A stretch of 46,778 nt of DNA. Source: Xylographa opegraphella. Taxonomy: Eukaryota. Below the pieces are notes generated by a model. The model worked only from the letters and a program-made list of their open reading frames with translations, did no database searches and was not told the DNA's origin. Below are positions 1-46,778 of this stretch, in pieces. The DNA is taken from contig JALDZX010000095.1 of the NCBI GenBank assembly GCA_022813865.1, positions 1 to 46,778 of the forward strand, written 5' to 3'. Both the position numbers and the translations under genes were made by a program. Each line of letters begins with the position of its first letter. Positions within the stretch are counted from its first letter, which is position 1.

Positions 1-58
1 GAGGCATCCGGATTATAGTTCCTCCAATCCCTGTTCCACACAGTACTGGTCAGAACCT
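1..58 (+). repeat. End of a short repeated element, copy 1 (truncated by the window edge)
   Basis: TGTTCCACACAGTACTGGTCAGAACCT at 32-58 is identical to 2211-2237; 1-31 aligns imperfectly with 2181-2210. Confidence 0.85.
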
Positions 59-261
59 TAACAAGTGAACAATAAAGTAACGAAAAAATAAAAAATTATT
101 TTAAACGATTTTCGAAAGCAAATAAACAAAATTATAAAATTAAAGAATTATAATACATTATAACCATAGTTTTAATCAAAGAATTCGTTTTATTTTCGAC
201 GTTAAACAAATTTAAAAACGACAATACATCGATTTTATAAAATATTTAAAAAAAATTATAA

Positions 262-447
262 TAGTTGAAATGAATGGGTGGAATCAGTATGGTGGAACCA
301 GTGCTTCATTGAACTATCGGTCAAGATGCGTAAGAAGGTTACTTTCTTCTTAAGGAAGAAAGCTCCCTTATATACGGCTACGCTAGTCTAGAAGCAGGTT
401 AGCGTCTATATTGCCTGCAGGCAATATAGAGGGCATTCTGCCAGACA
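262..447 (-). mobile_element. Putative solo LTR (about 186 bp)
   Basis: Balanced-GC island in the AT block. The minus strand begins TGTCTGG, has a TATATAAG box (plus 367-374) and ends TTTCAACTA, close to canonical ..TTCAACA. No TSD seen. Confidence 0.5.
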
Positions 448-2117
448 ACGCTATTTCCAACAATAATTAATAAAGTCGTGCGAATACGCCCGTTAAGGTG
501 AAAATATATTATATTAAATTTAGGCCGCCGCGTAATTTGTTTTAAATTTTTAAAGCGATATCTTTTCGAAATAACTAACAAAATTGATAAAAATTTTAAA
601 ATATAACGAATTTTATTGCTTTCGTATAAATATTTATATAAAATTAAAATTATTTTAAATAAAAATTTACTGTTAATCAGTAACTAAACGATTATAGAAA
701 ATAAAAAATAAAAAATATTAAATTGATTTAAAAACGAGATCTGTTTTTTCCATTACCTACGAAATAAATTAATATTTTAAAAAAATTTAAAAATTTATGA
801 TTATTATAAGTTTTTTGAATTCGAAATTAAAGAAATAATGCCCTTTAAAGCGCTATTTATAGTGATTTTACAGTAAATACGCCTCTTAAAATATATATAT
901 ATTTAAAATAAACGCCATTATTTATTTAAGTAAATCTTTTATTTATTAATAATAAAATCGAAACGGTTTTTACTACTTTTTTATTAATAATAGCGTTATT
1001 ATTAACCTTTGCAAACTGCTTAATAACTTACGAAATTAAAGCTCTTAATAATGGCGTTAAACTATCGCGGCGAAAATTTTTTTAACAATACGTCGCGCGA
1101 TTATTTTTATACGAAAGGCGCGCAGCTTAAAAATACTCGGAATAATAATATTATTATTTATATAAATACGTATTAAAGCTCGAGTTTTACGTTAAAAATT
1201 AAAAAAAAAAATTATTACCGTAATTGTTATTTCAACGGCAGGGCCAGAAAGGGTATATAAAGAATTCACTTAATTATTAACTATTTAAATCTTTCAAATT
1301 TAAACTTATATACGATAAAAATACATACTCGTATAATATTTATATAAATAATTATCGTATATTTCGCCGTCGATTTCTATTCGCTGTAACTAATTACGAA
1401 AAATAAAATTTAAACTTTATACAATTACTATTTTTATATAATAAAAATAAAAAATTATTTAAAAACGTTCGTAGGCCTGCGTTTTATGAGTTAAAAGTAT
1501 TTAAAAAATTATGTAAACGAATAGCGCCTGCGTTTTCTAAAACAAAATAATATTAAAATCCCCAGTCCTTCATCGATTTTTAATAATAATAATATATAAA
1601 CCTCGAAATTAATATTGAATTAATATAAAACCTATTATTAAGCGAAAAACGAGCCAAAAATTAAATTATATTAATAAAAAATTATCGTAAAATTATTTTT
1701 ATTTTTAAAAAATTAATCAACATTAATAATTTTATCGTTAAAATAAATTATAAAATTAATTTGTACGACGTTAGTTAAGAAATATTATTAAAACGAAAAT
1801 ATTTATTAATTACGATAATCGTAATAAGGTCGAATATAATAATATAATAAAAAAAAGTTGATAATTATTCAAAATTTAATTATTACGATTCTGCATTTAA
1901 CTGATACAGCTTGATCAAGAATTTGAATTGAATTCGTCAATAAATTAATAAAAGGCAAAGTAGCAGATTTATTATTTTTATAAGAATAATAGTTTTCGTA
2001 CAAGATTATATTAAAGTTTTTTATTTTATAAATTAAATTATAATATAAGTTAAACACGCTTTTTACAACAAAGGAATTCTTTACTTTATATAAAAATTCT
2101 GTTTTGTAATGTTTTTT

Positions 2118-2237
2118 ATGCCTCCGCCGAAAACAACCGAGGCTAAGGTCATGCCTTCCATGCCTCCGCCGGAGGCAGAGAAGGCACCCGGAATAAGGCT
2201 CTTCCGTCCTTGTTCCACACAGTACTGGTCAGAACCT
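2118..2237 (+). repeat. Short GC-rich repeated element, copy 2 (MITE/transposon end-like)
   Basis: Shares 27 identical terminal nt with 32-58. TGCCTCCGCC occurs twice (2119, 2161) and TGCCTCC-GCC-GGAGGCA at 2161-2177 forms a hairpin. Confidence 0.7.
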
Positions 2238-2367
2238 AATCATTAATATTTTAATACGCTTAAACGGGCTTTATTTATACGTACGAAAGTCATAATAAAA
2301 ATTTATAAATTATAAAAAATTTATTAGTTTATCGAACTACGATTTTATTTGTTATTACGCTTCGTTT

Positions 2368-2480
2368 AAGAAGGGGAGGATGTAGGAATTAGGTTTATAT
2401 AAGAGATTACGTAGTCAGATTAGCGGCCCCTATATAACGTAGCTTCGTAGTGGAGTGGGAACTCAGCTAGAAATATTACA
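2368..2480 (+). mobile_element. Polypurine tract plus short 3' LTR of an LTR retrotransposon relic
   Basis: Purine run AAGAAGGGGAGGA (2368-2380) directly precedes TGTAGG (2381). The segment contains TATATAA (2431-2437) and ends ATTACA at 2480, giving TGTA...TACA termini. Confidence 0.6.
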
Positions 2481-2674
2481 TGTTTTCGTTTTGTGTTCTA
2501 CGCTCAATTTATCCTCGAAGACTCTAGCTTGAAAGTCGAAAAAGTGCCATCGTTTATATTATGTATATCATGTATCACCTCCGGTGCAGCCCCAAACGTC
2601 CTTAGACCCAAGACGTCACCTTGATCATGATCAGAAGTCCAGCGATACGCGTAATGTCACTTATTTGAATGTCT

Positions 2675-3147
2675 TCAACATCCTCCTCGAACAGTCGGCG
2701 CTCTCTTGAAAGTTTCATCATGGGCTTGCTCCACTGTCAGTCGCCCAGCGCTGTAAGGTGCTGCTGAGGGAGTGGGAGGAGGTTGGTACCGTAGTGGGAC
2801 TTTCGCGGGGAGCGCTGGTAATTTGGCAAAGGGAACGCTGAGCTGGAGAGAGGGCTCATGGGCGAGGGTGTCAGACATATGTATCATTACGGCCATGGAG
2901 CGCGGGAGGGAAGCTCGAGATCGATGAAAAGGGGAATATTGCCGAGGAGGATGGTAGAGGAGGGGGATTCAGGAAAAGTCGGCCGGGATTGAGGGATACT
3001 GACCTCTGAGAGTCCGGGCTTTGGGTTGATAGGGGGAGTGGTGACCGAGGAGGATAACGACGACGAAAGTTGTTGATGGGAACGTATTGGGACCGTGAAT
3101 GATCCGGGTGAATTAGTAATGAAGGTAGCCATTGAGTAACGCTGCAT
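2675..3147 (-). CDS. Possible small Ser/Pro-rich orphan gene or pseudogene
   Basis: ATG at 3147 opens MQRYSMATF...; an intron-like stretch GTAATG...CTGAC...CTCCAG lies at 2890-2843. No family recognised and the 3' end is uncertain. Confidence 0.25.
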
Positions 3148-3648
3148 AGTTTCACTTTTCTCGGTGATTGTTAGCTCATAAGCACCAGATTCTACTACTT
3201 GTAAAGTATGGATCAGATAAAATATAATATTAAGCTTTGAAGAAACACTAAGTCTATTACAGCGTGTTCAACAGATAATGGGAAGCTGTGAAATAGCCTT
3301 CTTAAACTGTGGACAGGGCGATATTCTTTTCATATTAGGTATCACATATATGCTAGCTGCGTAGAGAACCTCTAGAAGAGCTGATTAAGGTGGTGTAATA
3401 ACTCTGGGCCTGCTTGACAGAGACCTTGATATTGACGACCACAATATTATAGCGAGAATGAGAGAAAAGTAGACTTTGTTCGAGGAAAACAAAATACTCT
3501 ATTATCACTATGGCATGCAGGCCCCAGGGGCTTCCGTGCCATGATGCGTTGTAGCGCTTCGCCAACTATCAAAAGATCTCTTCCTGGATCCGGGTCGGAC
3601 TGCCTGGTAAAGCTACAGTATTTTGGTGAGGGCGTTCGAAAGTTTGCG

Positions 3649-5080
3649 TCATGACAGGAAGCGCCGCATAGCTGGTGGTGGAAGCGTTGGTGTACCGAGT
3701 TTGGCCCACTTATCATCCTTCTCCGGAAGGGCAGGTGGAAGGCCATCATCATCGGCCCATTCAACATCCCTTTTCACGGGAGATTTTCTGGGAACCGCAT
3801 CTGACATCTCAGGCTCCTCGAATGGACTTAGCGGCCAGTTCTTCTCCCTCCTGAATTGGCTGCCTAACGTGAGCCGTTCAGGGGAGCCGTTCACAGACGT
3901 GACTATGCTCCCGGATCGGGGATGATGGGCTGGTGAATCGGTCGACCGTATCATACCTTGACTCTCCCCAATGAAACTTTGTTTCTTGCTACCTGTCCAC
4001 GTAATAGGAAAAGAATATGAGCCGATCTTACGATCCAGGAGGAGCTTGATTAGGCACCAGGTGGATGGGAGACATGCACAGCAGACAAAAATGTGCATCT
4101 CCACGGTTGACCAGAGAGCTGGATCGCTCAAACCCCCTACACCGTCAGTACCAATATACATCATCTCAGGTGACAAGGCGACATACAAGTAAAGTCAAGA
4201 TTATCCTGGATCTGGATAAGTCGGACCAGTCGAATGATGGAGCAAATGGTAACGAACCCTCCTAGCAAAAACACTGCAGATAGACCCCATTTCTGTGACC
4301 TTGTAACCTTGAGCTTCCAAACTACAGGTAATGGCAGGATGAGTAGTATAATATCCGTAATGATCGAGGGAATTGCTTGAGCGAAGTAGAACTTGAGACT
4401 ACAATGCGACTAAGCTTAGCATATGACATGGAGCGATAGTATAGAGCATACGGATCTATACAAGTACTTGGTATCTCTAAATCCCAGAAGCCTTGGATCG
4501 GATGGCACGAGAAAATGGCCGTGAAGAGCTTTCGTAGCAATTGTCAGCGCACAGAAGACCTGCACATTCCACAATGGACGTACTGATGCCACGGTAGTGA
4601 TTGTGACAATTGCGGCCGTGATTGACAGCGGAAGTTTAAAAGTCGGAACGTGGAAGACGCGAAACAGGAACGCCAGAATGGAGAATTTGATGAATGCTAG
4701 GCCGATGCTGTAACAAATGGCGAAAATATAAAGTGCAAGCAGGAAGCTTCGGACATTTCCAAGGTCGGCAAGCTTTAGATGTGTGCCCAGGTTGTTGTGC
4801 AAAACACCATATATAGTGTTGGCCGCAGTCGCCCAAGTAAACGGCTACGATGATATATCAGAACGAATCTTCTCCGGAGGGTTCAGGATATAGGTACCAG
4901 TGCTGCAACCAGAAGAAAGTCATCTGCCAGGATTGGTGTCCTGGAAACCCAGCGAGCCACGAATCGGAGGAACACTGCAATACAGGACAAAGCAACCATC
5001 GCAGCGGAGACATTGACCAAGAGAGGGCCTTTGTCCGCGTCAGGATCATCGATTGGTCCATCGAGGCCGTCAAACAACAT
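3649..5080 (-). CDS. PTH11-like integral membrane protein (fungal rhodopsin domain, no CFEM)
   Basis: The spliced product shows typical motifs: AVFLRFVAR...ILADDFLLVAA, FIKFSILAFLFRVF, IFSCHPIQGFWD, IITDILLILPLPVVWKL, SIIRL, WSTVEMHIFVCCACLPS. About 4 GT-AG introns; ATG at 5080, TGA at 3651-3649. Confidence 0.9.
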
Positions 5081-5429
5081 GATGGTCGACACAACAGACG
5101 AGAGTTCGAGGGCACTCCGCCAGGCAGTTGGACATTATGTGTACTAAATGCGGCCGGACTGATCCAAGGCTATCGCGGAGAAAGCATGGCTTGACAACCG
5201 AGCGCGCTCCATTATGCAGATCAAGCAGATGTGACGGATGTTAGCATCGTCTGAGAGCCACGCTACGGAATATGCGCAAGTGCTGACGCGAGAAATCCCA
5301 TGCTTCCTTCACCACGGCACAGCGATTACGAACCGGCACTAGCAGTGTGCCTGAAGGAAGGAACGACATGATGTTCTGTTGAACGACTAATACGGAGTGT
5401 GTGTTCCATTTCCGGCCTGGGTTGGACGT

Positions 5430-5487
5430 TGGAGGTTGCTGCGTGGAGGTTGTCGAGTGGAACGTTGTCGCATGGAGGTTGACTGCG
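5430..5487 (+). repeat. Degenerate tandem repeat, 4 units of 14-15 bp (TGGAGGTTG core)
   Basis: Units: tggaggttgctgcg / tggaggttgtcgag / tggaacgttgtcgca / tggaggttgactgcg. Confidence 0.7.
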
Positions 5488-7787
5488 GCTCAGCCCTAGT
5501 CCTACCCTAGGACGATTTTGGACTTAGGCAGTTGGTCCGGCCTGTCATCGGCTTTCGTGCTTAAATATGGCGCCTTTTACGGAGTATCTATCTGAGTATC
5601 TCGGGTTTCTACATACCGGCAGAAGCAAGGAGGAAAGGAGGAAGGAGGAGGAGGAGAAACGATCGTCGATGACCTGCTGCATCGCCAGCGACACGGTTCT
5701 CGAGCAAGCTCCCCAAACTGCAGAGATACGGAAGCCTGACGATCATGTGCTGCACTCTCAGCCCATAACTGGTTGGCTCGATTGGCACAGCCTCCACAGA
5801 GAGGTCGTACTGTACAATCCACAAAGGAATGGATCATCATTGCAGCAAGCATCTCAACAGCACAATGGACGCACACTTCCTCATTCCAGAGTACCTTTGC
5901 CGCGCGCTCGCTTGCTGATACAGCATTCGTCGGGCGTGCGGCAGCAATTCGTCATGTACTACGTATATCCCTGCGAAGCACGTCTGATTGTTAGCCTGTG
6001 CTTGATAGTAGTCGCAATGAATATGCTGCTATGATGAAGGAATGCCGCGATTGCAGGGATCCGAGAGGTCGGTAGGAACGTGTACGCGGACAGTGCAATC
6101 CCAGTGTGTTAGGGGAATAAAAAACTACCTTCGAAACGTACGGCATGGATATATCTCAATATGCTTTCAATTCCCTTCTTTTGCCTTAATTGTTGGAGTA
6201 AGCGGAAGAAACTTATCGGCGAATGCGGCCTAACGCTGAACTTTGCTGAACAGGTTGCAAAGTTGAGAACTGCGTTTGAGAAGTTGAGATCGGTGGACGA
6301 CGGATTGATCATCAGTACTTCTGTACTTTGTAGCGTGCGGCTTTCTCCGCTTTTAATTATTTAAGCATTCGCACTCCTAGGACCAGCCTCTCGGAGCGAA
6401 TGCGGAATTGTTGTTGTGAATTCAGATTACGGGATTGGGGAATCGTTCCAGAATAACGAAAACCCCGAGAGCGACCGGGATAAGGGAAATACTGTCATTG
6501 GCTATACCGGTGTTGCCTTTTCTCACTAGCCCAGACTTTGTGTCAGGTGGGTCCACGGCTTCTGATGTACATACGATGCTACCGAGCTGTGAAGATGTTG
6601 GAGAAGATAATCGCCACCAGTACTAAGCCATACTGATATCAATCTGATTGTTTAACGACCGGCTTTTTACCCCCACCTGAATGACTGTATGATACATCAT
6701 CTTCAGGTTCTTTCCAGAGACACCAACTCCACCAGTTTCAAATTCGATCCGATGACCTTGACGACGGAAAGCTCCAGTGAGCCTCTCGGAATTCGACTAC
6801 GCCAACACAAGGCTCCGCTGACGCTCAACCCGGGCCTTGCCTCTCCCTTGCATACGCAACCATAACCCTCACCTTGCCTTGTCCTTCCAGACGACGCAGA
6901 CCTGATTGCAGTTCCTGGCTCAATTCCGCTACCACGTCTTATTTTCCATCAGCCTACAAACAAGTAAGGCAACGAAGCCTTTCGCGTATCGAACGTACTT
7001 TCTCGAATACGATTCCACCAATGGAGAGAATTCAGTGTATCGGACACAATGGGGTGAAGCATGTGGTAAAGGCAGGGGGGTTTTATGGTGCAGCAGAGGA
7101 CGACGTGTGTGGATGGCTGATCAGAAAGTCTTACTAAAGAAGCGAGGACTGTGCGGGTTGCGCAGAGGGAGGCATCAGCGACAGGTAAGGCACGGAAGCC
7201 GAATGCTAGGCGGGAAGATGTTGGAGCTTGGTTGACAGGATTTGCCTGGAGAAGGCGTAATTCGCGATTACGGACGATTAAACCGGATTTACAAATAGTC
7301 GATCCTGTATGTAACATTAACTGGTGTCATGTGAAGATATCGTCCTGTCAATTCCTCGAGGCATCGTGAATGCGCTCATCAGTCTTGTCGTCTGGGTTCC
7401 AAAACCTCTCGCCCTGTTGCTGTGATTCAACCTTATCATATTAGCCTGTCGAGTGAGCATCACCCTCGTGCTTTCATTCTCATCCTCAACGACCCCATCC
7501 TCATACCTTCCTTTATTATCCAGCCTATCATCAATTCCACTCTGTCCTGTTTCTAGTGAAGTCCTTGAACAACATCCTTGAATTGCTCTTCCTCTTATTC
7601 AATTTTTTTTTAGATCATGTAGCGACGCTGTACGATAAAATTACGATTTGAGGCATGGGTTCAGCTGATGGTCCAGCACCGTTAGGTGTCACTATGGGAC
7701 GGCGCAGTAGCTTTATATACAGGAATCCATATCCTCCCATGCTGTCCTTGTATCCATCGGTCGACTTCCATAGTAGCCAAGTGGAGT

Positions 7788-8613
7788 CTAAGCCCAATGA
7801 TAATGAGCTTCAGAGGAGCTCTCGCCGAAAGATGGCTCGGGTTCCGCATCCGCATAGGCACTGGCATATGCCTCGGCGTAGGCATCCGCATAGGCCTCTG
7901 CCAACGCTTCGGCTTCAGCCTTGGGAGCAGCATCACGGGTATACAGCTCGCTCTCGTCAAAGTCTAGGAACTCTGGCTCGGCGTGTCGCGCATACAGATC
8001 TCGGAGATGCATTTTGTGAAAGGTGGCTTCTGCCTCGTGTGCAACACTATGGGCTGTGTGTCCAATTTTGGCGGCGACAGCGTCTACTTGCTTATTTTCA
8101 GCAAGATGATTGTATCCTGGCGGCCATATTAGCACACCATACGCTTACGGATGGAGGATTTATCGCGTCCACAGAACCTACCATCCGCGAGAACGTGGCC
8201 CAGGACAGGACCCGCTACCTTCCCGGCTGCGCCAGGTATGAATACCGCAGCTCCTGCAATGGCAGCCGCACTAATAGCTGGGTCTATAACGGTTAGGCTT
8301 ATTTGAAGTAGGTTAATGCTGCTGTTAACATACCCATCACATCATTCTGAACTTCTGTAGAGGTGAGAGCCCGTGGGATATTGAGCGTGCGCGTAGGGTA
8401 CAAGTCTCGGAGAGCTAATTCGCGCTCAAACATTCTGCGGTCCATCAGTTCTTGCTCGTAGAGACCGCGTTCGATCAGTTTCCGGGCGACAACGTCACGC
8501 CTTTGCAGTTCTCGCTCAAACAGATTCCTGTCCCTTTGGTTGGGATCAGCGTAGGCCGCTACAGCCGCAGCTACAGAGAGGACAGAAATGAGGAGTGTAC
8601 AAAAAGAAGGCAT
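7788..8613 (-). CDS. Secreted 236-aa precursor with LxxR (Kex2-type) motifs and X-Ala/X-Pro dipeptide repeats
   Basis: Exons 8613-8334, 8283-8182 and 8116-7788 join in frame through introns GTATGT..CTAAC..TAG and GTAGGT..CTAAT..CAG. N-terminal signal peptide MPSFCTLLISVLSVAAAVAAYA. Confidence 0.85.
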
Positions 8614-9815
8614 GGCTGTATTGGAGAAGGGGGAAGAGTTCTATGACTGATGTCAAGATTGTGATACCGAAATAAGGAAATATATTGACTAGTCAAATGG
8701 CAGGAGTACTTGAAGTTAGAATAGCGATAGAAAGATAACAGGAATTATACAAAAGTGAAAACCTCAGTCCTGCTGAAGGGCGGTATAGATATCTGATGCT
8801 TTCGAACTCCCAGAAACTGGAGCGCTTGGTAGTCTTTATGTTCACTGTCAATACGTTCTAGAGCTCCGCAAAGTCCAACAATTGCTTCCCCAGTGGTTCG
8901 TTTCAAAGCAACGAAGTACTATTCCACACATGGAAGTCTCAGTACATCGATACTACCATTACTGAGTGACCTAGGATACAAGGATGGATGCAGAATATGG
9001 CCGACGTTGGTAATCCTGCGGGTGCAAGGGTTGTGTGTTGCAACATCGCCTTTCAGTGCCTCCCATCTAAACTCGCCGCGAGTTTGCTCCCATGGTGGGT
9101 AACATTGCAACCCGACAGCCACTTGTTGTGCTTGTGGAAAATTGAATGAGGTTCAAGTCGTGGAGACCGAAGGGCAGTCGAACGCTCGTCTGGTGGGGAA
9201 ACTCCATGCCCGACCCTCCGAGTCAGCACTTAAATAGCTGTTTCGACTATTCTTCAAATTCTACGATCTGATACAGGTCGCATGTGAGAGAAAGCCTACC
9301 ATTACTCTGCTTCAACTCAAGGCCGTACGACAGGGTACAAGGAACACAATCGGTCGAATCGGATAGTTCTTTTGTATTGATCTAGATCGCCTGCGGTAGG
9401 ACTTAACCACCTTGCAAAACTCGCGCCCGTTCAACCATGGAGACGCTACGAACAGTAGGTTAATCAGCTAGGTAGAGAGAGCACATTTGCCGTTCACTGC
9501 GAGAAACCTCCCAGGCTTGAGTTCAATTACGGTCATTAGCTATTGTCTAAACCTATCAGGTGTAATGTAATCGTGTCATATCAAGGTCTGGATCCGGAGA
9601 AATTTCTCATCCTTACACATGCATTACTTGTGTTGTCAGCAAAGAGTAATAGTGTCCAGAATGATACAGTGAAAGCACTCGTTGCACTGCATCCATGCCG
9701 ATGAGGAGACTAACTTCAAGCTCAACCTTGGACCGAGGCGAAAGCAGAATTCAACTAAAAAGTAAATCATACCCCTTAGGTAGCGATGAATAGTGATTCC
9801 TTCGGAGTATTGACC

Positions 9816-10715
9816 TCATCGAAGATAATGTATCACCAACCAGCAAAAAACGAAAAATACTATACACCCGGCCCAGAAGATCCACTTGTCTTGCTTTGCT
9901 CTTCTCTCTACCATACGGATTGTGTCCCCGCTAACACCAAGTGTATTGGCAACGGTATAGAGCCTCTTCTGAGTCCCCTTTAGGATATCTTTTTGTTGGC
10001 CAAGGTCTCCCAATACAGCCCGGCCACGTTCAAGGTACTCATCCAATTGAGCATTCGATTGAGCGAAAAAGCTTTGTTCTCTTAATGCATATGATTCACG
10101 AGACACATTTTGGGCCGTGGGAGTTGCTCCAAAGGACATAGACGTTGCAGAACCAGGCGCAGGAGCGAATGAGGAGCTGGTCAGATTGCTGGCAGCATAA
10201 GGATTCTCAGGAGTGCTGGTATGATGAGGACGGCGACCCAGTAGCTCGTTTCGATTGAGGTTCGTCTGCTATTTTCCCGAACAATGGTCAAAAAGGGAGC
10301 AGGTAGAAGCACAACAGCACTTACCGTTTCCCCGCGCTCTTTTTTCAGATTCTCAAACCGTTGTCTGTAATCTAAAATCTCGGCACGGAAGTTCTGGATG
10401 CGCTCCCGAGCCTTGTCTTGCTTGGCAGGATTCAGCTCTTTCTTAGCTGTCTCTGAGTAGTCGTCTATGGTTCGGGAGAAAGAGGTTAAGGTAGCGGATA
10501 TTTGGCCTATTCATGTTATCCTTTGATTAGGAATAAACATACAGTTTGAGTAGGAAGTTACCTTGTAGTGCCGGTGATAACGTCGTCTGAGAAGCGGCGA
10601 AGGTGTCCAAGTCGTTTCGAAGCTGTGCCTGCTGTTTCAATGCAGAATTGAACAGGGAATTCTATAGGTCAAAGTCAATGAGAGGTCGTGAACGGACGGC
10701 TCAAACACCCACCAT
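9816..10715 (-). CDS. BOS1: ER-Golgi Qb-SNARE Bos1/membrin (GOSR2 family)
   Basis: M|NSLFNSALKQQ...G|QISATLTSFSRTIDDY...ELLGRRPHHTSTPENPYA...LDEYLERGRAVLGDLGQQKDILKGTQKRLYTVANTLGVSGDTIRMVERRAKQDKWIF followed by a C-terminal TM; 3 introns. Confidence 0.93.
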
Positions 10716-13700
10716 GATAGCTAATGCCGATCAGAAATACAGGAATTGATTTCAGACCTTGAAAGCTTCATTGCAGTGCTATGCAATTAAGATATTCAAA
10801 CCCTACTGTGGATGGCTTGGATGGAGTACACGCGCGTCTGATGGACGTAGCAGCGTCGTCATTGAGGGCCCATTCTTGTTACACCATCACGCAGCGTCCC
10901 GTACTGTTGAAAGCCATGCCAGATTCGCCTGGAAGCTCACATTGATAATGATTTCAAACAGGTGCATAACTACTTTATTCTGACTACACCACATTGACCA
11001 CGTATACCGGAAAAATGTAGTTGCATACCCCGACACATGGTATCGCGTCTCCTACCTACCTGAGCTACCTTACGGAATGCTTCGAGTATCCTCAGATGCC
11101 ATTTTGAAGTGCTTCACAAAACTTAGGAATATTAGGAGGCTGCTTTATCGACCACGTTATACCAGATACATTCGATTCAACATGAGCAGAAATGCAATAT
11201 TTGTTGAAAGTACTGTCCATCTGTCCTATTTGCTTGCTGAGCCGTCCTATCGAAATAAGAAAACCTGCTTACTGCAGGAATGGAGATTCGATGTTCTGGT
11301 AAAGTCTGGCATTAGTCGTCTAAGCATCGGTGGTTTGTGCCTGGGAAAATGATTGGTACAATCTCTGAGATTTGATTATCCAGGTCATCATGCGCTATCA
11401 GACCAGCTTTCAGCCCAGAACGATTGGACTCTGAGCCAATACAGCGCTGCAAAGTAGGGCAGATTACTCTCCTACTCTGAGATACCGGAGTGCGGTGCCA
11501 TATCTGTGCGTATATTCTCAGGATACCATGTATGCCGTGCACACTCTTAGTAAGACCGCGCCTTCGAACAGCCATGACCTTCTGCGCCTGGTCATGTCAC
11601 GTAGATATTGCTACTTGTTCCTGCCTGTGCTGTACGCGTATCTTTACCTTCTCAATATCTGAATCATGTTCTCTTGTGGTATTCTCACGGATTGCTGTAG
11701 CTAAGGCATATATATTAAACTCAAGACTCGTGTATCTTCAATTGCAGCACCCGAGATGTAGCATGCAGATATCCAAACTTCTTCTATAGAATTTGTTTAA
11801 GGAAGGTTACGAGCCATCGCGTTACTTCATAAGCTACGCAGAGATCAGAGACAGCACGACCGGCCCTTGGGACCAGGCCACTCCAGCACCCGCTCAGTCC
11901 GTATGGTCTGAGATTCACGATATAGCACTCCTACATCTATCCGACGTCCACTTGCAGATGAAGAGGACTAAGGTAGTTGATGCCTCAATCACCTATCAGT
12001 AGCTTACCCATTGTGACTCCAGTGTCAACCCTGACCCCAGTGCTGAGTTCTAGTCGAAGGCCTAGGGACAATCCCGGGATTCAATTAACTCATCTCGAAC
12101 TGAATCTCTGAGTCACATGCAGAAAGTATCAGGTCGCTGCAACAACTCATATTTGATCAGCTCGGTAAACTTCGACTCCGGTCTTCTAAAGCTGGTGATT
12201 TTCGGCTTGTGTCAGTCAGAGATGAGGTACCGCAACACCCTTACTTATCACCAACTCGATGAGCAGATTTTACGAACCCCGGCAATTCTGCCATACGTTT
12301 GCTGAAGCACAGTTCCATCTGCCGTTCACTATCTCGACGTGAAGTACCCAGGGCAACTCAAGCAATATGAGCATTGAATAGAATCACACTCCGCAGAGGA
12401 TCGTTGGGTGCTGGTACCTTTGAATTGCCTAAGAGCAGCTACGTGAAGTGAGTAGACATGAACGCCCGGTTACTGGGATGCTAAAACCACTTCAGGATCT
12501 TGGAGTGAAGATGGATGGTCAGCCTACAATACTCCAGACCTCTTGTATCAACGAATCTTACTCCCTATGTGTCAGTCCGTGAATAGTATCATGATTGTTC
12601 CAGCTGAGAATTTTTAATGTAACATCAAGGACGAATCTGAGCGACACGCCGAAGCTGGAAGTCAAAGACGGGGAAGCGTAAGCGTCCTATCATAGTGGAG
12701 TACCCGAATTCACTTAACACTAGTGGTATCCCGGCGGATTTACATGATTCCGGCTCCACCAGTAAAGCTGATATATGGCAGCTACATATGCTATTCTGCA
12801 GCAGAAACGGCGCACACACAAGAAAAAAGCAAAGTGCTCTACGAACAGGAACCAGGATATGCTCATTGAGATATCCTCTGTCACGAAAATGGGCACAACC
12901 CGATACCAAAATTATCATGGGTCTTGATACAATCCGGAACGAGGCAAAACCAACAATAACGCAACTCCCTGAAGTACAAGTCAGATGTATTCGCTCATCT
13001 TGCCAAATAGGACTATCTTGGAATGGGGGATAATATCTCGGGTGTTCATGGAGAACATGGAGGATACACTGAGCGGACTTGCTCGACAAGCTAGAAGACG
13101 AAGGAGTTAGATTCAGGTGTATCAGGTGCATTAATTCTATCATGGCCCGGTCGCCTCAGCGATTGCACACCGGTACGCTGAAGCGGCCTAAATCGAGGCT
13201 TCCTCTGGCGATACGACTTCAATTATCTTTGATTAATGGCAGCCGACCTATCGCTCCTGTGCAGAAAAATTTGGGTAGGTGATAGAATATCGTTGAGCTA
13301 AAATACAGAGCTGTGTCGAAGAGCGGACGCCTTTTTCCTTGACACCCAGAACGCAGCACTTTAGGGACCTTGATTAGGAATGTCGTCAGTACATCGAAAA
13401 GGTTTGCGGTGACTGTTGAGCAAAACTTGGAAACGTCGTCATAGCAGAAACGGGTATGCAAAGGACCACTACAGAGCTCCCAGGTCAGATCCAAGCTTTG
13501 GTGGTGAAGAACAAGCAGACTGGGTTCGGATCGAGGCTGGTAGGCGGCGTGCTCGCGAGCGCGGCCGGGAGCAATAGCAGAATTCAGCGGGAGAGAGGAA
13601 TCTTCAAGATAGGTAGTCTATGTTGTTTCGTCTGCTTGATAGCAAGGTTGCTTTGGGAAGTGTACCAGCTCATGTTTGGGCTGATCACCTATCCGGTCAC

Positions 13701-14559
13701 CGGTAGAATGTAATGAATGTATATTATCGAGCACATTCGTGAACGCACGAGGCAGTCGGCTTCCCAGATGTCCTCGCTTCCCATTCACCAAGGTGTATGA
13801 CAATATGCGGTCACAAGAAGCGGCTAAATGCGAGCCGCAATACGCAGCTTACAGCACGCCATCCATACGGTGGTAAGGTAAGGGACCTTATATTACGTTA
13901 TGCTGAATGCAGGGTCCAGTTGTTCCGACTTCGAAGGGCCGTCGGCCGGAGCCGCATGACACCTTTGGGTGGCGGTGCTTGACCAGGGAATAATACCGTA
14001 CTCGTCCCTGAAAAGCCAAGCTTTCAGTGTGCATCCCTCCATGACGCCGTTCACGGTATTTGTTGTCGAATTATCCTAGTCCCACGTGGTCCCGAGCGGA
14101 ACAAGAAGGTAGGTCTCCGGTCATCAATACAAGTAGGAATGGATCCTCGACATCACGGTCAGGGCATCGCTGTTTACCGGTGTATCACATGTCAATCGTC
14201 CCTCCCCCGGACCCACGGCGTTCAGTGAGATTGTTGGAGGGTATTTGAATGAATACGGTGTACGCCGAACTCTTTCCAGAAGGCAAAATCCCACCGACAT
14301 TGCGTTTACCCTCTGTAGGTGTGAGCTCTCTCGCGGGTTGGAGTACTTCAATGCGATTGCTTACTGTGTCAGGATAGTTTCTTTCATCGACCGCGGCCAC
14401 GCAGATTCGGTGGCTACCTTACTGCGCTGTGTCACCTCCGACTCGAGCGGCCAGATGATTAAGTAGCACCTACCATCATTCTGCCACGTCTCTCTGTGCG
14501 GACTCTGGCCATATCTTTGCGGACTCTCCGTCACTTTTCATCCTTCTATCTCGGCCTTG

Positions 14560-15036
14560 ATGATGCATCCCGCTCTTACCACAAACTACCTTATTCCCGC
14601 CATTCTCCTGAACCCGGTCCTCTTCCTTCACAGCCTCAACACACTCCTCTCGCGTATACTGCCGCCAATAGTGGCCGCCGGACCCATACAACCATCCCCA
14701 TACTCAACCCTGGGGCCTTCTGCAAATTACCCTCATCTTGATGTTCATGCCTCGGATAATCTTTGTTGGAGCTACACCGCAGTGATGGTTTGCGCCCAAT
14801 TAGTTGCATTCGGCCGTGTAAGTCAAGCGCGGGAAGAGGGCCGAGAGCGCAAAGAAAGGAAAAGGGAACGGGAAGAGCGGGGGAAAGCGCTCAACATATC
14901 AAATTTGGGAGAGGACAAGCAAGCAAAGGGTGGCCACCGGTTGGAGAACGGTTCCACGATACATGTCGCGATTGATGAACAAAGACCTGTTATGGGAGAC
15001 GACTCAGAAGGGACGGAAGAGGAGATTATTCTCTAA
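14560..15036 (+). CDS. Hypothetical membrane protein (hydrophobic N-terminus, one TM, charged C-terminus)
   Basis: Single-exon 158-aa ORF from ATG 14560 with hydrophobic LCWSYTAVMVCAQLVAFGRV followed by an Arg/Glu-rich coil. Confidence 0.7.
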   Translation: MMHPALTTNYLIPAILLNPVLFLHSLNTLLSRILPPIVAAGPIQPSPYSTLGPSANYPHLDVHASDNLCWSYTAVMVCAQLVAFGRVSQAREEGRERKERKREREERGKALNISNLGEDKQAKGGHRLENGSTIHVAIDEQRPVMGDDSEGTEEEIIL

Positions 15037-15720
15037 CGACAAGTCATACTTGGGAAGATGCACCGAGCATATCACACAGTCAAGCTATTATGTCGCATTG
15101 GGAGGCTACGGATTTGCATAAACATTTGGCTTCTGTGGACCACAAGGGCTCTTGTCTTTGCGATGTAGGTCATTGAAGGGATACGCAAATTCCAGCATGC
15201 TTCATTAAGAACAGTATGGTTATCTTTTGCGTAGTAGCCGTATATGCCATGCCTCCCACGAAGCACTATGTCCACGACAAATAGCCTTCAATGTACTGGC
15301 ACGCCTGAAAGATCAACGATGAACCAAACCGTATTGATTCTTCCAACGTCGCCAATAGACACTGCCATTCACAAATAACGCAATAGCGATTCGTTGCCCT
15401 TGGGGAAACGTGAAATTATTCTCGGGTGAGAGAGAGCAGCGTATCAGGTTTCCAAAGGGAGCCCTCGACGTCATCTGCCGATGCCCGTTTAGGTTAAGCC
15501 CGCCAAACCCATTTCACATGCACGTCTGGATCTGCGACAACATCGCATAGCTACCTTACTCATTCCCGACCGGTAGCTGGAGACACTTATCATTCTGCAT
15601 ATATTTCTAAGTGGATACCGTCATTGAGAGGTGTTTTGTATACAGGTCTCTTGGCACTGGTTATCGGCCTTGACTAACAGGTACAGGACCGCTATCTCTC
15701 ACCCTATCCCTTTGTCAACC

Positions 15721-16851
15721 ATGTCCTATGCCGCAGCTGCTGCGAAGGGCCCGAAGCAATCCCCAGAAGAAGTGCGTTGCTCGCAGCTTGGTTGTGTTGA
15801 CGTGTACCTTGAGCTAATCTTTCCTACAGGCGTACGTTAAGCCAATTTCCATTCCCAACTCATCCCGAAGCTCCAAACGTTCGTTATAAAGTGGCATATC
15901 ATAGGCAGCTTGTGCATGAAGACAGAGACACTCTGCTTTTGGGTTCTACTAAGTGATAGCGAGTGATTCGCGTCCTCATTGTTTCCAAATCCGGCAGACA
16001 GTTCTTGCGCTCTGACATCACGTGTCCGAACAGGCGTGCTCCACCCCCTCCAGAAGTTGCCCACGAAGAAGCTTCCGTCGGATCGCTTGTCGATGTCGAC
16101 TCACCCCACGTCGCCTCTGTTTCGTCCGACTACTCTGGTAAAACCCAAACCCAGGTAGAGCGTGAAGAGCGCGAGGCGGAGGACGCTGAACGGGAGGCCC
16201 GGGAAAAGTTCAACCAGGTATCCGAAGAGGCCTCGCAGAGGTACGAGAAGGACAAGAAAGAAGCATCAGAAAAGGGCAAGGAGCTGAAGAAGGAAGTATC
16301 AGCAAAGGGAAAAGAGGTAGAAGCCGATGCTGAAGAAGTTGGGCACGATGTCGGTGAAGCGTCTAAGGATGCTAAGCACGATTTGAGCGAGAAGGGCAAG
16401 GCAGCACGGCAGAAAGCGAGAGAAGCTGGTCATGACGCGAATGAGAAGGCGAAGATCGCAGGGCGGAAGACAAAGGAAGCTGCACACGATATGAACGAGC
16501 GGGCGCAGGAAGCGGGACACGAGCTCAATGAGAACCGGGACAACCCGGTTGTGATTGCGAATGCGTTGATCATCGGCCTCGGGTCAGCGTTCGTGGGGTA
16601 TAAGTCTCCAGATAGCTGACAGGCTTCACCGGACTGACGGTGAACCAGATTCGGTGCCTACAAGAAATACCAAGCCGGCGAGCTCAACTGGCAAGTCGGA
16701 GGGTTCTGGGCCGGAGCAATCGGGCTGTTCGCGCTCGGCGACTACTACATGAGCCAGTGGGTGATCCTGAGGTCCCGAGAGAGACACTGTACGCTTCGCT
16801 GACACGACTGGTGGCAGGTATCTTTTCAAGAACAAATACCCACGCAAGTAG
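15721..16851 (+). CDS. OM14-like mitochondrial outer membrane protein with a central LEA-like charged repeat region
   Basis: Exons 15721-15771, 15830-15831 (2 nt), 16034-16597, 16649-16756 and 16818-16851 give MSYAAAAAKGPKQSPEEARAPPPPE...DNPVVIANALII..GFGAYKKYQAGELNWQVGGFWAGAIGLFALGDYYMSQYLFKNKYPRK. The C-terminus resembles the OM14 C-terminal domain (from recall). Confidence 0.8.
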
Positions 16852-17471
16852 ATTCGGCGAGCTAACCCGAAGAGGCCTGCACGGAAGGTAGATTTCGGCG
16901 AGCCTCCAAGGGTTCGCCCGGAGAGAGTTGTTTGTGTTGGCTTGGTCGTCGATAGCACATCTCATCTGTGGCCCTCATTTCGTGGACTCCTCTACTCAGC
17001 GAGAAGGCGTGTGTGTGGTCCTCTGTATTTAGCTGTATATGTAATTTCTGGCGGACAAGGAATCGACTTCGTTGATTGTGATTTTATTTTAAATGGAAAG
17101 ACGTTGTCGGTAGGGGATCCGATTGACTGTCGATATAAGAGTTCTGGTCAGGCCTAGAGAGAGGTTTCGGGATGTTACCGACTTATGAATCTACAGTCGC
17201 CACGACCTTACTGCATATGAAAAGATCAAAGAGTCATGCCAAGTCCGCTTGATTAAAAAGTATTCTGACAAGTCTATCTGGTTCTATGAAGAAACGACAA
17301 CCCGGCTCGGACGAATTCACCGGTGCCTTTTTTTATGATCGTGGTGGTGGATCACCCATGCAGAACTATTTTACACATTATCGTCGTACGAGCACACCCC
17401 AACACGGAACTAGCCACGCAATCTATGCGCTCCCCGAAAGCAGGCCCCCATGCGAACTCGTCTCTCCTCAG

Positions 17472-17497
17472 CCTCCTCCTCCTCCTCCTCCTCCTCC
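17472..17497 (+). repeat. (CCT)8 microsatellite
   Basis: Perfect CCT run just downstream of the stop codon of the minus-strand secreted gene. Confidence 0.9.
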
Positions 17498-17516
17498 AGT
17501 CCTCACCCGCTCATCA

Positions 17517-18614
17517 TCAACACGACGGCAGCACCTTGAACGTGATCGGCACACACCCCGGCGTCTGGTCGGACGAAAAGATGACCCCTCCGCCCGCATC
17601 GACGAGGCCCATGCAAATCTCAAACAGCGTCTGGGTCCCGTCGACGCACTGAAGGGTGCTCGCGGGCGTGACGCTGCAGGTGGCGGGCGCGTAGCCGAAG
17701 GCGGCAATGTCGGCTTGGGTGTTGAAGTAGAGCAGGAAGGCGTCGGGGCCGGCGTCGGAGTTGGCGATGTAGCCGTTGGCGGAGAGGGCGCCGGCGGTGG
17801 AGAGGTCGAGGACGGTGGCGGCGGAGGGGTCGGCGACGAAGTAGATGACGTCGTCGTCGGCGCCGTCGCCCGAATCGGCGACCTGGGCGTAGAGGCCGTC
17901 GATGGCGAAGCCGTTGGTGTCGTCGCCGCCTCCGACGGCTTGCAGCGTGAAGCTGCTGCACTGGGCGGGAGCGGTGGTGGTCGCGGTTGCGGAGGCATCA
18001 GGGACGACGGAGGTGTAGGTGATGGTCACGGTGGTGGAGGGCGCAGGGACGGTGGTTTGCGCGGCGGTGACGCCGATGCAGGAGCACGCGCTCGAGTAGC
18101 CGGCGGCGCCGGAGCAGGCGGATGCGTAGGTCGGGATGCTGGAGGGTTCGACAGTCACCTGGCGGGGTTCGATCGAAGCGGAGGGGTGCCGGACCAGAGC
18201 GGCGGCATCGTAACGCTTCTTCAGAGGGGCGGCCGTGCTGGGCGGGGGCGGAACGGCGGCGGTGGGGGAGTCAGCAGCGGGCATGGTCGTTGTGACAAAG
18301 GCCGTGGCCGTGGCCGTGATCGTGCTGGAGCCGTTGCCATTAGCAAGAGTGGTAGTCATGCGGGGAATCTCGATGCCTACGTAGTCGCTGGTGTGACGGT
18401 GGTCATGAAGTACGAGGAGCAATCAGCGGTGCCATGTCTGGATGGGAAGGCGGTGGCCCGAACCGCTCGTAGGCCTGCTCATTGTGAGTTGAAATTTTCC
18501 CACGCACGGGGTCGAGACATGGGGCCTACAGTTGTTCGCGTTGCACGCGGTCGACGTCGGCGCTGCAGCAGCTCCCACTGCTATGAGTGCCAGGGTGAAG
18601 AATGTCGACAGCAT
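17517..18614 (-). CDS. Secreted Ser/Thr-rich cell-surface protein with CNANNCLRAV and YASACSGxxxYSSACSC motifs
   Basis: Signal peptide MLSTFFTLALIAVGAAA; exons 18614-18530, 18474-18381 and 18324-17517 join in frame. Thr-rich linkers, a KKR site, and an acidic Cys-containing C-terminal domain. Confidence 0.88.
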
Positions 18615-20866
18615 GGTGGATGAGGAGCCGAGTCAGGAAGGTTGGAGGTGGGAGTGCTCGGTGTACACTTGACAGTCCTGGAGTCCGGGTAGGCCTCTGG
18701 GCAGCGTGCGTCCTTTATATCGCCCATAGCTGGGAATGGTTGACGGCTACTTTTCTGCCGACTAGCTCATAGCAAGAGGCCTAAAGCGTACCGACCTTAG
18801 CAGTAATAATAGAAAGGCAAGGTCGCATGGCCCTGAACTTGGAAGGTTCCTCTGCATTTAGTGGCATCGAAGTAGCGTAGGACAGGGCCGGGTTCGACCC
18901 GAGTCCAGGGCTCTGACACATCATACATGCGGGTCAACGAAGGGCATCATCTCTTTCGCCGTCGATGCTTCGGCCCAGATCCACGACGGTGGGCATGAGC
19001 AATAATTGGGGCCCATCATGCTGGTGGTGCCGGCAGTTGTAGGTAAGTAGATCCGTGTCGCTCGGATCGAGGGAGATAAGATTCGGTTCAATAGGTAATG
19101 ACGGTAATTCGGGCTTGGGTTGAAGCCCCTTTTATGCCCAGTACTGGTAGACTAACCTAAGGTGGCTTAAGGTAAGGTACTTCGTATTTCCCTACCGACC
19201 TTACTGTGGTAGCTCCGAGTTACACAGTAGTACCACAGTACTTTGAGGTATGCTGCCTGAATACCTTATCCCAGACATCGGGTATGGCACGACAGGGGGC
19301 TCTCGCTTGGCATTCCGAATGAGGCACAACGCTTTCTTGGCTGCATCATGCTGCTACGCATCCGTACTGTACCTATTTTAAGGTACCCTACAGTACGGCA
19401 CTCTGTGGTCGAGGCAGCATCGCGTTTAGGTACGGTTGCTAATCTGATCAGTGCCTTACCTCAAGGTACAACTCCGAATGGTGCATAAAGCGATCCAGCG
19501 CGAAGACATCCCAAAGACCGGCCTCCCATCCCCTGTCGGCTTCCCACGAGACCGGCAGACGGGGAGACTGGCTAGTAGCTACCCAAACGTTCACCGGCCT
19601 CCCCCTGCTGCCACCTTAACGTCGTGCGCCTACCCGAGTCCTCGCCTAGAGCCGACCGGCGAGCTGACGCGGCACGAGCTTGGTGGGCCTTAGAGTTCGA
19701 ATAGCCTTCAGATCTGGGACAGGTTCGGGAATAAACGTGCAATCGCGCTGGAGATAGAGTTCCGGGAGGAGCGATGTGCAGTATGCAATTGGCTGCGTCA
19801 CGAGATATTCATTCTGATTCGTTAGGTCTACGTACCTTGGACAGACAAGTCCTCGATCGTCGGTATTGAAGTCTCCATTACCAGCAGGCTGAGCTGTACT
19901 TCGGCCATCGTGGGCTCAAAGGCACTTGGCCATGACCGGGAGAATGCAAGTACCGATATGAATATCTATCTCCCCCACCTGCAACGCAAGGCTCCCCTCA
20001 TCCAACTCGGCCGAGGATAGCTTCGTAAGCGACCTTCCAGTCCCTGCTCGTGATGTATGGGCTTCTGGAGCGAGCGGAAGAGACTGTAGGCCATCATGTG
20101 TACAGCAGGCGTCGTGTGGAAATCAGGGACGCACTCGAGAACCGAGAAGACCCATTCGCATCTGCCGCCCGCGAGACATGTCGATTGGGCCGCTTCCACG
20201 CCGTACGAACTCACTACCAAGGCAACCATAGTTGGAAGCTCTGCACATGCAGCGGCAGCAATGAAGTGTCTCGGAAGTCGGACGAATTTCCAATCAAGTA
20301 GCTTGTCGTCATGCGCCTTGGTGAATTCAGACCACACTCGCCTCCCTCAGCACCGATATTACAATATGGTCCAGTTTCCGGCCGCTCACTACACCCGACC
20401 ATGCATACAAGGACGCTCGATCAGAAGCCGGCTTTTAGACAGGCCAACTGTCAACTCAGGACAACAAACGAGCAGTAGCATGGGACGAAATCGATGGAAC
20501 GGTCTACGTGCAGCTTTCTTACCAAGGTCGGAAAGAGATAGGAAGTGAAGCGGAGCTTAACTGAATCTCTACCCAGATGAGAGACTCGTCACAGGAGTCA
20601 TTGCTAATGGTTGACTTTGGTTGCGGTAGATTTGACATCATTACCATTACAACCGGTTGCCTATGTTATCAAGTAGCATCACTCATATCTGCCAACCTGT
20701 TTTGCTGCCTTCTACATATTATGCACAAGTAAACCAATAACGAGTAGACGATATTGCACACAAATTCGGACCGAGTAGCAAACCGAGACGGATAGGCGAG
20801 AGAGGGGAGCGGGTCTATAAAGAGAGACTGAACAGTGTAACGTTAGATCAAGCTCCTCGTTTGAGG

Positions 20867-20891
20867 CTTCTTCTTCTTCTTCTTCTTCTTC
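20867..20891 (+). repeat. (CTT)8 microsatellite
   Basis: Perfect CTT run in intergenic DNA, about 45 bp after a TATAAAAG box. Confidence 0.9.
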
Positions 20892-21848
20892 AAAACCCTA
20901 CAACTGGGCATGCGACGGCCTGAACATGGATACCATGCGTCTGCCCAGTAATCAATAACAATGACAATCCCAGCATCAAGCAGAAGCATCCGAAATAGCA
21001 AAAGGACTCGCAACGCGTGTTGGAAAACAGGGCCAGTACAAAGTACCTACGCATCCCGATGTGGGAGCTTCTGAAAATAAGAATGAACGACCGGGCAGTT
21101 GATGAGCTGAATTAATTATTGGCACTGAATTTGGCGGGCGATAAAGCCGCCCAAAGGCGGCGACAAAGGAACGAACGTTTCACCTGATAGGAGGAACTGG
21201 GCGGGTACAGCATATGGGTAAAGTCCAGTAACTACATACCTACATAAGGGCGACAACTGCAGCGAGGGAGATTGGGAATGCTTGAGTAGCAGCCGTTTAG
21301 GTAAGGGTCAACCCTAGCGGTACGATCCCCCAAGGTGGTTAGCGTGCTTTGTGAATTCTTAGCCGACTCCTAATTTCTGAACGGCCATCCTACGCTTCAA
21401 GCATCACGTACATCCTTTGAACAGGTAAGGTCGAGCAAGCGCCGGTGTCTTCTTCAGGAAATCTTGCCACATGAACCAGCAATCACAATAGCAGCCATAG
21501 TCACGCTTTTCCAATCGCCGGCAACTTGTCAATTACCCATCTTCCGTGTTTTGTCCCCTTTCGACTCACGACCTCTGAGGCCCAAGGTATCTTTCGATAT
21601 CGAATACTAACTTCTGCCATCTCATTAGCTTCCTGAAAGTGGAAAATCACGTCAAGTCACTCGTTGAGATCCACAGCTGCTACATTTTCCGGTGAGTTCA
21701 TCACGTATTCACAGTCGATTGCCCCTTCCGCGCTTGGTATACTTGCTCAGCCGTTGCCATACGTTCGTTGGCTAACTTCGTGTGCGAAGGAATCGCTTAC
21801 ATCTCGAAGAAGGCGCTCGTTCAAAGAACTCTACACTGCTGCGTTATA

Positions 21849-23671
21849 ATGGGTAAGAAATGAAAGCTTTCCTGAGACATCACTCTCTCTTCCCTTTCAT
21901 CACACAACATACATCCAATCTCGAGGACACTTTTGGGGTGCAGACGCTTTTCTCGAGAATCTTTTCATAGATGACTTTCAATATGAGAATATCGTCTGTC
22001 CAGGAACTCCAGAACCTAAAGGTTACCTTCGGCCCTGTTCCATATACTGGTAACTACGCAAGACCAAAATCTCTCGACATTTCATCAACGTTCCCTGTCG
22101 CTCCGAACCCTTCTAAAAGCCATCGTATAGCTAATGCGTCATTTCATCCAGCTACCAATGGTCCTTTACCGGCCGCGCCCTTAAGACCTTCACCGGCTCC
22201 TCAGCATTCCCAAGGTCCACCTGTGCCTAATGGCAAGCCATCCTCTCCATTCGTTGAACGTAACAACTCTATGGGACCGAATCCTCAGATTGCAGCGCAA
22301 ACTGTGAGCTCTAAGGATCCCAAGGTTGCCGCCCAACAGGCGAGTGATATGAGGAATGTCGTTCGAAGGAAGCTCACCGGTTACGTTGGGTTTGCGAATC
22401 TTCCAAACCAATGGCACCGGAAAAGTGTTCGAAAAGGCTTCAACTTCAACGTTATGGTAGTTGGTATGTACCGTCGAGGATGACGATTCTCGTTCTTTAA
22501 GCACGACTGACTCCTGCCTAGGCGAGTCTGGCCTCGGAAAATCAACGCTGGTCAATACGCTGTTCAACACGTCCCTTTACCCTCCAAAGGAGCGCAAGGG
22601 ACCAAGCCTCGATATCATTCCAAAAACAGTTTCTATCCAGTCCATAAGCGCTGACATTGAGGAGAATGGGGTTCGTCTACGTTTAACGGTGGTAGATACT
22701 CCAGGGTTTGGTGATTTCGTAAACAATGATGATTCCTGGCGCCCTATTGTCGAGAACATCGAGCAGCGATTCGACGCTTATCTTGAGGCTGAAAACAAGG
22801 TCAACAGAATGAATATCGTGGATAACCGCGTGCATGCATGCGTATACTTTATTCAACCCACAGGCCATTCTCTCAAGCCTCTTGATATCGAAGTAATGCG
22901 ACGGCTACATACCAAGGTCAATCTAATTCCCGTCATCGCTAAAGCCGACACATTGACAGACGAGGAGATTGCGATGTTCAAGGAGAGAGTGAGTGTACAG
23001 TGGCCTGCACCTGAAATTCCAACTAACCAGCTTAGATCTTGAACGATATTCACCATCATTCTATACAGATCTTCGAGGGACCTCGTTACGAGCTAGACGA
23101 TGAAGAGACTATTGCAGAAAATCAGGAAATTATGTCCAAAGTGCCTTTCGCAGTTGTTGGCGCAAACACCGAGGTCACAAGTCCAGAAGGGCGTAAAGTC
23201 CGTGGCCGTCGCTATCCATGGGGTGTGATTGAAGTCGACAACGAAGAACATTGTGATTTTGTCAAGCTACGTCAAATGCTAATCCGTACACACATGGAGG
23301 AACTGAAAGAACATACCAACAATTCTCTCTACGAAAATTATCGGTCTGATAAACTTACGCAAATGGGTGTGGCCCAGGACCCTAGTGTGTTCAAGGAAGT
23401 TAACCCTGCGGTCAAGCAAGAAGAAGAACGTACTCTTCACGAGCAAAAATTGCAGAAAATGGAATCTGAGATGAAGATGGTCTTCCAACAGAAAGTTGCT
23501 GAGAAAGAGAGCAAGTTGAAGCAGAGTGAGGAAGAGCTATATGCAAGACATCGTGAGATGAAGGACCAGCTGGAGAGACAGCGAGCAGATCTGGAGGAGA
23601 AAAAGCAGCGTGTCGAGAGCGGCCGACCAATAGAGGAAAAGGGCAAGAGAAAGGGATTTTCTCTCCGCTGA
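21849..23671 (+). CDS. CDC3: Septin Cdc3/AspB
   Basis: [43 protein letters not shown] (P-loop), DTPGFGD, AKAD, the septin unique element YPWG...HCDFVKLR, a coiled coil and C-terminal [10 protein letters not shown]. First coding exon ATGG at 21849-21852, intron to 22151, then two further introns. Confidence 0.95.
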
Positions 23672-24022
23672 GCAAAACCAGACGGTCACTGTTTGGCCAC
23701 GATCGACAGGTCCTTCACGAATTTGTCATTCAATCCCTTGATATCCCCGGCTACTTGTCGTCTTGTTTCTTCTGATAGGCTTTTATAATATGGAGGTCTT
23801 GCCTCTCGGATTAGGTGGGGTCCAGATGCAGAAAAGAGTTTGCCTGTAGCGGTCCCTGCGACTACCTTGTTTATCTGGTCTCCTTACGATGTCTTAGGCG
23901 AGTCTCCGGTATCTATTCTGCATGTATTAATTGTCCCAAAAAATTCCTGTACATCTGAGGTGTTACACTAGCGTGGTAGAATTCCCTTCCATCGATTTAT
24001 TGGTCAACAGTGCGAATCTGAA

Positions 24023-24049
24023 CATGCTTAAGCATGGCTTAAGCATGGC
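24023..24049. repeat. 14-bp palindrome overlapping an 11-bp tandem duplication
   Basis: CATGCTTAAGCATG (24023-24036) is a perfect palindrome; GCTTAAGCATG occurs twice in tandem. Confidence 0.7.
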
Positions 24050-24447
24050 AAGATCTATCTATCGATGCGACCACCTTAGTGGATAGATACGGAGGTCAAT
24101 GCCGAATGTGATCACTTGACTAAACGATAGATCGATCTTGTAGGATGGGATTGGTAGCCTTTAGTCATTATCTGGGTAGCATTTTCGTAGCTTCACACTC
24201 GTTTCACCCTTGTTTGTTTGCGCACTGCGTCATCCGTGGCCTCAGCCCACCCGGTTTTCCTTGGCTGCCGCACACCTCAACTGTCTCGGTCACTGTTTAG
24301 AATGCAGATTTCTTCCAATTGAATCTGTCTATCCTCTTAAACGTTCCTGCTTGGTAGTTCCAGTCCTCCAGATCAGGTCTCCTATAGTGCTCTTCTAGAC
24401 GTGCAATACTTTCATAAGGGAAGGATTCCTACGCCATCCAAGCCGCA

Positions 24448-25421
24448 ATGGCACCTCCACCTCCAGCTTCCATGCCTCTTTCCCAGCGCTTGATGCACCT
24501 CGCTCAGACTTTGCAGTAAGTTTTGCTTTCTTCACTTTTGATCCGACCGCAGCTGAGTTGCCTAGATTTGGCTGGTTTGTGGGACACCTGACTCTCATCT
24601 TATGTACTATCCGTTACGGACTATCCTACATCACCCTCAACTACTACTCAGCGTGGGCAAAATTTTCCTACCGTACCGCATTTGTTGCTGCGGCGGCCAC
24701 GTACGGAATTGTAGTCTACAAAGCTTTCCGTGCAAGGGCGCGCGCCAATGCTCGCCAGCAAGGTAGCCCAATAGCTCTGGCAGGCGACGAGAATGTGCAG
24801 TACCTTGGTACGTGATGCCCAAGATTTGTCGCCGGGGCTCATCTCAAACTGACTTTGTCACGTCTAGTCATGGCTTTAGTTTGGCTATTCTCTCGCCAGG
24901 TTCCGCTAGCTTTACTGCCTTTTACTGTGTACTCGATATTCCATGTGGCTACCTATACTCGCGCTAACCTTCTTCCTACCATTACTCCGCCTCAGCAGTC
25001 CGCTGCGACTGGTGCCTCTCCTGGAGCACGGCCGACTACCAAGTCTTCTCCCCTCGGCGACTCTATTGGAAGGTTCGTGAAGGAGTATTACGATGTTTCT
25101 ATGACCGTTGTCGCAGGCCTTGAAATTTTTCTATGGGTCCGAATCCTTTTCTCCGCTATTACCTTCACCAAGGGTAGTTGGATTCTCTTGTTAGTGTACA
25201 CTGTGTTCTTCCGAGCTAGATACAGTCAAAGCAGCTTTGTGCAAGGCGCCATTGGTGATTTCACTTCAAGAGCCGATGCTGTTGTTGCGAACCAAAGCAT
25301 TCCGCCGGTGATAAAACAAGCTTGGCAAACGATCAAGGGAATCGTGAGGAAGGCAGCCGACGCGACCGATATCAATCGTTATGTCGGAGGGCAACAACCT
25401 GGTATGAAGAAGGCCCAATAG
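24448..25421 (+). CDS. POM33: Transmembrane nucleoporin Pom33/Tts1 (TMEM33 family)
   Basis: MAPPPP...RLMHLAQTLQ|FGWFVGHLTL...YRTAFVAAAATYGIVVYK...DENVQYL|VMALVWLF...LLPFTVYSIFHVATYTRANLLP...FFRARYSQSSF; 2 introns. Confidence 0.9.
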
Positions 25422-26046
25422 GTTCACAGTGAAGGTCTCTTTTACACACACCACACCGAACACACCATGTCGGTTGCGATGGAGACAAAGCATGCCGAGA
25501 CAAGTGATGGTACGGTTCCGGATGGCTGGATAGGTCGTTGTCTTGCAGTGAGAAGAAAAGCAAGGAAGCGTGGGCGGGTGCTTCTAGACCACTGAGATTT
25601 GCCTTCTAGTGGTCTTTGCGGGCATGCGAACGTATATCCACTTGTACTTAATAGCTATTCTATTCATCCGGCTAGCTTAAAAAGGCTGATTTACCAGTTC
25701 AGTGACTTACCTATGATTGCCATAGTACCACTAGCGCAAGTAAGATATACAAGTCTTTCGGTTATCTTAGGTAGGTATATGTGACGTACCTAGTAGCTCG
25801 GGCTTTGATGAACAGTACCTTAGGTTTCTGATTCGTCGTCTTTCAAACGGCCTCTCAACATAATCGTCATATTTTTTAGCTGTTGGAAACTGCCCCATTT
25901 TGACGACATAATTCTACATATTATTGAAGTATAGATGCTCCTGATATAAGTTCTGTGATGCTTTAGGCGCAATGCCTTTTCGAAGTGCAATGAGCGAGAA
26001 GCAAACACTCTATTAAGAGGTCGAGATCGCCTTCCATTGCTTAACG

Positions 26047-28843
26047 ATGTCTTCTCCTAATCCTCCACCGCCTACTGATCCTAGGAGAGCCTCTCAAGCA
26101 CCCTCTCGGGCATCATCGACGTACCAAGATGCTGGTGGCCATGCACCATTAACGCCAAGTCGACTTTGGCAATCACACGGACCTGGCGGCTCGCCGGAAG
26201 ACCATGCCTCCATCCAATCCCAAGACTATAGCGAGAGCTCGACCGATGGACCGGGTTATTCTCCTCGAACAAATCCTGTCAGCTTTGAGGAAGACGGCAT
26301 TCACCCATTGCTGCCAAGTCGTGCTCTCCCTGTCAAAAATTTGCCAGATGCAGCAGTCGAAGGTGCGCTAGAAGAACCTCCAAGTGAAGAAGCGAACGAG
26401 AACACTCGGCTACTTGAATCGTACAATAGAGGTCCTGGGTGTGGAAATGATCCTTGTACTCATGGCACCTTTTCACCACGTCCAGCCTCTCTCAGAAGGC
26501 CGGCAAGTGTTGACCCTCAATACAAATTCGGTGAACGACATGATAGAAGTACGGCCCAAACCCATGAGAGGGGTGGCACAAGCATTTCGCGCAGTTATTC
26601 ATACAACGGACTGCTCTCGGTGGATGGGTTGCTTGGACGGGGGAATACTACTAAGAAAATGAGTACAACACAAATCCTGGCGAAAAGAGCTGGAGTCAAA
26701 AACACAAGGATGATGTACGTAGCTCTCATGACTTATATGGTTGTTGCACCTTTCATGCAAGACATCGCCCTACATTGAGCATCGCTGACGGCCCGGTGTA
26801 ATCATAGGTACTTGTCTTACTATGTACCTATCACGAACTGGGCATCTCAATATAAGTGGTCTTACTTGAAAGGTGACTTGATTGCAGCTCTTACGATGGC
26901 CTCTTTCTATATTCCGATGGCCCTTTCCTACGCTTCGAACTTGGGTCATATTCCTCCCATTAACGGTTTATATTCTTTTGTGTTCAATCCTTTGATTTAT
27001 GCATTTCTTGGCACATGTCCACAAATGGTTGTGGGACCAGAGGCGGCTGGCTCACTTCTTGTCGGCTCCGTGGTCCGTACAAGCGTTGATATTGGACACT
27101 CTGGAGACGAAGACGCCGAGATGCATGCACGAATTGCTGGGGTTGTCACAGGAATGGCGGGAGCCGTCATCTTCATTGCAGGGTTGACGAGACTGGGCTT
27201 CTTAGATAGTGTCTTGTCAAGGCCATTTTTGCGCGGATTCATCAGTGCTATTGGCTTTGTCATCTTGGTTGATCAATTGATCCCTGAAATGGGTTTGAGC
27301 GAAGAGGCGAAACGTGTCGGTGGGGTTAGTCATGGCAGCAGTGTCGATAAGATAGTGTTTTTAGTCGAACACGTCGGCTCCGCGCATGGATTGACGACAG
27401 CGGTGTCGTTCACGAGCTTTGCCATTATTATGCTCTGTAGGTATGTGGATCAAAGGAACCTTTCTCGTGATCTTACGGACAATGGAGTGTCTACAGATCC
27501 GAGGGCAGAGGATGCTGACGTTATGAGTTTTGCAGGTCATTGAAGCGGAGACTACAACCTCGGTTCCCTTCTGTAGCATATGTACCTGATCGTTTCATCG
27601 TCGTTGCTCTCTCGGCAGTATTCGCATGGGTCTTTCGCTGGGACAGAAAGGGGCTTGAAATCCTTGGAGACGTCAAGTCCAATACCGGCTCTCCATTCCC
27701 TTTCCATTGGCCATTCGTTCCGTCTTACATGAAACATGTTCGAGAAGCCATGAGTACATCCTTTCTTATAGCATTGCTCGGATTCTTTGAATCTTCGGTA
27801 GCTGCGAAAGCTCTCGGCGGGGGCGAGGAAAGGACAGGGGAAGGTTTGCAGGGCATGACCTTGTCTGCTAACCGTGAGCTCGTTGCCCTCGGAGTCGCCA
27901 ATCTTGTTGGTGGTTGCTTTATGGCTCTTCCAGCATTTGGGGGATACGGAAGGAGCAAAGTAAATGCATCGACAGGTGGACGAACACCCATGAGCAGTAT
28001 ATTTTTGAGCCTAATTACCATTCTATGTGTTCTTTTTCTTCTGCCATATTTCTATTACCTACCAGTGAGATATCCTTCAATGCTAATTGCAAAATATTAC
28101 TGATCTCCAGGCAGAAAGGAGTGCTTAGCGCCATGGTAAGCGTTGTCGCCTATTCGCTTATCGAGGAGTGTCCGCACGATATCAAATTCTTCATCAAGAT
28201 TCGAGGCGTTTCAGAGTTAGCCTTGATGTTCCTCATCTTTGGGGCAACGATCTTTTATTCCTTGCCCCTAGGAGTCGCCCTCGGTATGGGTCTATCTATT
28301 CTCTCACTTATCAGGCACGCGACCAAGCCAAGAATACAAATTCTTGGCAAAGTTCCTGGCACGAGTGTCTTTGAAAATGCGGAGGACAATCCCCGAAGCC
28401 TGGAATTCATCGAGGGTTGCCTTATTGTCAAAATTCCAGAACCTCTTACATTTGCAAACACTGGAGACCTTAAGAACCGGCTGTCTCGGCTGGAAGCCAC
28501 TGGTAGTACTAATGCTCATCCTGCTCTGCCCAGAATACGGCCGGTAGAGCATAATAAGAACATCATCTTTGATGTGCATGGAGTCACAGCGTTAGACGGA
28601 TCAGGCACACAGGTTCTAACAGAGATCGTTGAGGGCTACATCGATAGAGGTGTACGTGTCTTCTTCTGCAGAGTACCTGTTCAGGGAACTCCTATCTACA
28701 CCTTGTTCGAGAAAAGTGGTATTGTGGAGATTTGTGGCGGGCCTGATCATTTTGTTGGTAGTGTAGAAGAAGCACTCAAAATGACGGAGCTGGATAATGC
28801 CGATAATTGGTATACGAATCATCCAAATGAAGAAGAAGCCTAA
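26047..28843 (+). CDS. SulP/SLC26 anion (sulfate-type) transporter with C-terminal STAS domain, YPR003C-like
   Basis: GDLIAALTMASFYIPMALSYA, GTCPQMVVGPEAAGSLL, SANRELVALGVANLVGG, PAFGGYGRSKVN and STAS motifs IVKIPEPLTFANTGDLKNRL...IIFDVHGVTALDGSG; 3 introns. Confidence 0.93.
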
Positions 28844-29339
28844 AACCGCAACAGCAATGTGAGAGGCACACCAGCGGACACACTTTGATCTAGCGGCATA
28901 TGATATTGGAGTAGATCCCGAAGCCGGTGGATCATTGGTCGCAGGGCGTTGCATGGGTAGTGTGGTATGTGATCATATTCTTCATATGTTCTTACTATGT
29001 TTCGAAACGAGATACTGAACCACTGTTTCGTCTTAAAGTCAGCTCTGTCGTGAGCGATAGACTTCGATGTTCTCCAGCAATTTCCGCTTCGGTGAGTAAC
29101 GATGCTTGACTCAATGGTGTTACGGAAATCAAATGCTCAGCTCCATTGGCCCAAACATGTCTGCACACTCAGGGACTACATTATCGCCTTGCTCCCACCG
29201 TGAGAGGCGCTTAAAGCCCTGCCAAGAATACGCCTAGCTCCGTTTCGTTCCACGACAAAATGCCTGCCAACAGTTCTCCAGCTTTGTCCATAATCTCAAA
29301 TCTCCCTATGCCCAACACTCAAAACATATTTCACTAATA

Positions 29340-29528
29340 ATGGGCTCCAATGTTATAGTCATCCTCATTCTGTGCATGATCCCTGTTTCCGCATTTTTGC
29401 TCTGGCTTACCTTTAGACGTCTTTGTCGGTGGGAGCTACTTCGCAGTGTCGAGGCAGTACAGCTTGAACAGAGGGGACAAGCTGCTACCGCCGAAGCCGC
29501 CGCAACCGCTGCAGCCGCTGCAGCCTAA
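29340..29528 (+). CDS. Possible 62-aa single-pass membrane microprotein
   Basis: ATG, a strongly hydrophobic stretch (VIVILILCMIPVSAFLLWLTF), basic RRLCR, then an Ala-rich tail. Confidence 0.35.
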   Translation: MGSNVIVILILCMIPVSAFLLWLTFRRLCRWELLRSVEAVQLEQRGQAATAEAAATAAAAAA

Positions 29529-29725
29529 TCACCATATCTTAATAGGCTACGGCGTACAGAACCTAAGTACGAATCGACTTTCAACCCTAACCAAGATTTT
29601 ATGCGAGCCGCTAGACAAGCGCTGGAGACTTTGCATCTCAACATCGTGTCTTCCAGCTGAGGCTATACGTCGCTTCGCTAACTCATCATCCTGTCTCTCA
29701 TAAACATCCCGCCCCGCTCAACGTT

Positions 29726-31510
29726 ATGCTACCCCTAACGTATTTACTTCTTGCCCTGCTACCTGTGTTTCTGCTATCAAGACGCACTCATGCTTCAAGT
29801 GCAGAAATACTACAATCACTTGACGACGTCCCTGTGCTTCATCTTACTATCTCGCGTCGTGGTGGTCGTTTCGAGAGTTTTGCATCCGGAGAAGAAGTCG
29901 CGAACTTAACACATCTCGCAGAGGAGCTTAAGAAGGTAGAAGAGCGATTTAACCTCACGAGGAGAGAAGTCAAAGGCAATAAACTCGTCCGAAAACCGAA
30001 AGTGAGAGGTGTTGGAGGGAACGAGGTTGGAGTGTTAATGGGAGAGGTCGCTGGTGCTGGAAAATGGTAATGTTGGATCTAAGCTCTAACCATGAGACTT
30101 CATTTGCACACAAGTACACTGACAAGTATATATGATATCAGGTATGCGAACATTACGATGGGCGAGCCACCACAAGCTATCGAAGTCGATTTGGACATGT
30201 TGACCTCAGATTTCTTCGTGTTGACAACGACGAGTAGGATAGGAAGCAAGTACGACGACTATTTCTCGAAGACAAATCGTATGTTCATTCAGTTCGAGGG
30301 TTTCGAGCTTCATTTTGATAAGATCACTCACAGAACACTCCATCAATCATCCATTTCCACGTTGCTCACTTCCAACTGATACGTTCCACTTCCCAACGCT
30401 CCGCACCTCGGCTCCCATCACGTTTGCCCATTGCCGTCCGTCCAAGTCATCATCTGCGACTTTGGGAGCCTCGGGCAGTGTGTTAGGTCTCGCTCCATCC
30501 TTGCATCTGAGCCAGATTGATTCGCCGACACTGCTGAGCCAACTGCTCGACAAGAACATCATTCATCGACCAATATTCTCGATCTTGCTCATCAATGGTG
30601 AAGAAGGCGTCCTAAGCATCGGCGGCACCTCGGCTCGAGCTGTAGATATGGTAATCCAGCAAACGAAGGACGAACTCGACCGACTCGCACCTCCAGACAA
30701 TGCACTCAAGACAACCGACAGACCGCTGTCAGGAAGGTCATCACACCCACTGGCTGCACCCATACAAGGGCAGGAGTCAGCTTGGCAAGAGGGTTGGCGA
30801 TGGAGCAAAGTGCAAGGAGCTGAAGGCTGGTGGCAGATCTTGCTGCAAGGCGTCTGGGTCGATGGGAGCAAAGTGCTCAAGAATCAGCCTGCTGTCATCG
30901 ATGTAAGACATACTCCATATTACACGTTGCCTCAGACCTTGTCTCTAGTTTGTTACTAATCGAGCCTTGTTGCAGGTCAATACACCGTTCATCCTTGCTC
31001 CGCCACTAGCGGCCAAAGCCTTCTACGCTTCGGTGTCAGGTGCCCTCCAGCTTCCCGTGCCTCACGACAATTTCTACATCTTCCCATGCCTCAATCCTCC
31101 ACTCGCAGACTTCGAGTTTGACAACTGGAGATTTCCAGCAATGCAGGGCGGCAAAGGTGCGGACTGGTTCGGAATGCCTGGCGGTCGCTTCAGTCTGGGT
31201 CGGTACCAGGAGGGTAGCGGATACTGCGTCGGAGCGGTTGTACAGACGGCCATGGGTGTAAAGCTCGGGGGGCTGAACGGGGAAGAGGGCAAGAACGTGC
31301 GAGGGGCGGGTGAGCTGGCGGGTAATGGAATGCGAGATGTCTGGGTGATCGGAGAAGGATTCTTCCGGGGTGTAGGGGGAGTATTCGACGTGAGTTCCTC
31401 CTGCCTTCAGCTCCATCCTGTCCGTAGAGTGCGGGATATTGTCGCCTTGGGTCCACCGACTTACAGTGTCACAGTTCCAGGAGCGGAGACTTGGCTTTCG
31501 CACCTACTGA
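29726..31510 (+). CDS. Secreted pepsin-like (peptidase family A1) protein with degenerate catalytic motifs
   Basis: Signal peptide, WYANITMGEPPQAIEVDLDMLTSDFFV, GSVLGLAP, PIFSILL...GVLSIGG, GWWQILL, AVID|VNTPFILAP, WVIGEGFFRGVGGVFD|FQERRLGFRTY*; 4 introns. Confidence 0.88.
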
Positions 31511-32044
31511 GGGGTTGAGAGTGGCTACTGAGCCTTTGTGACAGGAAGAGAGCAAGTCGTCCGAATAGAGAGCAGCAACGGACTGGACGGGGCGTCGTTA
31601 CAGGATGAGGTGGAATCTTTTGAAATGGTTGTTGAAGTGTTGTGCTATTCGGCTGCTGGCCCTTGTGCCTCCATTTAGCTTGTAATCCATGCGTATTGGG
31701 ATGAGTCTGTCCTTTAGCTAGGATGCCAACTTCGATTCGGTGTCCTGGTAGGAGATCCATTCACTGCATCCACCATTATTGTCCGGTTCGACCGTCGTAG
31801 ATCCAGCACCCTTCAGACACAGCATACCTGAGGTACGGTGTGATGAGACTTTGGTGCCGGATCAAGCCACGGTACCAGGATATATGTTTTCACCGCGCCA
31901 CCGTTTCGGCGATCTCGTGGCTGATATGTCATCCGACTGTGCAACCTAAGGGACCTACAAAGTATCTTACCTGCAGTCCCACGCAATGAACGGTGCACTT
32001 CCCCTTCCCGTACCTAAGGTAGGTGACTGAACCACGCTGTGGGG

Positions 32045-32630
32045 CCGCGGACCACCACTTATCTACCGAAGCTTTCTTACGGTGTACCTATTACCTCAAG
32101 GTCTCGTTCCAGATTGCGGGGCGGTAGATCTGGTCTTCCGTGGCCCTCGGATTCCCCGACCCACCCAGTCCAAGCGAACTTTGTGCCCTCGTCTCCGTTG
32201 GAACTGTTTTCCGTCATTCTCGTTTTGCTCCCTCTTCTTCTCATTGGACCATCTCTCCCTGCTCGTACTAAGTACTTGTTATCTCTCAGGCCTCGCTCGC
32301 CCCCAGTTCTGTTGCCTCCCTTATCATACCCCAGATTTGTGGCACCCGCGGTGACGGCTATGCATAACGTCAGTGCAGGCCTTCCGCGGATCTGGCCTTA
32401 GTTCCTGATGCGCTCGTCGACATTGGCAATTCGGAGCGATCTGACATGCGTGTGCAAGCATGCTGGTCGTGCTACCCAGGCCCCAGGATTTCTCCTCTGG
32501 GCTGCCATCCTTGTGCTGTCCCATGTGAACCATCCCGGATAGCAATATCTCCATGCTACATGTAGCAAGTTTGGCTGTGTGACTTGACTGTTCGGCCCTG
32601 CTCTCACCTCGTCGCTTCTCACTTCTATCA
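32045..32630. promoter_or_regulatory. niaD upstream region with GATA (AreA/NIT2) and NirA/NIT4-type sites
   Basis: TCCGCGGA at 32383-32390, CCGCGGAC at 32045 and TTCCGTGG at 32136. HGATAR sites on the minus strand at 32059, 32279, 32321 and 32625. Confidence 0.6.
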
Positions 32631-32660
32631 TTCACTGCTCGCCAGAAGTTGCCCGACGTT

Positions 32661-35494
32661 ATGGAAGACCCAACCACGCAAGACAACCATTCCCAAAGAA
32701 TATGGGAGAAGCATGAACATCTTCCACATACACGCCCGGAAGAACTGCCTCCTTCGCCGCCAGAGACCGCAGACAATGTGTCGGATCGCGACTCGTCGGT
32801 CGAAAACGACATTCCCCTTCCACCTCCGAGTTATGAACCGACGGAAGTCCTTGCAGTCGACAGAAATACCCCAGACTTTCATGTTCCTCGAGATCCGCGG
32901 TTGATACGGTTGACTGGCGTCCATCCCTTCAATGTCGAAGCACCGCTCACGACTTTGTTCGACCAAGGTTTCCTAACCCCTCCAGAGCTTTTCTACGTCC
33001 GGAACCATGGGCCCGTCCCTCAAGTTCACGAAGACGATATCCCAAACTGGGAGTTCAGCGTTGAAGGGTGCGTGCAATGATTGGAAGGATTGCTTTCTAC
33101 GTCCTTCGGCTCTAACAGACGATCTGCAGGCTCATAGACAATCCTATAACTCTCACTCTACGTCAACTCATTGGCGAGTATCAACAGATAACATGCCCCG
33201 TCACTCTCGTTTGCGCGGGCAATCGGCGAAAGGAGCAAAATCAAGTGCGCAAAAGTAAAGGGTTCTCTTGGGGAGCGGCGGGGGTATCCACAGCTCTCTT
33301 TACCGGCGCTCTGATGTCAGATGTCATCAAGAAAGCACGACCAAGAAGGGGCGCAAGATTCGTCTGTATGGAAGGTGGAGATGAACTTGTGTGTAGTCGT
33401 CGCGCCAGAGTTAATCACCAAGAAGGGAATTGTGCTAACACCTACTATAGCCAAATGGCCGTTATGCAACATCTATCAAGCTGAATTGGGTGATGGATCC
33501 TAATCGAGGCGTGATGTTGGCGCATAAAATGAATGGTGAAGTTTTGAGACCAGATCATGGCAAGCCGTTGCGCGCAGTAATCCCGGGACAGATTGGAGCC
33601 CGAAGTGTGAAATGGTTGAAGAAACTCATAGTCACAGAAGGTCCCAGCGACAATTGGTACCATATATACGATAATCGGGTCTTGCCAACAATGATAAGTC
33701 CTGAAGAGTCTGCCAACAATCCCAAGTGGTGGGTTGACGAGAGATATGCGATCTATGACCTCAGTCCTAACTCTGCAGTGGTATATCCAGCTCACGAGGA
33801 ACAAGTGTGTCTTGTAAATGGGCCGGAGAAATATCGAGCCAAAGGCTATGCATATGCTGGAGGTGGCAGGCGGATCACTAGAGTTGAGATATCCCTAGAT
33901 CAAGGCCGAACCTGGCGTCTGGCGGATATTGATTATCCCGAAGACCGGTACCGTGATGTTGAGAAGAATCTTTTCGGAGGGCGTCTGGATATGCAATGGA
34001 GAGAAACTTGTTTTGCTTGGTGTTTTTGGTCGTTTGATGTACCCGTCTCGGAACTTGAGGGAGCGAAAGATCTGCTCGTCCGAGCTATGGATGAGGCCAT
34101 GAATATTCAACCTCGCGATATGTATTGGAGTGTTTTGGGTATGATGAATAATCCTTGGTTTCGGGTGGTGATCAGTAAAGAAGCAGATTTCTTGAGATTC
34201 GAGCACCCTACCCAGCCGGCGCTTATGCCCGGAGGGTGGATGGAAAGAGTGAAAAGGGCTGGTGGAAACCTGGCCAACGGATATTGGGGGGAAAAGATAG
34301 GAGGTGAGGAGTCAGAGGAGGCGGTGACAGTAGAGGCCAAGGAAGTACCCATGAGGAAGGAAGGTGTGGATAGGATCATCACCATCGATGAGCTCAGGAA
34401 ACATGATGGTGATAAAGATCCTTGGTTTGTGGTTAACGGAGAGGTTTACGACGGCTCTACGTTCCTGAAGGAACATCCCGGTGGTGCCCAAAGTATCATC
34501 AGTGCGGCAGGCTTGGACAGCAGCGACGAGTTCATGGCTATTCGTATGCTTTGCCATGCGCTCCTTTTTCGATTGTTATTGAACTAACAATTTTGCAGAC
34601 TCTGAGACCGCCAAAGGGATGATGCCTGGCTACCACATTGGAACTCTCGATGAAGCGTCGAAGGTAGTCTTGAGTGAGGGCAATGTTTCCGATGAGAAGT
34701 CGAACGAGAAAAGGGCCACATTCCTTCGGAGCAAGTCGTGGACAAATGCGGTTCTATGTGGAAAGCGGATCGTTTCTTGGGACACCCGTGTATTCACTTT
34801 TCAATTGGAGCACGCAGAGCAAAGTCTGGGTCTTCCCGTCGGTCAGCACCTGATGATCCGGCTTCGTGACCCAGTTACCAAAGAAGCCATCATTCGATCT
34901 TATACGCCAATATCTAATACAACGCAGAAGGGATTCTTGGACGTCCTAGTGAAAGTCTACTTCGCTACAAATTCTACCAAGGGTGGCAAGATGAGCACTG
35001 CCATGGATGCATTACCTATTGGTCATGGGGTCGACTTCAAAGGCCCAATCGGCAAGTTTGAATATCTGGGTCGCGGAGGTTGCAAAATCAATGCAAGGAA
35101 GACGACCGTGAAGCGTTTTGTCATGATCTGCGGTGGCAGTGGAGTCACACCCATATTCCAGGTGTTCCGAGCGATCATGCAAGACAAAGACGACCGCACC
35201 CGATGCATTGTTTTGAACGGCAATCGATTGGTGGAAGATATCTTGTGTAAAGAGGACTTGGATGCGCTGGTGGAGGAAGGCGGGGACCGAGGGAAGGTGA
35301 TATACACGCTCACGAAAGCGCCAGATGAGTGGAAGGGCTTGAGAGGCAGAATCAACGGCGCGTTAGTACAGCACCACTGCGAACGGGACGAAGAGACGCT
35401 TGTGCTTATATGTGGGCCGGAAGCATTGGAAAAGAGTGTACACGTTGCGCTGCTCGAGCAGGGCTGGAAAGACGAACAGCTCGTGTTCTTCTAA
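32661..35494 (+). CDS. niaD: Assimilatory NAD(P)H nitrate reductase
   Basis: Moco domain (RLTGVHPFNVEAP, LFYVRNHGPVP, TLVCAGNRRKEQN, GFSWGAAG, DHGKPLR, GMMNNPWFRV), cytochrome b5 (FLKEHPGGAQSI) and FAD/NADH domain (LGLPVGQH, IRSYTPIS, GGSGVTP, LICGP); 3 introns. Start codon tentative. Confidence 0.97.
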
Positions 35495-35614
35495 AGATTG
35501 GGCAATTCAAGGGGCGTTTCGGGTGATGTGCACTCTTGCTGTGGAATGAATCAAGCAGCGGGAGCATGGCGAACGAAGTCATGTCATTCGGGAATCAGCA
35601 TCAGGGGTGGAGCA

Positions 35615-36210
35615 CCGCGGATTGCCTTCTAGTGCATCGAGCTCCTCAAAGCATATCTCATTTTTTAAGTATAGTGTGGTGCAGCATAGTTCTGAGCCGA
35701 TTATGGTTGAGGACTGGTATCGTTTCAGCATTGATATCAATACACGGACTCTTAGGATATCCTACGGAGTACCGTGTTTGGAGCGACAAGGGAGTGGCGC
35801 CAGTGCTCTTCGTGCCGGACTTTATCTCCGCTCGGGGCGGACGCTTATCGTTATCAGGGACAACCTCGTAGCCACGGAGAAGGAAAAACAGCCTTAACTT
35901 CATCATCACTCTCTAGCCCTCACCCAGACATCTGCGCGGGGCATCAGTGGCAATGATCTTGCCGATCGGCCTGCTAAGAGTGGAGAAGCAGCTTGGTGGC
36001 TTGCTTCCCTCCACTACCTTTTTAGGGGTCTGCGAGGTCTAGTCTGGATGGTGTATTTCGATGCTCTTAGCAGTGGCCAATTCGTTCTTGAGATCTGTAT
36101 CTACCGGTACTTGCGTAGCTTCAATACATCGTCTTTCTGTGTAATTATGCTGGTGCCGCTTCTCCCTATGTATCCAGTCTTTTCTGCCTGATAAGTCACT
36201 GCTTATCCTG
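35615..36210. promoter_or_regulatory. niiA upstream region with GATA and NirA sites
   Basis: CCACGGAG at 35872-35879 is CTCCGTGG on the minus strand, matching the NirA consensus CTCCGHGG; CCGCGGA at 35615. GATA sites at 35822, 35845, 35851 and 36189. Confidence 0.6.
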
Positions 36211-36290
36211 ATATGCAAGTCTGCAGCCTTGCTCGGTAGGTAAGACGCTATTCGGATTACTCGACTGTTCCTCCATATACTCCATTTGCG

Positions 36291-39200
36291 ATGTCTTCGT
36301 GGGCAGACTCATCGCCAGGGATGCAGATGGAGCGTGTGCCGGTAAACGGACACGATCCTGAAGAAGATGGTGGACAATATCCCAAGCCGCCTTTACAGCG
36401 GAAGAAGATCGTCGTGGTCGGACTTGGGATGGTAGGTATAGCATTCATGTAAGTAATGCCACGACAGGCCCGTTACAGAGACCGCCCGAGCTTCGCTGAT
36501 AATATGGCTCGCTTCAGAGAAAAGTTACTCAAGATGGACTCGAAAAGGCGCGAGTATGACATCGTTGTCATAGGAGAGGAATCGCATCTTGCATACAATC
36601 GAGTGGGCTTGACGAGCTTCTTCCAGCATCGCAAAGTGGAGAACTTATACTTGAATCCTCAGGATTGGGTGAGCTCTCCTCCCACTCGTGAAACTTGAGG
36701 AGCTCGATCTGATAGCTATTGATTTTTTCTAGTATACAAATACTCCGGCAGGCGCCCTGAACTACCATCTCAATACCATGGTAACGGAAATACATACCCA
36801 GGAGAAACTCGTGTCAACCTCGAATGGTGACACCGTCCCTTATGATATGCTTGTTCTTGCAACCGGGTCCGATGCCCTTCTTCCTCGCCATACTCCTGGC
36901 CATGATGCGAAGGGGGTCTTTGTGTACCGCACAATCGGGGACTTACAGAAATTAATTGATTATGCCGCTACAGTCAAAGAGACCACCGGCGCAGTGGTAG
37001 GTGGAGGATTACTGGGTTTGGAGGCTGCAAAGGCAATGATGGATCTCGAAACTTTCAACCAGGTCAAACTGATCGAGAGAAATAGATGGGTATTGAGCAG
37101 ACAACTTGATGCGGAAGCCGGAGGGATGGTCGTAGATTTGGTTCGACAGCTCGGCTTGGATATCTTACTCAGCAAAAGGGTCGGGAAGATAGAAGTTGAC
37201 GAGAACAATACGGTCAAGGGTGTCGTCTTCGAAGATGGTGAACGCATGGACTGTACTTGCATTATGTTCGCGATCGGCATTAGGGCGAGGGACGAGTTAG
37301 CCAGGAAGGCTGGCATCAAATGTGCAGACCGCGGCGGCGGAATTGTGATTGATGGAGATCTCATGACCAGTCAGAAGGACATATACGCGATAGGAGAATG
37401 TGCAAGTTGGGAGAGCGAAACTTTCGGACTGATCGCACCTGGCATCGAGATGGCTGAGGTTTTGGCTTTCAACTTGACTCAAGCCAAAGTGCATGCTCCA
37501 AGGAAATTTAAGAGACCTGACCTGAGCACAAAGTTAAAGTTGCTTGGTGTCGAGGTAGCAAGTTTTGGAGACTTTTTTGCTGATAGAGATGGACCAAAAT
37601 CTCTACCAGTCAGAAGTCATGCCGCAAAGAAGCAGGCTAACGGTACGCCCGGTGCTCAAGACCAGGTGAAGATCATCACTAATGGACCGGCTCCCCCACC
37701 AGTTAAGGCGCTCACTTACAAGGATCCTTTTAATTCTGTGTACAAAAAATACCTGTTCACGGTTGACGGTAAGTACCTCCTCGGCGGCATGATGATCGGA
37801 GACACAAAAGATTACGTCAAACTGGTTCCGATGGTCAAGAACCAGAAGCCTCTGGAAATTCCGCCCAGCGAATTCATTCTTGGAGCCGCGAAAGAAGGCG
37901 AAGAGGGCGGGGATGACTTGACCGACGATACACAGATTTGCTCCTGCCACAATGTCACAAAAGGAGACGTAGCGACAGTGGTCAAAAATGGAACTTGCAA
38001 AAGCATAGGAGAAGTCAAGTCATGTACCAAGGCTGGAACAGGATGTGGAGGTTGCATGCCTTTGGTGCAATCGATCTTCAATACTCAAATGAAGGCTATG
38101 GGTAACGAAGTGTCGAACCATCTCTGCCCACATTTCGCACATTCTCGAGCAGATCTTTTCAATATCATATCCGTCAAGAAGATTGAGGACTTTCCGTCCA
38201 TTATGAAGGAAGCAGGAAAAGATGCCCAATCGTTGGGATGCGAAGTTTGCAAGCCTACGATTGCCTCTATCTTAGCTTCTCTCTATAATAAGCACATTAT
38301 GGACAAATCTCTCAACGGACTCCAAGAAACAAACGACAAATTCCTGGCAAATATCCAAAGGAACGGAACCTTTTCCGTCATACCGAGAGTATCCGCAGGT
38401 GAAATAACTCCGGATAAGCTAATCGCCATGGGTACAGTAGCTAAGAAATACAATCTTTATTGCAAGATTACCGGCGGTCAGCGTATTGATTTATTCGGTG
38501 CCAAAAAGCAGGACCTGCCTGATATATGGACGGAGCTCATCGCTGCAGGACTAGAGTCTGGCCACGGTTATGCCAAGTCTCTCCGAACAGTAAAATCCTG
38601 TGTTGGCACGACCTGGTGCCGCTTTGGTATCGGCGATAGTGTTGGCATGGCTGTCCGTCTCGAAGAGCGCTACAAATCTATCCGCTCTCCTCACAAGATC
38701 AAGGGAGGTGTCTCCGGGTGCGTGCGGGAGTGCGCCGAAGCGCAGAACAAGGACTTTGGTCTTATAGCAACCGAGAAAGGCTTCAACGTCTTCGTCGCTG
38801 GAAACGGAGGCAGTAAACCTCGCCACTCAGAGTTGCTTGCTAAAGACGTACCTCCGGATGACGTGGTCCCCATCCTCGATCGCTATCTCATGTTCTACAT
38901 CCGTACGGCCGATAAACTCCAACGTACTGCCCGCTGGATGGAGAACCTCCCAGGAGGCATCAACTATCTCAGGCAAGTCATCCTCGAGGACAAGCTTGGC
39001 ATCTGCGCCTCGCTCGAAGAGCAAATGAATGCCCTCGTCGGCACCTTCTTCTGCGAATGGACCGCCGTACTCAACGATCCGAAGCTCCGTGCCAACTTCA
39101 CCCAATTCGCCAACACAACTGCCACGCTCCCCGTCATGGAGAATGTCGAAGACCGCGGGCAGACCCGACCGGCCTATTGGCCGCACGGTAAAGTGACCCA

Positions 39201-39876
39201 AGATTTCCGCGGCACGAAGTGGACCTCGCTCGCCTGGCAGCCGATGCTGGAGACTTCTTACTTCGCCGACAAAGTCGACCTCCCCAACGGCGCCTCCGCT
39301 GCCCTCAAGCGCGGTGACACTATGCTCGCCCTCTTCTACCTCAAAGGTAGGTACTACGCTACCCAGCAGATGTGCCCGCACAAGCGCGCCTTCGTCCTCG
39401 CCGACGGCCTGATCGGCGACACGCCCACCGCCGCCGTCCCGCTCTCCGACCGCAAAGCTGGCGCTGCTGCCGGCACTTCGACCGGCGGGTCGGACCCTGG
39501 CCCGGATACTTCGAGCCTCTACGTCAGCTGTCCGAATCACAAGCGTAACTTTACGCTCAACGGTTCGGATGCGGGTAAGTGCTCCAACGACGCGGACGTG
39601 AGTATCGCGACGTTTGCGGTCGAAGAGCGGGAGGATGGATGGATCTATGTGAAGCTGCCGCCGGTGGAGGAGCTGGACGCGGTGCTAGGGACGAAGAAGT
39701 GGATGACAAAGGCGAGCGAGACGGAGGATCCGTTCAAGAAGCTGGATGCGAAGCTGAAAGGGACTAGAAGTAAGAAGGTGTTGGGTGGGGCTGGAGAAAT
39801 GGGAAGGCGGGTCGGTGGGTTCGAGGTCAAGGTGGGAGGAGAGCGGGGCGGGGGCGGGGGCGGGATCGATTGGTAA
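36291..39876 (+). CDS. niiA: Assimilatory NAD(P)H nitrite reductase (FAD, BFD-like 2Fe-2S, siroheme/4Fe-4S and Rieske-like domains)
   Basis: [42 protein letters not shown]...[52 protein letters not shown]; 2 introns near the 5' end. Confidence 0.97.
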
Positions 39877-41781
39877 AGGAGGAGTAGCTGGGTTTGGGGG
39901 TTATGAAGGATGTATCATAGACAGATAGATTACATCGCATTGTTGAAATTGCTCTTGAATCGCCACAAGTTCTCGTCTCAAGAATTCGACTTGGGCGCCA
40001 GTGGTCGAAAGTCTCTCAGTGGTGCCTAGTAGCAACATGACATTGCTAAACCCCAACTCCCATACCTAGTCCATGGTTGAATTTCGCGTCAGGGTTTCCT
40101 ATCCAGCTGTTGGCTGTAGCCCAGGAAGAATATGTGGCATCCAGTACCGTACCCGATACATGTGCTGGTCAGGATTAAGTAGTCCACCAACGAATACCCG
40201 CACTAGCCAGAAACCTGCCGTTGGACTGCCCGTTTACATATCCACTCAGATGTAGGTGCGAGCGCTCCTCGTAGCGATATTTGTAGCGAGATTTTGGTGA
40301 GTATACGTGCATATCATTCACCACTACACATACTTTTTAAAACAGAGGTTCATTCACAGACGTGATTCCGGAAGTTCGGCAGCTGCCATGAGTATGCTGC
40401 CGGGGAATCTCGAGGTCGATGAGTAGATCCGTTGTTGATCGGGAGATCGAGAGACTGCGAAGTGCGATATTGTCTCTGTAGTAAAAAGATTTGGACTTAT
40501 TGCCACTTCTACAATTGCCTCCAACAACGATCGATTGTAAACTATGCTAGTCGCAATCCGCACTGGTGCGACGACTTGTGCTGTTCCTTGAGTATTGGTT
40601 AGCCTAAAGCAAAGCCGATAAGTTGCAGGTATACATGACACAAGTAATAATGATAGCTCCAATGTTCCCGTAGCACTGAACAAGCTCAGATCAATGAATC
40701 GCAGGCCGATATCTCCAAATCCCTCGGGCGACGGCGGGGGCGACCGATCATGACGTTACAGTTGTTCTTCTAATTAAATTACTCCAAGAGCATAACTTTC
40801 TTGCTGGCAGTCTTGGACTGTACCTCGAATGTTCTTCTAAGAACGGAGTACCAATTGATGCTGCAAAAACACGACCACAGAAAAGGACAGGGTGCTCCGA
40901 GTAGGGATGTGTGCTAGCATCAGGCTGAGATGTTGCATTCCACAGGTTTGCTGCGCCATACCTATATGACCTTGTAATTGTAAGCAGTGCTATAGTCAAC
41001 TGTTCTGCTATATGCCTGCATAAAGTGCGCCGAAGACGATCTATCGTACTGAACGACTGTCACAAGGCATTTCCGACACTGTGAAAGGCCCAGTGAGAAT
41101 CATATGCCCACAACAGCCATCGCAGCTTATCTCCTCATTTCACGGGCGGAGTACCACTAATAGTAGTGCACAGTATCGACGATACCTCTTCCGAAGTCGA
41201 CGCAGTAAGGTAGTTTCCATGCTGACGGCATGCCAGTGTACAAGAATTCCAAGATTGAAGGGTGAAAATTACTCGATCACATGTAGGGCCTCACACATCT
41301 GCTGCAGTAGTAGAGGACTTGTATCCTCGCACGAGGGCTGAGTAATACATTACGCGGCTGTATATTCATAGCTTCACACAAACATTGCACTCGCGCTGCC
41401 GAGCTCCTCATCATTAATAGCCAATGAAAACAACGATACATAGAAATTGTATAAAACCCAAAATGTTTTTTTATGTGGGATGGCTTCAAGGAAGGACCCG
41501 ACAAACTAAGCCGTTCCGCCTGATGGTGGCTATCAACAGTGCAAAGAGCGGCACACATACGGACCGTACGGGACCTCAAAATAGTTTTAGGAGCTTTTGA
41601 TAGATCCTCCGTAAGGCTGAGTTAAGCGCGATATTTATGAATGCTAAGCGCGAAGCTCTTTTACGTATGGCGCCGTAGAAGTACAGACGATTCCTATGAT
41701 AATCCTCAGTCGTCATCTATTATCTAGAATTTTATTGATCGCTCTCCTCAGACCCAAGTACCAGATTCCCGAGGTCTCAAG

Positions 41782-43452
41782 ATGTCGGACGGACGGATAA
41801 TGAAGCCTGACAAGGACTTCACTAAGGAGGCCGACAAGCAAATCCCGGAAGCAGAAGAGCTTGCCAAAGTAATCCTCTTATTTCTATAGTCACACTTGAC
41901 TCTAGCTAAAGCTCTGGATGTCAGAATAATGTACAATCAGCTATTGAAAAGCTCTCTCTGCTGGAAAAGCACACCCGGCAAGTGTGTAGAGCTCATCCAT
42001 CAGCTTTGTCTTTAAAGCTAAAGAAACCGGGTTAGGCCTCGGACCTCGCCTCAACGTCACGTTTACTCGTTGCTATCGTCACAATATGTAAAGATTCTGG
42101 AGACTGGGGTCTACTTAATGAACAGGTCCTGCTTCTATCGAAGAAGCATGGACAACTCAAGCAAGCCATAACGAAGATGGTTCAAGTGGTCATGGGATTT
42201 ATAGATGAAGCGCCTAGCCAGCCAGCAAAGCTATCCGTAATTGAGACGCTACGGACTGTAACAGAAGGAAAGGCGAGTGTAATTTTTCTGCCTTGGATAT
42301 ATTTGTTGCTAATTATTATCTAGATTTTCGTTGAAGTAGAGCGGGCCCGGGTTACACGCATACTTTCGGATATGAAAAAGGAGCAGGGTGATCTTGATGC
42401 TGCCGCGAATATCTTGTGTGAACTGCAAGTCGAAACTTTCGGGTCGATGGAGAGGCGGGAGAAGACTGAATTCATCCTCGAGCAAGTTTCCTTATGTATA
42501 GAAAAGGGAGACTGGACACAAGCAGGTATTCTGAGTCGGAAGATTGGCACAAAGCAATTCAACCGGAAGCCTACGCGGACGTCCGAACAAATTGAGAAAG
42601 ATAATAAGGAGCGCGAAGTGAAAGAGAAGAATCGCAGTGCAGACGATCCACCGATAGAGAAGGAAGACGACGTCACGGATCTCAAATTGAGGTATTACGA
42701 GCAACAAATCACACTGGCCAAGCACGAAGACAAGTACTTGGATGTCTGCAAACACTACCGCCAAGTTCTTGACACCGAATCCGTTGAAAAAAACCCAGAT
42801 CAGCTGCACGCGGTAAGCTTTTCAGATTCATCTCATGGAAATCTACTGATTGATATTGCAGGTTCTTCAACGTGTCATCTACTATGTTATCCTCGCCCCT
42901 TACAACAACGAGCAATCTGATCTTCTCCACCGTACAAATATCGAAACCCGCAATAACCTCGTTCCTACCGAGGCCACTCTTCTAAAGCTCTTTACCGTCC
43001 CAGAGTTAATGCGATGGCCCATAGTCGCCGAGAAATTTGGGCCTCACCTCTGCACTACTGACGTCTTCGCTTCCACTTCATCTTCCTCCGACCCAAAAGC
43101 CCACAACCGCTTCCTTGACCTGCGAAAGCGCGTCATAGAGCACAACGTACGTGTGATCGCAAAGTATTACACGCGGATCTCTATGCCACGTCTCTGCCAA
43201 CTGCTAGATCTTGAGGGTGAGGAGACGGAGAAGTACATCAGTGAGCTTGTTACCGCGAAGACGGTCTACGCGAAGATCGATAGGCCAGCGAAGGTGGTAA
43301 GCTTCGCGAAAACAAGGGATGCGGATGATGTATTGAATGAGTGGAGCGGGAGTATGAGGAGTTTGTTAGGGCTGCTCGAACGGATCGATCACTTGATCAC
43401 GAAGGAGGAGATGATGGCACGGATTATGCCTCGGGAAGGCAAGGTCCATTGA
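41782..43452 (+). CDS. RPN5: 26S proteasome regulatory subunit Rpn5 (PSMD12)
   Basis: MKPDKDFTKE, LEKHTRQASDLASTSR, LSKKHGQLKQA, TVTEGKIFVEVERAR, ELQVETFGSM and PCI domain LRKRVIEHNVRVIAKYYTRI...YAKIDRP...HLITKEEM; 4 introns. Confidence 0.96.
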
Positions 43453-44543
43453 TCTGCTGCAGCGGTTATCTTTGTACACGCCTTTGAGCCGGAGCCGCCT
43501 CTGTAATTTCAAGAATGGGAGTAAGCCAAGCTGACCAGTGCCATTTTAGACACCATGGCTACCTGTGTATGGCGATTCAGCGGACATGTGTCCTTCCGCA
43601 AGTTCAGCCAGACGAATACATCGAGCAATCAGCTGTCTACAGCACCGGGGCTCTAATTCGCCACGTGAGTTTTGGTACCAGCCGTCACAATACAGTAATG
43701 ATATGTAATATCTGTCTTCCGAGCTATAAGAGGAGTCACTGGTCTTTGTACACAGGATCAAACATATAGGTAAGGTAGGTAGTAACCATCAATTGCACGA
43801 ACGCCCGTAGCGAGAGCCCCAGACTTCCCTTGAAAATCGTTCCTGCGCTCCTCTCATCAGCCACAAATCACCTGCAACTCTCTTGTTCCCCCACCCACCT
43901 CCCCTTCCCCCCATCCTCAGCCCTTTTGCTCCCCATTCACTTTCTCATCAAGCGCTCTCCAGCTCAGCAACGTGCCGCGGCCGCCTCACCCGCCAATGGG
44001 TACGGTGCACCCGTCCGACACACGACCACTTGCATTCGGAATCGAAGGTATTCTCGACTTACAAGTCGTACGACTCTGCGTGGAAAGACATGCTTAAAGC
44101 GCAGGTTCGAGGTAGTGGAGGTATAGGTGCGAAAGATGTGGATGGTGGGGTGAAGAGGATGGAGAGGGTTAGGGAATGAAGGAGGGGGGGGGGATGGGGT
44201 TTGGAGCTGAGGTGCGCAGGACTGAAAGACGGGCGTGTAGGCTGGCTACAGCAGCGAGAAGTTCTCAGATCAAAAATCCGGAAACAGCTTGGTAATCAAA
44301 TGGGCAAACCACATGTGAAGCGAGAGTCTCCCCAGTGAAATTTGAAGTGGTGTCTATAACCTGTACACCAATTTGCAGTCAGTATCAGAACTTCTTGAGG
44401 ATATCTCTGCTATCTCAATCCAGACTCCTACGCTTCCATCGCTGCGGAATCGGTTCGTCTCATGGTCTGTTGACCTCCGTGCATTTCACTTCCCGCTCGC
44501 TCGCTCTCATGATAAGTTTCCCCGCTTTCCATGTGTCTACTCC

Positions 44544-45755
44544 TCAAGCCACCGGACTCCATGGCATCGGAATGAGAACCCGACTTCGCATTTTCTGGAT
44601 CAGAGGTACAGTCTTGTGTACGGTGTCTCCCCAACCCTCCACTCCCCAACTCAGCTCTCTTCGTGCCTTTCTCTCTTCCAGATCTGCAAACTGCCATAGA
44701 TGATGAACTGTGTTCAGATCTCCAACTTGCACAAACCAAGCGCCCACTCCTTCCATTACTTCTCTTCTTGCTTTCAATCCTTTCCGCCAATGAGTTTCCC
44801 ATTCGAGGAGGTTTCCAGGGTGGAGGGTGTAAGAGCGGAGTTCGAAGAGACCACCAAGTTTCCGAGGTGGTGTTGTAGGCCAGAAGGAGAATTCCTGCAT
44901 GAGGGACGTCTCTTTGTGGGTTATCAACTTCTTGAGGTGGGTATCGAACGCAGGGAACTCGGGGTGAGAGGCAATAGAGTGGAGGGATGTATGATAGCCA
45001 TGATATCGCTGGTATTCCCAAATATGGACTATGAAATCAAGATCAGCCCGGTGTGACATGAGAGGAACCCTATAGTGTAGCTATAAAAACGAGAGTGTCG
45101 TACCAAAAGTGTCACAGTCCCCGACTTCTGTTCTCCAACTTCCCACGAGATGGACATGGTTCTCCTCAAGACTGGCCATCCGAGGATACCAATCCCCAAC
45201 CAATTTGATGTATTCGTCCACTTTGTCCGGTTTGACTTGGTGGAAGACGATCGAGTGGACGTATTTGCCCCTTGCTAGCACTTGTGAAAACGATTTTTCG
45301 ATATCTTGGTCCATCTGCTGGCCTTCTTTTGTACCGTATATCAGCGAGGAGAGTGCACCTTTCCGCTTCGAGGTTTCGTGCTGCGAAGTCGACTCGCGTG
45401 CTTGTTCTGCAGAGTGCGTAGATAGTGAGCCCAAGGAAAATTTACCCGCGTAATCAGCCGCAATGCTGGCATCGTTTGTTTCTTGGGCAATAGCAGTATT
45501 GGTAAAGGACGAAGCAGAAGCAGAAGTGGACGCGGGAGTGGAAGTATTGACCAACTGACTGTCTTGCTGTTCTTTAGCCTGTTGTGCTGTCCTTACAGAA
45601 TCACGAAACTCCTTCTGACGAGCATCAAACGCTGCTGCGCCATTAGGAGTGATGTCTGCGAGAGAAGGGGTTTTCCGATACGGTGTAGCGGTAGCGAAGG
45701 TGCGAAGGAATGCAGAAGGGTGCTTGGGGTTCAGGATCAGACGTCGCGTGAGCAT
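44544..45755 (-). CDS. NIPSNAP family mitochondrial protein
   Basis: Presequence-like N-terminus, SFSQVLARGKYVH, HLVGSWRTEVGDCDTF|VHIWEY, GGLFELRSYTLHPGNLLEWETHW, GAWFVQVGDLNTVHHLWQF, GWGDTVHKTVPLI; 1 intron. Confidence 0.93.
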
Positions 45756-46290
45756 TGTGCGGGTGAGGGAGCGTTAGAATGATGATGCTGAAGGGCCGGC
45801 AGCACCAAGAGTTGGAATGCAGAAGGTCGGTGACCAACAACGCGTGCTGAGCCGGTGAGCCCGATGACTTCGAGCAATGGCACAGGAGAGAGAGATACAG
45901 TGCGGTGCGAAACAGCAGCGGGCTGGGCAGGAAGAACAGCTAAGGCAGACAGCCCGACTTCCGACTGGTGTGGGTGAATTGGCGGCAGAGTACCTACGGA
46001 GCAAGGTACCCAGCTGAGCAGGTCGGTAGCAACGAGACCGCATGTCGCAATATGGGACCCCTATTTCGGGCCCATTATTGACCGATGACCGAATGTTCAG
46101 ATCGGCCGATCGAACATCGTCCTGACCAGATATTATGTTCGATCAGGTGATGCATATGTAACCCTACGTAACCCTAAAGTAGCCTATATAATTAGCGTTA
46201 TTTACGTAGCCTTTACAATATCATCACGTTTTTTATATATTATATTATACTGATCAATTATCTATAATTATAATATATTATTATATAATT

Positions 46291-46480
46291 TGTTGAATTT
46301 AATCACTAGGCACAGGGGTTTTGGCAGCCGATAGCAGTGCATTGCTTAATCACTAAGAAGGTGAAGAGTTCTCCTGAAGCGGAAGCTTCAGAAGACTCTT
46401 CGAGTCCTGTACTAAGCTAGTCCTAATTGGCTATAATACAAGCCGACAACACAGGCTATTAACCCCCTGGATTTTCAACA
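46291..46480 (-). mobile_element. 3' LTR (190 bp) of a Ty1/copia element
   Basis: TGTTGAA...TTCAACA inverted termini. On the minus strand it directly follows the pol stop and PPT-like TGAGTAGAAG (46490-46481). Confidence 0.85.
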
Positions 46481-46487
46481 CTTCTAC

Positions 46488-46778
46488 TCAGCCTTTATTG
46501 TAACATCCCCTAACGACTGCAGCACTCCTACTGCTTAACATACCCAGAAGCCTTGTAAACTGCTTATATTTAGTAGGATTTAGTACCTTAGTTAGCCCGT
46601 CCGCGGCCATATCCTGTGTAGGCACGTACGTCACCTTGATTCGATTTTGCTTTGCCAGGTCTTGAATATGGTGATAAATTACGTCGATGTGCTTGGAGCG
46701 TTCATGAAAATATGGGTTCTGGGTGAGCGCTAGCGAGCCCTGATTGTCCCCCCTAAGGTCTCCGCAGTAGGGGTCCGC
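46488..46778 (-). mobile_element. Ty1/copia pol C-terminus (RNase H), running off the window
   Basis: Open frame ...GDNQGSLALTQNPYFHERSKHIDVIYHHIQD...VTYVPTQDMAADGLTKVL...G* carries the canonical copia RNase H motifs DNQ, KHID and ADGLTK. Confidence 0.93.

What the first reader, a model, noticed from the sequence alone, without database searches (positions are those of the whole stretch)
7788..8613. Multi-product secreted peptide precursor with pheromone/melittin-type processing architecture
Seen: the spliced 236-aa protein has a signal peptide, a pro-region of repeated LxxR-type motifs (LFER, LQRR, LIER, LMDR, MFER, LALR), an 85-aa core free of Cys and of internal Arg, further LYAR and LYTR sites, a long dipeptide run and a 14-aa tail. 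The ORF track shows it only as two separate fragments. Known: Kex2 cleaves after KR/RR and LxxR motifs in fungal pro-domains, and Ste13-type dipeptidyl aminopeptidases trim X-Ala/X-Pro units, as in alpha-factor and promelittin. Inference: an uncharacterised ribosomal peptide or effector system releasing one or more bioactive peptides. No tailoring enzymes (e.g. DUF3328/UstYa) are adjacent, so the products would be linear.
Basis: partly seen in the sequence, partly recalled or inferred. Interest (0 to 1): 0.78.

Follow-up and report, generated by a model that had tools for sequence, protein, structure and literature searches.

The report
Lichen secreted proprotein with orphan core
A lichen fungus gene encodes a secreted protein that is probably cut into pieces on its way out of the cell to free one small, water-repelling helical protein of unknown job, using a kind of throw-away packaging that several other genes of the same fungus also use.

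Summary
Three minus-strand exons with two canonical introns give 236 aa, identical to an unnamed database protein of the lichen fungus Xylographa opegraphella. The xxxR motifs and the 17-dipeptide run far exceed chance.

The pheromone/melittin reading is only partly right. The tail behind the dipeptide run is the least conserved region (29-43% identity in 3 orthologues). In all three it ends in another xxxR site (FEAR) that this gene has lost. Conservation peaks in the core's hydrophobic hairpin and in TLNIPR just before it.

The likely product is one 85-97 aa helical, His-rich, Cys-free core cut out by Kex2 from acidic spacer arrays on both sides. At least 7 other genes of the genome use the same spacers around unrelated cores. 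Kex2-type and Ste13/DapB-type genes are present; no UstYa gene lies on the contig.

The core has no significant match in Pfam, PDB or the ESM Atlas; its named orthologues are all Xylographaceae. Membrane or surface activity is my best guess and is not shown. Verdict: a variant of known Kex2-processed fungal proproteins with an orphan cargo, of moderate interest.

The parts
8334..8613 (-). exon 1: signal peptide, N-terminal xxxR array, start of core
8548..8613 (-). signal peptide, residues 1 to about 20-22 (cleavage point not computed)
   Evidence: hydropathy; 13 of 22 columns invariant in 4 sequences
8389..8547 (-). N-terminal pro-array, residues 23-75: roughly 5-residue units ending in xxxR (LFER, LQRR, VVAR, LIER, LMDR, MFER, LALR, YPTR)
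8371..8388 (-). TLNIPR, residues 76-81: invariant, either the last spacer or the start of the mature product
   Evidence: 6 of 6 invariant in 4 sequences; distant relative P0010 has a similar stretch right behind a KR site
8284..8333 (-). intron 1, 50 nt, phase 1
   Evidence: unspliced gene calls P0007 and P0008 leave the alignment at this point
8182..8283 (-). exon 2: residues 94-128, hydrophobic Ala/Gly-rich helix, FIPG turn, second helix; with TLNIPR the most conserved part
8117..8181 (-). intron 2, 65 nt, phase 1
   Evidence: P0009 and P0010 leave the alignment at this point
7788..8116 (-). exon 3: rest of core, C-terminal spacer array, tail, stop
8001..8370 (-). predicted released core, residues 82-166 (spans both introns): 85 aa, 7 His, 20 Ala, 7 Gly, no Cys, net charge -3 without His
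7935..8000 (-). C-terminal spacer, residues 167-188, with LYAR and LYTR sites
7833..7934 (-). run of 17 X-Ala/X-Pro dipeptides, residues 189-222, acidic
   Evidence: 0 of 20,000 shuffles
7791..7832 (-). 14-aa tail, residues 223-236: least conserved region; orthologues end FEAR-YF(R/S)A

Best explanation
A secreted pre-pro-protein of a lichen fungus that delivers one main product. (1) The signal peptide takes it into the ER (inferred from hydropathy). (2) The charged arrays on both sides keep the hydrophobic core soluble in transit (inferred by analogy with Ece1 flanking peptides and K2PP pro-domains). (3) Kex2 in the late Golgi cuts after the many single-Arg xxxR sites (inferred from motifs and published specificity). 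This frees an 85-97 aa Cys-free helical core and breaks the arrays into short disposable pieces, which Ste13/DapB may trim further. (4) The core is a marginally hydrophobic helical hairpin with a [FW]IPG turn, followed by an amphipathic His-rich helix. It would turn from about -3 to about +4 if its His are protonated at acid pH. It most likely acts on a lipid or air-water interface: membrane-active against microbes or the photobiont (about 35% overall), or coating the hyphal surface like Rep1 repellents (about 25%). Shown: gene structure, motifs, conservation pattern, shared spacer vocabulary. Inferred: secretion, cleavage, product ends, activity.
For: Identity by region to 3 orthologues: core hairpin 97/92/61%, TLNIPR 100/100/100%, tail 43/36/29%. 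The distant relatives found outside the full-length set match either the exon-2 hairpin (P0009, P0010) or exon 1 and its array (P0007, P0008, P0011). The Ptychographa orthologue has an extra complete spacer unit in its tail. 7 of 22 other genomic loci examined carry a signal-like start plus 2 or more spacer units around unrelated cores; in 2 of these 7 (L012, L034) an acidic array ends 9-20 aa before the stop. In P0004, L016 and L018 the dipeptide run is itself closed by an xxxR site. Kex2-type (S8 plus P-domain) and DPPIV_N plus S9 genes are in the genome. Kex2 accepts LxxR, with P2 Thr, Pro, Glu or Ile (PMC8528282).
Against: No cleavage, secretion or activity data. No dibasic site flanks the core: the only RR/RK pairs are at 38, 44 and 59. 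P2 Leu/Ala at the C-terminal sites is not among the five P2 alternatives listed in PMC8528282. The last eight residues are conserved among the orthologues (FEARYFxA in 3 of 3; E230, A231, Y233, A236 invariant in all 4), so the very end is under some constraint. The N-terminal array is as conserved as the core among Xylographa (87-92%), more than a throw-away spacer needs. The hairpin's best 19-residue hydropathy is only 1.55. AlphaFold models are low confidence (pLDDT 40 and 46). The only family hint, microcin V, is not significant (E 0.097-0.29).
Confidence: 0.55

Rival explanations
1. One reading: Kex2 cuts at LYTR, Ste13 removes 17 dipeptides, and the C-terminal peptide (14-mer here; YF(R/S)A tetrapeptide in orthologues) is a pheromone- or hormone-like signal, beside the core.
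For: A perfect 17-dipeptide run in register behind an xxxR site. FEARYFxA is conserved out to the 51%-identical Ptychographa orthologue. A Ste13/DapB-type gene is present. Ste13 trimming of such runs is shown for fungal KEPs (PMC9769878). In paralogue L027 a dipeptide run leads straight into a core.
Against: The tail is the least conserved region. The products would differ wholly between sister species (14-mer versus 4-mer). There is a single copy, not repeats. Similar arrays end other precursors with no evident product behind them (L012, L034, P0005, P0006).
Confidence: 0.15
2. The protein is secreted largely uncut, or loses only its N-terminal array. The long helical, acidic Ala/Tyr-rich arrays are functional parts of a wall or surface matrix protein (LEA-like protection, metal or water binding).
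For: No dibasic site flanks the core. The N-array is 87-92% identical within Xylographa. AlphaFold draws the arrays as helices, at low confidence. C-terminal Arg sites are decaying in this species (2 lost relative to orthologues).
Against: 11 of 16 Arg sit in aliphatic-x-x-R, reached by 3 of 20,000 shuffles, while the core is nearly Arg-free in all 4 sequences. The same spacers flank unrelated cores.
Confidence: 0.17
3. The core is cut out as in the best explanation but works as a His-rich metal (Zn/Cu) chelator or a receptor ligand, not at a membrane or surface.
For: 7, 5, 7 and 6 His in the four cores. A fungal rhodopsin-domain membrane protein gene is the next gene downstream.
Against: Only H154 and H164 are invariant in 4 sequences, and the best conserved part is the hydrophobic hairpin. 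Synteny with the membrane protein gene could not be tested.
Confidence: 0.13

Closest known systems
K2PP (Kex2-processed pro-domain) fungal effectors; LxxR pro-sites of the AFP and BP antifungal protein families (PMC8528282; PMC13525654)
   Same: Signal peptide, N-terminal pro-region ending in LxxR-type sites, one mature product.
   Different: Here the pro-region is an array of about eight xxxR units, a second acidic array follows the core, the core has no Cys, and the host is a lichen fungus.
KEPs, KEX2-processed repeat proteins (PMC6339444, PMC7329392, PMC9769878)
   Same: Secreted precursor cut at many sites, X-Ala/X-Pro runs, linear untailored products, no DUF3328 neighbour.
   Different: KEPs are defined by repeated peptide cores between KR/RR/KK sites. 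Here the spacers repeat, the core is single, and most sites are single Arg.
Candida Ece1/candidalysin and Ustilago Rep1 (PMC12153327, PMC8528282)
   Same: Kex2 polyprotein logic; an amphipathic or hydrophobic helical product; flanking peptides that may aid folding and secretion.
   Different: Those use KR sites and give shorter products (candidalysin 31 aa). No sequence relation was tested or found, and no lytic or surface activity is shown here.
Ascomycete alpha-pheromone precursors (PMC6339444) and promelittin (recalled, no call)
   Same: Kex2-type site followed by X-Ala/X-Pro dipeptides.
   Different: There the dipeptides stand directly before the active peptide, which in pheromones is usually repeated. 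Here they follow the conserved core and precede the least conserved segment.

Membership tests
KEP | N-terminal signal peptide | tested here: met
   hydropathy 2.0 over residues 1-19; no SignalP run
KEP | repeated, near-identical peptide cores | tested here: not met
   single core; no tandem repeat at DNA level; only spacers recur
KEP | KR/RR/KK sites between the repeats | tested here: not met
   RR38, RK44 and RR59 only, all in the N-array
K2PP proprotein | KR/RR/LxxR site in the first half, after a pro-region | tested here: met
   seven aliphatic-x-x-R motifs, two with RR, in residues 31-69
K2PP proprotein | disordered pro-domain | tested here: inconclusive
   AlphaFold pLDDT 40 overall, drawn as helix
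K2PP proprotein | removal of the pro-domain by Kex2 | not testable with these tools
   a Kex2-type gene is present; cleavage needs an experiment
alpha-pheromone precursor | KR followed by X-Ala/X-Pro directly before a conserved, usually repeated short peptide | tested here: not met
   site is LYTR; tail single and 29-43% identical in orthologues; no Pfam family at E up to 1
dikaritin RiPP precursor | DUF3328/UstYa gene nearby | tested here: not met
   0 of 14 UstYa matches on this contig; none among 22 window frames scanned
Ece1/Rep1-like amphipathic peptide precursor | released amphipathic peptide acting on membranes or surfaces | not testable with these tools
   hydropathy and hydrophobic moment are compatible but moderate
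microcin V-like bacteriocin | Pfam PF17508 above its cut-off of 27 bits | tested here: not met
   12.2 bits, E 0.29, in an orthologue; E 0.097 for its core; no hit for the window's protein

The most novel reading that the evidence does not exclude
Lichen fungi use a common single-Arg, acidic-dipeptide packaging to secrete a large undescribed arsenal of unrelated Cys-free peptides. KR-based KEP surveys and structure-based secretome surveys would mostly miss them. This gene's core would be the first member of a pH-switched, membrane-inserting peptide family aimed at the photobiont or at thallus microbes.
Probability: 0.25. Interest if true: 0.75.

Novelty: new variant of a known kind. Interest (0 to 1): 0.45.

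Why it matters
How lichen fungi act on their algae and bacteria is open, and many of their secreted proteins have no annotation (205 of 608 in Xanthoria, bioRxiv 2024.08.16.608140, passages). If these spacers are cut as predicted, they give a simple rule to read mature products from lichen genomes, and an 85-91 aa peptide that can be made and tested without lichen genetics. The processing logic itself is known, and nothing here shows what the product does.

Tried and rejected
RNA runs: none was listed for the locus, so no reads were laid.
Metagenome DNA around relatives: 431 pattern matches, none confirmed; 0 matches to a two-motif pattern. Synteny and DNA-level selection could not be tested.
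Core paralogues in the genome: only the gene itself matched. No similarity to the repeats of L030 or P0004 (probability 0.2).
Deeper core homologues: the profile search of longer proteins returned only the 3 known ones among 8,000 scored candidates.
ESM Atlas: no usable hit for the whole protein or the core. PDB sequences: 7 matches, best E 0.29, none meaningful.
AlphaFold: pLDDT 40 and 46, too low for a fold search, which was not run. Self-association of the core was not modelled.
The antisense 213-aa frame (7655-8296, plus strand) is rejected as a shadow of this gene; it was not searched.
Literature: 8 searches showed no paper on this protein or on these spacers in lichens. (motif words) was swamped by unrelated words and is uninformative. 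Searches returned 0. Most subscription papers are not in the library, and supplementary KEP tables were not read.

Full report
1. The observation. The gene lies on the minus strand as three exons (8613-8334, 8283-8182, 8116-7788). The introns are 50 and 65 nt, each with a GT donor, a CTAAY branch site and a YAG acceptor. The spliced frame is 236 aa and equals database protein P0001, a hypothetical protein of Xylographa opegraphella, a lichen fungus of the family Xylographaceae. The exon borders have independent support. Unspliced gene calls of relatives leave the alignment exactly at them: P0007 and P0008 after exon 1, P0009 and P0010 after exon 2. P0002, from a JGI/IMG contig of at most 1,141 nt, runs across both intron positions. 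It is probably a spliced transcript; this is an inference, and that such gene callers do not splice is recalled.

Against 20,000 shuffles, the 17-dipeptide run was reached by 0, the 11 aliphatic-x-x-R motifs (of 16 Arg) by 3, and the 84-residue Arg-free stretch by 220. Two refinements are needed. The site opening the 85-aa core is NIPR, with YPTR before it, not LxxR. And 2 of 3 orthologues have one Arg inside the core.

2. Relatives. Three protein searches and one search of cluster representatives plus a cluster look-up gave three full-length orthologues: X. trunciseda (80%), an unnamed JGI protein (81%) and Ptychographa xylographoides, same family (51%). They also gave exon fragments and one distant unnamed group (P0010, 4 members) that shares the exon-2 hairpin and starts it behind a KR site. 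The other hits (P0004, P0005, P0006, P0011) share spacers only. There is no Pfam family (best is microcin V at E 0.097-0.29), no PDB relative and no Atlas hit. The core is single-copy in the genome as far as the searches see.

3. Where selection sits. Identity to the three orthologues by region: signal 59/64/64; N-array 92/87/51; TLNIPR 100/100/100; hairpin 94-131 97/92/61; C-helix 132-166 71/71/34; spacer 68/77/41; dipeptide run 82/88/59; tail 43/36/29. The tail is the most variable part. All three orthologues end FEAR-YF(R/S)A, so their run is closed by one more xxxR site. The Ptychographa tail holds an extra full spacer unit, and the window's gene has lost that closing Arg and one more. This fits a decaying spacer better than a mature peptide.

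Against my reading, the last eight residues are conserved among the orthologues, four of them in all four sequences, so a short terminal product cannot be excluded. The N-array is also as conserved as the core within Xylographa.

4. The spacers are a shared vocabulary. Three degenerate patterns gave 12, 5 and 12 matches in the genome against 2, 0 and 2 for the reversed controls. After removing self and duplicate loci, 22 loci were examined, two of them from protein searches. Seven have a signal-like start and two or more spacer units in one frame (crude signal test). Three more (L010, L018, L030) show arrays by eye. The other 12 showed nothing and are mostly chance. This is a lower bound.

Their cores are unrelated: 8-Cys (L011), Gly/Asn/Ser-rich (L012), Lys-rich with net +23 (L034), repeated amphipathic (L030). 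Six of these frames were scanned and none has a Pfam family. In L012 and L034 an acidic array (net -20 in the last 60 aa) ends 9 and 20 residues before the stop. In P0004, L016 and L018 the dipeptide run is closed by an xxxR site; in L027 it leads directly into a core. So the dipeptide run is a general module of this class and does not by itself mark a pheromone-like product.

5. Machinery and neighbourhood. The genome encodes a Kex2-type protease (S8 plus P-domain, L021) and a membrane-anchored DPPIV/S9 peptidase of Ste13/DapB type (L023); which of the two yeast paralogues it matches was not tested. None of 14 UstYa matches is on this contig. Neighbours are a fungal rhodopsin-domain membrane protein downstream and a v-SNARE upstream. 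Further on are a septin, TMEM33, a sulfate permease, an aspartyl protease, nitrate and nitrite reductases, a PSMD12-type subunit and NIPSNAP (22 frames scanned). This is not a biosynthetic cluster. The gene lies about 6 kb from an AT-rich contig end (GC 22-25%).

6. How it most likely works. Shown: gene structure, motifs and conservation. Inferred: ER entry; Kex2 cuts at single-Arg sites (LxxR and P2 Thr/Pro/Glu/Ile are accepted according to PMC8528282); release of one 85-97 aa core; breakdown of the arrays. The invariance of TLNIPR and the KR site before the matching stretch in P0010 favour a start at residue 76.

The core is predicted as three helices around a FIPG turn, at low confidence (pLDDT 46). 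Its first helix is hydrophobic (mean 1.39), its last is amphipathic, and it has 7 His at net -3. I rank action at a membrane (about 35%) above surface coating (about 25%), metal or receptor binding (13%), a tail signal peptide (15%) and an uncut matrix protein (17%); these are not all exclusive. The arrays may act as solubility or folding aids, as reported for Ece1 flanking peptides (PMC12153327) and suggested for K2PP pro-domains.

7. Comparison with what is known. It works like a K2PP proprotein or an Ece1/Rep1-type polyprotein. It fails the KEP definition (no repeated core, no dibasic sites around it), the alpha-pheromone definition and the dikaritin definition. LxxR pro-sites are known in the AFP and BP antifungal families (PMC13525654). 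Ste13 trimming in non-pheromone KEPs is shown (PMC9769878).

What I saw of the papers: PMC8528282, main text (parts 1-2 of 3); PMC6339444, PMC7329392, PMC9769878, PMC12048977, PMC13525654, PMC12153327 and three lichen preprints (10.1101/2024.08.16.608140, 10.64898/2026.09.03.749242, 10.64898/2026.06.16.732702), keyword passages only. The three preprints have 0 occurrences of Kex2 in the main text. Supplements were not read and could list such proteins. Promelittin is recalled. Eight searches showed no description of this protein or scaffold in lichens, within a library that lacks most subscription papers.

8. Verdict. It is a variant of known Kex2-processed fungal proproteins, with single-Arg spacer arrays on both sides of one orphan helical cargo, rather than a pheromone/melittin-type multi-product precursor. 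Interest 0.45: testable and in an under-explored group, but the processing logic is known and no function is shown.

Noticed in passing
L030:259-1818 (+), G000:C24: 520-aa frame with three near-identical amphipathic Gly-rich repeats, each closed by an xxxR site, plus a dipeptide run: a better Rep1/Ece1-like multi-product candidate than the given gene. No Pfam family.
   Followed up: partly
L012 and L027 (G000:C193, about 133-137 kb); L015 and L018 (G000:C231, about 266-274 kb): Spacer-bearing secreted genes occur in pairs, about 3 kb and 7 kb apart; the C193 pair lies at the contig end.
   Followed up: no
L034:1434-2645 (-), G000:C185: Secreted-looking 386-aa protein with a Lys-rich segment (net +23) and an acidic C-terminal array (net -20), suggesting charge neutralisation in transit. 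A UstYa match lies about 29 kb away on the same contig.
   Followed up: partly
L011:1269-1829 (-), G000:C181: Small secreted protein with spacer units followed by an 8-Cys segment, no Pfam family; a candidate antimicrobial or effector.
   Followed up: partly
window 3649-5080 (-): Fungal rhodopsin-domain membrane protein gene, the next gene downstream on the same strand; any link to the secreted core is untested.
   Followed up: partly
window 1-2000: AT-rich contig end (GC 22-25%), like a RIP-mutated repeat region.
   Followed up: no
window about 32600-39900 (+): Adjacent nitrate reductase and nitrite reductase genes, an ordinary nitrate assimilation cluster.
   Followed up: no
window 17517-18623: GC-rich stretch with long open frames on both strands; the minus frame (301 aa) is Thr/Ala/Pro-rich with several Cys, like a wall protein. 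No Pfam family.
   Followed up: no
P0004 (Xylographa soralifera record): 232-aa precursor with two near-identical Gly/Ala-rich cores, each behind a dipeptide run closed by LEAR: same packaging, repeated unrelated cargo.
   Followed up: partly
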